A stretch of DNA of 64,000 nt, taken from contig CBDDHH010000004.1 in the NCBI GenBank assembly GCA_965228345.1, positions 2,620-66,619 on the forward strand. The letters run 5' to 3'. This document shows, piece by piece, positions 1-64,000 of the stretch (its first letter is position 1; each line of letters opens with the position of its first letter). The position numbers and the translations under genes were made by a program. A model generated the notes under the pieces. It did not search any database and was not told the origin of the DNA. It worked only from the letters and a program-made list of their open reading frames with translations. The DNA comes from Alphaproteobacteria bacterium (GTDB taxonomy: Bacteria; Pseudomonadota; Alphaproteobacteria; UBA7985).

Positions 1-177
1 CGGGTATAAGCGAAGGCCCCGTCCTGCGGTCGGGCTGAGCGAGCGGTGCGAGCGAGGTGAGACCGCAAACCCAAAAAGCCGAAACGCAACGCGTTTCTGG
101 CGTGAGAAAACGCTCATATTCCGTCGGACAAGATACGAAACGGTCATAAAAAGGCGACTTTTATGACCGTTTCGTAT
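1..177. repeat. Modular palindromic repeat (IS630-end-derived MITE-like family), copy cut by the window edge
   Basis: Core shared with 31610-31716 (GGTATAAGCGAAGGCCCCGTC...GAAACGC-AAC-GCGTTTC); terminal hairpin 133-177 with 19-bp perfect arms; carries a 26-bp IS110-left-end-like insert at 107-132. Confidence 0.85.
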
Positions 178-215
178 AACGCCATTTAATCGAGTCAAAA
201 CAAACGCGAATGACT

Positions 216-770
216 TTAAGTCCTCGGCGCGTACTTGTTCAAAATCCGCTGGAGGGTGCGGCGGTGCATGCGCAAGCACCGGGCGGTTTCGGAGACGTTG
301 TGACCGCATTGCTCATAAATTCTTAAAATATGCTCCCACCGCACTCGGTCTGCCGTCATGGGGAACTCGGGCGGCGGGGGCAGAAGTTGATCGTCGGCCG
401 TTAGCGCATCCTCAATCGTATCAAGATCGGCAGGCTTGGGCAAATAGTCGGCAGCGCCGAGTTTAACTGCGGAAACCGCCGTGGCGATGTTGCCGTAGCC
501 AGTCAAAACGATCATGCGCGTGCTGGGGCTCACTTTGGGTATGGCCTCGACGAGATCGAGACCACTGCCGTCGGCCAGGCGCAAATCAATTACCGCGTAG
601 GCGGGCGGGGCGCTCAGGCCCGCACGCTTTCCTTCGGTGACACTATAGGTGACACGGACATCGTAGCCGCGCCGCTCCATAGCAAGACCCAAACGATCAG
701 CAAACCGCACATCGTCATCGACAATCAGCAAGGTACGACCTTTGGCGAAGCCTGGAATGTGCTCGGTCAT
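216..770 (-). CDS. regA: RegA/PrrA/ActR redox response regulator
   Basis: Receiver domain (LLIVDDD, DLRL, LTGYGNIATAV, KP) plus the family C-terminal motif RWEHILRIYEQCGHNVSETARCLRMHRRTLQRILNK. Confidence 0.93.
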   Translation of the reverse strand: MTEHIPGFAKGRTLLIVDDDVRFADRLGLAMERRGYDVRVTYSVTEGKRAGLSAPPAYAVIDLRLADGSGLDLVEAIPKVSPSTRMIVLTGYGNIATAVSAVKLGAADYLPKPADLDTIEDALTADDQLLPPPPEFPMTADRVRWEHILRIYEQCGHNVSETARCLRMHRRTLQRILNKYAPRT

Positions 771-800
771 GGGGTTCTATAGCAACCAGACCAAAGAATG

Positions 801-847
801 ATACCAACGGTCCTAAAAAGTGACCTTTTCATGACCGTTTCGTGTCT
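801..847 (+). repeat. Hairpin end-module of the repeat family, forming the left target half of IS110 copy 1
   Basis: ATACCAACGG-N10-TGAC hairpin ending TTCGTGT-CT. Confidence 0.85.
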
Positions 848-904
848 TGTCTAATGGAATATGAGCGTTTTCTTGCCGCGATGCTAGATCATTTGTGGTA
901 AGCT

Positions 905-1082
905 TGACGCGCCGATTTGGGGGTGGCCACCCCCAAATCGGCGGCGGGGCTGGATCGTTCGTGTCTAGGTGCTGCGTTGCAGGCATCGTTCGTGAGTTTG
1001 ATCACCCCGTCTTTCCTACAAGTGGCCCGAATGGATACTAGGGAGCCAGCTGTGCGTCCCCTATGACAAGAAAGGGAACGGA
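905..1082 (+). ncRNA. Putative IS110 bridge RNA (copy 1)
   Basis: 34-bp palindrome 910-943; LTG 958-966, RTG 991-996, LDG 1031-1039, RDG 1065-1070; RNA ends are approximate. Confidence 0.8.
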
Positions 1083-1085
1083 AAG

Positions 1086-1657
1086 ATGTCACAAGCTACC
1101 ATCGGAATTGATGTTTCAAAAGCCCAATTCGATATTTTTGTGTCAAATGGCCAAAACCATAGCTGCAAGCCCAATACCCCTTGCGGGATTAAGGCTCTCA
1201 TCAAGACCTTGAGCAAGTTTCCTGATTGCCTGGTCGTTTTTGAGGCAACTGGCTTCTATCACAGAGCCTTGGAACGTGGCCCTGCTCAAGCCCAAATCGC
1301 TTACGCAAAGGTCAACCCTTGGCAAGCGCGATGCTTTGCCAACAGCATCGGCCAACTCGCAAAAACCGATAAGGTCGATGCGAAAATCCTGGCACTCATG
1401 GGCCAAACCCTCCCCCTTGAGCCCACCAAGATACGCGATGACGTCATTGAAACTCTTGGAGAATACCAAAGTCTTCATCAAGGGCTTGTGCAAACGCAAA
1501 CGCAGTGGAGCAACAGGAAGAAAGTCGTTACCCATAAGGCCGCTGTGAGGCTTGCAACGAGAATGCTCAAGACCCTCGAAAGGGAGATCGAACAGCTAAC
1601 CCTCAAGACCAAGAAGCTCATCGAAGCCCATCCTGATCTCTTGGAACGCTTTAACAT
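1086..1657 (+). pseudogene. IS110 DEDD recombinase, 3'-truncated (lacks the catalytic Ser domain)
   Basis: GIDVSK, FEATG, KTDKVD motifs; ORF reads into the inserted IS up to 1730. Confidence 0.9.
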
Positions 1658-2318
1658 AGACCTGATTCTCAATAGGGAGATAAAAAACAGACGGACTTGT
1701 CCCTTAGTGCTTATCTCAGCAAATTTTTAAATTGATGTTTGCCAGAGCCGCGACATTCTTAGCAATCATGTTCTCATGTCGGTTTCCTCTGGAGATGTCA
1801 GAGAAAATGTTGAACTTTTTCATGCGTCCAATGCCATGCTCAACCTTCACGCGCATAGAGCTGAACCACTTATTGTAGTCTTTTTGTTCTTGGCTTAGAT
1901 TTTGGTTCTTGGATTTCTTTATCGGGACTTCGCAGTTGGTTCCTACATAAGCTAAGTCGCCCAAGAGCAGGGTATCTGGTGGCTTGTCCAGATGGCTTTG
2001 ATCATAAAGGGTTTTGTCGTGCTTGCGCCCCGGGTGAACGGGGCCACAAGCACGAATGCGCTTCTTATCATCGACGACAATTTGATGCTTATGAGTAAAG
2101 CGCTTCTTTTTCCCCGAGTAGATCTTCTTTCGGCCCTTCGATTTCTTGGGGCGCTGACAGGGGCGCTCGGTCCCATCGACAATCAGATATATGAGCTGCT
2201 CCTTATCATCCTCACTTAAAGCAAGCCTGCGCTCGGGCATCTGAAAATGGCCTGCCAATAGCTTGGTCATTGTATTGGTGGACTCGTAACGGTTTTGTTC
2301 CGCGCGGTTGAGCAGTTT

Positions 2319-3176
2319 TTATGCCGCCAAGCGTTCGAATGCTAGGGGGCTTTTCCCACCGTTTGCGCTGTGGCGTCGGCGTGGATTGTAGAAGCCGTTG
2401 ATATAGTCAAAGATGGCGCGGTGCGCAGACCTCCTGGTTGGCCAGATGTACCGCCATATTAGCTCGGCTTTGATGGTTTTGAAGAAGGCTTCGACAACGG
2501 CATTGTCGTAGCAGTTGCCCTTGCCACTCATGGAGGCCTTGAAGCCGTGTTTGGTGAGCAGATCGCGATAGTCATGGCTACAATATTGAGAACCACGGTC
2601 GCTATGATGGATGCAGCCCTCTGGTGGTTTTCGATGGGCGATGGCCATTTCCAAGGCACGGATCGCCAAGCCCTTTTTCAACCGATCACTGACCGCCCAA
2701 CCGATGACGCGGCGGGCGTAGAGGTCCATGACGACGGCGAGATACAGCCAACCTTCCTGTGTCCAGATGTAGGAGATATCTGAGGCCCACTTTTGATTTG
2801 GCCCTGAGCAGCTGAAGTCCCCATCCAGCAGATTGGGAGCTACGCCCAGAGAATGTGCACTGTCTGTAGTAACTTTGTATTTGTGCTTACGGGCCACACG
2901 TATGCCGTTGGCGGCCATGAGCCTACCAACGCGACGTTCACCTACACGCAAGCCCTCTTCTTTAAGCTCTTCGGTCATGCGGGCCCGCCCGTATGTGCCC
3001 ATACAGAGGCGATGCTGCTCTCTGATATGCGCCAGAACAACAAGGTCTGCGCGCTGATGCTGGCTCATGCCCCGCGCCCTCCAGGCACGCAGCCCCCGTG
3101 ATGTGACGCCGAAGAAGGTGCATAGATGCTCCTGGCTAAGGCAACCCTGATACTGGCTGATGTAGGCGAACTTCAT
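2319..3176 (-). CDS. IS3 transposase OrfB (rve DDE)
   Basis: WASDISY, HHSDRGSQY, DNAVVEAFF. Confidence 0.95.
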   Translation of the reverse strand: MKFAYISQYQGCLSQEHLCTFFGVTSRGLRAWRARGMSQHQRADLVVLAHIREQHRLCMGTYGRARMTEELKEEGLRVGERRVGRLMAANGIRVARKHKYKVTTDSAHSLGVAPNLLDGDFSCSGPNQKWASDISYIWTQEGWLYLAVVMDLYARRVIGWAVSDRLKKGLAIRALEMAIAHRKPPEGCIHHSDRGSQYCSHDYRDLLTKHGFKASMSGKGNCYDNAVVEAFFKTIKAELIWRYIWPTRRSAHRAIFDYINGFYNPRRRHSANGGKSPLAFERLAA

Positions 3177-3475
3177 TTGCTTATCTCCGCAAAGAACTGG
3201 GTGGCCTTTTTTAAGATCTCCCTCTCCTCCTTGAGATGGCGGTTCTCGATGCGAAGGCGTTCGTTTTCCTTGGCCAGTTCAGCAGCATCCGCAACTGCGC
3301 CATTATGCAGGGGCAAGGGGCTACCTTCTACCTCAGCACGGTATTTGCGAACCCAGGCATTGAGCGTCGAAAATCCAACACCCAAATCAGAGGCCAACTG
3401 CTTGCGCGTCAGCCCACTGCTTAAAGCCATGCGGACCGCATCGCGCTTGAAGTCTTCACTGTGTAATTTGCTCAT
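3173..3475 (-). CDS. IS3 transposase OrfA (HTH)
   Basis: EDFKRDAV...ILKKATQFFA; A-AAA-AAG slippery site; ATGA overlap with OrfB. Confidence 0.95.
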   Translation of the reverse strand: MSKLHSEDFKRDAVRMALSSGLTRKQLASDLGVGFSTLNAWVRKYRAEVEGSPLPLHNGAVADAAELAKENERLRIENRHLKEEREILKKATQFFAEISK

Positions 3476-3922
3476 GATTTTGTCTCCTTGTAATTGAGCT
3501 TAGGTGCTCAACCACGCAGAACAAAACCGTTACGAGTCCATGGCGGTTCGGATGCTCGTGCTATCTGAAACCGAAAATATCAAACCCAGAAACTCATGAT
3601 TGATGTAAGTCCGATAATAGATCAGGCATAAAAGCAGCATCTCCTCAAAGCTTAGCTTATGGCTTGGCCCGCCCCCAATCGCGCGTTGGCGATGGGGGCG
3701 AGATAGACGCTGATGGTTGTGAGCCTCCCAAAGCGGCAAAATCTTCTCTGAAATGTCGTCAAAATCGCTGACCCTTATCCCACTTAAGCGGAAAAACAGG
3801 CGCGGTTGCTTCTTAAGGATTTTGAAGGTTCTCATAAAAAGGCTAGAATCAGCCAAACCTGACTTCGACAAGACCTTGTTTGCACGCAAAAGCTCTTTTT
3901 CAGTTTATCGTGAAGCGGGTCT

Positions 3923-4208
3923 ATCGAATTGGGCTTTTGAAACATCAATTCCGATGGTAACTTGTGACATCTTTGCGTTCCCTTTCTTGTCATACGGGAC
4001 GCACAGCTGGCTCCCTAGTATCCATTCGGGCCATTTGTAGGAAAGACGGGGTGATCAAACTCACGAACGGTGCCTGCAACGCAGCACCTAGACACGAACG
4101 ATCCCGCCCCGCCGCCGATTTGGGGGTGGCCACCCCCAAATCGGCGCGTCAAGCTTACCCCAAATGATCTAGCATCGCGGCAAGAAAACGCTCATATTCC
4201 ATTAGACA
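3923..4208 (-). mobile_element. IS110 copy 2: complete left end / bridge RNA region plus first 16 codons only
   Basis: Reverse complement of 26539-26824; core CT at 4209-4210 (minus strand). Confidence 0.9.
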
Positions 4209-4210
4209 AG

Positions 4211-4255
4211 ACACGAAACGGTCATGAAAAGGTCACTTTTTATGACCGTTGGTAT
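4211..4255 (-). repeat. Hairpin end-module, left target half of IS110 copy 2
   Basis: Reverse complement of 26492-26536. Confidence 0.88.
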
Positions 4256-4460
4256 AAGCCCACGCTTAAGGATTGGTGAAAAACGCCCCCAATCCATCAA
4301 CGCGGTGATCTTGGAAAGCGTGTCGTCCTCCCCAAGCCAAGAGGATACATCTTGACGAAACAAATCCATATTCAGACCCTGAGTAAACTCTCAAAGACAT
4401 AGCAAAACATGCCATCTCAGGGAATCCTTCAATCAAAAAACTCCCTATGCAGAAGCCTTT

Positions 4461-4712
4461 TCAGGCTTGGAGCCCAACCGTTTCGTGCGCGGACGTTCCC
4501 CCCGCCCTTCGGGCTTGGAGCCCGCTTGGGGGCCCAGTCACGACCCCTACACCAGTTCATAAAGAGTCTCTCTTAAAGACCTCTGCATAACACGATTCTT
4601 CAAAACGAAAGCACAAAATGTTGGCATCAAACGTCCTAGAAACAACTAAGTGTTGATTCTTGCGGCGTTCGCCGTTTATTATGCAGAGGTCTTTCTTAAG
4701 GAAAACTGGTAT
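4461..4712. repeat. Degenerate copy of the modular repeat; its end hairpin is interrupted by the 118-bp MITE
   Basis: CCCTTCGGGCTTGGAGCCCGCT core; ACACCAGTTCATAAAGAGTC...AACTGGTAT matches 31468-31508 reverse complement. Confidence 0.75.
4576..4693. mobile_element. 118-bp MITE copy 1
   Basis: 15-bp perfect IR AAGACCTCTGCATAA; 5-bp TSD TCTTA; second copy at 14144-14261. Confidence 0.9.
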
Positions 4713-4762
4713 AAGCAGCAATTCCACCTTAACATTCAGGTCAAATTCAGGCACGCTCCCGC

Positions 4763-5851
4763 ATGGCTATGCATTGGTTTCTTGTCCTATTCGTGTCAGC
4801 TCTGGGGGTCACCGCGCGCGCGCAGGCGCCCGCCTGGCAGGTGGGCCGTTTTGACTTGGGCAATCAGACCACGGCGGCGGCGCGCCTATACGGCGGGGCC
4901 TTTCAGGCGAATTTTTACTGCGAGCCCAGTGCCGACACACCCGCCAATCTCACTCTTTCGATCACGGCCCTGGGCGCGCTCGACGCCGACTGGACCCAGG
5001 CGCATAACGCAGGCCACTTCGACAGACGCGCCTTGGTGCGCGCGGACACGCAGGTGGTCGGCGATACCTCGGCCACGGCGCGCGCGGATGGCCGTCAGCT
5101 TCGCTTGGGGTTTGACCCCAAGAACTACGCCTTTGATCGCCTCGTTTCCGGGGCGAATTTGACCTTGGAATTTGAAAACGGGGCGGGTTTGGCCGCCTTT
5201 ACCTTACCCATGCCCGGAGCGGGGTTGGGCGCCGCCCTGTGTCCGGTCGCCAAATCGTGCGGCCACGATACGACCAACTTGTGCGCGATCTTTGCGACCG
5301 TGGAAACCGCCACCACCGCCGCCATCCCCTTAACGCCGGACAAAAACGAGGGCGGGGACCCACAGTGGTTTACTTCAGAATACCAGACGCCCTTCACGAC
5401 CTTGCCCTTTCATCGCACGGCGTCGATCTTTGATCCCGATCGCGGCGTTGAGATGCATCTGTCATGCTTGTCGGAACAAAGCGAGGCGCTTGCCATCAAC
5501 TTCCTGTTTGATCGCGACCATCCCGACATCCAGGTCTTTGATACCGGCAGCCCCGACCTCGCCGAAATCGTCTGGGAAACCGCGGAAACCGCGGGGCGCT
5601 GGACACAGTTTCAGGTCTATGACGATGGCTATGCCCTGGGCCGGGAAGGCATTGCAGTCGATATGATCAATCGAGCCACGCTCGAGGAACTGATGACAAC
5701 CGACCGCCACATCGAGGTCATAGCCCGGCAAGGGCCGCGCCAAGTGGCGGCCCAGTTTACCCCGCGCGGCAGCCGCAACGCCATTTGCGCGGTCATGAAC
5801 GGGTGCGGCGTCCCGCTCGGCTTTTCCCCCGCGTGCCGAAATCGGAATTGA
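4763..5851 (+). CDS. Exported hypothetical protein with two related Cys-containing domains
   Basis: Signal peptide (FLVLFVSALGVTARA-Q); GC3-biased ORF; repeated motif A.C.V...CG......C. Confidence 0.75.
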   Translation: MAMHWFLVLFVSALGVTARAQAPAWQVGRFDLGNQTTAAARLYGGAFQANFYCEPSADTPANLTLSITALGALDADWTQAHNAGHFDRRALVRADTQVVGDTSATARADGRQLRLGFDPKNYAFDRLVSGANLTLEFENGAGLAAFTLPMPGAGLGAALCPVAKSCGHDTTNLCAIFATVETATTAAIPLTPDKNEGGDPQWFTSEYQTPFTTLPFHRTASIFDPDRGVEMHLSCLSEQSEALAINFLFDRDHPDIQVFDTGSPDLAEIVWETAETAGRWTQFQVYDDGYALGREGIAVDMINRATLEELMTTDRHIEVIARQGPRQVAAQFTPRGSRNAICAVMNGCGVPLGFSPACRNRN

Positions 5852-5916
5852 GCCATCCGACGTATCTTGAACTCGGATGATTGGCTTTAGACCTCGCTGC
5901 AGTTGAGGCTTGAATA

Positions 5917-6106
5917 ATACCAGCGGCAATTATAAATGACTCTTATGATCGCTGGTATAAGGGCCGCGACTGCGGCCCCCGTAGCGGCCCCGAGATCGGC
6001 GGACACGCGCCTCGGGGTATAAGCGAAGGGGAGGCGAAACGCGAAGCGTTTCTGCCGTGAGACACGAAATGGTCATGAAAAGGTCACTTTTTATGACCGT
6101 TGGTAT
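5917..6106. repeat. Complete 190-bp modular repeat containing an EMPTY IS110 target site (6056-6068)
   Basis: ATACCAGCGG...GGTAT hairpin (5917-5958) + core + hairpin (6062-6106); minus strand reads TTCGTGT-CT-CACG. Confidence 0.92.
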
Positions 6107-6118
6107 AAGTCCCCTTAG

Positions 6119-8324
<2,206 letters not shown>

Positions 8325-8328
<4 letters not shown>

Positions 8329-9680
8329 CGACTTCCGCTGGTTTCTTCTCTCGTCTTGCCGCACGCTTTTCCGAACGGGCGGCCCATGCTGATCAGGTGG
8401 TTCGCGAGGTACGGGAATCCTTGACGCCAGAGGCACCCAATCAACTGATTGATCTGGGTCGTGCGGCCAAGCACGCGGCAGCTGAGCTCGGGCTCGCGAC
8501 CCCGACGGTCAAAAAGCGGGCCTTGCGCGCCTGCGCCCAAGAACTGCGCGCGGCGGCCCCCGACATTGAGGCCGCCAACGCAACCGACATGGCGGCTGGC
8601 CGCGATAAGGGCTTGTCGGCAGCCATGCTCGATCGCTTGTTCCTCGACGCCGCGCGGATCGAGGCTATGGCCGAAGCGGTGGCGGAGATTGCGCACATGC
8701 CCGATCCCGTCGGGCGGGTCTTGAGCGAAACCGCACGTCCAAATGGCCTCACAATCCAGCGCGTATCGGTGCCCCTGGGTGTGATCGGGATCATTTATGA
8801 AAGCCGGCCCAACGTCACGTCGGATGCGGCAGCGCTGTGCATCAAGGCGGGTAACGCCTGCATTTTGCGCGGCGGCTCGGATTCGTGGCAGTCGGCGACG
8901 CTGATCGCGGCTGCCATGCGCAAGGGTCTGGAAAGCGCGGACCTAAACCCCGACGGCGTGCAGCGGGTGCCGAGTCCGGATCGCGCCTTGGTAGGGGACT
9001 TGCTACGCCTGCATAACTATGTCGACGTCATCGTTCCTCGTGGGGGAAAATCGCTGGTGGCGCGGGTCCGAGCCGAGGCGCGCGTGCCTGTGTTTTCACA
9101 CCTCGACGGAATCTGCCATACTTACGTCGATGCGAAGGCCGATCTTGCCATGGCCCAGAACATTGTTCTGAACGCCAAGCTGCGTCGCACGGGCATCTGC
9201 GGGTCCATGGAAACCTTGCTGGTCCATGCTAGCCTTGCCCAATCGTTCTTGCCGCAAGTCGTGGCCGAGCTGCAGGCGGCCGGGTGCGAGGTGCGCGGCG
9301 ATACTGCAGTGACCGCCCTACCCGGAGTAATCCCTGCCACAGCCGAAGATTGGAATACTGAATACCTAGACGCAGTGGTGTCGGTCGCCGTGGTCAAGGA
9401 CGTAGAGGCAGCCATCGCACACATCAACCGTCATTCATCTCACCATACCGACGCCATCATTACCAGGACCAAGAAAACCGCGGACCGGTTCTTGGCGGCT
9501 GTGGACAGTGCCATTGTCATGGTCAATACCTCAACCCAGTTCGCCGATGGTGGTGAGTTTGGCCTGGGTGCCGAAATCGGCATTTCAACGGGCCGATTGC
9601 ATGCGCGTGGACCTGTGAGCGCGGCGGAACTGACGACTTATAAATACCACGTGATCGGGAACGGCCAAATTCGCAGCTGA
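8325..9680 (+). CDS. proA: Gamma-glutamyl phosphate reductase
   Basis: PLGVIGIIYESRPNV, ICGSMETLL, FADGGEFGLGAEIGIST. Confidence 0.97.
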
Positions 9681-10210
9681 TGGCGACAACTGCCCCCCAT
9701 CTCTACGGAAACAAAGATACGCTCTGGTCGCCCGATCGCACCTACCGCTATTTCTTGCGCCGCCGTGTCGAGGACGGGTCTGCCCTGGCCGCCAAGCCGC
9801 CCATTGGGTTTATTTTGCTCAACCCCTCTACCGCCGATGAAACCAAGGACGACCCAACCGTGCGTCGATGCCGACGCTACGCTCTGGCCTGGGGCTACGG
9901 CGAAGTAATTATCCTCAACGCCTTTGCCTTCCGCGCCACCGATCCTGCGCTGATGCGCGCGCAAGCGGACCCTGTGGGGCCCGACAATGATCGGGTGCTT
10001 AGGGAGTCGGCAACGGCGCTGGTCGCCCATGGAGGTGCGCTGGTGTGCGGCTGGGGCAATCACGGCGCTTTTCAGGGACGCGGCACTGCCTTGCGCACCC
10101 TCCTAAGAGCTTGTCCTGCACAGGCCTTTCCCCATACAAGGGCGGGCGAGCCCGGCCATCCCCTTTACCTCCGCAAAGATGTTCATCTGGAGACCCTGCA
10201 GCATGATTGA
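9680..10210 (+). CDS. DUF1643-family protein
   Basis: YRYFL, LNPSTAD...DPTVRR, NAFAFRATDP, WGNHG, HPLY motifs. Confidence 0.85.
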   Translation: MATTAPHLYGNKDTLWSPDRTYRYFLRRRVEDGSALAAKPPIGFILLNPSTADETKDDPTVRRCRRYALAWGYGEVIILNAFAFRATDPALMRAQADPVGPDNDRVLRESATALVAHGGALVCGWGNHGAFQGRGTALRTLLRACPAQAFPHTRAGEPGHPLYLRKDVHLETLQHD

Positions 10211-10784
10211 CCCCACTCAGTTTTATCGCACGCGTCGCTCTGTCAAGGTCGCCGATATGGTCCCTGGTGGCCCGTCGGAACAAGATCGCGACACGATCCT
10301 GGCCGCGGGGTTGCGCGTGCCCGACCATGGCAAACTGGCACCGTTCCAATTTTTGGTGTTTGAGGGCGACGCGCGCGGGGCCTTTGGGCATCACGTTTTG
10401 GGGCCTCGGTTTGCAGAACTGCATCCCGAGGCCGCATCGACAACCCTCGCCCTGGAATCACAGCGATTTGAGCAAGCAGGTCTGGTGATTGTCGTGCTGT
10501 TTACACCCAAGACCCATCCCAAAGTCCCCCTTTGGGAACAACAAATGGCAGTCGGAGCCGCGGCAATGAACATGCTGACTTGCGCCCAAGCCCTGGGCTA
10601 CGGTGGCCAGTGGCTGACCCAGTGGTACAGCTTCGACGATCAAGTGCTGCGAGCTCTCGGCGGCGATCCCGACCAGGGGCACCGCGTGGCCGGGGTCTTG
10701 TATTTCGGCGGCCTGCAAGTGAACGTCGAGGATCGGGATCGACCCGATCCAAAAAGACACATTCGCTTCTGGTCATCACCTTAG
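10203..10784 (+). CDS. Nitroreductase family protein (YdjA-like)
   Basis: RRSV, RVPDHGKLAPF, WEQ, GYGGQWLT. Confidence 0.9.
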   Translation: MIDPTQFYRTRRSVKVADMVPGGPSEQDRDTILAAGLRVPDHGKLAPFQFLVFEGDARGAFGHHVLGPRFAELHPEAASTTLALESQRFEQAGLVIVVLFTPKTHPKVPLWEQQMAVGAAAMNMLTCAQALGYGGQWLTQWYSFDDQVLRALGGDPDQGHRVAGVLYFGGLQVNVEDRDRPDPKRHIRFWSSP

Positions 10785-10833
10785 AACTGTTTAAGGCCTT
10801 GACCTCTTAAGGAGGCCAAGACTTTAAGGCCTT

Positions 10834-12210
10834 TTGAATGCTTTTTCTCTCAGAAACTCTCGTTCTGTTGGGGTAAAATCGAGCTTTTTTACAAGTTTAG
10901 CTGAAAGGCCTGTCTTGTCCACTGCTTTCCGTAAAGACGCGAAGATATCACCTGCCACCCGCCGGGTAGGGCTGTGGTCGCGGCTGATCGGACGCACGAA
11001 CCAGAAACCACGCGATAAGGTACGTGGCTTGATTTCAGAAGTGCAGGCCTCCCTGCCCCAAGCCGATCCGTTACGCCGAGCACGCTTGCAATCCTCCATG
11101 GTGCGGACACGCTTATCGGGAAAACAAGGTCAAGAAACGGACCAGGCGGAGACCGCAATCGTGCGCGCGGAACGGGCCGCCAATCAACAGTTTGAGCAGG
11201 AACAGGCCACATCACACGTGCAGCAGGCTTTGCATCCCCAACGCACTTCGGCGCGCACCCCACAGCCTCAACCCCTGCAGCCGCGCGCTTTGCATCCCCA
11301 GCTTTCGCGATCTCTTCGCTCACCAGCGCAAGCCTCGCCTGCGCGGCAACAGGGTCCAATACCCGCGCGAGCCCCTCAGGGGCGCCAGCAGCCTGATCGA
11401 GACCGCCAATCCGTGGATCAGCACCGTGGATCTGAAGGGCAACACCCTGCAACCACGCGTCAGAGTCAAACCACCTCACAACACTTGCCACCGCAAGCGC
11501 AGCGAGCAACCAAACCGCCATCACGACTAGCCTTGACACTGCGACAAGGCCCTAGGAGTTCCGCTGAACCTTCAAACCTTAATGACAGCGCTGTGCGGGA
11601 GCAGCCGGGAGCCCCGGCGCACGCGCGGTCAGCGAACTCGCGCGCTGGAGCCCAGAGATCATCCTTGGTGCACCCTATTGCCCGAGCCAATCAACGCAAG
11701 GCCCGGTTGCGTTCATGGCCTTGGGGGATAGTGCTATTCCTCGCATTTCTTGTCGGCGGATGCGGTGGTCTCATTTGGTATGGTCCAGGATGGTATCAAA
11801 CCTTGCAACAAACTGATTTGTTCAATGACCTATTTTTCGCGCGGGACGACCAATTTAATGACGGAAGCACCTTGGAGACGATTTCCGTTCCCCCGGCTCC
11901 CGAGACCATCGTGGAGTCCGAGCTCCCAGCACCTGCGGTTCCAAACCCGCAAGCCCCCGCTCCTACAAATGCCGACACAAATCCTGATCCCAACGCGATT
12001 GAAGATCTGGTCCTTCTACTCGAACGGCGCCTCTCGCTCAACCAAGCCCTCAACGCTGAAGCGGTCGACGGTGTTTACGATGCGCAAACGCAGGCGGGCC
12101 TGCTGACCTACGCAAGATGGTTCGCCTTGAGCATCTTCGCAAACGAAGTGCGCGACGCGGGCCTGGAACCAAGCCGTGACCAGCTAGAACGTTGGTACAA
12201 CTTAATGTGA
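10834..12210 (+). CDS. Hypothetical single-pass membrane protein: long Q/P/R/S-rich region, TM helix, C-terminal peptidoglycan-binding-like motif; start uncertain
   Basis: TM WPWGIVLFLAFLVGGCGGLIWY; VDGVYDAQTQAGL resembles the PG_binding_1 DG.xG..T..A motif. Confidence 0.6.
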   Translation: MNAFSLRNSRSVGVKSSFFTSLAERPVLSTAFRKDAKISPATRRVGLWSRLIGRTNQKPRDKVRGLISEVQASLPQADPLRRARLQSSMVRTRLSGKQGQETDQAETAIVRAERAANQQFEQEQATSHVQQALHPQRTSARTPQPQPLQPRALHPQLSRSLRSPAQASPARQQGPIPARAPQGRQQPDRDRQSVDQHRGSEGQHPATTRQSQTTSQHLPPQAQRATKPPSRLALTLRQGPRSSAEPSNLNDSAVREQPGAPAHARSANSRAGAQRSSLVHPIARANQRKARLRSWPWGIVLFLAFLVGGCGGLIWYGPGWYQTLQQTDLFNDLFFARDDQFNDGSTLETISVPPAPETIVESELPAPAVPNPQAPAPTNADTNPDPNAIEDLVLLLERRLSLNQALNAEAVDGVYDAQTQAGLLTYARWFALSIFANEVRDAGLEPSRDQLERWYNLM

Positions 12211-12326
12211 TACCAGTAATACCAACGGAGAAATTAAATGACCGTTGCCCAATCGCGTTTAGTCACCGACATTATGCGCCTTGGGTCATTGGCAAGGAAG
12301 TTCCATGCCTCAGCGCACTTTTGAAG

Positions 12327-13588
12327 TGGACTCGTAACGGTTTTGTTCTGCGTGGTTGAGCACCTAAGCTCAATTACAAGGAGACAAAATCATGAGCAAA
12401 TTACACAGTGAAGACTTCAAGCGCGATGCGGTCCGCATGGCTTTAAGCAGTGGGCTGACGCGCAAGCAGTTGGCCTCTGATTTGGGTGTTGGATTTTCGA
12501 CGCTCAATGCCTGGGTTCGCAAATACCGTGCTGAGGTAGAAGGTAGCCCCTTGCCCCTGCATAATGGCGCAGTTGCGGATGCTGCTGAACTGGCCAAGGA
12601 AAACGAACGCCTTCGCATCGAGAACCGCCATCTCAAGGAGGAGAGGGAGATCTTAAAAAAGGCCACCCAGTTCTTTGCGGAGATAAGCAAATGAAGTTCG
12701 CCTACATCAGCCAGTATCAGGGTTGCCTTAGCCAGGAGCATCTATGCACCTTCTTCGGCGTCACATCACGGGGGCTGCGTGCCTGGAGGGCGCGGGGCAT
12801 GAGCCAGCATCAGCGCGCAGACCTTGTTGTTCTGGCGCATATCAGAGAGCAGCATCGCCTCTGTATGGGCACATACGGGCGGGCCCGCATGACCGAAGAG
12901 CTTAAAGAAGAGGGCTTGCGTGTAGGTGAACGTCGCGTTGGTAGGCTCATGGCCGCCAACGGCATACGTGTGGCCCGTAAGCACAAATACAAAGTTACTA
13001 CAGACAGTGCACATTCTCTGGGCGTAGCTCCCAATCTGCTGGATGGGGACTTCAGCTGCTCAGGGCCAAATCAAAAGTGGGCCTCAGATATCTCCTACAT
13101 CTGGACACAGGAAGGTTGGCTGTATCTCGCCGTCGTCATGGACCTCTACGCCCGCCGCGTCATCGGTTGGGCGGTCAGTGATCGGTTGAAAAAGGGCTTG
13201 GCGATCCGTGCCTTGGAAATGGCCATCGCCCATCGAAAACCACCAGAGGGCTGCATCCATCATAGCGACCGTGGTTCTCAATATTGTAGCCATGACTATC
13301 GCGATCTGCTCACCAAACACGGCTTCAAGGCCTCCATGAGTGGCAAGGGCAACTGCTACGACAATGCCGTTGTCGAAGCCTTCTTCAAAACCATCAAAGC
13401 CGAGCTAATATGGCGGTACATCTGGCCAACCAGGAGGTCTGCGCACCGCGCCATCTTTGACTATATCAACGGCTTCTACAATCCACGCCGACGCCACAGC
13501 GCAAACGGTGGGAAAAGCCCCCTAGCATTCGAACGCTTGGCGGCATAAAAACTGCTCAACCGCGCGGAACAAAACCGTTACGAGTCCA
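12327..13588 (+). mobile_element. IS3-family element copy 2 (OrfA 12392-12694, OrfB 12691-13548)
   Basis: Same IRs and proteins as copy 1; 3-bp TSD AAG; inserted in the IS630 3' coding region. Confidence 0.96.
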
Positions 13589-14143
13589 AAGAATTTCCTC
13601 GTATGTGTCGAATACCGATAGTGCGAGTTTGTTTGCTCGCAGATATAGCCAGACGTTTTCCATAGGGCTGAGCTCTGGCGAGTAGGGCAGCAATTTTAGG
13701 AGCGAGATATTCTGGGGTATCTCTAGTCTGTTAGCCAGATGCCAACCTGCGCAATCAAGCACAAGGATCGCATGCGCACCCTTAGCAACCGTTTTGGAGA
13801 TTTCCGCTAAGTGCAAGTTCATCGCCTCGGTGTTCACATAAGCCAAGACCAGCCCCGCAGCGACACCCCGTTCGAGACAGGCAGCCCGAAGATATAGCTC
13901 CATTGATAAGGTGTATCACGCGGGCGAGTGCCCTGAGGCGCCCAAATACGCGTCACTGTGCCCTTCTGACCTACGCGCGCCTCATCCTGAAACCAAACCT
14001 CAAGGGTTTTTTCGCGGGCGTAGTCAGGCATCATATCCGTTATGATCTTTGAGAAGTTTTTTTAGCGCCTCCTGGGCCTCTTTGTTGGTTTTGGGGTGTT
14101 CGGGCCGCACTGTCATACGCCGAAAACCCAGCTTGTCCAAGTA

Positions 14144-14261
14144 AAGACCTCTGCATAATAAACGGCGAACGCCGCAAGAATCAACATTTAGTTGTTTCTA
14201 GGACGTTTGATGCCAACATTTTGTGCTTTCGTTTTGAAGAATCGTGTTATGCAGAGGTCTT
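14144..14261. mobile_element. 118-bp MITE copy 2 (inverted relative to copy 1)
   Basis: Same IR; 5-bp TSD AAGTA; disrupts IS630 orfA. Confidence 0.9.
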
Positions 14262-14774
14262 AAGTAGGTCCCCACTGTGCGCTCACTCACCTCGATCTTC
14301 ATTTCTTGTTTGATCCGAGCTGCTAAGTCTTTGCGGCGCCAACGTACAACGCCATCGCGCTCAACCTCAGGACCAGCCTTTACCCAAGCTGCAAGTTGGT
14401 CCATCTCAGATCCTTTGATGCGGGGCTTGGCTCCTGCGCCTTTGCGATCTTCCAAACCCGCAACGCCTTCGTCATTATACCGATGGATCCAATCACGTAG
14501 CGACTGTCGGCCCATGCCGCTACTTTCTGCTGCGTACTTACGAGACACACCTTCCAAAACAAGGGTTATGGAAAGCAATCGCCCCCCAACTCGACCGTTC
14601 TTCGCCTTGCGTGACAGCGCCCGCTAATCATCGGCACTCTTGTCAAGACGGGTAAGGGGAGCCGCTGCACTCATATCATACTCCTATTCAATGATCCCTG
14701 CATCGAATCAGAATTGGATCACCTTGGGAATACCTAAAATTAAAAGTCGCTCATTCTTGCCGCTGGTATAAGGA

Positions 14775-15088
14775 TCCCAAAGTTTCGTGCCGGGTGCTCG
14801 CCGTAGCGATGCTTATTGAGGGTAGTTCTCGTAAGTTTGCAGGTGAATGCTGCGGCATAGATCGCCAAACACTTTGTGATTGGGTTCATCGCTACAATCT
14901 CGAAGGTATTCCTGGTTTATCAGATCGCATTGGAGTTGGTATCAGAACGCCTGTTTGGACTGACCAGAGCTCGATACTTCGGCACCGCTAAAACTCACGC
15001 CCAACTAGCCATGACTGCCATCGGACAAAATCTTCTCAAAGCCACCAGCAAAATCTCCCTCAACTGCCAAACCACCGCAATCGCATAA
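14775..15088 (+). pseudogene. Fused transposase remnants: IS630 orfA-like fragment then IS5 (IS1106-like) C-terminus
   Basis: RQTLCDWVHRYNLEGIPGL is paralogous to the IS630 orfA; RARYFGTAKTHAQLAMTAIGQNLLKA is an IS5-type C-terminus. Confidence 0.7.
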
Positions 15089-15177
15089 AACAAAACAAAT
15101 CAACAACCCTGTCTTCAATTAGGGGCGCGGGAGATGAAGTGTGCCCAAGAGGGGACCAAAAAATGAGTGGGAGCCTA

Positions 15178-16043
15178 GATAGTGTAGTCACGAGATGTTT
15201 GCCCACAGAGCGATACACCTGATATGGATAGCTGCCATGAATGAGGCGGCGTTTTTGGCATATGGTGTTGCGATTCCCCTCCATCGTTTGAGGTGGAGGA
15301 AGGCATTTTCAACCAGATGCCTGATTTTGTAGAGGTCTTTGTCATACTCGCGCTGATTCTTGCGGTTCTTTTTGGGCGGGATGACGGGCGTCATGCCCTG
15401 GCATTTAGCCTGGTCTAAGATGTCTTGGGTGTCGTATCCTCTATCGGCCAGCAGATAGTCAGCGCTTAATCCTTCGATAAGCTTCCCAGCTTGCGTGCAG
15501 TCAGCTCTGGCACCATGTGTAATATGCGCTCTGATCGGCAGACCAAACGCATCCACGGCCAAATGTATCTTGGTATTGAGCCCCCTTTTGTGGCGCTCAT
15601 CTCCTGATCGCCTCCTCTGGCCCCTGCGGCATGGGGATGAACCTTACAATGGCTGGCATCAATGATGAGCCATTCATAATCTGGCTCTTCAATCAGCACC
15701 TCTAGCAACTTCTCCCATACGCCCTTATCGCGCCAACGGATAAAGCGGCGGTGCGTATTGCTCCAGTGACCAAGATCAGGGGGCAAATAACGCCAAGGCG
15801 CACCCGTTCGCATGATCCAGAAGACCGCATTGATGAAAAGGCGATTATCCTTGGCCAATCCACCCCAACTGCTCTTACGGCCAGGCAAATGGGGCTCTAA
15901 CAGGCTCCAGGTTCTATCTGAGGTGTCATGGCGACGATGAGCTTGACGATGAGCTTTGGGCATAAAGACCTCCTAAGCTCATGGAATCGCAAACTTATCG
16001 CGCCATGTGAATCCCCTAAATCTTATCTCGTGACTACACTATC
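15178..16043 (-). mobile_element. IS5-family (IS427-type) element copy 1, two-ORF transposase 15466-15963 / 15188-15562
   Basis: IR GATAGTGTAGTCACGAGAT; TA duplication inside CTAG; RTGAPWR, IDASH, ADRGYD, VENAF; AAAAGGGGG shift site. Confidence 0.93.
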
Positions 16044-16972
16044 TAGCATGCAGAAGTCTTTCTATGAAAATTGGTATCAGTGAAAGACCCGCCGACAAAC
16101 GGGTGTTCCGCTAGCAAGTTCTTTAGGAATTGGGCGAACAGGCGCACCCGTCGATTGGGTGCGGCACCCGAGGGTGTGCAAAGGTAGAGCCCCAAACCTG
16201 GGAGCGGGTGGGTCGGAAGAAGACAAGCGAGTCGGCCTTCGGCCAAGTCGTCGGAGATCAAGAAATCAGGAAGCGCCGTGACGCCCCACCCCGCTAGGGC
16301 CCAGTGACGCAACTGGGTCCCTGAATTGCTGCGATGGTGGGGGGTAAGCGTGAGGCGCGTGGCACCGATTTGCAAGGTGTGCTGATGGTTGAGGCCATAG
16401 CCGAGCCAGGTGTGATGGACGAGGTCCGCGGGCGTTCTAAGGTTGGCAGCCTGGGCCAGGTAGGCTGGGCTCGCACATAGGTGCGCCTGAGTTTCCCCCA
16501 AAGATTCGGCCTCGACGCCCTCGGGCAGGGCTCGCGAGATGCGCAAGGCTGCGTCGATATTTTCGTGGCGCAGATCGACAAAACGATCGTCCAAGGCAAG
16601 GTGGAGTGTGAGGCCAGGGTGCTGATCGGCAAAGGCACGCAAGGGCGTGGACAAGAACGCGAGGCCAAAGTCGCGCGGCAAGGAGAGGGTCAGGGGCCCC
16701 TTCAGAGCCAGGCGCGCGTCGCTAAAATCAGCGTTCAAGATACCAACTTGGTGTACCAGGGTTTGTGCGCGGCCATAAAGTTCGGCCCCCCGATCCGTGA
16801 CTGCCCATTTGCCAGGCTTACGGTGGATCAGGCTGGTGTTGAAACGATCTTCTAAGAGGGTAAGACGCCGACTGACTGCTGATTTGGCAAGGCCCATGTC
16901 CCTGGCGGCCTTGCTCACGCTGCCTGCATCGACAATGCGCACAAACAACTCCAGATCTTCAAGAATGCCCAT
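16043..16972 (-). CDS. LysR-type regulator (CrgA/DmlR-like)
   Basis: N-terminal HTH GSVSKAARDMGLAKSAVSRRLTLLE; DDRFVDL..ENID; divergent from doxX. Confidence 0.93.
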   Translation of the reverse strand: MGILEDLELFVRIVDAGSVSKAARDMGLAKSAVSRRLTLLEDRFNTSLIHRKPGKWAVTDRGAELYGRAQTLVHQVGILNADFSDARLALKGPLTLSLPRDFGLAFLSTPLRAFADQHPGLTLHLALDDRFVDLRHENIDAALRISRALPEGVEAESLGETQAHLCASPAYLAQAANLRTPADLVHHTWLGYGLNHQHTLQIGATRLTLTPHHRSNSGTQLRHWALAGWGVTALPDFLISDDLAEGRLACLLPTHPLPGLGLYLCTPSGAAPNRRVRLFAQFLKNLLAEHPFVGGSFTDTNFHRKTSAC

Positions 16973-16973
16973 G

Positions 16974-17029
16974 TTCTCTAAATGAGAACGGAGGAGCGCT
17001 AATTAAAGCTCTCCTTAAAAATAAGGAGA
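16974..17029. promoter_or_regulatory. Divergent promoter region with candidate LysR-box dyads
   Basis: TTCTC-N5-GAGAA (T-N11-A) and TCTCCTTA-N4-TAAGGAGA inverted repeats. Confidence 0.45.
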
Positions 17030-17086
17030 ATGCCTAAGTTAGCGAGATCGACCTCGACACCATCCTGTTTACGAAAGGAAAATCTC

Positions 17087-17485
17087 ATGTCCTCTGCTCG
17101 TGCTTACGCTGCTCCCGTCGCGCGCCTCTTGTTGGCGCTGATCTTTATCATGGCGGGTCTCGCCAAGTTGGGTTCCGTCGACGCTACCCAAGGCTATATG
17201 GCGCTAAAGGGCGTGCCGACCGTGCTGTTTTGGCCGGCCGTCGCGTCGGAGGTCGCTGGCGGCATCCTCGTCCTGATTGGCTACCAAACGCGTATCGCGG
17301 CCCTGGGGTTGGCCTTATTCTCTGCCCTTGCCGGCCTTCTGTTTCATATCCCAGGCTCTGGGATGGAGCCCCTAGCGGCTCAAAACGAGATCAATCATCT
17401 CCTGAAGAATTTCGCTATCGCGGGTGGTTTGTTGCTGCTCGTCGTGCATGGCGCAGGCGCGTTCTCAGTGGACGAACGCAACTGA
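17087..17485 (+). CDS. DoxX-family membrane protein
   Basis: RLLLALIFIMAGLAK, GYQTR, KNFAIAGGLL, GAGAFSVD; AAGGA RBS. Confidence 0.9.
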   Translation: MSSARAYAAPVARLLLALIFIMAGLAKLGSVDATQGYMALKGVPTVLFWPAVASEVAGGILVLIGYQTRIAALGLALFSALAGLLFHIPGSGMEPLAAQNEINHLLKNFAIAGGLLLLVVHGAGAFSVDERN

Positions 17486-17517
17486 ACTAGACCCTCCAGT
17501 TACAAAGGACTTTCCCA

Positions 17518-18429
17518 ATGTCGCTCCGCCCCGTAATCGATGCCAGCACAGCCCGCGCCACCCGCGAAGGGGCGGGGGTCCATCTCCATCGGGCTTTTGG
17601 GTTCGAGGAGCCAGGTGTCCACGATCCCTTCTTGCTATTCGACGACTTTCGTAACGACGACCCTGACCTTTACCAGGCGGGTTTCCCCTGGCATCCGCAC
17701 CGCGGGATCGAGACCATTACCTATGTCTTGGCAGGGTCGGTAAGCCATGCTGATAGTTTGGGAAATCAAGGGGACTTGACTGCGGGTGATGTGCAGTGGA
17801 TGACGGCGGGCAGCGGGATCCTGCATCAAGAAATGCCCCAGGGGAACGCTGCGGGACAAATGCACGGCTTCCAGCTATGGGCCAACTTGCCCGCCGCACA
17901 CAAGATGACCGCGCCTCGTTATCAGGACGTGAGCGCCTCAGACATTCCCACCGTCACCGACGACGATGGGACGGTGGTCAAAATCATTACGGGTGAGTTT
18001 TGGGGGCGGCGGGGTCCTGTTGACGGCATCGCCGCCGATCCGTTGTATCTCGATATTTCCGTTCCTGCCCACCGACGGCGGCGGTTTCAGGTCGATACTC
18101 GCCGCAAGGCCTTCGCCTATATCTTTGCAGGTTCAGGCAAATTCACCGATGCCTCCACTCCGCGCGGCGTGCAGTTGGAGAAGCAGGTGGTGGGGCACGA
18201 GCTCACTCTCCAAGACCTGAGCGGCGACCGTACACTGGTGACCTTTGGGGGCGGCGATGAGATCGAAGTCACGACAGGCCCCCACGGTCTCCGCTTTTTG
18301 CTAGTGGCAGGTGCGCCGATTGAGGAACCCGTCGCTTGGCACGGTCCCATCGTCATGAATACGCGCGCAGAACTCATGCAGGCCTTTGCGGACCTGCGCA
18401 ATGACCAGTTCATCAAGTCACCCCTTTGA
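17518..18429 (+). CDS. Pirin-family protein
   Basis: DPFLLFD, HPHRGIETITY, WMTAGSGILHQE, GPIVMNT. Confidence 0.95.
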   Translation: MSLRPVIDASTARATREGAGVHLHRAFGFEEPGVHDPFLLFDDFRNDDPDLYQAGFPWHPHRGIETITYVLAGSVSHADSLGNQGDLTAGDVQWMTAGSGILHQEMPQGNAAGQMHGFQLWANLPAAHKMTAPRYQDVSASDIPTVTDDDGTVVKIITGEFWGRRGPVDGIAADPLYLDISVPAHRRRRFQVDTRRKAFAYIFAGSGKFTDASTPRGVQLEKQVVGHELTLQDLSGDRTLVTFGGGDEIEVTTGPHGLRFLLVAGAPIEEPVAWHGPIVMNTRAELMQAFADLRNDQFIKSPL

Positions 18430-18452
18430 CTCCAAACAAAAAGGACCAAAAC

Positions 18453-19409
18453 ATGGGACTCCTCATCAACGGTAAATGGCACGATCAGTGGTACGACACA
18501 AAGAGCACAGGCGGCCGGTTTAAGCGCATGGAGGCGCCTTTTCGTTCCTGGGTAACACCCGACGGGGCAGCGGGCCCCAGCGGCACAGCCGGGTTCAAAG
18601 CCGAACCAGGGCGTTACCACCTCTATGTTTCCTATGCCTGCCCCTGGGCGCACCGCACGCTGATTTTTCGCGCGCTCAAAGGCCTTGAATGCTTGATCGA
18701 TGTGTCGGTCGTTAACTGGCTCATGCTGGACCAAGGCTGGACCTTTGCCGATCAACCTGGGGTTATTCCCGACCCGATTTTTAACGCGCAATTCCTGCAC
18801 GAGGTTTATACCGCCGCCCAGACGAACTACACCGGCCGGGTAACTGTTCCGGTGCTCTGGGACAAGCCGACCGGCACGATCGTTTCCAACGAAAGTGCTG
18901 AGATCATCCGCATGTTCAACTCCGCCTTCGACGACGTCGGCGCGCGCGAGGGTGACTACTATCCCGAAGCCTTGCGGGCAGAGATTGAGGAGGTGAATGC
19001 GCGCGTCTATCTGACGATCAACAACGGCGTGTACCGCGCGGGCTTTGCCACGACCCAAGAAGCTTACGAAGAAGCAGTTTATCCCCTATTTGAGAGCTTG
19101 GACTGGGTTGAAAGTATGTTGGCCCAACAGCCTTTCTTGGTAGGCGGGCAGATCACGGAAGCCGATTGGCGTCTCTTCACCACACTGGTGCGGTTTGACG
19201 CCGTTTACGTCCGCCATTTTAACTGCAACATCCGCCGCCTTGTCGATTACCCACATATCAGCGCCTATATAAAGAAACTGTACGATTGGCCTGGGGTTAA
19301 GGAAACTGTGCGTTTCGACCATATAAAAGGACACTATTTTGAAAGCCACCGCATGATCAATCCCACGGGTATCGTCCCGGTCGGGCCTGAGCTGCCATTC
19401 TTGACCTAG
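18453..19409 (+). CDS. yqjG: Glutathionyl-hydroquinone reductase (omega/Xi GST)
   Basis: YHLYVSYACPWAHR, VTVPVLWD, NESAEI, NNGVY, HFNCN. Confidence 0.93.
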   Translation: MGLLINGKWHDQWYDTKSTGGRFKRMEAPFRSWVTPDGAAGPSGTAGFKAEPGRYHLYVSYACPWAHRTLIFRALKGLECLIDVSVVNWLMLDQGWTFADQPGVIPDPIFNAQFLHEVYTAAQTNYTGRVTVPVLWDKPTGTIVSNESAEIIRMFNSAFDDVGAREGDYYPEALRAEIEEVNARVYLTINNGVYRAGFATTQEAYEEAVYPLFESLDWVESMLAQQPFLVGGQITEADWRLFTTLVRFDAVYVRHFNCNIRRLVDYPHISAYIKKLYDWPGVKETVRFDHIKGHYFESHRMINPTGIVPVGPELPFLT

Positions 19410-19511
19410 ACTGTTCTGTTCCCAACAGCTCTAAGAATTAATGTTTTTTGCGATGCTGACTGGTCGTGCCAAGCGACCTCGAAAGGTACCGTTCCAAGGA
19501 AGGCGAATATC

Positions 19512-19709
19512 ATACCAGCGGCAATTATAAATGACTCTTATGATCTCTGGTATAAGGGCCGCGACTGCGGCCCCCGTAGCGGCCCCGAGATGAGCTAAGA
19601 AAGCGCCTCGGGGTATCAGCGAAGGCCCCGTCGGAGGCGAAACGCAAAGCGTTTCTGCCGTGAGACATAAAACGGCTGAAAAAGTGTCAACTTTTTTCGT
19701 CGCTGGTAT
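19512..19709. repeat. Complete modular repeat; IS110 target variant TTTATGT-CT-CACG (unoccupied)
   Basis: Left hairpin as at 5917; right hairpin with different arms but the same TGAC loop. Confidence 0.9.
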
Positions 19710-19956
19710 CAGACCAGACTTATGTTCAATTTCCTCTGTTGAGACCTCAGTAAATTCAGCGAACAACCTAAAGAAGATAACCTCTTCCTACGCCACTCCC
19801 CGGGGTCCTATCTATTGGCAAGAACCAGCTTGATGAAATCTCATTCAAGATCGCTCATGTCTGATCGTGCCATTTTTTCCTTCAAATAGTCACATTCCGT
19901 GAAACGAAACACACTCAGGGCCAAAACGGAAGAATTGTATGAATTTGCTGCCTAGT

Positions 19957-20607
19957 TCAGCTGACCGCTATCCCGCTTACCATGGGAACAAAGCGAGTCA
20001 CCCCTAATATTTTCGCCGTCACGCGATTCTCTGCTGTTCGAGTATAGATCTTTAAGGTCTGTTGGTTGTCCTGCGCGCCGACGGGGGCAATGAGGCGGCC
20101 GCCGACGGCAAGTTGCGCTAGGAGCTTCTGTGAAACTGTTTCGGGCGCACAAGTTAAAATAATGGCGTCAAACGGTGCTCCCAGCGGCCATCCAGCAAAT
20201 CCATCGGCCAAGTGCAAATCGGCGTTGTAAACTTCGAGCCCTAGTAAGCGCGCACGCGCGCCGTGATGAAGTTCGGCAATACGCTCAACGCTTGTCACGC
20301 GCTGACATAGGCGAGCGAGAACAGCGGTCTGATAGCCCGATCCTGTCCCAATCTCTAGCACACAGCTGTCTGCGGTCACAGCCAACTCCTGAGTCATCTT
20401 GGCGACTACGTAGGGCTGCGACAGGGTTTGGCCGCCAGCGAGCGGGAGGCTTTGGTTTTGATAGACGAGATGGCGATAGGAGGGGGATACAAATATCTCC
20501 CTTGGTACTCGCTCTATGGCACCCAAGACCCGGGTATCGTGAATACCATCGCGCCGCAAGGCCATGAGCAACTTGAGCACGTTTGGGGCATTGGGATTGG
20601 TCCTCAA
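19957..20607 (-). CDS. pcm: Protein-L-isoaspartate O-methyltransferase
   Basis: [32 protein letters not shown]; TTG start overlapping the serS stop is inferred. Confidence 0.93.
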
Positions 20608-21914
20608 GACCGCTGCCGTGCAGCAGGCGGATCTCCCGCAGGAGCCAGGCGGGTAATCCCGCCCATATAGGGCCAAAGCACCTCGGGCAATCTGACCGAC
20701 CCATCAGCCTGCTGATAATTTTCCATGAGCGCAACCAGAGTGCGGCCAATGGCCAAGCCGGATCCGTTGAGGGTATGAACGTGCCGCAGGTCTTTCTCAC
20801 CGCGCGTGCGGGTGCGCGCGTTCATACGGCGCGCCTGGAAGTCCCCGCAGTTAGAACAGGAACTGATTTCGCGGTAGGCCTCTTGTCCCGGCAACCAGAC
20901 CTCAAGATCGTATGTCTTGCGGGCGCTTGGGCCCATGTCGCCTGCGCTCAGCAGCATGACGCGATACGGCAAGCCCAGAGCCCTGAGGACGGACTCCGCA
21001 CACTCGGTCATCCGCTCTAGCTCCGCCGCTGACTGATCCGCGTCAACGATCGACACCATCTCTACTTTGGAAAACTGGTGCATGCGGATGAGGCCGCGCG
21101 TATCACGCCCTGCCGACCCAGCCTCCGACCTAAAACAGGACGTGAAGGCCGTGTAGCGGTGGGGCAGTGTCTCCGCAGGGACAATTTGATCAGCCGCCAA
21201 GTTGGTCAAAGAGACTTCCGCAGTGGGAATCAGGTAGTGGCCACTGGTAGTCTTAAACAAATCCTCTTCGAACTTTGGCAAATTGCCTGTGCCGTAGAGG
21301 GCGTTGGCCCGAACCAACGCGGGAGGAGAAATCTCCTGCAAGCCGTGGTCGTTGATGTGCAGATCAAGCATGAAGGCGGCGAGGGCGCGCTCTAGCTTGG
21401 CGAGGTGCCCCCGCAAGACCGCAAAACGTGCGCCCGACATGCGCGCTGCGACTTCAAAATCCAGCAAGCCGAGCGTTTCGCCAATCTCAAAATGCTGCTT
21501 GGGCTCAAACGCAAAGGTGCCTGGGGTTCCCCAACGACGGACTTCGAGGTTGTCGGTTTCGTCCGCGCCGTTGGGCACATCCTCCAGTGGCGCATTGGGC
21601 AGGCTTTCGAGCAGGGATTGAAGGTTGGCTGCATGGGCTTGTTTTTGGGCGTCTAGGTCCGCCATGGTCGCCTTTAGCTCTGCAACCCGCGTCATGGCGG
21701 CATCGGCTTCCGCCCTCTGGCCTTGCTGCTTGAGACGGCCAATGGACTTGGAAAGATCATTGCGCTCAGACTGCAGATCTTGCAGGCGCGTCTGCGCTTC
21801 GCGACGCGCCGTATCTTGCGCCAGGATCGGCGCCGACTGCGGCGCCAAACCACGCTTGGCCATGGCGGCATCGAACTGGTCAGGATGGGCGCGAATGGCG
21901 CGTATGTCGTGCAT
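20604..21914 (-). CDS. serS: Seryl-tRNA synthetase
   Basis: [42 protein letters not shown]. Confidence 0.98.
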
Positions 21915-21946
21915 GGGGCAGGTTTTAACGGCCCTAGAAAGCCAAG

Positions 21947-22783
21947 TTAAGCCCCTTTCTCCGGCGATGGTGCCCCATCCTCGTAATCAGGATCAAGGTA
22001 GGGATTGCGAGCCAGTTGGCGTCGTTCGATAAGGCGGCAGATCACAATCGACGCTTCAAAAAGACCATAAAGCGGAATGAAAAGCATGATCATGGTAATG
22101 CCATCGGGCGGCGTCAAGGTGGCCGACGCGACCATGCAGGCGACAACTGCGTAGCGGCGCTGCTTGGCCAAAACAGACGGACGCACGACCCCAGCCATGG
22201 TCAGCAAGGCCAGGGCGACGGGCAGTTGAAATGCGATGCCGAAGGCCAGGACCATACGCATGAAAAACGCCGCATACTGGTCAACCTTGGGCAAGAATTC
22301 AAAGCCGAGATTTTGGGTGAACCCGATCAAGAACCCAAAGGCCCAGGGCATGACGATGAAGTAGCACAAGCAGGCCCCGGCCATGAGTAAAAAGGGACTG
22401 GAAAGCAAAAACGGTAGCCCTGCCGACTGTTCGTTTTTGAGCAAACCCGGCGCCACAAAGCGCCAGATCTGATAAAGCACAAAGGGCAGGGTCACCAACA
22501 AGCCCGCATAAAAGGCCACCTTTAAAACCGTGAAGAGGGCTTCGGTTGGGGCGGTTGCTATGAAGGTAGAAAAGGACACCGCATCGTCAGCGTTAAGGTA
22601 ACGGGCGATGGGCCACTCGATCAAGTCCATCAGCTGCTGCTGAAACAGTAAAAAAACCACAATGGTCGCCGTCAGGACCGACCCGATAATCCACAATAGA
22701 CGCTGCCGGAGCTCACGAATATGCTCACGCAAAGGTGCCGATGAAGGGTCGGCCTTGGTTCCGACCAAGTCCTTTTGGCTCAT
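21947..22783 (-). CDS. tatC: TatC translocase
   Basis: [27 protein letters not shown]. Confidence 0.96.
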
Positions 22784-23421
22784 GCGATCGGTTCTGCGCG
22801 TGACGGGGCTTTACGCGCGCGCGACGGAGCAGCGGCGGCGGTGCGTCCAGGCGCGCGGCTTGTGGTCGGCCTGGCCGCTTGTGGCCTCGCTTTCTTGTGC
22901 TTAGGAGTCTTAGCCCCTGATGACTTGGGTTCTGATGACTTGGCCTGGCTTGCTTTTGGTTTGGCGATCTTGGGTCTCGCCGTTTGGGGTTTTGTGGTCT
23001 TGGCTCCTGGAACTTGCGCATCCGACCTCTGCCTGGCTTGGCCTTTGGCACCTGGTGCGACGGTGGGTTTCCATAGGTCCTGTGCCAGTTTGCCAGGCGA
23101 CTGGAGGGCCGCGGACGCCTCGCGGGCTTCCCGGTCGACCTGATCTAGACCCTGGGAAATCTCACCACTTGGATCGAGGGCTTCCTTGACCAAGTTTCTG
23201 GGCCGAAGATTGCGCGCCTGACCGAACAATTTCCGTTCCTCGGCCAGGCCTGCATCATCGGCCATTGTATCGATTTGTCGGCGGAAATCCCGCGCGAGGG
23301 ACTGCACATTGCCGATCCACCTGCCCATGGTCCGCAACATTCCGGGCAAATCGTCCGGGCCCACGACGAGGATCAGAACAATGGCGATCAACGCAATTTC
23401 TTGCGCGCCCATACCAAACAT
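22780..23421 (-). CDS. tatB: TatB translocase
   Basis: MFGMGAQEIALIAIVLILVVGPDDLP; operon position. Confidence 0.92.
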   Translation of the reverse strand: MFGMGAQEIALIAIVLILVVGPDDLPGMLRTMGRWIGNVQSLARDFRRQIDTMADDAGLAEERKLFGQARNLRPRNLVKEALDPSGEISQGLDQVDREAREASAALQSPGKLAQDLWKPTVAPGAKGQARQRSDAQVPGAKTTKPQTARPKIAKPKASQAKSSEPKSSGAKTPKHKKARPQAARPTTSRAPGRTAAAAPSRARKAPSRAEPIA

Positions 23422-23469
23422 CGGTGGCTCTGCCTTGTCTAAGGGGAAATAAGGGCGACGATCGCGGAC

Positions 23470-23778
23470 TTAGGCCTTGGGGGATTTTTGCGCCGAGGCC
23501 TTCTTCGCTGCGCGCTTCTTCGCTGGTGCCGCATCGCCCAATGCGGTCTCAACCTCTACGACTTGTGCCTCTTGCGCCTCGACTTGCGGGGTCTCACCCT
23601 CGTCTTCGTCCTTCGCCTCATCGGCGCCTTCCTTCAGACCCGAGCGGAAGGAGTTGATGCCGCGACCGATGTCGCGCATAAAGGCGGGGATTTGGCCGCG
23701 TGATCCAAATAAAATTAGGGCGAGTAGGCCAATCACTACAATGCCCTGCCACCCCCACGAGCCGATGAATGCAAACAT
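23470..23778 (-). CDS. tatA: TatA translocase
   Basis: ALILFG...MRDIGRGINSFRSG. Confidence 0.92.
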   Translation of the reverse strand: MFAFIGSWGWQGIVVIGLLALILFGSRGQIPAFMRDIGRGINSFRSGLKEGADEAKDEDEGETPQVEAQEAQVVEVETALGDAAPAKKRAAKKASAQKSPKA

Positions 23779-23790
23779 GAACCAAATCTC

Positions 23791-24861
23791 CTATTTTCTA
23801 AAGACGTACACGAGGTCAGGATTGATGCCGACACCAAAGCGTTCACCTGGAGGTGGCAAGAACTGACCATCCATTCTGCAGTGTAAATGCAGTTTTCCGC
23901 TCGCAGTTGCAAGGGCCATGTGGATCATGGATTGCCGGCCCAGCTGTCGGGCTGCCTCTACCTCCACAATAGGCATACCAGGCCCCTCAATGGGGCATAA
24001 GCGCAAGGCCTCGGGACGGATCAAGACTTCGAGCGAGGCCTCCGCGGGCAAATCGGTTGGCCGCAGGCGACCTAGATCGGTCACCACCCATCCTTGATCG
24101 ACCACCCCGTCGATCAGATTGGTTTCACCGAAGAACTGGGCCACGAAAGCGTCTGCGGGCTCAAAAAACAACTCGTTGGGAACGCCGATCTGGGCGATTT
24201 TTCCCGCGCGCATGAGGGCCAGGCGGTCAGCCATAAAAAGGGCTTCGTCCGGGTCGTGCGTGACCATGAGCGCGGTGGTGCCTGTTTCTTTGACGAGATG
24301 CAGCGTATCATCGCGGACGCGATTGCGCAATGACGGGTCAAGCCCTGAAAAAGGCTCGTCAAGCAACAAGACGTCGGGCCTCGTCGCCAAGGCGCGGGCA
24401 AGGGCAACTCGCTGTTGCTGTCCCCCTGACAACTCGTGCGGCAGGGATTTGGCATGGTCGGTTAGGTCAAGCCGCGCGAGCAAGTCTGACACGTCAACCC
24501 TCCTGGCCTTCGCGCCGCGATAGCGCTGACCAAAGCCTACGTTTGCCGCCACAGTCATGTGCGGGAACAGGGCGAAATCCTGGAACATGAGGCCGACTGA
24601 TCGCGTTTCCGGGGGTATCTGTACTCGCGCCGATGAGACAATTTGTCCTGAAAGACGGACTTGACCTTGGGTCAGGCGATTGAGTCCCGCAGCCAGGCGC
24701 AAACACGTGGTTTTGCCGCATCCCGACGGCCCAAGCAGGCAGAGGAACTCTCCGCGCTCGACCTCAAAGCTCACTTCGTCGAGCGCCCGCAAACCTCCTC
24801 CGTATACGTAGGAAACCTGATCGAACTCGAGGGCTGCCGCTTCCCTCCTTAGATCCGTCAT
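23791..24861 (-). CDS. ABC transporter ATP-binding protein (FbpC/PotA-like, TOBE)
   Basis: GPSGCGKT, FQDFALFPH, LSGGQQQRV, LLLDEPF. Confidence 0.93.
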   Translation of the reverse strand: MTDLRREAAALEFDQVSYVYGGGLRALDEVSFEVERGEFLCLLGPSGCGKTTCLRLAAGLNRLTQGQVRLSGQIVSSARVQIPPETRSVGLMFQDFALFPHMTVAANVGFGQRYRGAKARRVDVSDLLARLDLTDHAKSLPHELSGGQQQRVALARALATRPDVLLLDEPFSGLDPSLRNRVRDDTLHLVKETGTTALMVTHDPDEALFMADRLALMRAGKIAQIGVPNELFFEPADAFVAQFFGETNLIDGVVDQGWVVTDLGRLRPTDLPAEASLEVLIRPEALRLCPIEGPGMPIVEVEAARQLGRQSMIHMALATASGKLHLHCRMDGQFLPPPGERFGVGINPDLVYVFRK

Positions 24862-25496
24862 GGCCCCTCTCCCACATCGGGCCTCAGCTCGGCTAGCGCG
24901 GCATCAGCGGCGTCTTCGCTCGCGTCCTCCTCAAGGTGGGGGTCTTCCAAGGCTCCATAAACCTGCGGGCTGGACCCATCAAGCAACCCTGCGGCACGCA
25001 GGTCTTGCATGCCCGGCAGGGCGTCTAAGTCGGCCAAGCCAAACTGGTCTAAAAAGGCCGGGGTTGTCCCCCACTCCACAGGACGTCCTGGGCTATCGCG
25101 GCGCCCTTGCGGGGCTATCCATCCGTGTTCCAGGAGCACGTCCAAGGTTCCCCGTGCCACCGCGACTCCCCGCAAGTCCTCAATATCCCCACGGGTAGCA
25201 GGTTGATGGTAGGCGATGATCGCTAGGGTTTCCAGCGCGGCTTTGGAGAGCTTTCGCTCCTCCTCCCGCTCGCACTTTAGCAGGACGGAAAGATCGGGCG
25301 CGGTGCGGAAGGCGAAGCGGGTTCCTGTTCGTTCCAGGGTCAGGCCACGGCCTCCATAGTCGTGGCTCAGGGCCTCAATCACCGCGTCCAAGTCGGTCGT
25401 TTCCCCAACCAAGGCGCGCAGATCGGCTGCTTCCATGGGGTGAGCCGCTGTAAAGAGTGTCGCTTCAACCAGGCGCTTGGCCAGCACAAAATCCAT
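24858..25496 (-). CDS. scpB: SMC-Scp complex subunit ScpB
   Basis: LSKAALETLAIIAYHQPATRGDIE..RGV, PGRP; upstream ORF extension is repeat-derived. Confidence 0.95.
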   Translation of the reverse strand: MDFVLAKRLVEATLFTAAHPMEAADLRALVGETTDLDAVIEALSHDYGGRGLTLERTGTRFAFRTAPDLSVLLKCEREEERKLSKAALETLAIIAYHQPATRGDIEDLRGVAVARGTLDVLLEHGWIAPQGRRDSPGRPVEWGTTPAFLDQFGLADLDALPGMQDLRAAGLLDGSSPQVYGALEDPHLEEDASEDAADAALAELRPDVGEGP

Positions 25497-25508
25497 AGGC
25501 GAAGTCTT

Positions 25509-25629
25509 ATACCAACGGAAGAATGAATTGACATTCATTCTTCCGTTTTGTGTCTCGCGGCAGAAACGCTTCGCGTTTCGCCTCCGAATACCAGCGAACA
25601 AAAGAGTCATTTTAAATCGCCGCTGGTCT
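25509..25629. repeat. Short (121-bp) modular repeat between scpA and scpB
   Basis: Hairpin AACGGAAGAATGAAT-TGAC-ATTCATTCTTCCGTT + mini core + second hairpin; target variant TTTGTGT-CT-CGCG. Confidence 0.88.
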
Positions 25630-26417
25630 TAGCTGTTGACCGCCCCAGGGTCCAGGGCACGCATAAGTACAGGCCCAAAGGCACGATCCTGCCGCAGCTC
25701 CAACTTGCGCTGTCGTGTCAATTCCAATCCCGCCAAGAAAGTGGCGGCCACCACCGAACGCCGTAGGGGCGGCGCGGCAGTCGATAGCGCGTTGGGCAAG
25801 ACATCTTGCAGGCGCGTCCATGTCGGGGTCTTGATCTGAAGCAAGCTGGAAAGACGCGCCAAAGCATCTTCAAATTTGTAGGCCTGGGGAGCCCTAACCG
25901 TCAGGGAAGAAGCCGCCCTGCGACGCTGAACACCCGCGTAGGCCGACAGCAGATCGTATAGGCCAGCTATATAGCGCAACCGAGTCTTTCCCCTCACCTC
26001 CGGCAAACGGCCAGTGGCGAAACGGTCTTGACCCAACATCGGGAGAGCCATCAGTGCATCGCCTGCGTCTTTCATCGCCTTAAGCCGCTTAAGCCGTTGC
26101 GCTAAGGCGGCGGCCAGCGCCAAGGAGTCTTGCTCTTCTACCTCAAGAGCGGGCACAGGGAGCAAGAGCCGCGACTTGAGGTAGGCCAGCACCGCCGCCA
26201 TGACGAGATACTCCGTTGCCACCTCGAGGTTTTGCTCTTTAACCGCTTGAACGAACGCCAAGTACTGTTCGACCAAGGTCAGGATGGAAATGGCTGATAG
26301 ATCGACCTTTTGGGTTTTCGCAAGCTCAAGCAAAGCCTCAAGCGGCCCCTCGTAGGAGTCGAGATCAACGATCAACTTCTGGGAAATCGATAGGTCAGGG
26401 GAATCGTCAGACGACAT
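25629..26417 (-). CDS. scpA: SMC-Scp complex subunit ScpA
   Basis: YEGPLEALLELA, EYLVMAAVLAYLKSRLLLP, FLAGLEL. Confidence 0.95.
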   Translation of the reverse strand: MSSDDSPDLSISQKLIVDLDSYEGPLEALLELAKTQKVDLSAISILTLVEQYLAFVQAVKEQNLEVATEYLVMAAVLAYLKSRLLLPVPALEVEEQDSLALAAALAQRLKRLKAMKDAGDALMALPMLGQDRFATGRLPEVRGKTRLRYIAGLYDLLSAYAGVQRRRAASSLTVRAPQAYKFEDALARLSSLLQIKTPTWTRLQDVLPNALSTAAPPLRRSVVAATFLAGLELTRQRKLELRQDRAFGPVLMRALDPGAVNS

Positions 26418-26595
26418 AGGGCTCCCATAGGTGGAGCCCAAGCCGATTGGAACAATCGACCCTAAGGAATATCCTCGCCAATAACGGACTTATACCAACG
26501 GTCATAAAAAGTGACCTTTTCATGACCGTTTCGTGTCTTGTCTAATGGAATATGAGCGTTTTCTTGCCGCGATGCTAGATCATTTGTGGTAAGCT

Positions 26596-26773
26596 TGACG
26601 CGCCGATTTGGGGGTGGCCACCCCCAAATCGGCGGCGGGGCTGGATCGTTCGTGTCTAGGTGCTGCGTTGCAGGCACCGTTCGTGAGTTTGATCACCCCG
26701 TCTTTCCTACAAGTGGCCCGAATGGATACTAGGGAGCCAGCTGTGCGTCCCCTATGACAAGAAAGGGAACGCA
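26596..26773 (+). ncRNA. Putative IS110 bridge RNA (copy 3)
   Basis: LTG 26649-26657, RTG 26682-26687, LDG 26722-26730, RDG 26756-26761, each pair on opposite sides of an internal loop; ends approximate. Confidence 0.85.
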
Positions 26774-26776
26774 AAG

Positions 26777-27716
26777 ATGTCACAAGTTACCATCGGAATT
26801 GATGTTTCAAAAGCCCAATTCGATATTTTTGTGTCAAATGGCCAAAACCATAGCTGCAAGCCCAATACCCCTTGCGGGATTAAGGCTCTCATCAAGACCT
26901 TGAGCAAGCTTCCTGATTGCCTGGTCGTTTTTGAGGCAACTGGCTTCTATCACAGAGCCTTGGAACGGGGCCTTGCTCAAGCCCAAATCGCTTACGCAAA
27001 GGTCAACCCTTGGCAAGCCCGATGCTTTGCCAACAGCATCGGCCAACTCGCAAAAACCGATAAGGTCGATGCGAAAATCCTGGCACTCATGGGCCAAACC
27101 CTCCCCCTTGAGCCCACCAAGATACGCGATGAAGTCATTGAAACTCTTGGAGAATACCAAAGTCTTCATCAAGGGCTTGTGCAAACGCAAACGCAGTGGA
27201 GCAACAGGAAGAAAGTCGTTACCCATAAGGCCGCTGTGAGGCTTGCAACGAGAATGCTCAAGACCCTCGAAAAGGAGATCGAACAGCTAACCCTCAAGAC
27301 CAAGAAGCTCATCGAAGCCCATCCTGATCTCTTGGAACGCTTTAACATCTTGATCACAATCCCAGGGATTGCGGCACGAACAGCCATATCCCTTGTGACC
27401 AACATGCCAGAGCTTGGCACACTCAGTCAGAAAAAGATCGGCGCTCTAGCTGGCTTGGCTCCTATGCAATCCCAATCAGGAACGCTTAAGGGTGTCGCCC
27501 GTATCAAGGGGGGAAGAGCTCCTGTACGCAATGCTCTCTACATGCCTTCCTTGGTTGCCATGCGATACAATGAAGACCTAAAGGGTTTCTTAGAGCCGCC
27601 TTGTCGAAGCCGGAAAGCCGAAAAAAGTCGCCCTCATCGCCGTGATGCCTAAGCTGATCACGCTGGCAAATGCCCTCTTGCGGGAAAACAGAAAATGGTC
27701 ACAAATTGCCCCTTGA
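26777..27716 (+). pseudogene. IS110 DEDD/Ser recombinase with a +1 frameshift near 27590
   Basis: DEDD motifs, IPGIA, QSG serine; natural C-terminus SRLVEAGKPKKVALIAVMPKL...WSQIAP* lies in the +1 frame ending TGA 27716. Confidence 0.9.
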
Positions 27717-27971
27717 TTTATCATGGATACTCACGGCAGAAACGCTTCGCGTTTCGCCTCCCCTCCGCTTATACACCGAGGCGCGTGTCCGCCGATCTCG
27801 GGGCCGCGTGTTTTTGGCGCGGGCGTTCCCTGCGCCCTTCGGGCTTGGAGCCCGCTACGGGGGCCGCAGTCGCGGCTCTTATACCAGCGATCATAAGAGT
27901 CATTTATAATTGCCGCTGGTATTATACTGACTCCGCTAAAAATTGACATTTTTAGCGGAGTCGGTGTAATA

Positions 27972-29660
27972 TTAGCCGTTAAAGACAAGCCATTGATTTT
28001 GCCTGCGACCCAGGCGTCCTCCCACTTGTCGCGCAGCCGCGCCGCTTTCAAACCCAGTCAGGTAGAGGCGTACCCAGATTTGCCCATTGACCTCCACCTG
28101 GTGATAAAGGGGTTCGAGGGTCGCGATTTGCGCTGGGGCCTCCTGCAACAAATTCGCATAGGCTTCCTGGGCGCGAGTCAGACTGCCGTAGGAACCTTCT
28201 TGAACATAGAGCCCTGTTGGCGCCGCAGCAAGAAGGGCTGGGCCGGGACGTTGATCAACCACAGGAGTTGTAGCCGAGGGACGCGCTACCTCGTCATCGC
28301 TTGACGGGGCTTGCGACACCAGAGGGGCTGCGGGTCGCGTCGCCTCGGCAACGCTTGCCTGGGCCGTCGTTGTGGGTTGCAGGCTTAAGGGTTGCGGGCT
28401 CGAGGCAAGCGCTGCCGCGGGCAGTCCAGTCTGGTCCTTCCCCAACAAAGCCCCTTCAAGCCTTATGGGAATGTCAAATTCTTCGATGATCGACACTTGC
28501 GTTGTGTCGGGCTCCTGTGGTTCAATTGCCTCGGCAAGCACGGAAGAAAAACTGGCCCCAGGCGATAGGTCCTGGTTCAAAAAATCCCACGCGTCCTCGT
28601 CAATCACTGAATCTTGCTCAGGATGCAAAATGACAAGACCCCTGCCTGCAACCTGCCGACCACCTGGGTCCTCGGGTAGCACCCTCTCTGGTCCCGTGGG
28701 CGCGACAACACGCAATAACTCAGGAGCAGACGAAGCGCGCCAAAGTTGCGTATAGGCAGCACCCGCGACCAGAGTTATGAGGGCGAGGAGGACCGAGGGC
28801 AAAACCCATGTCGCCCTGCCTGGGCGGCGACCGGACCATGCCCCTTGCGCTCGCCAGGGGGCATCATCCTCAGCGGCGCGGGCGGCGTCGCCTTCAGGAT
28901 TTGTTTCCGCCATACTGGGCTCGATCCAATCGGCCATCCGCGTCTCCAACGCTGAGGGCAGCATTTGATGACCTTGGGTTTGCGATGGCAGAACAGGTGC
29001 GCGGGAGGACGCCTGGTCCGCAGAGATGGAAGGTTCGTCTTGGCTTGCCGACGGGTGTTGCCCTGGCGCCCCCGCCGGCGGATAGGGAAAGACCCCCTCA
29101 AGCAAAGCCCCCTTTCCGGGAGCGTGCGCCGCCATGGAAGGCCGCACGGGTTGTTCCTGTACAGGGCTCGTGGCTTGACGCTTTGGCTCAAACGCGGGAT
29201 CGCACACGGTGGGGATGTGGCCGGTGCCGCCCTTTGCAAACTGTTCTTGTAAGACCTTCGATGGCGCTGCGGGGAAGGGCTTTTGAGCTGGGGACGCCTG
29301 GAACGGAAACCCTAAGGAGGAAACCGCGTTGGGAACCGCGACCGGCGGCCTCGGCGCTACTCCATTTAGTTGCGCATTGATCTCAGCTGAAGTCTGATCC
29401 GTGGCGCCGTGGGCCGCAGGATGTGCAAACGCCTGAGCTGTTGCGGGGCTGCCCCCCGCTTGGGCCATGGGGTTGATGGGGCGTCGTGATAGGTCTGAAT
29501 AGGGCGAAGCAGAAGCATGCCCTGCGGCCTGCCCGGGTCTTGATGGCTGCGCTGTCATCGTTTGATGATGGGGGGGATGTGGTTCGGGGCGTTGAGCGTG
29601 TGGGGTCTGGATACCTCTGGGGTTAGTCCATTCCGCCAGTTGATTGACGATCTGTGTCAT
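27972..29660 (-). CDS. SPOR-domain cell-division protein with long Pro-rich linker
   Basis: TM helix, P.DPGG motif, C-terminal YVQEGSY...WVRLY; downstream of argS as usual in alphaproteobacteria. Confidence 0.85.
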   Translation of the reverse strand: MTQIVNQLAEWTNPRGIQTPHAQRPEPHPPHHQTMTAQPSRPGQAAGHASASPYSDLSRRPINPMAQAGGSPATAQAFAHPAAHGATDQTSAEINAQLNGVAPRPPVAVPNAVSSLGFPFQASPAQKPFPAAPSKVLQEQFAKGGTGHIPTVCDPAFEPKRQATSPVQEQPVRPSMAAHAPGKGALLEGVFPYPPAGAPGQHPSASQDEPSISADQASSRAPVLPSQTQGHQMLPSALETRMADWIEPSMAETNPEGDAARAAEDDAPWRAQGAWSGRRPGRATWVLPSVLLALITLVAGAAYTQLWRASSAPELLRVVAPTGPERVLPEDPGGRQVAGRGLVILHPEQDSVIDEDAWDFLNQDLSPGASFSSVLAEAIEPQEPDTTQVSIIEEFDIPIRLEGALLGKDQTGLPAAALASSPQPLSLQPTTTAQASVAEATRPAAPLVSQAPSSDDEVARPSATTPVVDQRPGPALLAAAPTGLYVQEGSYGSLTRAQEAYANLLQEAPAQIATLEPLYHQVEVNGQIWVRLYLTGFESGAAARQVGGRLGRRQNQWLVFNG

Positions 29661-31380
29661 TGCGCAATTCCTTTAGCGGTTCCACGCCCATGAGCCATAG
29701 CCCCGCCCTTAATGTAACGGCCACCTGCTCCACCAAGAAGAGCCGGGCGACCGTCAGGTCAAAATTATCTTCGAGTATAAATCGCCTTCCAGGGTCCCGC
29801 CCCATCGACCAACGTGCGTTAAAGACAGCAGCAAGGTCCAGCAGGTAAAAGGCCACGCGGTGTGGTTCCCTCTGCAGGGCAGCGGCCTCCAAGACTTTGG
29901 GCCAGAGCGCCAGCTGCTTTGCCACCTCCAAATCCTCGACAGTCAAGAGAGAAAGATTGGTAAGCTCTTGATTTATATCGATTTTATTTGTGCCTGTCCA
30001 GACTTTTTCTATTTCATGGCGTAAAGAATGGGTTCGCGCATGCGCGTATTGAATATAAAAGACAGGATTGTCGCGATTTTGTGCCCGAACTTTGCTAACG
30101 TCAAAATCAAGAGCTTCGCTGGATCTTCGAGTAAGAAGCGTAAAGCGCAAGGCGTCAGGCCCAACCCAGTCCAACACGTCGCGCAGAGTTACAAAGGACC
30201 CTGCCCGCTTCGACATCTTGATGGGGACTCCTTGGTTCAAGACCTTGACAACCGCGCAGGTCAGAACCTCTAGCGTCGCCGCCCCGTCTGTCACGGCGCG
30301 GGCGGCCGCCTGCATGCGGCGAATGTAGCCCTTGTGATCTTCTCCCCAAACATCAATCAAGGTCCCGCGCGTGCGCAAATACTTGTCACGGTGATAGGCG
30401 ATATCATTCGCAAAATAGGTGCTCGTCCGGTCGCTCTTTTGTAGAGGGCGATCTACCTCGTCCCCAAACTGCGTTGCCCGAAACAACAGCTGCTCGCGCG
30501 GTTCCCAGTCGTCGGGCTTTTTGCCCTTGGGTGGATCCAAGGTTCCGCGATAGACTAGGCCTTTCTTGTCGAGGGCCTCCAAACACGTCGCAACTTGACC
30601 TCTGGCAATCAAAGAAGCCTCAGAGGAGAAGACTTGGTCGATCGATAGACGGTGCAAATCGGCACGAATGAGGTCCAAGAGATAGGAAATGGCGAAGGTC
30701 TTCAGCGGGTCGTGCCAATCAGGGGTGTTGAGCCAGATGTCGCCATCGCGATCCCGCAAGGCTTGCGCAACCTCGATCAGATACATCCCAGGGTAATGAC
30801 CGTCTGGAATCTGCACGGTTTCGCCAAAAAGTTCGCGATAGCGTAAGTAAAGGCTCTGGGCCAAGGTATCGACCTGGGCACCCGCGTCATTTAGGTAGTA
30901 TTCGCGCGTCACCTCAAACCCGAGTGCAGTAAGTATGCGGGCCAATACGTCGCCAACGACCGCCCCTCGCGCATGGCCCATGTGCAAGGGCCCGGTGGGG
31001 TTGGCCGAAACATATTCGACATTGATCGCCTGACCCTGGCCGAGGGTTGAGTGGCCGTAGCGTTCACCTGCGCTATGGATCGACTGCAGCACCGCGTGCC
31101 AGGCGACATCTTTCAAACGCAAATTCAAAAATCCAGGCCCCGCAATTTGGGCTTCTGCCAACCAATCCCACCTTTCTAACCGGGTGGCGATCTTCCCTGC
31201 AAGGTCGCGAGGCGCGAGGCCCGCAGGTTTGGCCAAGACCAAGGCAGCATTAGTCGCTAAATGGCCATGGCTGGTGTCGCGCGGTTGATCTACCGCGACT
31301 TTGCTGGTGTCCGTCGGAACCGGCACCAGGCCAGCCAAGGCCGAAATGATCTTGTCACGGGTCAGGGCAAAGAGATTCAT
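29623..31380 (-). CDS. argS: Arginyl-tRNA synthetase
   Basis: VEYVSANPTGPLHMGH, KMSKRAG, NPVFYIQYAHAR. Confidence 0.98.
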   Translation of the reverse strand: MNLFALTRDKIISALAGLVPVPTDTSKVAVDQPRDTSHGHLATNAALVLAKPAGLAPRDLAGKIATRLERWDWLAEAQIAGPGFLNLRLKDVAWHAVLQSIHSAGERYGHSTLGQGQAINVEYVSANPTGPLHMGHARGAVVGDVLARILTALGFEVTREYYLNDAGAQVDTLAQSLYLRYRELFGETVQIPDGHYPGMYLIEVAQALRDRDGDIWLNTPDWHDPLKTFAISYLLDLIRADLHRLSIDQVFSSEASLIARGQVATCLEALDKKGLVYRGTLDPPKGKKPDDWEPREQLLFRATQFGDEVDRPLQKSDRTSTYFANDIAYHRDKYLRTRGTLIDVWGEDHKGYIRRMQAAARAVTDGAATLEVLTCAVVKVLNQGVPIKMSKRAGSFVTLRDVLDWVGPDALRFTLLTRRSSEALDFDVSKVRAQNRDNPVFYIQYAHARTHSLRHEIEKVWTGTNKIDINQELTNLSLLTVEDLEVAKQLALWPKVLEAAALQREPHRVAFYLLDLAAVFNARWSMGRDPGRRFILEDNFDLTVARLFLVEQVAVTLRAGLWLMGVEPLKELRNDTDRQSTGGMD

Positions 31381-31424
31381 ATTGATTGCCTATCGCACCT
31401 TTGGACCCCGTGTCAGGCCCAATA

Positions 31425-31759
31425 ATACCAGCAGCGAAGGAGAAAGACTCTTTTGATCGCTAGTATTATACCAGTTCTCCTTAAAACAGACTCTTTATGA
31501 ACTGGTATAGGGCCGCGACTGCGGCCCCCGTAGCGGGCTCCAAGCCCGAAGGGCGCAGGGAACGCCCGCGCCAAAAACAAGCGGCCCCGAGAATAGCTAA
31601 GAAAGCGCCTCGGAGTATAAGCGAAGGCCCCGTCGCGCGGTCGGGCTGAGCGAGTGGTGCGAGCGAGGTGAGACCGCAACTCCAAAAGCCGAAACGCGAA
31701 GCGTTTCTGCCGTGAGACAAAACTCTGCTGAAAATGTCAATTTTTAGCGGAGTTGGTAT
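31425..31759. repeat. Longest modular repeat (335 bp) with two stacked left hairpins
   Basis: Hairpins 31425-31466, 31468-31508, 31717-31759; full GC-rich core; target variant GTTTTGT-CT-CACG. Confidence 0.9.
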
Positions 31760-31776
31760 TGGGATCGACAGCGTCC

Positions 31777-34700
31777 CTATTTGAGGAGTGCGGCGTGGGA
31801 ATTGAGTTTAGACCGCCATAGGCCGCGATCCAAGGCCTCTTGGAACCGCGCGCGCATCTCGTTTAAGGCGTCGGGGTTGACCTCTTCGATCCAGTCTCGC
31901 ACCGCCGCGTCTTCCAGATAAGCGCCGTAGAGCTGGTCGAAATGATGCCCCTCGACAAGGCCCGTCGTGGCGGCGAAGGCGAAGAGGTAGTCGAGCGTGG
32001 CGGCCAGTTCAAAGGCGCCCTTGTAGCCGTGGCGCTGGCACCCGGCGATCCACTTGGGATTGGCGGCGCGACCGCGCACAATCCGACCGATCTCCGACTT
32101 GAGGGTTTGAATTCGCGGGCGCTCAGGGCGCGAATGATCGTTCAGATAGGCCACGGGCGCCGCGCCACGTTCCGCGGTCACCGCCGCCGTCGCCCCGCCC
32201 AGGAACTGGTAGTAGTCATCGGAATCCAGCACATCGTGCTCGCGGTTGTCTTGGTTTTGCACGACCGCCTCGGCGAGGGCGAGACGGGCGCGGAAGCTTG
32301 GCTCGGCGCGCGCGCCCTCTTGCCCCGCCCCATAAGCGTAGGACGACCAGTTAATGTACGACTGGCCCAGGTCGTCGGCGTCGGTCCAGCCGCCTTCATC
32401 CATCAGGGCCTGCAAACCAGCGCCGTAGGCCCCGGGCATGGATCCAAAAACGCGGCTGCCTGCCAGGGTTTCGCCCTGTCCTTGCTCGACGTCGCTCAAG
32501 TAGCGGGCGCGCGCAGGGTTCATGGTCAGCGGTTCGTCCTGGTCCATCACCGCGCGCGCGGCGCTGTCGATCAAGCTGATCTGCGCGGGAAAGGCGTCGC
32601 GGAAAAAGCCGGAAATCCTTAGGGTGACGTCGACGCGCGGGCGATCCAGCACTGTGAGCGGCATGACCTCAAAGCCTGTCACCCGGCCCGAGGTCGGATC
32701 CCAAGTCGGTTGCACACCCATGAGCGCCAAGACCTGAGCCAGATCATCGCCGCCGGTGCGCATATTGGCGGTCCCCCAGGCCGAAACGATCAGCGATTTG
32801 GGGTAAGCGCCCTGGTCCTGGCGATGAGTATCGAGCAACAGGCAAGCGGATTCCCACCCCAGCCGCCAGGCGGCGGGCGTTGGTAGGCTGCGCGGGTCGA
32901 GGGAGTAGAAGTTGCGCCCGGTGGGCAGCACGTCTTCGCGCCCGCGTGTTGGCGCGCCCGAGGCGCTAGGCGGAACGAACCGCCCCGTAAAACCCCGCCG
33001 CAAATTGGCCAGCTCATTGAAGGCAGACTCCTCCAACTTGGCGGCGAGGGCGGGGGCATGGATGGTTTGGATCGACCGCGACGCTGGCCCTGGGGGCGCA
33101 AATTCATCGCCGCCTCGCAAGAGATTGCGCCCGTAAATTTCCAAACGCTCCACCGTGTCTCCCGTTGTGCGCCAGGGTGTCACCACAACGTTCAGGGCCT
33201 CGGGCTTGGGTCCCGTCCAAGGCGCGGCCAAGTCTGCGGTCAGCGGGTCAAACCCCAGGGCCAAATCGTCGGCCAGGGCGCTCAAGAAGCTTGGACGCGC
33301 GCCTGACTTAAGCCGCATCAGGGCCAGCAACAGATCCCGCCGCTGGTCGCCCGTTGGCGCCCGCCCGAGAATGTGCAAGCCGTCGCGGATTTGCAGTTCC
33401 TTCAATTCGCACAAGTAGCCGTCGAGGGCGCTGAGCTGGTCAGCATCGCTGGTCTCGACATTTAGGCCCAAGTCGCGATCGAGACCCAGATCGCGCATCT
33501 GATCCAAGATCTGCTGCTGCAGCAAGTCCGCGCGGCGCGGATCCCCCTGCGCCGCCAGGTAAAATTCATCGACCAGCCGTTCCAGCGCCGCCACGTCGCC
33601 GTAGGTGTCGGCGCGGGTGAGCGGCGGGGTCAGGTGCGAAATCAGGGTCGCGCCCAGGCGTCGCTTGGCCTGTGTGCCCTCGCCTGGGTCGTTAATGATG
33701 AAAGGGTAGTGATTGCGTGCGCCGCGCATCAACGCCTCGGGCCAGCACTGGGGCGAGAGGCCGACGGCCTTGCCCGGCAGCCATTCCAAATTACCGTGTT
33801 TGCCGACATGGATCAGATCGCTGACCGCCAGCCCTTGCAGGGCCAAATAGGCCGCGATGTAGCCGTGCGGGGGCACTAGGGCCGGGTCGTGGTAGGTCGC
33901 CTCAGGGTCGATCTGATAGCCGCGCGCGGGCTGGATCATGATCAGGGCTGGACCCAGGTCAAGGATCGGCAGGTTGAACCCCGAGCCGTCAAAAAAGGGG
34001 TCCGATTCGGGCGGGCCCCAGCGCTGCCGCACGGCGGTCGACAAAACCCTTGGCAGACGGGCTAGGGCTTGCGCATAGTCTGCCAAGGCGTAAGCCAGAC
34101 CCTTGCCCCGCTTGGCATTGGTTGTGGCGGTACGCAGGCGCGTCATCAAGGCCTGACCGTCGGCAAAGTCCTGGACGCCCAGGGTCTTAAGGATTTGAAC
34201 GGCGCTTTCGGGGGTATCGAGACCGACGCCGTTGGCCAACCGGCCATCGCGATTGGGGTAGTTGGCCAGAATCAAGGCCACTTTCCCGCCGCCCGTTGGG
34301 GCTGCGCGGGTCAGGCAGGTGGCGATGCCCGTGTCATAGGCCTCGTAAGTAGTCACGGTGCAGTCGGTGCGCGGGTCATGACGCCCTGGTGACTTGAAGG
34401 AAACAATCCCACCCATTAGGCGCCCGTCGACCTCGGGCAGGGCCACGTTCATGACAACGTCGCGGGCGCCCAGTCCGCGGGCGCTTTCGGCCCATTCCGG
34501 GGCCGTACAACTGGCGTGAATGCCCTGGATAATCGGAACATCGAGACCCTCGAAGGCCTCGACGGCAAAGTCCGTCCCCGGTTTGGACACCGAAAAGCCG
34601 GTGGTGGCGATGATGGCGCGCATGCCGGCTATTTTCTCCCGCACCAGTGCCGCGACATGGGGATCCTTAAGGGACGAAACGTAGAGCGCGACATAGCCTT

Positions 34701-35325
34701 GGCCCCGGGCGCGCAGCTGGTCGCAAAGGGCGGTCATAGGCGCGGTATTGCCCGCCAGAAAGTGCGCCCGATAAAAGACCAGGCCCACGGGGTCCGCGCC
34801 CGCCGCACGGTCGAACACCCCTACCTCCAACACGGGCTTGGCGGGCAGGGCGTCCTGGCCTGCCAACGCTTTCCAAAACTGCCGCCCATTTTCGATGCCG
34901 CCCTGGGCCAAGTAGGTCCAGAGGCGGCGGGCCTGCTGGGGGTCTTGATTTAGGGCCAGGGTCTCGGGGTCTTCCTTGTCGTCGCCGCTCATGAAAAACA
35001 CCTGCGTCGCGCCGTGAGCCGCCAATTGTTGCAGCTGCTCGACCCCATAAGTCCAGTAGGCCTTGCCGCCGAGCAAGCGCACGACAATCCGCTCGGCGGC
35101 GCCGGCCATGCGCGCCAGGTAAGCATCGACTGAGAACGGATGCTTGAGTTGCAACCAGGAACAGAGGCGCGCGCTCGGAAACGGGTCCTGCGGCAGGGCC
35201 GCGCTCAAGACCGCGAGATCGGTGTCGGCGGCGGACAAGACCAGTAACTTGCCCGGCTGCTGCACAAGATCAACGGGCCCGTCGCCGTCAGAAATCAGGC
35301 CAGGCTGCGCGGTGAGCAGGTGCAT
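31777..35325 (-). CDS. cobN: Cobaltochelatase subunit CobN
   Basis: MHLLTAQPG, HVGKHGNLEWLPGK, LPTGRNFY, RISGFFRDAFP, DSDDYYQF. Confidence 0.96.
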   Translation of the reverse strand: MHLLTAQPGLISDGDGPVDLVQQPGKLLVLSAADTDLAVLSAALPQDPFPSARLCSWLQLKHPFSVDAYLARMAGAAERIVVRLLGGKAYWTYGVEQLQQLAAHGATQVFFMSGDDKEDPETLALNQDPQQARRLWTYLAQGGIENGRQFWKALAGQDALPAKPVLEVGVFDRAAGADPVGLVFYRAHFLAGNTAPMTALCDQLRARGQGYVALYVSSLKDPHVAALVREKIAGMRAIIATTGFSVSKPGTDFAVEAFEGLDVPIIQGIHASCTAPEWAESARGLGARDVVMNVALPEVDGRLMGGIVSFKSPGRHDPRTDCTVTTYEAYDTGIATCLTRAAPTGGGKVALILANYPNRDGRLANGVGLDTPESAVQILKTLGVQDFADGQALMTRLRTATTNAKRGKGLAYALADYAQALARLPRVLSTAVRQRWGPPESDPFFDGSGFNLPILDLGPALIMIQPARGYQIDPEATYHDPALVPPHGYIAAYLALQGLAVSDLIHVGKHGNLEWLPGKAVGLSPQCWPEALMRGARNHYPFIINDPGEGTQAKRRLGATLISHLTPPLTRADTYGDVAALERLVDEFYLAAQGDPRRADLLQQQILDQMRDLGLDRDLGLNVETSDADQLSALDGYLCELKELQIRDGLHILGRAPTGDQRRDLLLALMRLKSGARPSFLSALADDLALGFDPLTADLAAPWTGPKPEALNVVVTPWRTTGDTVERLEIYGRNLLRGGDEFAPPGPASRSIQTIHAPALAAKLEESAFNELANLRRGFTGRFVPPSASGAPTRGREDVLPTGRNFYSLDPRSLPTPAAWRLGWESACLLLDTHRQDQGAYPKSLIVSAWGTANMRTGGDDLAQVLALMGVQPTWDPTSGRVTGFEVMPLTVLDRPRVDVTLRISGFFRDAFPAQISLIDSAARAVMDQDEPLTMNPARARYLSDVEQGQGETLAGSRVFGSMPGAYGAGLQALMDEGGWTDADDLGQSYINWSSYAYGAGQEGARAEPSFRARLALAEAVVQNQDNREHDVLDSDDYYQFLGGATAAVTAERGAAPVAYLNDHSRPERPRIQTLKSEIGRIVRGRAANPKWIAGCQRHGYKGAFELAATLDYLFAFAATTGLVEGHHFDQLYGAYLEDAAVRDWIEEVNPDALNEMRARFQEALDRGLWRSKLNSHAALLK

Positions 35326-35849
35326 CAGACTTCTTTCAGGCGCGGCATGAGCTCGACCAGATTGCAGGGGCGATGGCGATTGTCGAGTTGGGTCCGCAAA
35401 ATACCCGTCCACCCGTCTTTGACCGCGCCAGGGCTGCCTGGCAGCGCGAACAGGTAGGTGCCCCGGCTGACGCCCCCAAGGGCGCGCGACTGCATAGTTG
35501 AGGTGCCGATTTTCTGATAGGACAGCCAGCGGAACAGCTCGCCGAAGCCGTCGATGCGCTTTTCCAGAACGGCCTCCAAGGCTTCCGGCGTCACGTCCCG
35601 GCCCGTTACGCCGGTCCCGCCCGTGGTGATCACGCAGTCCACGGCGGGGTCGGCAATGAGGCCGCGTAGCCGCTCAACAATCGCCCCGGACTCGTCTTTG
35701 AGGATCGCCCGCGCGTGCACCCGGTGCCCGTCACCCTCGATCAACTTCGCAAGGACATCCCCGCTGCGGTCGGCGGCGGCGGTGCGCGTATCGCTGATGG
35801 TCAGGACGGCGATATGGACGGGAATGAAGGGGCGACTCGGATCGATCAT
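35325..35849 (-). CDS. moaB: Molybdenum cofactor biosynthesis protein B
   Basis: VLTISDTR, TGGTGVTGRDVTPEA, LPGS, HRPCNLVE. Confidence 0.94.
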   Translation of the reverse strand: MIDPSRPFIPVHIAVLTISDTRTAAADRSGDVLAKLIEGDGHRVHARAILKDESGAIVERLRGLIADPAVDCVITTGGTGVTGRDVTPEALEAVLEKRIDGFGELFRWLSYQKIGTSTMQSRALGGVSRGTYLFALPGSPGAVKDGWTGILRTQLDNRHRPCNLVELMPRLKEV

Positions 35850-36679
35850 AGCAGGTCCTCCATCTTGGCCTTGAGCCCGCGCAAATCGGTCCATGCTTCG
35901 CGCTTGGTCGTGGGCATTCGCAGCAAGTAGGCGGGGTGGAGCATGGGCAAGGCGGGGATTTCTGGCCCCTCATAGCCCCTATAGGTCATCCACTTGCCTC
36001 GAGACCTAGTGATGCTGGGTACCGACAGCAAGGACTTGGTCGCCGCGGCGCCCACCGTCACCAAAATCTTCGGTTGATTGAGCTCGATCAAGCGCTCGAC
36101 AAAGGGCCGACACACGGCCAACTCGCCGTCGTTCGGGGTGCGATTGCCCAAGGGGCGCCAAAAGACCGAATTGGAAATCAGCACATGCGTCTCCCGCCGG
36201 AGGCCAATGGCCGCGAGCATGGCGTCGAGCAACTGACCTGCGGGCCCAACGAAGGGCAAACCCGCCTCGTCCTCCCGCGCGCCCGGGGCTTCGCCGATCA
36301 GCAAGACTTGCGCGGCGGGGTTGCCGTCCAGGACAACGGTGGAGCGTGCGGTTTTCTTAAGTTCGCAGTGCTCGAACGCCTCGATGGCGGCAACTAGGTC
36401 GGGGATTGACTGCGCCGCCGCTGCGGCGGCCTGCGCATAGGGCAGGCCCGCCATGGCCCCGCCGAGCAAGGGCGCGCCAGGTTCGAATTGGGTCAGCGGC
36501 GCGCGGGTCTGAGCGGCGGGCCTTTGGGGCTGGCGCGCTTGCGCGGGGCGCGACGAACGCCGCGGATCGTTGGCAGCCGAATCTGCAAACCGATCCATGG
36601 GGGCCGGGCCCACAGCCGTATCGACGCCCGCCAGCATCTGGAATTCCAGGGCGGCCAAAAGAGCCTTTTGGTCGTTCAT
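35846..36679 (-). CDS. Family-4 uracil-DNA glycosylase
   Basis: IGEAPG..ED..G.PFVGPAGQLL, WRPLGNR, HPAYLLR. Confidence 0.93.
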   Translation of the reverse strand: MNDQKALLAALEFQMLAGVDTAVGPAPMDRFADSAANDPRRSSRPAQARQPQRPAAQTRAPLTQFEPGAPLLGGAMAGLPYAQAAAAAAQSIPDLVAAIEAFEHCELKKTARSTVVLDGNPAAQVLLIGEAPGAREDEAGLPFVGPAGQLLDAMLAAIGLRRETHVLISNSVFWRPLGNRTPNDGELAVCRPFVERLIELNQPKILVTVGAAATKSLLSVPSITRSRGKWMTYRGYEGPEIPALPMLHPAYLLRMPTTKREAWTDLRGLKAKMEDLL

Positions 36680-36747
36680 ACCCCCTTACCTAAGGACGAA
36701 AGAGGGCTATAGGAAGGCCCAGAAAATTGCCGACTTTAGGGGAAGTT

Positions 36748-38415
36748 ATGAACCAAACTATCGAACGCGAGTCCATGGACTACGACGTGGTCATCGTCGG
36801 CGGTGGCCCCGCGGGGCTCGCCGCTGCGATCCGCCTCAAGCAGTTGGCGGCAGCGGCGGGGACGGACATCGACATTGCCCTGCTCGAAAAGGGGTCTGAG
36901 ATCGGCGCGCACATCCTCTCGGGCGCGGTCATGGAACCCACCGCCATGGCCGAACTGTTCCCCGACTGGCAAGAGCGGGGTGCGCCGCTCAATACGCCCG
37001 TTCGCCAGGAAAAATTCCTCTTCCTGACTCGGCGCGGCGGCCTATCGATTCCGCTGTGGATGCTGCCGAAGCAGACGCACAATCAGGGCAACTATATCAT
37101 CTCCCTCGGCAACGTCTGCCGCTGGCTGGCGGAACAGGCCGAGGAGCTCGGCGTCGAAATTTTCCCGGGCTTTCCCGCCGCCCAGGTCCTTTACAACGAC
37201 GACGGCGCCGTGGCGGGGGTGATTACGGGCGACATGGGCGTCGGCCGCGACGGCCAGCCCAAGGGCGGATTTGAACCGGGCATGGAGCTGCGCGCCAAAT
37301 TCACCCTGTTTGGGGAAGGGGTGCGCGGGCACCTTTCCAAGCAATTGATCGAGCGGTTCGACCTGCGCGCCCATGCCTCGGTACAGAACTACGGGCTTGG
37401 CTTTAAGGAATTGTGGGAACTGGACCCCGAGCGCCATCAGGAGGGCCTGATCGTCCATTCGGCAGGCTGGCCCATGGATTCCAAGACTTGGGGTGGGTCC
37501 TTCGTCTATCACCTGGAAAACCATCAAGCCTACGTCGGCTACGTCGTCTCCCTGGACTACAAGAACCCGCACCTGTCGCCCTACGAAGAGTTCCAGCGCT
37601 TCAAGACCCATAAGCACCTTCGGGCCATGCTGAAGGGCGGCAAGCGCGTCGCCTACGGCGCTCGCGCTATCAACGAGGGCGGTGATCAAGCGGTGCCTAA
37701 GTTAACCTTCCCCGGCGGTGCCTTGATCGGCTGTTCCGCAGGATTCTTGAACGTCCCGAAAATCAAGGGCAGCCATACGGCCATGAAGTCGGGCATGTTG
37801 GCGGCAGAATCCGTGTTCGCTTACCTCGCCGACGGCGCGATGGGCGGGGTTGACCCCGTCTCTTTCGAGGAAGCCTACAAAAGCTCTTGGGTCAAAAAAG
37901 AACTGCACGCCGCCCGCAACTTCCGCCCCTGGTTCTTAAAGTTCGGCCTCTTGGGTTTTGGCATTGGCGGGCTTGAGTTAAAACTTGGCAACTGGGGCCT
38001 GACCATGCCCTGGACCCTTCGGCCCAACCATCCCGACCACGCCGCCACGGGTCTGGCGGGGGACCATCCCAAAATCTCCTACCCCAAGCCCGACCAGATC
38101 TATTCCTTCTCCCGTCTCGATTCCGTCGCCCTGACGGGCACGTACCATGAGGAAGACCAGCCGATCCACCTGCAACTGACCGATGCCGATCGACCCATCG
38201 CGCACAACCTGCCGCTCTACGACGAACCTGCGCAGCGCTACTGCCCCGCGGGGGTTTACGAGGTGCTTTACGATTCCTCGGGCCAAAACCCGACCTTCCA
38301 AATCAATGCGCAAAACTGCATCCACTGCAAGACCTGCGATATCAAGGACCCAAGCCAAAACATTACCTGGGTCAGCCCCGAAGGCACGGGCGGCCCCAAC
38401 TATCCCAACATGTGA
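36748..38415 (+). CDS. ETF-ubiquinone oxidoreductase
   Basis: GGGPAGL, LEKGSEIGAHILSG, YCPAGVYE, NCIHCKTCDIKDP. Confidence 0.97.
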   Translation: MNQTIERESMDYDVVIVGGGPAGLAAAIRLKQLAAAAGTDIDIALLEKGSEIGAHILSGAVMEPTAMAELFPDWQERGAPLNTPVRQEKFLFLTRRGGLSIPLWMLPKQTHNQGNYIISLGNVCRWLAEQAEELGVEIFPGFPAAQVLYNDDGAVAGVITGDMGVGRDGQPKGGFEPGMELRAKFTLFGEGVRGHLSKQLIERFDLRAHASVQNYGLGFKELWELDPERHQEGLIVHSAGWPMDSKTWGGSFVYHLENHQAYVGYVVSLDYKNPHLSPYEEFQRFKTHKHLRAMLKGGKRVAYGARAINEGGDQAVPKLTFPGGALIGCSAGFLNVPKIKGSHTAMKSGMLAAESVFAYLADGAMGGVDPVSFEEAYKSSWVKKELHAARNFRPWFLKFGLLGFGIGGLELKLGNWGLTMPWTLRPNHPDHAATGLAGDHPKISYPKPDQIYSFSRLDSVALTGTYHEEDQPIHLQLTDADRPIAHNLPLYDEPAQRYCPAGVYEVLYDSSGQNPTFQINAQNCIHCKTCDIKDPSQNITWVSPEGTGGPNYPNM

Positions 38416-39248
38416 ACCGCGCCTCCCTACCCGCACACACGCACGCGCCGCAAACCCTGGTCGCGCCGGCCAAGCTCAACCTATGGTTGCGGCTGACCCA
38501 GGCCCGACGCCCCGACGGCCGCCACGAGCTGCGTAGCCACTTCGCGCCGCTGGCCCTGGGCGACCATCTGACCTTAAGACCCACGCGGGCTTTCAGCCTC
38601 AGCGTCCAAGGCCCGTTCGCACACGGGGTCCCCGAGGACGACCGCAATCTCCTGGCCCAGGCCTTTGCAGGATTTTGCCGAACCTTCGCGCCCGTTCCAC
38701 CGCTGCAAATCGACCTCGAGAAAAACATCCCGCACGGGGCGGGATTGGGCGGAGGCTCATCCGACGCGGGCGCTTTGCTCGCATACTTAGCGCGCCAAAC
38801 TGGCTGCAACGTGGACGAGGTGCGCGACTGGTCGCTAAGCCTGGGCGCGGACGTTCCCGCCGCACTCGGCCCACACAGCGGCCTCGTAGCAGGTGTCGGT
38901 GAGATCCTCGGCGCCCGCCTGCCCGTGCCAGAAAAACGCGTCTTGCTGGTCAAGCCCGCCCGATCCTGTCCAACAAGGGAAGTCTTTGCGACCCTTCCAG
39001 CCCTAGGCCCCGCACTTGAAGCGAGTGAAAACGACCTCGAATCTGCCGCTTCCCGGGTATGTCCCGAGATTGCCGAGATCTTAGCCTACCTCAGAACCCA
39101 CATCGACCCCCGCGCGCAAATGACGGGGTCAGGGTCCACCTGCTTTGCCTTGGTCTCAAACGCTTTCTCGTTGACACATGAACACAGGAAGGCACTCGAC
39201 CGGTTTTGGGTGCACCTAACGGACTTTGCCGTCGTCGCCGTGCCTTAG
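38412..39248 (+). CDS. ispE: 4-diphosphocytidyl-2-C-methyl-D-erythritol kinase
   Basis: PAKLNL, KNIPHGAGLGGGSSDA, GADVP, MTGSGST. Confidence 0.95.
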   Translation: MNRASLPAHTHAPQTLVAPAKLNLWLRLTQARRPDGRHELRSHFAPLALGDHLTLRPTRAFSLSVQGPFAHGVPEDDRNLLAQAFAGFCRTFAPVPPLQIDLEKNIPHGAGLGGGSSDAGALLAYLARQTGCNVDEVRDWSLSLGADVPAALGPHSGLVAGVGEILGARLPVPEKRVLLVKPARSCPTREVFATLPALGPALEASENDLESAASRVCPEIAEILAYLRTHIDPRAQMTGSGSTCFALVSNAFSLTHEHRKALDRFWVHLTDFAVVAVP

Positions 39249-39424
39249 TCCAACGCGGTCACCGGGACACAGATGGGGCAGGATCGACCGTGCGCCCGAA
39301 CCGGCACACCGCACTCCTAATTTGGCGCGACCCTCACCAGGATGATCCAAGACGGACCTTGCGCATAGATCGCCAAACGCGAGCGTCTTGACATTACCAA
39401 CTACGAGGTCCATCCTATCCACCC

Positions 39425-39829
39425 ATGTCCATAAACACCCGTCCCCTCAAGTCGTTTTTGCCCCCTTGGGTTTGGGCCATCGTTGCGATTGAGGTTCTGG
39501 TCCCCAGTTTCTTCGCGCTCGCCTCTCTCAATAATCCGAGCCTGTGGGGTGAGGCGCAGTTGGGAGTTTATGGGGAACTCTATGTCATTCGTAACCTGGC
39601 CATGGCCTTTGGTGTCGCAATCGCGGCGCTTTGGCTGCGCTCCCACGCGGCCGTGTTGGCAACTATTGCCGCACGGTTCGTTACCGATGCCGTTGACATA
39701 GGGGCGGGGTTCGCTCGCGGCCCCGATGGACAAACTTTCGCACTCCTTGTGATCTTCTCCCTCATCCTGCTGGTCATTCCAGCGCTCGGTTTGAGGTGGC
39801 TCGTGCGGCAGCACGGAACCTCTGGATAG
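39425..39829 (+). CDS. Small multi-TM membrane protein
   Basis: Four hydrophobic segments, RNLA motif. Confidence 0.7.
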   Translation: MSINTRPLKSFLPPWVWAIVAIEVLVPSFFALASLNNPSLWGEAQLGVYGELYVIRNLAMAFGVAIAALWLRSHAAVLATIAARFVTDAVDIGAGFARGPDGQTFALLVIFSLILLVIPALGLRWLVRQHGTSG

Positions 39830-40053
39830 GGCGGGGTATAGGAAAGCAGCACAAAACCTCTGCCAGATTCTATAATCCAAGCAGAGCGAAGGTATATGGG
39901 CTATAATGGAATATGGAGATGGTGCCCTGAAGAGGACGCTAACTTTTTGCCTAATCCCACATTGGATAATGGCTTGTAAAAAGACCAGATTTTCTACTCC
40001 CCCGCTGACTCCCCCAAAATTGATTTGTGCCCCCAATGAATCGCCCTTCCCAG

Positions 40054-40377
40054 CTACGCGGCCGAGATTTGGATTTGCTTCCCGATCAGAACGCCGATCC
40101 ATTGCTCATCCCAGCGCTGGCCGTTGTGGATACGCTCGGGGAATAGGGGGTCGCAGTCATGGACCTTGAGGGTGCGATATTGCCGCTTGCCTGTTTGAAG
40201 CGTCTCCCAATCATCGAGGATAAGCACATGGTCGCCAATGCGGGGGCGGGCGTGCCCCCTGGGATGGATTCGCCATTGCCGCTCTACCAGGTAAATCGGG
40301 GTGCCGTCTTGTTCCTGGGAATGCTCCTCAACAAAGGGGCAGTGCCATCGCTCGGTCTGGGGTTGAATCGCCGCCAT
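40054..40377 (-). CDS. Hypothetical island protein
   Basis: GAGGGGG RBS; cotranscribed arrangement with the two upstream small ORFs. Confidence 0.55.
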   Translation of the reverse strand: MAAIQPQTERWHCPFVEEHSQEQDGTPIYLVERQWRIHPRGHARPRIGDHVLILDDWETLQTGKRQYRTLKVHDCDPLFPERIHNGQRWDEQWIGVLIGKQIQISAA

Positions 40378-40386
40378 AGTACCCCC

Positions 40387-40614
40387 TCACGCCGCCGCTG
40401 GTTGGTCGGGTACGTTGCCCTGCATGACCTCGATGGAAAGGCGCAACGCCTCCCTCATCTTACCTAGGGCCCCATGGCTTTCCATGAGGGCATCAATGGT
40501 CCCTGGGTCGGTGATGTCGGCCTCCACGGTTCGCGTCCTGTAATAGCCCCGCGCTGGTTCGATCTGCCCCCCTGATACCATCAGTTGAATTTCTACGGTT
40601 ACGGTGTTGGTCAT
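40387..40614 (-). CDS. Hypothetical island protein (MTNTVTVE...)
   Basis: AAGGAGG RBS directly after the stop of 40626-40895. Confidence 0.6.
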   Translation of the reverse strand: MTNTVTVEIQLMVSGGQIEPARGYYRTRTVEADITDPGTIDALMESHGALGKMREALRLSIEVMQGNVPDQPAAA

Positions 40615-40625
40615 GGTTTGCCTCC

Positions 40626-40895
40626 TTAGGCTGCTTTGGGAAGGGATTGGATTTCGTTGCGAATGGCCCTCATCTTGGCGCCTGTTCCCAGCGCGTCGCT
40701 GTAGGACAGCCATTCTAGCTGGCGCTCGAGGCGCTCTCTGTGGGCGGCAAGGTCGCCGATTGACGCCAGCTTGCGGGCCTTCGCCCATGCTTGGCGTAGG
40801 TGATAGGCAAACAAGACACGGCAAAAGCGCGCTGGTTTGAATTGGTTGTATCCCTGCCAAGCTGCTTTCATGATTTCTGAACGGTTGTAAGTCAT
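40626..40895 (-). CDS. Phage-type small hypothetical protein
   Basis: YNRSEIMKAAW...LRQAWAKAR motif recalled from small phage/island proteins. Confidence 0.7.
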   Translation of the reverse strand: MTYNRSEIMKAAWQGYNQFKPARFCRVLFAYHLRQAWAKARKLASIGDLAAHRERLERQLEWLSYSDALGTGAKMRAIRNEIQSLPKAA

Positions 40896-40970
40896 TGGTC
40901 TTGCCTTTCGTTGTTATCTGAATTAGATATAAACTATTATCCGATCCAGTCAATAAGAAAGTTATCCAAA

Positions 40971-41234
40971 ATGGAGAAAATTATTTCAGCCAATGAATTA
41001 TGGACAGCGCGGGCCGCGCTCCGATTGAGCAGGGAACAAGTGGCAACCGCTGCGGGGGTCAGCGCCCCTACAATCAAGAACCTCGAATTAGGCCACGTCA
41101 GGGGCAAGCCTTACCAGGCCAGCGCCGATCTAAGCACAAAGCTGATTGCCTTCTTTGAAAGCCAAGGCCTGGAGTTTCTTCCCGAAAAGGTCGGGCGCGC
41201 CTTTGGGGTGGACGTTGCTAAGGGCCAAAATTGA
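40971..41234 (+). CDS. XRE/Cro-type HTH regulator
   Basis: ARAALRLSREQVATAAGVSAPTIKNLELG...FESQGLEF; divergent switch arrangement. Confidence 0.85.
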   Translation: MEKIISANELWTARAALRLSREQVATAAGVSAPTIKNLELGHVRGKPYQASADLSTKLIAFFESQGLEFLPEKVGRAFGVDVAKGQN

Positions 41235-42220
41235 AAGCGCCTTTTTTCTCCCTATCCGTCCCAACCATAGACAAGGCGGCTTCCCTGGGGGTCGCTGCGC
41301 TTTCTAGCCTGGTGGTGGTTGCTTGTGGGTCGGGTAAGGACAACGTCACATCAAGTTGGAGTGCAAGCGCCGTTCAAAAATACACGCGCCTGGGGCAAAA
41401 GCGCGCTCAAAAGGCAATCAGCGATCTGCTGGGTGCTGGGGTGCTTTCGGTGGCGGCGGGCTCCAAAAAAACCAAGCCTCGATATAAAATCAAGCGAGAC
41501 AAAAACGCTGCTGAAATATGGCTTCCAGAGTGTTTTGTGACTGGCCTGGAAGGTGAGGAAGTCTCTGTTTTGGAAAGGCTTAGGGCCGCTGGTGGTGTGA
41601 CTTATCTGCACCTATTGCTGAGGCTGTATGAGCATCAGAACATGCAAGAGCATTACGGCCTGCCATCAAACCTAATCGGTCAAAAGGCCAAAGTTGCTAA
41701 CACGCTCACAAGGGGCAGGAACATTGTGACGGCCTTTAACTGGGACGGCCCGCCAACACACCTAAGTCCATCCCCACCATTCGGGGACTTCAAGTCACCA
41801 GACGGGAAGGATCATAACTGCTGGAAGTATATCCATCACCTCCAGCGACTTGGTGCTATCGACTTGATACCCGTGGTTTTTGAAAGTGCCGAATGGGACG
41901 CCTTGCCGCTGTGGGTGGCCCCGTATGGGCAAACGGGCGAGGTGTTCGAGGCGTCCATCATGGCGCTACAGTCTGATAGGGCAAGGGAGTTAGCAGAGGA
42001 GGGCCTGACCAATTTTGAGGACCATTATGATCTATTGGCGATTTGGCCTGACACATACCCCAACGCCATTGTGAGGGGCATCTATCGCCTTAGATATCGC
42101 CCTCACACGGCATTAAATCGGGCCTGGGCATCAATGGCAAAATACATGGCAAATAGCCTTGAGGCCTCGATAAACTGCACCGATTGGCCGATAACCAAAA
42201 AGCGACAAAACTTTGCCTAA
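41231..42220 (+). CDS. Hypothetical winged-helix protein, possible replication initiator
   Basis: SASAVQKYTRLGQKRAQKAISDLLGAGVL wHTH-like segment; followed by tandem repeats; function inferred. Confidence 0.65.
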   Translation: MKAPFFSLSVPTIDKAASLGVAALSSLVVVACGSGKDNVTSSWSASAVQKYTRLGQKRAQKAISDLLGAGVLSVAAGSKKTKPRYKIKRDKNAAEIWLPECFVTGLEGEEVSVLERLRAAGGVTYLHLLLRLYEHQNMQEHYGLPSNLIGQKAKVANTLTRGRNIVTAFNWDGPPTHLSPSPPFGDFKSPDGKDHNCWKYIHHLQRLGAIDLIPVVFESAEWDALPLWVAPYGQTGEVFEASIMALQSDRARELAEEGLTNFEDHYDLLAIWPDTYPNAIVRGIYRLRYRPHTALNRAWASMAKYMANSLEASINCTDWPITKKRQNFA

Positions 42221-42247
42221 GTATCCATTTTGCGCCAAAAGACTAAC

Positions 42248-42358
42248 ATCAAGTGAGTACCAAGTGAACATCAAGTGAGGATCAAGTGAGTATCAAGTGA
42301 GTATCAAATACCTCTATACTAATATCTATATCCAACGTCAGTTTATCCAACGTCAGTT
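42248..42358 (+). repeat. Tandem 11-mer ATCAAGTGAGT x5.5 and 15-mer TATCCAACGTCAGTT x2
   Basis: Direct reading: 42248-42307 and 42329-42358. Confidence 0.9.
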
Positions 42359-42566
42359 TGCAGGTTCTGATTTACCCGCATCCAAGAACGCGGTCAGGTT
42401 CCATCCAAGCGACTACAGACATTGGTTGCATGATGATGTGCCTCTATCGCCTGAAAAGCAAAGTCTGCCTCTTGCCCGCAAAACGGGGAAGGTTGTGAGC
42501 CTTGAACGCTATCGCCTCAAAAGAGCTGGTGGGGTGGACGTTGCAGGGGGCGTGAAAGCCTAAATC

Positions 42567-42962
42567 GTGGCATCGACATTCAGATACAGAGACGTCGTGA
42601 TCTGCCGCTTTTCGGGGACGGATCCTGAGTTCAAGTCTGAGCATCCCGCTTTGATTGTCTCAACTAAGAACAGGGCGGGGCTCCCTTTTCTGGTTGTGCC
42701 CCTTACGTCTCAAGAACCAGTCACAACGGACCCAGCTATGGTTTTGCTTGAACCTTCCCCGCTACCAGGCAAGTCTAAGGCATGGGCGGTGGCGTCTCAT
42801 ATCTACGCGGTGAGCGAAAAGCGGCTAAAGCCAGCATATCAGCAAGGAAAGGCTGTTAGGATCAGCTTGGAGCGAATGGGAAAGGTGCTAAAGGCCATGT
42901 CGCTTAGATTGCCACTTACACCCCCAGAATCACTAAAGCCGCTCCCGAAGGAACGGCCTTAG
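42567..42962 (+). CDS. PemK/MazF-like protein
   Basis: DVVIC.F..PEF..HPALIVS...VVPLTS...VSEKRL pattern. Confidence 0.7.
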   Translation: MASTFRYRDVVICRFSGTDPEFKSEHPALIVSTKNRAGLPFLVVPLTSQEPVTTDPAMVLLEPSPLPGKSKAWAVASHIYAVSEKRLKPAYQQGKAVRISLERMGKVLKAMSLRLPLTPPESLKPLPKERP

Positions 42963-43451
42963 CAGCTGGGATCAAGTCCCTGGTATCCGCCCGTAGGGCG
43001 CTGGGGTCTATGCCCCTGGTGGGATCCACATAGAGCGTCACTAAGCGGCTGTAAAGGGGCGCTATGGCATGTTTCGGCGCATCCTGCGCCCCGATCATGA
43101 GGGACCCCCACCCCCCCTATTTCTTTTCCCTGTGAAAATGTAACTCCTCGCCCAGTCTCCATGCCCCAGGGGGGTCCTTAAAATTAGGGGGGGCACCCCC
43201 TAGCCCCCAACCCCTTTCGTTGCTGTGTGGGCTTGTGTGTGCGTTGGTGTGTGCAATCTTGCTCACAACTCAACACTTGGGGGCGCATCTCCTGCGGGGG
43301 CGGCCCAAAACTAGTGACGGTGGCGGCCCTAATGTTGAAAGCCGTAAATCTGTTGCCCCACAAGCAGGTGTCTCCTGCGGGGGCGTCGGAAAGACGGGGG
43401 CGTCAGATTGACGGGGGTGTCGGAAAGACGGGCGCGCGTGATGCAGGGGTG

Positions 43452-43501
43452 TCACACTGACACGGGTATCACACTGACACGGGTATCACACTGACACGGG
43501 T
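43452..43501 (+). repeat. Tandem 17-mer TCACACTGACACGGGTA x3
   Basis: Direct reading; preceded by the duplicated 21-mer CGGGGGYGTCGGAAAGACGGG (43378, 43412). Confidence 0.9.
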
Positions 43502-43998
43502 CAAGACTTTCTCCCAGAATTGGGAAAAACCCATGGCGGGCAATTTTCCCCCGATTTGATGAAAAATGACTTTTTGCCAAATTTGTCAAAAACCCCTGCC
43601 GTGGTGGACGATCGGCCTGGAAGGGGACTTTCAATAAATCTATTGATAAAGGGTTTTTCCGAAAGTTCGGAAAAAGTCTCCATGGGCTGGGGGTGGCGCT
43701 CTGCCACTGGTGGCGCTGTGCCACTGGCGGGCAGGGCTTCTGCACAAAATTGTGCGAAAGCTCGATCGAGGCGATCAGCCTGGAGGGGCTGGGACTTTCC
43801 CATAAGTTTATGGAAAACGATTTCTCGCCCATCTTGGCGAAAAGTCCCTGTGCCTGACTTGCTCCTGAGAGAGCTCAACGCTCACCAAAACGGGCGAGCG
43901 TCAACAGCCTTAATCATGGCTCGCCTATAGACGTTTGCCTATTTTTTGGGCATCTATACGCGCGCGCGAGGCGTCGGGGCTATTCGAGGCCGCGATTA

Positions 43999-44466
43999 TT
44001 GAAGGGGGAGAAGGTGACTAAGAGGGTTTGGAAAGCGCAGGAGGGCGGGAAAAAGCGGGGCCGTGGGCGTCCGCTAAAGTTTGACGGCCCTGAGGCGCTA
44101 CGGGAGGCGATTTATGCCTATTTTCAGTGGGTGGAGGACAACCCGCGAATGGTCGCTAAGGTGGTCGGAAGCGGTGACGTTGTAAGCTACCCAGTGGTGC
44201 GTTATCCGACTATGGATGCGTGTGCGGCGTTTATCGGCGTGTCTCGTCAAACTTGGCATGAGTGGGGAAAGGAGGGCCATAGGCTTAAAGAGGTTGTGGA
44301 TTGGGCCGAGCAGATGATCTATGTCGAAAAGATCGAGGGGGCGGCGGCGGGGCAGTTTAATCCCGCTATAGTTGCCCGCGAAATGGGCTTGGCCGAAAAG
44401 GTGCATGGCACGGGGGTTGTTACCGTTAACGTGATTGACAGCTACCTGGACGATGCGGGGGTGTGA
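43999..44466 (+). CDS. Terminase small subunit (P22 gp3-like)
   Basis: GRPLKFDGPEAL...YFQWVEDNP and KIEGAAAGQFNPAIVAREMGL resemble P22 gp3; start uncertain. Confidence 0.82.
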   Translation: MKGEKVTKRVWKAQEGGKKRGRGRPLKFDGPEALREAIYAYFQWVEDNPRMVAKVVGSGDVVSYPVVRYPTMDACAAFIGVSRQTWHEWGKEGHRLKEVVDWAEQMIYVEKIEGAAAGQFNPAIVAREMGLAEKVHGTGVVTVNVIDSYLDDAGV

Positions 44467-44873
44467 TCGTGCAAGGGCGCTTGTGAGCCGATTGCCCTTC
44501 GCTGGTGTGGGCTAAGGTGTTATAGTGAGTGCCAGATAAAGGCTTGTTCTTTTTTTGTTCTGATGTATTCGGAATGCGTGTCACATCGGTTCTCTGACGC
44601 CTTAACCTTTGCCCTCATGCATTCGACGCTGCGCCTTTCGGTTCGTGCGGAACGCAATCGCGCTATGGACAGGCGAATGCTCTTTGAGATTGAGGCCAAG
44701 AAAATTGAGGAGCACTTAAGGCGCTGCTATGATATTGAGGCGAAGGATGTTGATTTTAGGGATTGGGGTGATTCCTTTCTCTCGCCAAGGGAATAGGTGT
44801 CCTGAACATTTAGGTAATGGAAGATGGCGGCATTTTACCCGTTTTGTTAGAAGCCCCTAAGGGCGGCTAGGCC

Positions 44874-47800
44874 TTAGGTTGGCGGCTGTAGGTCTAGTAT
44901 CGGCAAGGTTGCAACGATCTTTTGGGTTTCGAGCGAAACGGTGATGACGCGCTGAAATAGCTTCATCGGGTAGGCGGGGTCTTTCATAGTCTCGTTGGCG
45001 TAGTCGTTTGCGTCGTTGGTGATGCCGCTGGCTTTGTCGGTTTTGACACCTTGGCGCTCCATGACCCAATCAAGGGCGGCCTTGCCGTTCACCACGTAGT
45101 CGTAAGCCTCTAGGGGAATGCCCGTGAGGGTGATCTTGTCGTTGTAAATGACGGTGGTTTTGTCTTTTTCCTTGCCGATTTTCCCAAACTGCATTTTTTT
45201 GACGCGATAGTAAGATACGGGATCGTCAATCGTGCGAGTTTCAGATCGCCCTGGGCGACCGTGAGGGGGAAGGGTTCGACGGTTTCATAGTTGACGTGCA
45301 AGTCGCCTAAGGCGCGGCCTGCCTTGGAAAAGGCCCAAAAATCTTGAGCGGTTTTGACGGGTGGGATGCGTGGCAGGGCCTTGGCTAAGTTGTTTTTGTA
45401 GCGGCTGCGGTAGTCGGGGGCGTGCAAGAGGCCGTAGATGTAATAGAACAAGTTCTCCTTACTAATCTGCTCGCCTGGGTAGGCGGCACGAAAATGAGCC
45501 AGCGCCGCATCGCTGATGCCGTCATGGCGGGTGAAACCCGTTTCGGGCGTCGCGGCAAAAGCATCCACGGTCTCGCCCGACTGCGGCGCGGGCTCATAGG
45601 TGTAAAGGGGGAAGCATTGGCCGTTACTCATATGTTGGAAGTCTGGAAGTTTGTTGACCATCAAGCAAGAAAAGCCTGCTTTTGCCCCAATGGCTGCAAC
45701 TTGAATGATCAAATTTTCAACATCGCGTTGTGGAAACAGCTTCGGCGTTTGATACACCATTTCATTTAATCGTCGATCAAAATACAGGTTTGACATGGTG
45801 AAGGGTCGATACGATGAAAGTACAAACGTTCCCGAAAACTCTAAAGAGTTTCGATTAGCCAAATCCCTTATCAAGGCTCGTGACCAACTTATCTCTTGTG
45901 TATCAAAATCAATGTGGTCAGCGGCGACAATCTTGCCCTCACTAGGTAAAGTTGCAAGAGTCAGGTTATAGGCCTTGATTGTTCTCTCAATACTTTTTCC
46001 CAAACCCTCGGTTGAATGATTATAGCACCAAGCATCTCGGCTTGTAACAACGCCTGAAGAGTAGATTGGAAATAAGCCCGTCTCAGGATCATCTTTGTCG
46101 CCAATGATTTGATAGGACTCAAAGTCTCGATCAACTTGATCTAGCCAGTCATGGTTATGGTCGGGTGTAAGTTGAGACCAGAGACCGCGTTTTTGGATGC
46201 CGTCGATGCTTCCAAGCTCTTGGACGATTTGGAGTTTCTGTTTTTGATCCAGATAGTCGCCGATATCGTGGAAGTGAATTTGGCCAATACGATCACTAGA
46301 ATCCAGTTTTACTAGGACAAAAATCGCGATTGGAGCGCGACTACCTGAACCAAATATTTTTCCACCTTCCCGCCTGGACAGTTCGCCTGAAGTTCGCTGA
46401 TTTCCCCGAAGATGAAAAATGTAAAGAGAAGAGTAGTCCTCAACCAAGCACTTTCGCAGCCCATCAGTGGCGTTGCCGTCGATCCACCCTGCATTGCTGA
46501 CGAACGCGACAATGCCCTCGTCCCCAATTCGATCACTGGCCCAGCGGATGGCGCGGATGTAGGAATCATAGAGTGCCGCTTTTCTTTTAGCCTTTGAATG
46601 TTCGGCGTAGGTGTTGCGGATGCGTTTATCGAGGCTAGGATAGCTCAGGTTGGCGGCATCGTCGTTGGCTTTTTTTTGGCCTGCGGAATAGGGGGGGTTG
46701 CCGACGATGACGCGGATGTCGCGTTGCTTTTGTTGGGTGCGGCGTTCGGAATTATCGGGCAGCAGGTTTTGGATCATGTCCCGCTCTTGTTCGTAGAGCT
46801 GGAAGGTATCGGTCAAGACCATGCCAGGGAAGCGTTCGTAGCCTTGGTCTGGGCTTAGGTCGTGGTAGGTCGCCTCAATATTGATGGCGGCGATGTAGTA
46901 GGCGAGCAAGACGATTTCGTTGGCGTGGATTTCGTGCTGGTACTTATGGGCCAGTTCGTCGGGGGCGATCAGGCCCGATTGCAGCAAGCGGGTGATGAAA
47001 GTGCCCGTGCCGACGAAGGGGTCGAGGATATGGACACCCTTTGAGCCTAGGGTCTGCCCGAATTCGGATTTCAGCACGTCGTTGACGGAGTGTAGAATAA
47101 AATCCACCACCTCGACGGGCGTATAGACGATGCCCAATCTTTGGGTCATGGCGGGAAAGGCGTTTTTGAAGAATTTGTCGTAGAGCTGGACGATCAGTTG
47201 CTGCTTGCCGTGGGCGGTTTTTATGTCCTTGGCCCGACGCTTTACGCTGTCATAGAATCTGTCTAGGCTTTCGGTTTCCGTCGCGATGTTGGTGGCCTCT
47301 AGCTGGCCCAGAACGGTTTGCATGGCCTTGGACACGGGGTTTTCTTGTACGAAGTTGTGGCTCTTAAATAGCGCCTCAAACACGGGCTTGGTGATGAGGT
47401 GCTGGGCCAGCATCTCCACCGCTTCGCCTTCGCTAACGCTTGGGTTAAGATCATCACGAATTTCGTCGAGGAAGCCCTGGAAAGCATCGCGGCGCGGGCC
47501 AGCGCCCTCAATGGCGGTTTTAATGCGGACGATGTGTTTTTGGGCAATTTCGGCGATGTCTTTTGACCATTCCTCCCAATAGTCTCGGGTGCCGCAGCGA
47601 TCGACCATTTTGGCTTTGATCGCCTTGGCAAATTCATCGAAGACAAAGTCTAATTCGCCCTGTGGGTGGGGGTGCGCCTCGTCGTCGGGGTCGCTGGCGT
47701 CGCCGTCGAGGATGCGCGGGTTGGTGGAGGGGCGACTGGGTAGGTCATCTACCACGGCGGTTGTGGCGCGTCGCTCGCGATCCGAAACGTCGATAAGGGC

Positions 47801-49759
47801 GATCTTGTCGCTGACGTCCTCGCCAAGATCAATTTGGTTGATGCGCCCTTCCAAGCGCTCGTCGTGGGCGCGCAGGGCGTTCAGGACACTCCAGATGACC
47901 TCAAAGCGCTTGTTGTTTTTCAGGGCTTGGGAAGGGGTCATGCCTGGGGGGATGGCGACGGGCAGGATCACGTAGCCCATCTTCTTACCTTCCGCTCGGC
48001 GCATGACGCGCCCCACGGACTGGACAACATCGATTATCGACTTGCGGGGATGTAAGAACAGGATCGCGTCCAGCGCTGGCACATCCACGCCTTCGGATAG
48101 GCAGCGTGCGTTGGAGAGGATGCGGCAGGTCTCGATGCCTGCGTCCGCTTTTAGCCAGTCTAGTTTGGCCCCCCGCGATTTGGCGTTGAAGGTGCCATCG
48201 ACATGCTCGGCTTCAATTTTGAGGGTTGGCGGTGTGCCGAGTGTATCGGTTTCTCGCGCTGTTTTGGCATACGCATTTGCGACGTGAAGGAACTCACGGC
48301 TTATGATTTTGGACGTTTTGATGTCTTTGCAAAACGCGAGGGCCTTGCGCATGGGCGCGGGGTCTATTTCTAGCTCTGCTTGCAAGTCTTGCTTTGCCAG
48401 GGCCTTGTAACAACCGACAATTTTGCTTGCGTCGTCTAGTTTCAATTCGGCGTTTTCATCCTCCAAGCGTTTTTGGATGGCGCGGCTTGCGGTTTCCTCA
48501 TCAACGGCTAGGACGATAACTTTATAGTCGCATAAGAGATCGTTTTCGACGGCCCAAGAGAATCCCCGTCGAAACAACTCGGGGCCATAGATGGTTTCAT
48601 CGTCCATGGAATAGACGTCCGCATCGCGGGTGTCGGCTTGTGCCCTTGCCTTTTCGCCGTATATCTTTGGAGTGGCGGTCATGTAGAGCCGCTTCTTACC
48701 CGCTAAGTAAGATTGATCGTGGACGCTTACAAAGGCGCTTTTATCTTGGTCATCGAGGGTTACGCCCGTTGTACGGTGCGCCTCATCGCATATGATTAGA
48801 TCAAACTCTGGAAAATTGTGATGCTTCTGGGCGTCGTGAAGCGCCGCAATGGACTGATAGGTTGAAAAAACCACCGTCCGCTGGTCGCTGGGGTTCTTGG
48901 AATACTGCTTTGCTAGATCTCTGCCGTTTGTGGTTGAGGGGAACGCCAGGTCAGATCGACTAAGGTCGGCTATATCATCGCTGTTCCTGTGCCTGCCAAC
49001 TTGGCCGTCTGAGCATACGGCAAAGGCCCGAAACTCGGTGCTTGCATCATTTTTCCATTCCGTAACGGTTTGGGATAGGAGCGCAAGGGAAGGCACCAAT
49101 ACCAGGGCGACCCCGCCAGGCGCGACCATTTCTTCGGTGATTCGCAGCGCGGTAAATGTCTTGCCAGTGCCGCAGGCCATTATCATCTTGCCACGATCAT
49201 GCTTGGCAAGCCCAGCCTCTACGGCCTCTATGGCGTCAAGTTGGTGCGGGCGCGGCCGCTTTTTTTCCGTAAAAACAATGGGCTGGCCTTCGGCATAGCG
49301 CGACCAGTCAATTAGGCTTGCCGCCAAGTCGCTTAAGCCTAAGCGACGAACCTCAATTTCCTGATCGTCGATCATCTGCGCGGCGTTCCTGCCCAGATCC
49401 CCCGCAGTGGTATCGACAAACAGACGCTCCACAAAATGGCTCTTGCCCGACGCCGATAGGAACGAGTCTAGGTCGGATTTTTGGATCGTATAATCACGGG
49501 CATAGAATTTGCACTGGATAGCGGTAAAGGCGCCGTCCTCTCGTCGTCTTGCCACCAAATCGATTCCAGCGTCGTTGCCAGGCAATCCTTGTGCCTTTGC
49601 CCAATCAGCATAGGGCCATACCTTATCGTAAAATTGGCTTTGGGTTTGGTCGTGCCGCAACCAGGCTTGCACAAGATTCTCAAACCGTGTGCCCTTGTCG
49701 CGCATCGAGTCTGCGTTCTTTTCCATTTGTTCAAGCAGCTTGTATAGGTTGCTGTTCAT
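44874..49759 (-). pseudogene. Type ISP restriction-modification enzyme (Mrr nuclease + SF2 helicase + m6A MTase + TRD), frameshifted near 45233
   Basis: IDLV..IQCK, ACGTGKT, DEAHRT, LSEGVDVP, QSVGRVMR, DPFVGTG, NPPY; C-terminus in ORF 44874-45194. Confidence 0.92.
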
Positions 49760-49948
49760 GGGTTTTGGCCTTCTCTTCAAAGAATCAGTGCTGGGTTGCG
49801 GACCTATGGCGTGGAAGTTACGAGCTGTCCAGAAAGAGCTAATTGAAGTTGCCTTTGAAGTCGCGCAACAGGGGGGCAAGATCAACATGCAAGAATCGTT
49901 GAATCTGGCCCCTGGAAGAGCCCACGTCGCAAATGTAAGCCCAAGCAA

Positions 49949-50413
49949 ATGAGATATGCATTGGCGTTGTTTGCCCTTGTATCGTGCAGCACCGATGCCC
50001 AAAACGAACGCGCGTATCAGCAAGCGCTTTGCTCTGGATGGGCCATTGAGCAACGTCTTTCCGATACTACTCGCGTTGACTGCGTCAGCAGCACACATGC
50101 GATAGAAGTTGATTTCAGCGACAATTGGGCAGAGGGGATCGGTCAGGCGCTTTTCTACGCTATGCAGACTGGCCTAGAGCCTGGGTTGATCTTGGTGTGC
50201 AGGCGGCGACCTGAGACCTGCCAGGGCCACCTAGGGAGGGTTTTGGCGGTTGTGGAGGGGTTTGGGTTGCCAATTATCGTTTGGGCATGTCAGGCTGATT
50301 CTAGGTCGATGGCCGAATGCAAATTGAGTGAATCAAGTTCATTGGAAAAGCCTGGGGGATCGATGTCCAGCAAATGGATGTTATCCGATAAGAAGACGGT
50401 CAGCCACTCGTAA
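49949..50413 (+). CDS. Putative lipoprotein with PD-(D/E)XK-like fold
   Basis: Lipobox-like LVS-C; E..L....RVDC....AIEVD...WAEGIGQALFY. Confidence 0.65.
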   Translation: MRYALALFALVSCSTDAQNERAYQQALCSGWAIEQRLSDTTRVDCVSSTHAIEVDFSDNWAEGIGQALFYAMQTGLEPGLILVCRRRPETCQGHLGRVLAVVEGFGLPIIVWACQADSRSMAECKLSESSSLEKPGGSMSSKWMLSDKKTVSHS

Positions 50414-50581
50414 GAGCTCCAGGCAAATTCGGGCGGGTGGGCTGGAAGGTGGTCCGAAACACGCAAGAAGCGTGCATCTCCAATGGTATCAATGGCTTAG
50501 ACAGTGATGTTGGAGCGGGTGATGGGGCGTCTGAAACAGCACTAATCGCGGACTCATCATCATGAAAATTCGTCGCGATCA

Positions 50582-51118
50582 CTAGGGGTTGCGGTCAGAG
50601 GGGGGGTAGAGGTTGCGGTCAGAGAGGGGGCCTTTCTTGCCCACCATCTTATCAAACTGCTCCTTTGGCGTTCCTTGGAGATACCAGTCTGCGGGCCTCC
50701 AGGGTCGTGTGATTTGCTTAGCTCGCTCTCTCTCTTTTGAGCCGAGCCATTTTGGGGGCATGTAGGGGTGCACAAAATGTAACAAGGTGAAGGCGAGCCC
50801 CGCAAGCGCATTAATTGCTAGTATGCTGGTCGCACTTAAACGCGTTTCAAACTCTAGGAAGGGAAGCAAGCAGAAAAAGCCAGACCATAAAAATACAAGA
50901 GCCGTGGCTACGATGCTTGCAAACGTAAGCTTGAACAGAATCCAGCCAACTAGGTCGCTGCCGAGTCCGTCCTTGACGATTTGGCTATTTTGTATTGTGA
51001 AGAGATAAAGATAGGGGCTGTAGCAACTTTTGACAAGCGCTCGAAAGGTGAGCGGCAAAGGCAGCCAACCTATTACGCAAATCACCATTTCGGCAAAGGT
51101 TACCTCGTCGCTAAACAT
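50582..51118 (-). CDS. Hypothetical membrane protein
   Basis: Three hydrophobic segments; 24-bp duplication (SDRN x2) at the 3' end. Confidence 0.55.
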   Translation of the reverse strand: MFSDEVTFAEMVICVIGWLPLPLTFRALVKSCYSPYLYLFTIQNSQIVKDGLGSDLVGWILFKLTFASIVATALVFLWSGFFCLLPFLEFETRLSATSILAINALAGLAFTLLHFVHPYMPPKWLGSKERERAKQITRPWRPADWYLQGTPKEQFDKMVGKKGPLSDRNLYPPSDRNP

Positions 51119-51559
51119 CTCGCGCCCCCCCCTAACTCCACATCCAAACCGCAACCATTCTTCCGATCACACGGAAGGACGTTTGCTCCTCAAAACTCAT
51201 TAGTTGCGGCCACAACCCTCGCGATACACTCAAGGTCGTGTTCTTCGGTTACGTCAATCGGCGTAGGAGAGCGTTTGACACGCTGCAACCGCCATTGTCA
51301 AGCGCCATGGGAGAATCTCGATTGATACACATTTCCAGCGCCATCGATTAGCGCGACGGCCCCCACAATTCCCAAGGGATGGATCCAAACTTGGGCCGAT
51401 CTCCCTGGAATAGATCCGCTCAAAATTGAGCCCGTCCCAGCGCCTCTATCTTGCTGAGAAGGCAGTTTTTGAGCCCCTCAACGTCGATCAAAACTATGGG
51501 CTAGGTGGTCCCGATTAGGGGGGCGTTGGGGTTTCTGGGTTCATCTATATGTTGACCTC

Positions 51560-51768
51560 TGCGGGATTGCGGGATTGCGGGATAAGAGCCAAAAGTCTTA
51601 CTGGTCGTAGGTTTCAGGGTTCTGTGTTTTGCGGGATAAAATACGGGATTGCGGGATAAGAGGCAGGTAATCCCGCAAAAGTGTTTTAACCCCGCAAGAA
51701 AATGCGGGCTTCAAAAGCCTTACTGGGCTTAGGTTTCGGGCCTTATCCCGCAATCCCGCAATCCCGCA
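51560..51768. other. Candidate replication origin (GCGGGATT iterons, direct and inverted)
   Basis: 27-bp perfect inverted arms 51560-51586 / 51742-51768 with inner iterons; directly downstream of DUF3987. Confidence 0.75.
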
Positions 51769-51783
51769 AGGGTAGATATAGAG

Positions 51784-53255
51784 CTATGGGCGCTCAAGCA
51801 TGTATCTCTTGCCGCCTCGCGGGCCTGAAGCACTGTAAATCCGTCCTGACTTTTCCAGGATTGCCAGCGCTTTTTCCGCACGTTCTATCTGACCCTTAAA
51901 TGGTTTTTTGAGGTGCTTTCCGTGAAGGTCACCAGCCGTAACGAACCCCTTATCACCAATAGCCTTGGTCAATTGCTTCATCATTTCGTCAGCATCGCTG
52001 GTTACGCGGGACTGTGTAGCAACCCCCATAAATCGCTTTGCCTCGTTCAGGTAGAACCGTGCCAGCGCTATCGCCGCCTCCATGGTCTCGATTGTGACTA
52101 GGGGCGTGTCGGGGCTTTGCCATCCAGCGAGGATCCCAGCAATTCGATAGGCCTGCTCAACAGACTTTGAGGCGGTGGCCCTAAAGTCCTCATACAGGCG
52201 GCCTTCCTGCTGCTCGGGTTCGACTTCATCGTAGTAGGCCTCAATGCACCTTTCGGCTTCTGGGGTTACGTCAATGGCACGGGGGCGACAAACGTCATCT
52301 TCAATGGGCAAGGGCCGTTCCATTAAAGCCTTCACCTTCTCAGCAAACCCTAAGACTATAGCCCAATCCCTTTTGTCGGGCTTATAGCGAATCCTATGCC
52401 CCGCCCGATCAGGGGCCTGAACCACAAGAAAGCGCGCAATGAGTCCTGTATTTTCTGCCAGCCCGTTCCCAAACAGTTTCTTAGCGGGTTCCTCTTGGCC
52501 TGAGAGTGCGACGGTAAGCCTGGGACTGGCAATGTAACTTGAGCCTGACAAGACCCGATCATTCCTGAAAGGGGAACCGTCCCAAAGGCTATTGAAGATC
52601 CCGAATGTCGCCATCGAGTTTTCAGGGGTCATGCTGTGGCCCCCAACGACCTTGGCGGCCTCATCGCTAGACAATAGGGCAATGCCGTGACCATTCGCCA
52701 TGCAAGACGTGGCTTTCTGAATGGTTGTGTCCTCAAAGACCCTCTGATCTAAAACGGGTTCGGCAATGTCCACCTCAGTGCCTGATTTTTGGCATCCTTC
52801 ACCGTCTGCTTGTGGGCCTTTGCCTCCAATTTGTAGGCGCTTTGCTTTTCTCGATCCCAGTCAAGGACTCCTTTGATTAGGTGTTTCAGGCTGGACGATT
52901 TCCGCTCTCCTGAGCCCGCAACAACAAAGGTATAGATTGAGGTAGGCACCCCCTGGCTCCACCAGGTCTTTACGTCATAGTGCCCCTGCATACATGAAGC
53001 GACGATAGCTAAGGTTTGGAGGTTGGCAGCGCTTTGCGATACTTGCGCCATCCGTGCAACGGTTTCTGCGACCTCTCTCAATTCTCCTGGCAAGCCTGGA
53101 TCAGGGTTTAGTTGCTGCTCAATGGGATTGCCCTCATTGGCCTTTAGAACGGCATTGTAGCCCTGTGGGTTGATCTCTCGCAGCTTGCTCATATCGGGCC
53201 TAATCGGGGCCGCATCGACGTTGCGAAGGTCAAACTTCTCTCGATCAAAGGTCAT
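51784..53255 (-). pseudogene. DUF3987/YfjI-type replication helicase-like protein, split by a 1-nt loss in an A-run near 52788
   Basis: AGSGERKSS, SSDEA, LWDG, GLIARFL; a sixth A gives ...AKKSGTEVDIAEP in one frame. Confidence 0.82.
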
Positions 53256-54412
53256 GCTGCTAGGTCTCCCCAATCCTGCCCGCTGGGGGCGCTTAGGATG
53301 GTGGCTTGACGCCCCGCGCTCTCGTACCGTGCCTTGACCTTTTCGGCGGCCTGAATGCCTGGGGGGTCACCGTCAGGAAAAACCCAAAGGTGTCTTATCC
53401 CCTCCACAAGGGGGAAGTTCCCTAGGTTGGTCGCGCTCAAACACGCGCACACATGGGGGACTCCCCTGGGAACAAGGCTTAGCCCCGTCTCCCAGCCCTC
53501 GCAGATAGCCAATTCCCTACCCACGCGGCCCCAACCTGTGACATAGACCCCAGCGCCCTTAAGCACGCCAATGGACTTTTTGCGCTTGCCGTTGCGCGGC
53601 CATGCCTTCCCGCCTTGGTCATCTATAGCGACGGCCTGAAAACCCAATTCCTCGCCTGAATGATGGTCCCTGACTATAGCGATCAAGGCGCGGTGATAGT
53701 CTGGCTCCTCACCCTTGGAGGCATAGGCAAAGTTGAATGCCAGGTGATAGCGCCAGTCATCCCTATCCATGAGCTGGAAGGCCTCAAAGCCCGCCCCTCG
53801 ATTGCACAAGTGGTTCATCTCTGGGGCGCACCCCAGCTCATCTTGAGGCCGCTGGGAAGGCTGGTCGGGGTCATCAATTACGCGGCCCAACACCCTGATA
53901 AGGTTTCGGGTCTTGGCAATCTTTTTGACCACCTCGCGGCGTTCCCTGACCTCCCTAGCCTCGATCTCTGCCCGATCAGGGAGAGGAATGATCTTGGAAG
54001 GCCGCCTCTGGGGTCTCTGGGCTTGCTGTGAGGGGTTAAGCCTTTCCTCCCATACAGGATGCCCTAGCGCTTCCCTTGCCCGATTGGCGAAGTCCTCTGA
54101 GCTCTCACCACATAGGGACGCGCCTAAGGTGACAAGGGTTCCGCTGGTATGCTTATCAGAAAAGTCAGTCCCCACGCCTTTGTCAAAGTTGACCGACACG
54201 CTGGCATCGCCTTTGACGCCGTATTCCTTGCCCCCTTGCTTGAATATCTCCACCCCTGCCAGACTTGCCCATAGGGCGGGGTCTGCCGCCAAGGCGTTGT
54301 TGACCTCGCGGGAGTTCAACGTAGGCGCGAATTGGCCCTTGCCTTTGGCGTCGGTGTTAGTAGGGTTTTGGGGAGAGTTCGTGGGGGGTGTTGCTTGGTT
54401 GCCGCCCCCCAT
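53252..54412 (-). CDS. Primase-like protein with C-terminal TOPRIM domain
   Basis: AICEGWETGLS, FPDGDPPGIQAA, GQDWGD. Confidence 0.85.
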   Translation of the reverse strand: MGGGNQATPPTNSPQNPTNTDAKGKGQFAPTLNSREVNNALAADPALWASLAGVEIFKQGGKEYGVKGDASVSVNFDKGVGTDFSDKHTSGTLVTLGASLCGESSEDFANRAREALGHPVWEERLNPSQQAQRPQRRPSKIIPLPDRAEIEAREVRERREVVKKIAKTRNLIRVLGRVIDDPDQPSQRPQDELGCAPEMNHLCNRGAGFEAFQLMDRDDWRYHLAFNFAYASKGEEPDYHRALIAIVRDHHSGEELGFQAVAIDDQGGKAWPRNGKRKKSIGVLKGAGVYVTGWGRVGRELAICEGWETGLSLVPRGVPHVCACLSATNLGNFPLVEGIRHLWVFPDGDPPGIQAAEKVKARYESAGRQATILSAPSGQDWGDLAA

Positions 54413-54413
54413 T

Positions 54414-54617
54414 TTAATGCCCCACGCTCAAGATTGCGTTGGGGAGTCCCTCGATCATCTTGGTCAGTTCCCCTTCAGCCCAAAACAATCGCCCGCCGAA
54501 TTTGCGGGGTTGGGGGAGACGCCCCTTGTCCACATCGCGATAAATGCTGGTGCGTGAACGCCCCCCTAAGAGGGCCTGGACTTGCTGAAAGGTTAATAGT
54601 TTGGTGTCTGTCGCCAT
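54414..54617 (-). CDS. alpA: AlpA-family regulator / excisionase
   Basis: SRTSIYRDVDKGRLPQPRKFGGRLFWAEGEL. Confidence 0.9.
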   Translation of the reverse strand: MATDTKLLTFQQVQALLGGRSRTSIYRDVDKGRLPQPRKFGGRLFWAEGELTKMIEGLPNAILSVGH

Positions 54618-54908
54618 GTGAGGCTCCTTCGTTATGCACCGAAATGGAGCCCCTCGGCTGGCAAATTTTGAGAATCGGCTTGCCAGGGCAAAAATCCAAT
54701 TCTAAGCCAACGGGGCGCATCCAATGCGTGTTTCTTGGAACCCGCTCTCTTGAGCGAATCCACAAACCGACGCCTCAAGCTCAACTTTCCACTGTGTAGC
54801 TTGGGGCGTTTTGGTTTGTGGTGTTCCCGTAATGTGCTTTTGTATGGAAGGGCAAGATCAACTCTTGTGCAAAACCGCCAAAAAGCACGCGAAGAATTAA
54901 GAGATTTT

Positions 54909-55904
54909 TCACCCGCCCTTTATCAGAGGAAGCAGACTTTCAACGTACTGGCGAATCTCTGGGCGGGTTAGAATATATGAAGTGCCGTTGATCCTCGGGG
55001 GGCGAAAACTATGATTGGCGCCGTAAAATCGAACACCATGGTAGGAGGAGATGGGGCCTTCGGGTCTGCGCATACCCCGCACACGGGACCTAAGCGTGCT
55101 CAGGGGGATCCCCAAAAGCAAGGCTGTTATTTTCTGTGATCGAGTGTCTGAATAGTTGAATTGCAATGTCAATTCTCTGACCAAGGCTTTCTCTCGGTGG
55201 GTATCCACGGGCCGTCGCCCCGCCCGCATTGGCTTTCCCTCATCCAATATCAGCGCTCTTAGCTCCTTTAAGGACTCCTTCCCTATAGGGATTTGTAAGC
55301 GGTGTGACTGCTTCAGCAATAAAATTGCAGCGAGTTTTCCCTGCTTCTTTACACGCGCGGCGCTACGATAATCCCAATTCATTTGCCATTCAGGATCACT
55401 AGCGCGTTGTCTATCTGCTTGAAGTTTAGTGATCGACGGTGTGTATGCCCCCCCGTCGGCCTCAATCTGCTTTAGTATCTTCCAGTATCGGCGCGATAGA
55501 GCGTAATGGTAAAAAAACCTCATGCCGTCTCGATTCAGATTATGGCGAAAGAGCGAAGTATCGAGTTGTACCGCGCGGATGGCGTTTCGGATGCTCGTTT
55601 TCTCTAGAGCGAGAGCCCCATCAAGAGCCTCCTTTGACGGAAACATAGCTCTCACAACTTTCGAACCCCGTTCCCAGAGTTCTTCAAGGCGGAATCTACC
55701 CGTAGGCGAGTTTACGGTTTTTATAAACTCCCAGCGGGATATCTTTTTTGCTTCAACGTGCCATGCGTGGGCAATTGCAATGTCCAGCTTGTTTTGATCT
55801 TCTATGCATTTGTCCCGTTGGTCTTCAAAATAGCGCCTCTTAAATGCCTTCCATTCGCTGGCAATTTTCTCTCGTGTTGCCTCGTCTATCTTCCTTCTAG
55901 CCAC
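54909..55904 (-). CDS. Hypothetical basic protein with C-terminal HTH-like segment
   Basis: 331-aa ORF overlapping the integrase stop; ALLLGIPLSTLRSRV. Confidence 0.7.
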   Translation of the reverse strand: MARRKIDEATREKIASEWKAFKRRYFEDQRDKCIEDQNKLDIAIAHAWHVEAKKISRWEFIKTVNSPTGRFRLEELWERGSKVVRAMFPSKEALDGALALEKTSIRNAIRAVQLDTSLFRHNLNRDGMRFFYHYALSRRYWKILKQIEADGGAYTPSITKLQADRQRASDPEWQMNWDYRSAARVKKQGKLAAILLLKQSHRLQIPIGKESLKELRALILDEGKPMRAGRRPVDTHREKALVRELTLQFNYSDTRSQKITALLLGIPLSTLRSRVRGMRRPEGPISSYHGVRFYGANHSFRPPRINGTSYILTRPEIRQYVESLLPLIKGG

Positions 55905-57081
55905 GCCCGAACCTCACAACCTTACCGCCTTGCTCGCTGGTCAGGAATTGCCCCCAGCGCTCCAAGAGCGCCCGCCTTTGCTCCAGGTAGTCTGTGCGCT
56001 CGTAAGCCTGGGAAACGGCATCCCCCACCGCATGGCTTAGCATGGCCTTCCTCACGCCCTCGGGGGCGTCGGTGGCTTCTGCCAGCCATACCCTAAGGCT
56101 GGATCTGAACCCATGGGGGCGGGCGTCTAAGTCTCTGCTCTTGAGGTACTTGGTGAGAGTCATATCAGACAGCGGGCGGCCCCGCTGGCCTGGGAATAGC
56201 AAGCCATCGATCTCAAAGCCTTTGGCAATCTCAAGGACGCGCTGGGCTTCACTGGATAGGGGGACGCGAAAGGCCTTGCCGTTCTTCATCAACGCCGCGG
56301 GGATTTCTGCCAGGTCAGGGCCGATCAGGTGTTCAAGGCGCAAGTTGCGAACGGGGGTGCTTCTAAGCCCTGTGAGGATCAGGAAACGCAAGGCAAGTTG
56401 GGAAGGCGGGCCATCGGCAAGGGTCTGGTAAAAGGCGGGGACATCCTGCCAGGCCATGGAGGGGATATGCTGGGCCGTGTTCGATTGCTTGCCAAGTAAG
56501 GCTTCCGCTTTCTTGGTCGCCTGCATGTCCACATCCAGCCCCCCAGCGGCGGCGTGCTTTAGGGTCAGGTTCACGCGATTGAGCGCCTTGCGAGCAACGT
56601 CGGGTTTTTCCTGCCATATGGGCCTCAGGGCGCGCTCCAGGTCGCGGGGCGTGATAGCATCCACGGGCACCGTCCCCAGCTTGGGGAGGATATGGAGGCG
56701 CACGGGGCTATCCCAGCGCCCTGCCTTCCCTTCGCCTTTGAGGGTCGGTTTTAGCTTGTCAAAGGTCTCCTGGAATAGGGCGTCAAGGGTCGGGAGGGCA
56801 TTGGCTGCGGCGCGTTGTTCTGCCCGCTTAAGGGTCAGGGGGTCCTTGCCAGCCTTTCGAGCCTCACGCCATCGAGCGGCTTCCTCACGCGCCGCCTTGA
56901 GGGAGGTTTCAGGATAGGCCCCTAGGCCGATCTCAGGGCGTCGCCCATGCCATGAATAGCGAAAGAGCCAAAAGCCTTTCCCCTTGCCTGTGAGGCGTAC
57001 CCAGAGCCCGCCGCCGTCACTCAGCTTGCCGCTGGCGGCCGCCTTGAGTTGTGAATCCACCAGCCTATGAAGCCCTGCCAT
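55897..57081 (-). CDS. P4-type tyrosine integrase
   Basis: DGGGLW arm-binding domain, TGLR, HGFRSS, LSH, AY; adjacent to tRNA. Confidence 0.96.
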   Translation of the reverse strand: MAGLHRLVDSQLKAAASGKLSDGGGLWVRLTGKGKGFWLFRYSWHGRRPEIGLGAYPETSLKAAREEAARWREARKAGKDPLTLKRAEQRAAANALPTLDALFQETFDKLKPTLKGEGKAGRWDSPVRLHILPKLGTVPVDAITPRDLERALRPIWQEKPDVARKALNRVNLTLKHAAAGGLDVDMQATKKAEALLGKQSNTAQHIPSMAWQDVPAFYQTLADGPPSQLALRFLILTGLRSTPVRNLRLEHLIGPDLAEIPAALMKNGKAFRVPLSSEAQRVLEIAKGFEIDGLLFPGQRGRPLSDMTLTKYLKSRDLDARPHGFRSSLRVWLAEATDAPEGVRKAMLSHAVGDAVSQAYERTDYLEQRRALLERWGQFLTSEQGGKVVRFGRG

Positions 57082-57223
57082 ATTTCCACTCCCCCACTCA
57101 CTCCCCCATTTTTTCTGGGTACCCTTGGGTTATTTTGGGTTAAGATGGGACACTTGCTAACCGTTAAACTTATGCAGGGCAAGGGTTTTGTGGAGTGCGT
57201 TGGGGTACTATGAAACAAGGATA

Positions 57224-57310
57224 TGGTGCCCTGAAGAAGACTCGAACTTCTACGACCTTTCGGTCACAGGTACCTGAAACCTGCGCGTCTACCAATTCCG
57301 CCACCAGGGC
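57224..57310 (-). tRNA. tRNA-Leu(CAG)
   Basis: GCCCTGG...CAGGGC-A-CCA acceptor stem, anticodon stem CAGGT/ACCTG with loop TT-CAG-GT, long variable arm, GTTCGAG. Confidence 0.97.
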
Positions 57311-57382
57311 ACGGGGGGGTGGCTGGGCGTTAGCTGCAGGCGTGAAGCGAGTCAACCAATGGCCGATTGCTCGTAGGGTCTT

Positions 57383-57418
57383 ATACCAACGGTCATAAAA
57401 AGTGACCGTTTCGTGTCT
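57383..57418 (+). repeat. Hairpin end-module (11-bp internal deletion), left target half of IS110 copy 4
   Basis: ATACCAACGGTCATAAAAAGTGACCGTTTCGTGT-CT. Confidence 0.85.
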
Positions 57419-58987
57419 TGTCTAGATAATGTAGTCACGAGATAAGATTTAGGGGATTCACATGGCGCGATAAGTGTGCGATTCCATGAGCTTAGGAGGT
57501 CTTTATGCCCAAAGCTCATCGTCAAGCTCATCGTCGCCATGACATCTCAGATAGAACCTGGAGCCTGTTAGAGCCCCATTTTGCCTGGCCGTAAGGGCAG
57601 TTGGGGTGGATTGGCCAAGGATAATCGCCTTTTCATCAATGCGGTCTTCTGGATCATGCGAACGGGTGCGCCTTGGCGTGATTTGCCCCCTGATCTTGGT
57701 CACTGGAGCAATACGCACCGCCGCTTTATCCGTTGGCGCGATAAGGGCGTATGGGAGAAGTTGCTAGAGGTGCTGATTGAAGAGCCAGATTATGAATGGC
57801 TCATCATTGATGCCAGCCATTGTAAGGTTCATCCCCATGCCGCAGGGGCCAGAGGAGGCAATCAGGAGATGAGCGCCACAAAAGGGGGCTCAATACCAAG
57901 ATACATTTGGCCGTGGATGCGTTTGGTCTGCCGATCAGAGCGCATATTACACATGGTGCCAGAGCTGACTGCACGCAAGCTGGGAAGCTTATCGAAGGAT
58001 TAAGCGCTGACTATCTGCTGGCCGATAGAGGATACGACACCCAAGACATCTTAGACCAGGCTAAATGCCAGGGCATGACGCCCGTCATCCCGCCCAAAAA
58101 GAACCGCAAGCATCAGCGCGAGTATGACAAAGACCTCTACAAAATCAGGCATCTGGTTGAAAATGCCTTCCTCCACCTCAAACGATGGAGGGGAATCGCA
58201 ACACCATATGCCAAAAACGCCGCCTCATTCATGGCAGCTATCCATATCAGGTGAATCGCTCTGTGGGCAAACATCTCGTGACTACACTATCTAGATCATT
58301 TGGGGTAAGCTTGACGCGCCGATTTGGGGGTGGCCACCCCCAAATCGGCGGCGGGGCTGGATCGTTCGTGTCTAGGTGCTGCGTTGCAGGCACCGTTCGT
58401 GAGTTTGATCACCCCGTCTTTCCTACAAGTGGCCCGAATGGATACTAGGGAGCCAGCTGTGCGTCCCGTATGACAAGAAAGGGAACGCAAAGATGTCTCA
58501 AGTTACCATCGGAATTGATGTTTCAAAAGCCCAATTCGATATTTTTGTGTCAAATGGCCAAAACCATAGCTGCAAGCCTAATACCCCTTGCGGGATTAAG
58601 GCTCTCATCAAGACCTTGAGCAAGCTTCCTGATTGCCTGGTCGTTTTTGAGGCAACTGGCTTCTATCACAGAGCCTTGGAACGTGGCCTTGCTCAAGCCC
58701 AAATCGCTTACGCAAAGGTCAACCCTTGGCAAGCGCGATGCTTTGCCAACAGCATCGGCCAACTCGCAAAAACCGATAAGGTCGATGCGAAAATCCTGGC
58801 ACTCATGGGCCAAACCCTCCCCCTTGAGCCCACCAAGATACGCGATGAAGTCATTGAAACTCTTGGAGAATACCAAAGTCTTCATCAAGGGCTTGTGCAA
58901 ACGCAAACGCAGTGGAGCAACAGGAAGAAAGTCGTTACCGATAAGGCCGCTGTGAGGCTTGCAACGAGAATGCTCAAGACCCTCGAA
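57419..58987 (+). mobile_element. IS110 copy 4, left end interrupted by IS5, recombinase (58493-) truncated by IS481
   Basis: Identity to copy 3 at 57419-57424 and 58292-58987; all four guides retained. Confidence 0.9.
57425..58291 (+). mobile_element. IS5-family (IS427-type) copy 2, degenerate
   Basis: Near-identical to 15178-16043; extra T near 57580 and premature TGA 58252. Confidence 0.93.
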
Positions 58988-58991
58988 CATG

Positions 58992-60218
58992 TGAATTAGT
59001 TCAGACTTGATCGGACACGCGGGGGGCCATTTCGTACGAAATGGCCCCCCGCGTTCGCCCCTTGAATGGGACGGGTTGTTGCGATTTGTTGGTGGTGCAA
59101 ACCTAACCAGCAAAATGAAAGAACAACCATGCTGCATACTGACAATAAAATCATTCAACACAAGACGGGATTGCTTAACCTAGCCCAAGAGCCGGGGAAC
59201 GTGTCCAAGGCCTGCCAGCTCATGGGTTACTCACGCGATACCTTCTACCGCTACAAAGCCGCTGCCGATGAGGGCGGAGTGGAGGTCCTTTTTGAGCGCA
59301 CCCGCCGCAAGCCTAACCTTGCCAACCGCGTTGATCTGGCCACTGAGGAAGCCGTCATCAAATGCGCCACAGACTTCCCCGCCTATGGCCAGGCTAGGAC
59401 ATCCAATGAACTGCGCAAGATCGGTGTCTTCGTCTCGCCCTCAGGCGTCCGCTCCATCTGGCTGCGCCATAACCTGGCCAACTTCAAGGATCGCCTGAAG
59501 GCCTTGGAAGCCAAAGTGGCACAGGACGGCATCATCCTTACTGAAACCCAGGTTCAGGCTTTGGAGAAGAAAAAGCTGGATGATGAAGCCACCGGCGAGA
59601 TTGAGACCGCCCACCCAGGCTATCTGGGCTCTCAGGATACCTTCTACGTCGGCACCTTGAAGGGTGTCGGGCGGGTCTATCAGCAGACCTATATCGACAC
59701 CTATTCCAAGGTCGCCCACGCCAAGCTCTACACCACCAAAACGCCGATCACGGCAGCCGATATGCTCAATGATCGGGTGCTGCCCTTTTATGAGGAACAT
59801 GAACTGCCCGTCCTGCGCATCATGACCGACACAGGAACCGAATATTGCGGGCGGGCTGATAAGCATGACTACCAGCTCTTCCTAACGATATCGACCATAC
59901 CAAAACCAAGGTCAAATCACCGCAGACCAACGGCATCTGCGAACGCTTTCACAAAACCATCTTGCAGGAGTTTTATCAGGTTGCTTTCCGCACAAAGGTC
60001 TATGCCAACATCGACACGCTGCAAGCCGATCTTGATGAATGGCTGCATCACTACAACACCCAGCGCACCCACCAGGGCAAAATGTGTTGCGGACGAACAC
60101 CCTTTGACACTAGGATCGAAGGTAAACAAATCTGGAAGGAAAAGTTCCTAAACCAAACTTAACCTGACAGACACCAGCGGCAAAACGCCAACTGTCAGAT
60201 CAGGTCGGAACTACTACA
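58992..60218 (+). mobile_element. IS481-family element; transposase 59129-60162 frameshifted near 59885
   Basis: IRs TGAATTAGTTCAGACTTGATCGGACA / TGTAGTAGTTCCGACCTGATCTGACA (21/26); NVSKACQLMGYSRDTFYRY, QDTFYVG, TDTGTEY. Confidence 0.9.
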
Positions 60219-60293
60219 GGGCCTTGTGATTTGACAGCCACGGACTCTATAGGTATGGGTTGTTCCAGGCGGGCGTTCTGACCTGTCGAAGCC

Positions 60294-60878
60294 ATGGCAA
60301 CTGTGCCCACTTCTCTCACGCCCAGGTCGCTCATGCCGCTGTCATTTATGCCTATGCAAGTCGGCGATGATTCGGCTATGGAGGCCCTGTTATGGCAGAC
60401 CTTCGGGCCGGGCCGCCTGGCGTTGCCGTCCTATGCTTTGCGGGCTGGGCCGCCGCTCGATCGCTTGTCTTGGGTCGCGCGCTCGATTCAGGGCCAAGTT
60501 CTCGGGTGCTTACGATTTTGGCCGGTGGCCCTGGACGCAGGAGGGCCCGTGCGCGCCGCCCTGCTCGGGCCGCTCGCGGTCGATTTCGCCCACCGGGGGA
60601 CTGGGGTCGCGGGCGCTCTGGTGCGATTTGGGCTCCAGCGCGCCGCTGATCAGGGCGTGCATCTGTGCTTTGTGGTGGGCGAACCGCGCTTCTATCGCCG
60701 CTTTGGGTTCACCAATGCCGCCTGGTTAGGAATCGGTTGCGCCGCGCCGATCCCGCCGCGCCGCTTGCAAGTCTTGGAATTGCAGCAAGCGGCCCTTCAG
60801 CACCTCCCGCTCAAATCCGAGGGCGGGGCCAAGTTGATCGCCAAAATGATGGATGCGCCTTGCCCTCAATCATGCTAG
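60294..60878 (+). CDS. GNAT N-acetyltransferase (YhbS-like); start uncertain
   Basis: FGPGR, LLGPLAV...RGTGVAGALV, VGEPRFYRRFGF. Confidence 0.88.
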   Translation: MATVPTSLTPRSLMPLSFMPMQVGDDSAMEALLWQTFGPGRLALPSYALRAGPPLDRLSWVARSIQGQVLGCLRFWPVALDAGGPVRAALLGPLAVDFAHRGTGVAGALVRFGLQRAADQGVHLCFVVGEPRFYRRFGFTNAAWLGIGCAAPIPPRRLQVLELQQAALQHLPLKSEGGAKLIAKMMDAPCPQSC

Positions 60879-60887
60879 GGAAGCCCC

Positions 60888-61388
60888 ATGTCACAGCTCG
60901 ATAAGCGAGACCGCGCCTTCGTTAAATCTGTCATCAACTGCGGCGACTTGCAGATGCACATCGCCGTCGATGGGACCTGGTTTCATCAGGGCACGCCCAT
61001 TGGCCGCAAGGAACTGGTCAAGCTGTTCGCCTCGGTCCTAAAACGCGAAGACGACGGCACCTACTGGCTGGAAACTCCCGTCGAACGAGGGGAAATCACC
61101 GTCGAAGACGCGGCTTTCATCGCCTTGCGCACGGATCAAGTTAAAGAAGACTGGCAGTTTTTGACCAACATCGACGAGACCGTCTCCTTAAACGCCGATC
61201 ATCCGCTGCGCGTCGAGGTTGATCGAAATACGGGGGAACCACGCCCCTATATTGGCATTCGCGACGGGCTAGAGGCGCGCCTAAACCGCCAGGTGTACTA
61301 CGAACTGGTCCATGCCGCCCAAGAACAGGCCGATGGTCGCTGGACGATCCGCAGCGGCGGGCAAGACTGGGTCGTTGGATGGACCTAA
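60888..61388 (+). CDS. DUF1285-family protein
   Basis: DGTWFHQGTPIGRKELVKLFASVL, TPVE...VEDA, GLEARLNRQVYY. Confidence 0.88.
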   Translation: MSQLDKRDRAFVKSVINCGDLQMHIAVDGTWFHQGTPIGRKELVKLFASVLKREDDGTYWLETPVERGEITVEDAAFIALRTDQVKEDWQFLTNIDETVSLNADHPLRVEVDRNTGEPRPYIGIRDGLEARLNRQVYYELVHAAQEQADGRWTIRSGGQDWVVGWT

Positions 61389-61972
61389 GCCTCGCAGCGG
61401 TCAGCGCGCGCCTCCGCAATCCCGCCAGTTTAGCGGCGGAACTCGATACCGAACCGCCCAATAGGTTTCGTGCCGCCGCCGTCATTATCCCGTTGGTGGT
61501 GCGCGACGCTGGCCTGGCCGTGATTTTCAACAAGCGCGCGTCGCATCTGCAGACCCACGCGGGTCAAGTCAGCTTTCCAGGCGGTCGGCGCGACCCCAGC
61601 GACGCGTCTCTGCTGACCACGGCCCAGCGCGAATTAACCGAAGAATTGAGCATTGCCCCTCCTCAGCACGAGGTCCTATGCCGTCTGTCCCCTCGGCTTG
61701 TTATATCTTACTATGAGGTGACGCCCTTCGTCAGCTTAGTTGAACCGTCGGTGGTGTTGTGCCCTGACCCTGGCGAAGTTGCTTATGCTTTTGAGGTGCC
61801 CTTAGCGCACTTCATGACCGTGGGAACAGAAACGGCCATGGCGCGGGGCGTGTTCGGCGAAATGCGATGGTTTTACGCGTGGCAATGGCATGGGGAGCGC
61901 ATCTGGGGCGCCACGGGGCGTTTTATGGCCGATATGATTCGCGCCCTGGGCGCCGAGCACGTTGCCGCCTGA
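61379..61972 (+). CDS. Nudix CoA pyrophosphatase (NudL-like)
   Basis: HAGQVSFPGG, RELTEE, IWGAT. Confidence 0.9.
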   Translation: MDLSLAAVSARLRNPASLAAELDTEPPNRFRAAAVIIPLVVRDAGLAVIFNKRASHLQTHAGQVSFPGGRRDPSDASLLTTAQRELTEELSIAPPQHEVLCRLSPRLVISYYEVTPFVSLVEPSVVLCPDPGEVAYAFEVPLAHFMTVGTETAMARGVFGEMRWFYAWQWHGERIWGATGRFMADMIRALGAEHVAA

Positions 61973-63098
61973 TCAGGAAAATTTCCGCTGCTTGCTCGAC
62001 CGTCCTGCGGTACAGGATTTGGCGCGCATTTTGGGCGCGGACCAGATGCGCCTGGTCGGCGGATGCGTGCGCGATGCCTGCCTGGGACGGGTGGGGGCGG
62101 ACTTGGACGCCTGCACGCCCGTGCCGCCCGACACCCTCATGGCTAGGCTCAGCGGCTCGGCGGCGTTTCGTGCCTACCCCACTGGGATCGACCACGGCAC
62201 CGTTACTGCCTTCCACCTTGCATCTGCGCAAAGCATGGAGGTGACGACGCTTCGGCAGGACGTCAAGACCGACGGTCGCCATGCGCGCGTGGCCTTCGGC
62301 GCTTCCTGGGCGCAAGACGCTGCGCGGCGGGACTTTACTTTTAACGCGCTCATGCTCGACCTGCGCGGGCACCTTTACGATGAGTTCGGCGGCTGGGCGG
62401 ACTTGGTTGCGGGTCGGGTCCGGTTCATTGGCGACCCTGCGGCGCGCCTCCGCGAAGATTGGCTCCGCGCGTTGCGCTATGTAAGGTTCTGGGCGCGGTT
62501 TGGTCACGAACCGCCCGACACGGCAACGCGCCAAGCGCTGCGCACAGCGGCGACGCGTCTGAACCGCTTATCGGTCGAGCGGATTTGGCGCGAGTTGAAG
62601 GGGCTAGTCGCCGCGCCTGGGGTTTGGCCCGCCTTGGGCCTGTTTGAAGACCTGGGGTTTGCCGATGCACTCGGTCTGACCCTTGAGCGGCCTGACTCCT
62701 GCCCTGATGTGCAGGCCCTGAGCCCCGCGCAGATTTGGGGCGCCTTGCTCGGGTCCAGGACGCGGGCCACCCTTATCCGCTTGCGTGTTTCGCGCGCGGA
62801 ACTGGCCGCGGCGGATGCCGTGGCGCAGGCCTTGGCCAGTCGTGAAAGCTGGTTTGCCCGCCAAGTTCGCTATGGCACCGCGGCGGCGATGGCGGCACAT
62901 CGCTGGTGTGGCTTGGGCGGAAATCTAGCCGTGGCCGCGCCCTTTCCAATCACTGGGCAAGACTTGCGCGATCAGGGTTTTGCGCAGGGCCCTAAGTTGG
63001 GGCAAGCCCTTCAAGCCCTGCGCGAACAATGGATCCGCGCCGAAGGTCAGGGGACACGCGCCGACCTCCTGGCATGGCTTACCAAATCGACCACATAA
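61962..63098 (+). CDS. cca: CCA tRNA nucleotidyltransferase
   Basis: VGGCVRD, DLD, EVTTLR.D, RRDFTFNAL, EDWLRALR. Confidence 0.92.
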   Translation: MPPDQENFRCLLDRPAVQDLARILGADQMRLVGGCVRDACLGRVGADLDACTPVPPDTLMARLSGSAAFRAYPTGIDHGTVTAFHLASAQSMEVTTLRQDVKTDGRHARVAFGASWAQDAARRDFTFNALMLDLRGHLYDEFGGWADLVAGRVRFIGDPAARLREDWLRALRYVRFWARFGHEPPDTATRQALRTAATRLNRLSVERIWRELKGLVAAPGVWPALGLFEDLGFADALGLTLERPDSCPDVQALSPAQIWGALLGSRTRATLIRLRVSRAELAAADAVAQALASRESWFARQVRYGTAAAMAAHRWCGLGGNLAVAAPFPITGQDLRDQGFAQGPKLGQALQALREQWIRAEGQGTRADLLAWLTKSTT

Positions 63099-63961
63099 AA
63101 CACGAGACCGGTCCAAATTGCGGCAAACAATACCGCGCGCTTGGCGTCGAGCGTTTCGTTCAACGGCGGTAGCATGGACAAGATGAACAGGCCAATGGGA
63201 ACGATGAATTGGAGCAGCCCCAGCGATAGCAACGGCATCCGCGCCGCCGCCGCGTTGTACCACACCAGCGGCAGCAGCGTGACGAGACCCGCAAGGATCA
63301 GCAAGACCGCCTCGCGCGCGCTGGTTGCAATGAGGTAGGGGCCGCCCGCCCAGCCGTAGGTGAAGATCAAAATCAGCGCGATCGGCGCGATGAGCGTTGT
63401 TTCGACCGCCATGCCACGTTCTGCGGGAATGGCGTAGAGCTTGCGGAGGCCCCCGTAGGCAGAAAAGCTCAAGGACAAGAACAGGGCAATGACCGGCAAC
63501 TGCCCCATGGCGATGGTGTAGAACAGGACCCCTGCGGCGGCGAAGGCGAGCGCCCAAATTTGAAGGCGTCGAGGCCGTTCGCCAAGAATCGCAATGCCAA
63601 AGGCCGCCGTCATGAGGGGAGTCATGAAATACCCGATCGACGCGTCGAGCAGCCGGCCCGCCTGTACTGCGTAGATGTAGGTGCCCCAATTGGCGGCGAC
63701 CAGCACACCCGTCACGGCCAGAATCTTAAGCAAGCGTGCATCGCTGAACGAGGTGAGGGCGCCCTTAACTTTGCCACGAAAGACCAACCAAACCCACATG
63801 AAGAGACAGGACCAAACCGTGCGATGGGCCATGATCACCGACGCGCCCCAATCGGCAAACGAGTCAAAGAAGTAAGGCTGGACCAGCCCCCAGAACCCAA
63901 AGGCGGCGAAGGCAAACCCAAAACCCGCGCGGGTTTCCCTAAGATTCGTTGTGGCGGTCAT
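63047..63961 (-). CDS. rarD: RarD-type EamA transporter
   Basis: NWGTYIYAV, ASIGYF..PL, LGER, YGGLRK, GLLQFIVP. Confidence 0.9.
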   Translation of the reverse strand: MTATTNLRETRAGFGFAFAAFGFWGLVQPYFFDSFADWGASVIMAHRTVWSCLFMWVWLVFRGKVKGALTSFSDARLLKILAVTGVLVAANWGTYIYAVQAGRLLDASIGYFMTPLMTAAFGIAILGERPRRLQIWALAFAAAGVLFYTIAMGQLPVIALFLSLSFSAYGGLRKLYAIPAERGMAVETTLIAPIALILIFTYGWAGGPYLIATSAREAVLLILAGLVTLLPLVWYNAAAARMPLLSLGLLQFIVPIGLFILSMLPPLNETLDAKRAVLFAAIWTGLVFYVVDLVSHARRSARVP

Positions 63962-63984
63962 TTTGTTAGAGCCATTCGCATGTT

Positions 63985-64000
63985 ATACCAGCGGAGATTT
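63985..64000 (+). repeat. Start of another repeat / IS630-type end, cut by the window edge
   Basis: T-ATACCAGCGG. Confidence 0.55.

What the first reader, a model, noticed from the sequence alone, without database searches (positions are those of the whole stretch)
26530..27735. IS110 bridge-RNA recombinase whose full target/donor program can be read from its left end
Seen: the junctions are TTCGTGT-CT|TGTC (left) and ATGGATA-CT|CACG (right), so the target is TTCGTGT-CT-CACG and the circular donor is ATGGATA-CT-TGTC. The non-coding left end holds a 34-bp palindrome followed by two stem-closed internal loops. Loop 1 has TTCGTGTCT (26649-57, 9/9 to left target plus core) opposite CGTGAG (26682-87, reverse complement of CTCACG, 6/6). 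Loop 2 has ATGGATACT (26722-30, 9/9 to left donor plus core) opposite GACAAG (26756-61, reverse complement of CTTGTC, 6/6). All four copies in the window have the same left junction and unchanged guides. One substitution in copy 1 (GCACC>GCATC) keeps the stem through a G-U pair. Established: this is the LTG/RTG/LDG/RDG, CT-core architecture of IS621-type IS110 bridge recombinases. Inference: this is a new ortholog with its own specificity and 6-nt right guides, so it is a candidate programmable recombinase. The class is known; this member and its target may not be.
Basis: partly seen in the sequence, partly recalled or inferred. Interest (0 to 1): 0.9.

Follow-up and report, generated by a model that had tools for sequence, protein, structure and literature searches.

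The report
Bridge-RNA IS110 element, frameshifted copy
This is a jumping gene of the known IS110 "bridge RNA" type whose own RNA spells out both where it inserts and how it recognises itself, and this copy has a broken enzyme gene while intact sister copies sit elsewhere in the same genome.

Summary
Window 26539-27731 is a 1193-bp IS110-family element between CT cores, inserted in a dispersed palindromic repeat. An uninterrupted copy of that repeat lies at window 5991-6098. The protein has both IS110 domains and matches NCBIfam "IS110 family RNA-guided transposase" and the solved IS621 and ISCro4 recombinases.

A 64-sequence alignment of the left ends gives the IS621-type fold: a 5' hairpin and two stem-closed internal loops. 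26 of 30 pairs show compensatory changes. In about 60 relatives the target-loop guides track their own flanks. A sister genome's copy changes one base in both the guide and the target. Handshake bases also fit.

The genome holds 29 full-length copies: 9 intact (312 aa) and 20, this one included, sharing one frameshift. Site occupancy falls from 49% at perfect guide matches to 3% at three mismatches.

Corrections: only three of the four window copies keep a left junction. Six-nucleotide right guides are ordinary. Single-sequence folding does not show the donor loop. Expression, circles and reprogrammability are untested. It is a new member of a known kind.

The parts
26530..26538 (+). Left target (TTCGTGT) plus CT core, part of a dispersed palindromic repeat
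   Evidence: Identical 9-mer at 40 of 52 left junctions genome-wide. An empty paralogue lies at window 5991-6098.
26539..27731 (+). IS110-family insertion sequence, 1193 bp (right CT core at 27730-31 counted with the element)
   Evidence: 29 full-length copies at 98.7-100% identity in the genome. Boundaries set by the empty site.
26601..26634 (+). 5' stem-loop of the bridge RNA (34-bp palindrome)
   Evidence: All 7 of the pairs predicted in this hairpin in the 64-sequence alignment (helices 1 and 2) show compensatory changes.
26637..26699 (+). Target-binding loop module: outer stem 26637-40/26696-99 and 26644-47/26691-94, LTG 26649-57, hairpin 26659-78, RTG 26682-87 (U26681 can wobble-pair with target G14), handshake bases 26688-89
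   Evidence: LTG and RTG track the flanks in relatives. Handshake check.
26702..26776 (+). Donor-binding loop module: outer helix 26702-07/26771-76, inner 3-bp helix 26717-19/26765-67, LDG 26722-30, hairpin 26732-51, RDG 26756-61, handshake bases 26762-63
   Evidence: The outer helix is read by eye from alignment A6; it is perfect only with the majority allele G at 26772, where the window copy has C.
26777..27718 (+). Recombinase gene, broken. The open frame 26777-27652 gives 291 aa. The last ~40 codons continue in another frame to the original stop at 27716-18.
   Evidence: Pfam PF01548 + PF02371. The shared lesion sits at 27590-27595 compared with intact 312-aa copies.
27714..27731 (+). Right end: TTGATT at 27714-19 (homologous position of the relatives' -35 box), left donor ATGGATA 27723-29, CT core 27730-31
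27732..27736 (+). Right target CACG(G)
   Evidence: CACGG follows the right end at 42 of 44 listed right ends, and CAAGG at one more.
5991..6098 (-). Uninterrupted (empty) copy of the target repeat
   Evidence: the left-flank and right-flank matches abut and share the CT.

Best explanation
Window 26539-27731 is a copy of an IS110-group (IS621-type) insertion sequence.

Its 238-nt non-coding left end encodes a bridge RNA of about 175-180 nt. The RNA has a 5' hairpin, a target-binding loop and a donor-binding loop. The target-loop guides pair with the two strands of TTCGTGT-CT-CACG(G), which lies at the apex of a dispersed palindromic repeat. The donor-loop guides pair with ATGGATA-CT-TGTC, the joined right and left ends of the excised element.

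A DEDD/serine recombinase then exchanges strands at the CT core, inserting the element without duplication.

Shown here: element boundaries, protein family, RNA fold by covariation, guide complementarity, guide-flank covariation in relatives, and target preference in the genome.

Inferred from IS621 work: the RNA is made, it binds the recombinase, a circular or single-stranded circle intermediate exists, and specificity is reprogrammable.

This particular copy carries a frameshift that removes the conserved last ~40 residues. It most likely cannot make active enzyme. It would move only with recombinase supplied by one of the 9 intact copies, while still supplying its own unchanged bridge RNA and ends.
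For: Protein:
- PF01548 (7e-19) and PF02371 (1e-14).
- NCBIfam NF033542 'IS110 family RNA-guided transposase', 192 bits against a cut-off of 140.
- Near full-length matches to the solved ISCro4 (1.3e-32) and IS621 (9.8e-30) recombinases.
- E53, D95, D98 and S234 are invariant in alignments A3 and A4. D9 is invariant in the 17-sequence alignment A4 and is kept in 6 of the 7 sequences of A3; the seventh was started too late by my ORF call.

Geometry:
- No inverted repeats or duplication beyond one CT.
- Non-coding left end 238 nt against 13 nt on the right, as in the IS110 group (criterion).

RNA fold:
- RNAalifold on 64 left ends gives a 5' hairpin plus two stem-closed loops with all four guides unpaired. 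26 of 30 pairs have compensatory changes.
- 96.5% of cells are paired against 83.4% in shuffles, 0 of 500 shuffles reach any measure, and slid controls give 36-55%.

Guides:
- 9/9, 6/6, 9/9 and 6/6 matches with the published strand polarity.
- All four words together occurred in 0 of 200,000 shuffles.
- The sister-genome element has LTG ATTGTGTCT next to left flank TTTGTGTCT, so a C>T change appears in both guide and target.
- In relatives at 43-50% protein identity, the LTG matches its own left flank at a mean of 6.97/9 (n=64) against 4.70 for non-cognate pairs. Matches of 8 or more: 26 of 64 against 44 of 4010.
- The RTG matches its own right flank at 6 or more of 7 in 53 of 62, against 696 of 3564.

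Handshake bases (rule from PMC11208158):
- U26688 is complementary to donor A7 and A26762 to target T7.
- Across the set, 54 of 64 are complementary where 36 are expected by chance. All 12 targets with T at position 7 have A.

Genome census:
- 40 of 52 left junctions are the perfect TTCGTGT.
- Occupancy is 40/82 at 0 mismatches, 4/23 at 1, 5/73 at 2, 3/86 at 3, and 0/14 at 4 or more. Fisher test of 0 against the rest: odds ratio 14.6, p=2e-15. Fisher test of 0 against 1: p=0.008.
- Distal flanks are unique in all but 3 pairs.

Frameshift:
- 20 of 29 full-length copies share +T at 27590, C>G at 27593 and A>G at 27595. The other 9 encode 312 aa.
Against: - Single-sequence folding does not give the donor loop as an internal loop. 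It also pairs six LTG bases with the RTG: unpaired probabilities are 0.04-0.27 for LTG positions 1-6 and 0.02-0.31 across the RTG. Forcing all four guides open costs 2.8 kcal/mol. This follows from the palindromic target, but it is a real competing fold.
- No Rfam family matched at gathering score or at E up to 10.
- The junction promoter that 50 of 56 relatives have (TTGAyC, 17 nt, TATGAy) is degraded here. The -10 position reads TAATGG. The only consensus promoter hit, 27696-27724, is no more than chance gives.
- Within the genome no guide change is matched by an end change. G26724A in two copies has no partner change in their right ends.
- 12 of 52 left junctions differ from the guide at 1-3 positions.
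- The occupancy gradient is confounded. The mismatch classes largely coincide with three repeat subfamilies that also differ in a hairpin just 5' of the target.
- The structure tested was predicted from the same alignment.
Confidence: 0.9

Rival explanations
1. The internal 9-mers and 6-mers are protein-binding subterminal repeats on DNA (the older view of IS110 ends), not RNA guides. Under this view the left end is only a regulatory leader.
For: The words are also DNA copies of the ends and flanks. No expression data exist for this element (one search listed no RNA run).
Against: The left-loop words match flanking host DNA, which is not part of the element, and they change with it across 64 relatives. 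The stems around them keep pairing through compensatory changes in 26 of 30 pairs, which selects for an RNA or single-strand fold. The strand polarity is the published RNA-DNA pattern.
Confidence: 0.03
2. The family is a fossil in this genome: all movement is past, and the present copies (this one included) are inert. The spread of the shared frameshift reflects gene conversion between resident copies rather than mobilisation in trans.
For: - 20 of 29 full-length copies are frameshifted.
- Many further copies are truncated or interrupted by other insertion sequences.
- Polymorphisms such as 26752, 26772 and 26968 are shared between the intact and frameshifted classes, as expected from recombination between copies.
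- The junction -10 box is poor.
- No circle joint appeared in the contigs laid. Contigs drop rare forms, so this is not evidence either way.
Against: - Nine copies keep a full 312-aa frame with all catalytic residues.
- Copies are 98.7-100% identical, and several left ends are identical over 257 nt.
- 42 perfect empty targets remain.
- The frameshifted copies sit at 20 different sites with unique distal flanks. So either they moved after the lesion arose or conversion hit many copies.
Confidence: 0.25
3. Target choice is set mainly by the repeat's own hairpin structure or subfamily identity, recognised by the protein. Left-guide pairing would play only a minor part.
For: - The three main repeat subfamilies differ both in the 7-nt left target and in the hairpin immediately 5' of it.
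- A preprint on ISPpu10 reports that a target stem-loop adds specificity beyond base pairing (10.64898/2026.03.19.712850; abstract and outline only).
Against: - Sites that differ from the perfect class by a single LT mismatch are filled 4 of 23, against 40 of 82 for perfect sites (p=0.008). The example rows printed suggest most keep the perfect class's 5' hairpin, but subfamily membership of these 23 sites was not tallied.
- Across relatives with unrelated targets, the LTG and RTG follow the flanks.
Confidence: 0.1

Closest known systems
IS621 of Escherichia coli (bridge recombinase with 177-nt bridge RNA; Durrant et al. 2024, PMC11208160; Hiraizumi et al. 2024, PMC11208158)
   Same: - Two-domain DEDD/serine recombinase (PDB 8wt6 matched at 9.8e-30 over residues 6-303).
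- CT core.
- RNA in the long left end.
- 5' hairpin plus target and donor loops, each made of stem, 9-nt left guide, hairpin and right guide.
- Core included in all four pairings.
- Handshake bases next to the right guides.
- A repetitive palindromic target.
   Different: - Distant protein (E about 1e-30, not a close orthologue).
- Own target (TTCGTGT-CT-CACGG) and donor (ATGGATA-CT-TGTC).
- The donor loop is closed by a 3-bp helix plus a separate outer helix that reaches the start codon, with a 13-nt linker before the left donor guide. IS621 has a 2-nt linker there.
- Only 13 nt of non-coding right end.
- The junction promoter is not recognisable in this copy.
ISCro4 transposase (PDB 9t56)
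   Same: Best solved-structure match: 1.3e-32 over residues 6-303 against 11-315.
   Different: Only the protein was compared. I did not see its RNA or target. The name is the depositor's.
Unnamed alphaproteobacterial/metagenomic IS110 subfamily with ends TGTCTTATGA...ACGGATACT (loci L036, L043, L071-L150; proteins named only 'IS110 family transposase', e.g. in Aquibaculum, Chelativorans, Sphingobium, Agrobacterium)
   Same: - Same RNA architecture column by column.
- Same right donor guide GACAAG.
- Near-identical donor (ACGGATA against ATGGATA).
- Same conserved linkers.
- 43-50% protein identity.
   Different: - The window element and its sister-genome copy have a left end about 36 nt longer and a longer donor-loop hairpin.
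- They have U at the last core position of both left guides, whereas the relatives' LDG mostly ends in C, G or A.
- They have a diverged -10 box.
- The nearest proteins outside the genus are 72% and 59-63% identical and unnamed.
ISPpu9 / ISPpu10 of Pseudomonas putida (IS110 elements that target REP or stem-loop repeats)
   Same: Insertion into many copies of one dispersed palindromic intergenic repeat. A hairpin lies just 5' of the paired target (abstracts).
   Different: No sequence comparison was made here. Whether the hairpin contributes to recognition in this element is untested.

Membership tests
IS110 family, IS110 group (IS621-type bridge-RNA insertion sequences) | [quoted passage not shown] | tested here: met
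   (7e-19 and 1e-14, both above the curated cut-offs); NF033542 at 192 bits against 140; IS621 and ISCro4 structures matched.
IS110 family, IS110 group (IS621-type bridge-RNA insertion sequences) | Catalytic D, E, D, D and S residues present | tested here: met
   E53, D95, D98 and S234 are invariant in alignments A3 and A4. D9 is invariant in A4 (17 sequences) and present in 6 of 7 in A3. Equating them with IS621 D11, E60, D102, D105 and S241 is by motif position and is inferred. The window copy keeps them but loses the last ~40 residues.
IS110 family, IS110 group (IS621-type bridge-RNA insertion sequences) | No terminal inverted repeats; insertion at a short core shared by target and donor (CT); no longer duplication | tested here: met
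   The empty site against the filled site shares one CT. 48 left and 43 right cognate junctions.
IS110 family, IS110 group (IS621-type bridge-RNA insertion sequences) | Non-coding left end much longer than the right end, with the RNA in the left end (the IS1111 group has the reverse) | tested here: met
   238 nt against 13 nt. The criterion comes from PMC11208160.
IS110 family, IS110 group (IS621-type bridge-RNA insertion sequences) | RNA fold: two internal loops, each closed by a stem and capped by a hairpin | tested here: met
   RNAalifold on 64 sequences and pair counts. Single-sequence folding shows the target loop only and pairs part of the LTG with the RTG.
IS110 family, IS110 group (IS621-type bridge-RNA insertion sequences) | Target loop: the 5' side reads as the top strand of left target plus core; the 3' side is complementary to core plus right target | tested here: met
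   9/9 and 6/6 matches, plus a G-U at position 14. Covariation in the sister genome and in 64 and 62 relatives.
IS110 family, IS110 group (IS621-type bridge-RNA insertion sequences) | Donor loop: the same pattern against the joined right end, core and left end | tested here: met
   9/9 and 6/6 matches. The ends are invariant at 43 right ends and nearly so at left ends. In relatives the LDG matches its right end at 7-9 of 9 in 60 of 62.
IS110 family, IS110 group (IS621-type bridge-RNA insertion sequences) | Handshake guides: the base after each right guide pairs with position 7 of the non-cognate DNA, not of the cognate DNA | tested here: met
   U26688 against donor A7 (target T7 would not pair). 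A26762 against target T7 (donor A7 would not pair). 54 of 64 and 59 of 60 in the set. The second handshake base does not pair in either loop.
IS110 family, IS110 group (IS621-type bridge-RNA insertion sequences) | Promoter rebuilt across the RE-LE junction of the excised form | tested here: inconclusive
   50 of 56 relatives have TTGAyC, 17 nt, TATGAy split across the junction. Here the -35 box TTGATT is kept but the -10 position is TAATGG. Consensus scans found nothing above chance.
IS110 family, IS110 group (IS621-type bridge-RNA insertion sequences) | RNA expressed and bound by the recombinase; circular intermediate; specificity changed by changing the guides | not testable with these tools
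   No RNA run was listed, and only contigs of one study could be laid.
Rfam families | Match to a curated covariance model | tested here: not met
   There was no family hit on the element at gathering score. At E up to 10 there were only chance-level hits to unrelated families.

The most novel reading that the evidence does not exclude
A recombinase-dead lineage that keeps a complete bridge RNA and donor ends has out-multiplied its autonomous parent (20 against 9 full-length copies), riding on recombinase made in trans. That would make it a natural non-autonomous parasite of an RNA-guided insertion sequence. Separately, the roughly 280 paralogous target sites with graded left-target mismatches give a natural mismatch-tolerance curve for a bridge recombinase.
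Probability: 0.4. Interest if true: 0.5.

Novelty: new member of a known kind. Interest (0 to 1): 0.35.

Why it matters
It adds one fully readable orthologue, with its own 14-nt target and donor, to a class already known to be large. NCBI already has a model that would name the protein 'RNA-guided transposase'.

Its practical value is as a clean natural data set:
- 52 left junctions and 226 empty paralogous sites in one 2.45-Mb genome.
- A sister genome with a single matched guide/target change.
- Coexisting intact and frameshifted lineages.

These allow three questions to be asked about natural populations: how much mismatch is tolerated, whether a target hairpin contributes to recognition, and whether copies are mobilised in trans. 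As an editing tool it is one candidate among thousands, and it is untested.

Tried and rejected
- Rfam: no family on the element at gathering score. Only chance-level hits at E up to 10.
- Single-sequence folding: z = -3.97. It does not give the donor loop as an internal loop. I rely on comparative folding instead.
- Promoter scans: one consensus site inside the right end (27696-27724), no more than shuffles give. No junction-spanning site passed my threshold.
- Within-genome covariation of guides with ends: none. The guides are nearly invariant, and the two variant bases have no partner change.
- MAFFT alignment of five left ends with a hand-drawn structure: the two distant sequences were misaligned. 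I replaced it with the 64-sequence alignment.
- My first automatic left-end placement by alignment column was wrong for the relatives. I redid it with a left-end motif search. That dropped 12 of 77 loci for which no left-end motif was found. One search skipped one further locus with an insertion in the donor loop (L107) and scored only those with a right end and 7 nt of flank, 62 in all.
- My first -35 offset was wrong and was corrected.
- Sequencing runs: 4 runs of one study, all Logan contigs, and no RNA holder listed. The 'skips 1193/1194' joints are what other, empty copies of the repeat would give. No RE-to-LE 'goes back' joint was listed. Contigs cannot show rare circles, so this says nothing either way.
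- The plasmid collection gave only relatives at 47% identity or less, named 'IS110 family transposase'. No ISfinder name could be obtained with these tools.
- I did not search the papers for this exact element. Supplementary tables of PMC11208160, which list thousands of orthologues, were closed and may include relatives.
This call repeats it with that field added.
Full report
WHAT IS THERE. BLAST of the region against the window shows that the flanks are themselves repeated. At 6098-5991 (minus strand) the left flank and the right flank abut and share a single CT. That is an empty copy of the target. It fixes the element as 26539-27731 (1193 bp), inserted at a CT core with no other duplication. 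The 34-bp palindrome is 26601-26634.

The window holds one full copy and three partial ones: 839-1657, 4217-3922 on the minus strand, and 58291-58987. Only three keep a left junction and only one keeps a right end, so 'all four copies have the same left junction' is slightly overstated. All four do keep the four guide words unchanged. The partial copies are cut by other insertion sequences.

PROTEIN. The 291-aa frame 26777-27652 carries PF01548 and PF02371. The intact 312-aa version from another copy scores 192 bits on NCBIfam NF033542, 'IS110 family RNA-guided transposase', against a cut-off of 140. It matches the solved ISCro4 (1.3e-32) and IS621 (9.8e-30) recombinases over residues 6-303. 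E53, D95, D98 and S234 are invariant among relatives in both alignments. D9 is invariant in the 17-sequence alignment A4 and is kept in 6 of the 7 sequences of A3; the seventh was started too late by my ORF call.

The nearest proteins outside the genus are unnamed, at 72% and 59-63% identity. Named ones ('IS110 family transposase') are about 48% or less.

GENOME-WIDE COPIES. The 2.45-Mb assembly (4 contigs) has 29 full-length copies at 98.7-100% identity, plus many fragments. Nine are 1192 bp and encode 312 aa. Twenty, the window copy included, are 1193 bp and share one lesion: +T at 27590, C>G at 27593 and A>G at 27595. This lesion replaces the conserved C-terminal ~40 residues.

The lesion has a single origin. 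Its presence at 20 sites with unique distal flanks means one of two things: mobilisation by enzyme made in trans, or gene conversion among copies. Polymorphisms shared between the two classes show that some recombination does occur. I could not separate the two.

THE RNA. Single-sequence folding of 26596-26776 gives -82.3 kcal/mol (z = -3.97). It shows the 5' hairpin and the target loop's stems, but it pairs six LTG bases with the RTG and does not draw the donor loop as an internal loop. The LTG-RTG pairing exists because the target is itself a palindrome (CGTG-TCT-CACG). Opening all four guides costs 2.8 kcal/mol.

Comparative evidence decides the matter. I collected a sister-genome element at 90% nucleotide identity and 80 metagenome loci at 43-50% protein identity. 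I aligned 64 left ends.

RNAalifold returns the 5' hairpin, a two-part outer stem and a hairpin for the target loop, and a 3-bp closing helix and a hairpin for the donor loop. All four guides are unpaired. 26 of 30 pairs show compensatory changes. Mapped to the window, these are 26637-40/26696-99, 26644-47/26691-94, 26659-62/26675-78, 26717-19/26765-67 and 26732-35/26748-51.

Pair counting gives 96.5% of cells paired against 83.4% in shuffles. None of 500 shuffles reaches any of the five measures. Slid controls give 36-55%. The structure was predicted on the same alignment, which favours it somewhat.

By eye in alignment A6 there is a further outer helix, CUUUCC 26702-07 with GGAAAG 26771-76. 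It co-varies in relatives (for example UCUUCGC with GCGAAGA, and CCUUUCG with CGAAAGG). In this genome it is perfect only with the majority allele G at 26772; the window copy has C. I did not count this helix formally.

GUIDES. The published rule (PMC11208160, passages read) has three parts. [quoted passage not shown] The 3' side pairs with the top strand for 4-7 nt. The core is included in all four pairings.

Here the matches are:
- LTG 26649-57 equals left target plus core, 9/9.
- RTG 26682-87 is the reverse complement of core plus CACG, 6/6. U26681 can wobble-pair with the next G.
- LDG 26722-30 equals the last 9 nt of the element, 9/9.
- RDG 26756-61 is the reverse complement of core plus TGTC, 6/6.

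None of 200,000 shuffles of the left end held all four words.

The sister genome gives a matched change: LTG ATTGTGTCT beside left flank TTTGTGTCT, against TTCGTGTCT beside TTCGTGTCT here.

In the relatives the donor side is conserved (ends TGTCTTATGA...ACGGATACT, RDG GACAAG) while the target loop varies and follows its own flanks:
- LTG against its own left flank: mean 6.97 of 9 (n=64), against 4.70 for non-cognate pairs. Matches of 8 or more: 26 of 64 against 44 of 4010.
- RTG against its own right flank: 6 or more of 7 in 53 of 62, against 696 of 3564. Many distinct compensated targets appear, such as CTACGCC/GGCGUAG, CTGTCGC/GCGACAG and CTTTTTG/CAAAAAG.

Of the 77 left ends, 12 were dropped before these counts because no left-end motif was found. 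One more (L107) was skipped because of an insertion in its donor loop.

HANDSHAKE BASES. The IS621 structures show that the bases just 3' of each right guide pair with positions 6-7 of the non-cognate DNA after strand exchange, and must not pair with the cognate DNA (PMC11208158). Here U26688 pairs with donor A7 and not with target T7. A26762 pairs with target T7 and not with donor A7.

Across the set, the donor-loop base is complementary to target position 7 in 54 of 64, where 36 are expected if the two were independent. All 12 targets with T at position 7 have A. The target-loop base is U opposite donor A7 in 59 of 60. The second handshake base does not pair in either loop here.

TARGET AND SPECIFICITY. 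The target lies at the apex of a dispersed repeat. The right half of that repeat (CT-CACGGCAGAAACGCTTCGCGTTTCG...) is shared by about 270 copies. Its left half comes in three main forms with different hairpins and different 7-nt left targets: TTCGTGT, TTTATGT and GTTTTGT.

Occupancy falls with the number of mismatches to the LTG:
- 0 mismatches: 40 of 82 filled.
- 1 mismatch: 4 of 23.
- 2 mismatches: 5 of 73.
- 3 mismatches: 3 of 86.
- 4 or more: 0 of 14.

The Fisher test of 0 against the rest gives an odds ratio of 14.6, p=2e-15. Zero against one mismatch gives p=0.008. The example rows printed suggest that most one-mismatch sites keep the perfect class's 5' hairpin, but I did not tally this. 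The three positions next to the core (TGT) and the right target are almost invariant at filled sites.

Two caveats apply. Some mismatches may have arisen after insertion. And across subfamilies the 5' hairpin differs too, which a preprint on ISPpu10 reports can matter (abstract only).

PROMOTER AND EXPRESSION. In 50 of 56 relatives a sigma-70-like promoter is split across the joined ends: TTGAyC in the right end, 17 nt, TATGAy in the left end. That matches the published idea that the excised form switches the RNA on. Here the -35 box is kept (TTGATT, 27714-19) but the -10 position reads TAATGG. Generic scans find nothing above chance.

No RNA run exists for this organism in the index. The four DNA runs are contigs of one study and show no circle joint, which says nothing either way.

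VERDICT. This is a bona fide IS621-type bridge-RNA element of the IS110 group, with its own target and donor. It belongs to a widespread, unnamed subfamily whose donor side is conserved and whose target loop is the variable part. It is a new member of a known kind.

- The comparative proof of the fold.
- The matched guide/target change in a sister genome.
- The handshake bases.
- The natural mismatch-occupancy curve.
- The finding that the frameshifted form is the majority lineage beside nine intact copies.

Expression, circle formation, activity of either protein form and reprogrammability remain untested.

Noticed in passing
window 1716-3889 and 57581-60151: Other insertion-sequence families cut the IS110 copies in the window: an IS3-like two-ORF element, DDE ORFs that look IS5/IS4-like, and an rve-type integrase ORF. 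These labels are judged from the ORF translations by eye; no family search was run. The genome looks heavily loaded with nested insertion sequences.
   Followed up: partly
window 26490-26538 and 27732-27960; genome-wide about 270 copies: The target is a dispersed repeat with a constant right half and three main left-half forms. Each form has its own hairpin around an AAAA(A/T)TGAC-like loop. The nature and origin of the repeat (REP-like or MITE-like) were not worked out.
   Followed up: partly
window 26764-26779: The 3' strands of both donor-loop closing helices (GGG 26765-67 and GGAAAG 26771-76) lie in the 15 nt before the ATG, where the ribosome-binding site must be. Folding of the bridge RNA could therefore mask translation of the recombinase. 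This is inference only.
   Followed up: no
loci L071-L150: In most relatives the last core-position base of the left donor guide is not U (ACGGATAC followed by C, G or A, against right end ACGGATACT). Many left target guides end GCG or GCA where the flank ends GCT. The window element has U in both.
   Followed up: partly
L027 3100-4152 (G000:C4, beside an intact copy): A 350-aa ORF made of tandem TPR-like repeats (LNNLA..L..QG.Y.QAEPLYREALELRERLLGKEHP) lies next to one intact IS copy.
   Followed up: no
L117 right flank: In one metagenome locus the right end is followed directly by CTTGTCTT, the start of another copy's left end. This is either a tandem head-to-tail pair or a junction-like arrangement.
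   Followed up: no
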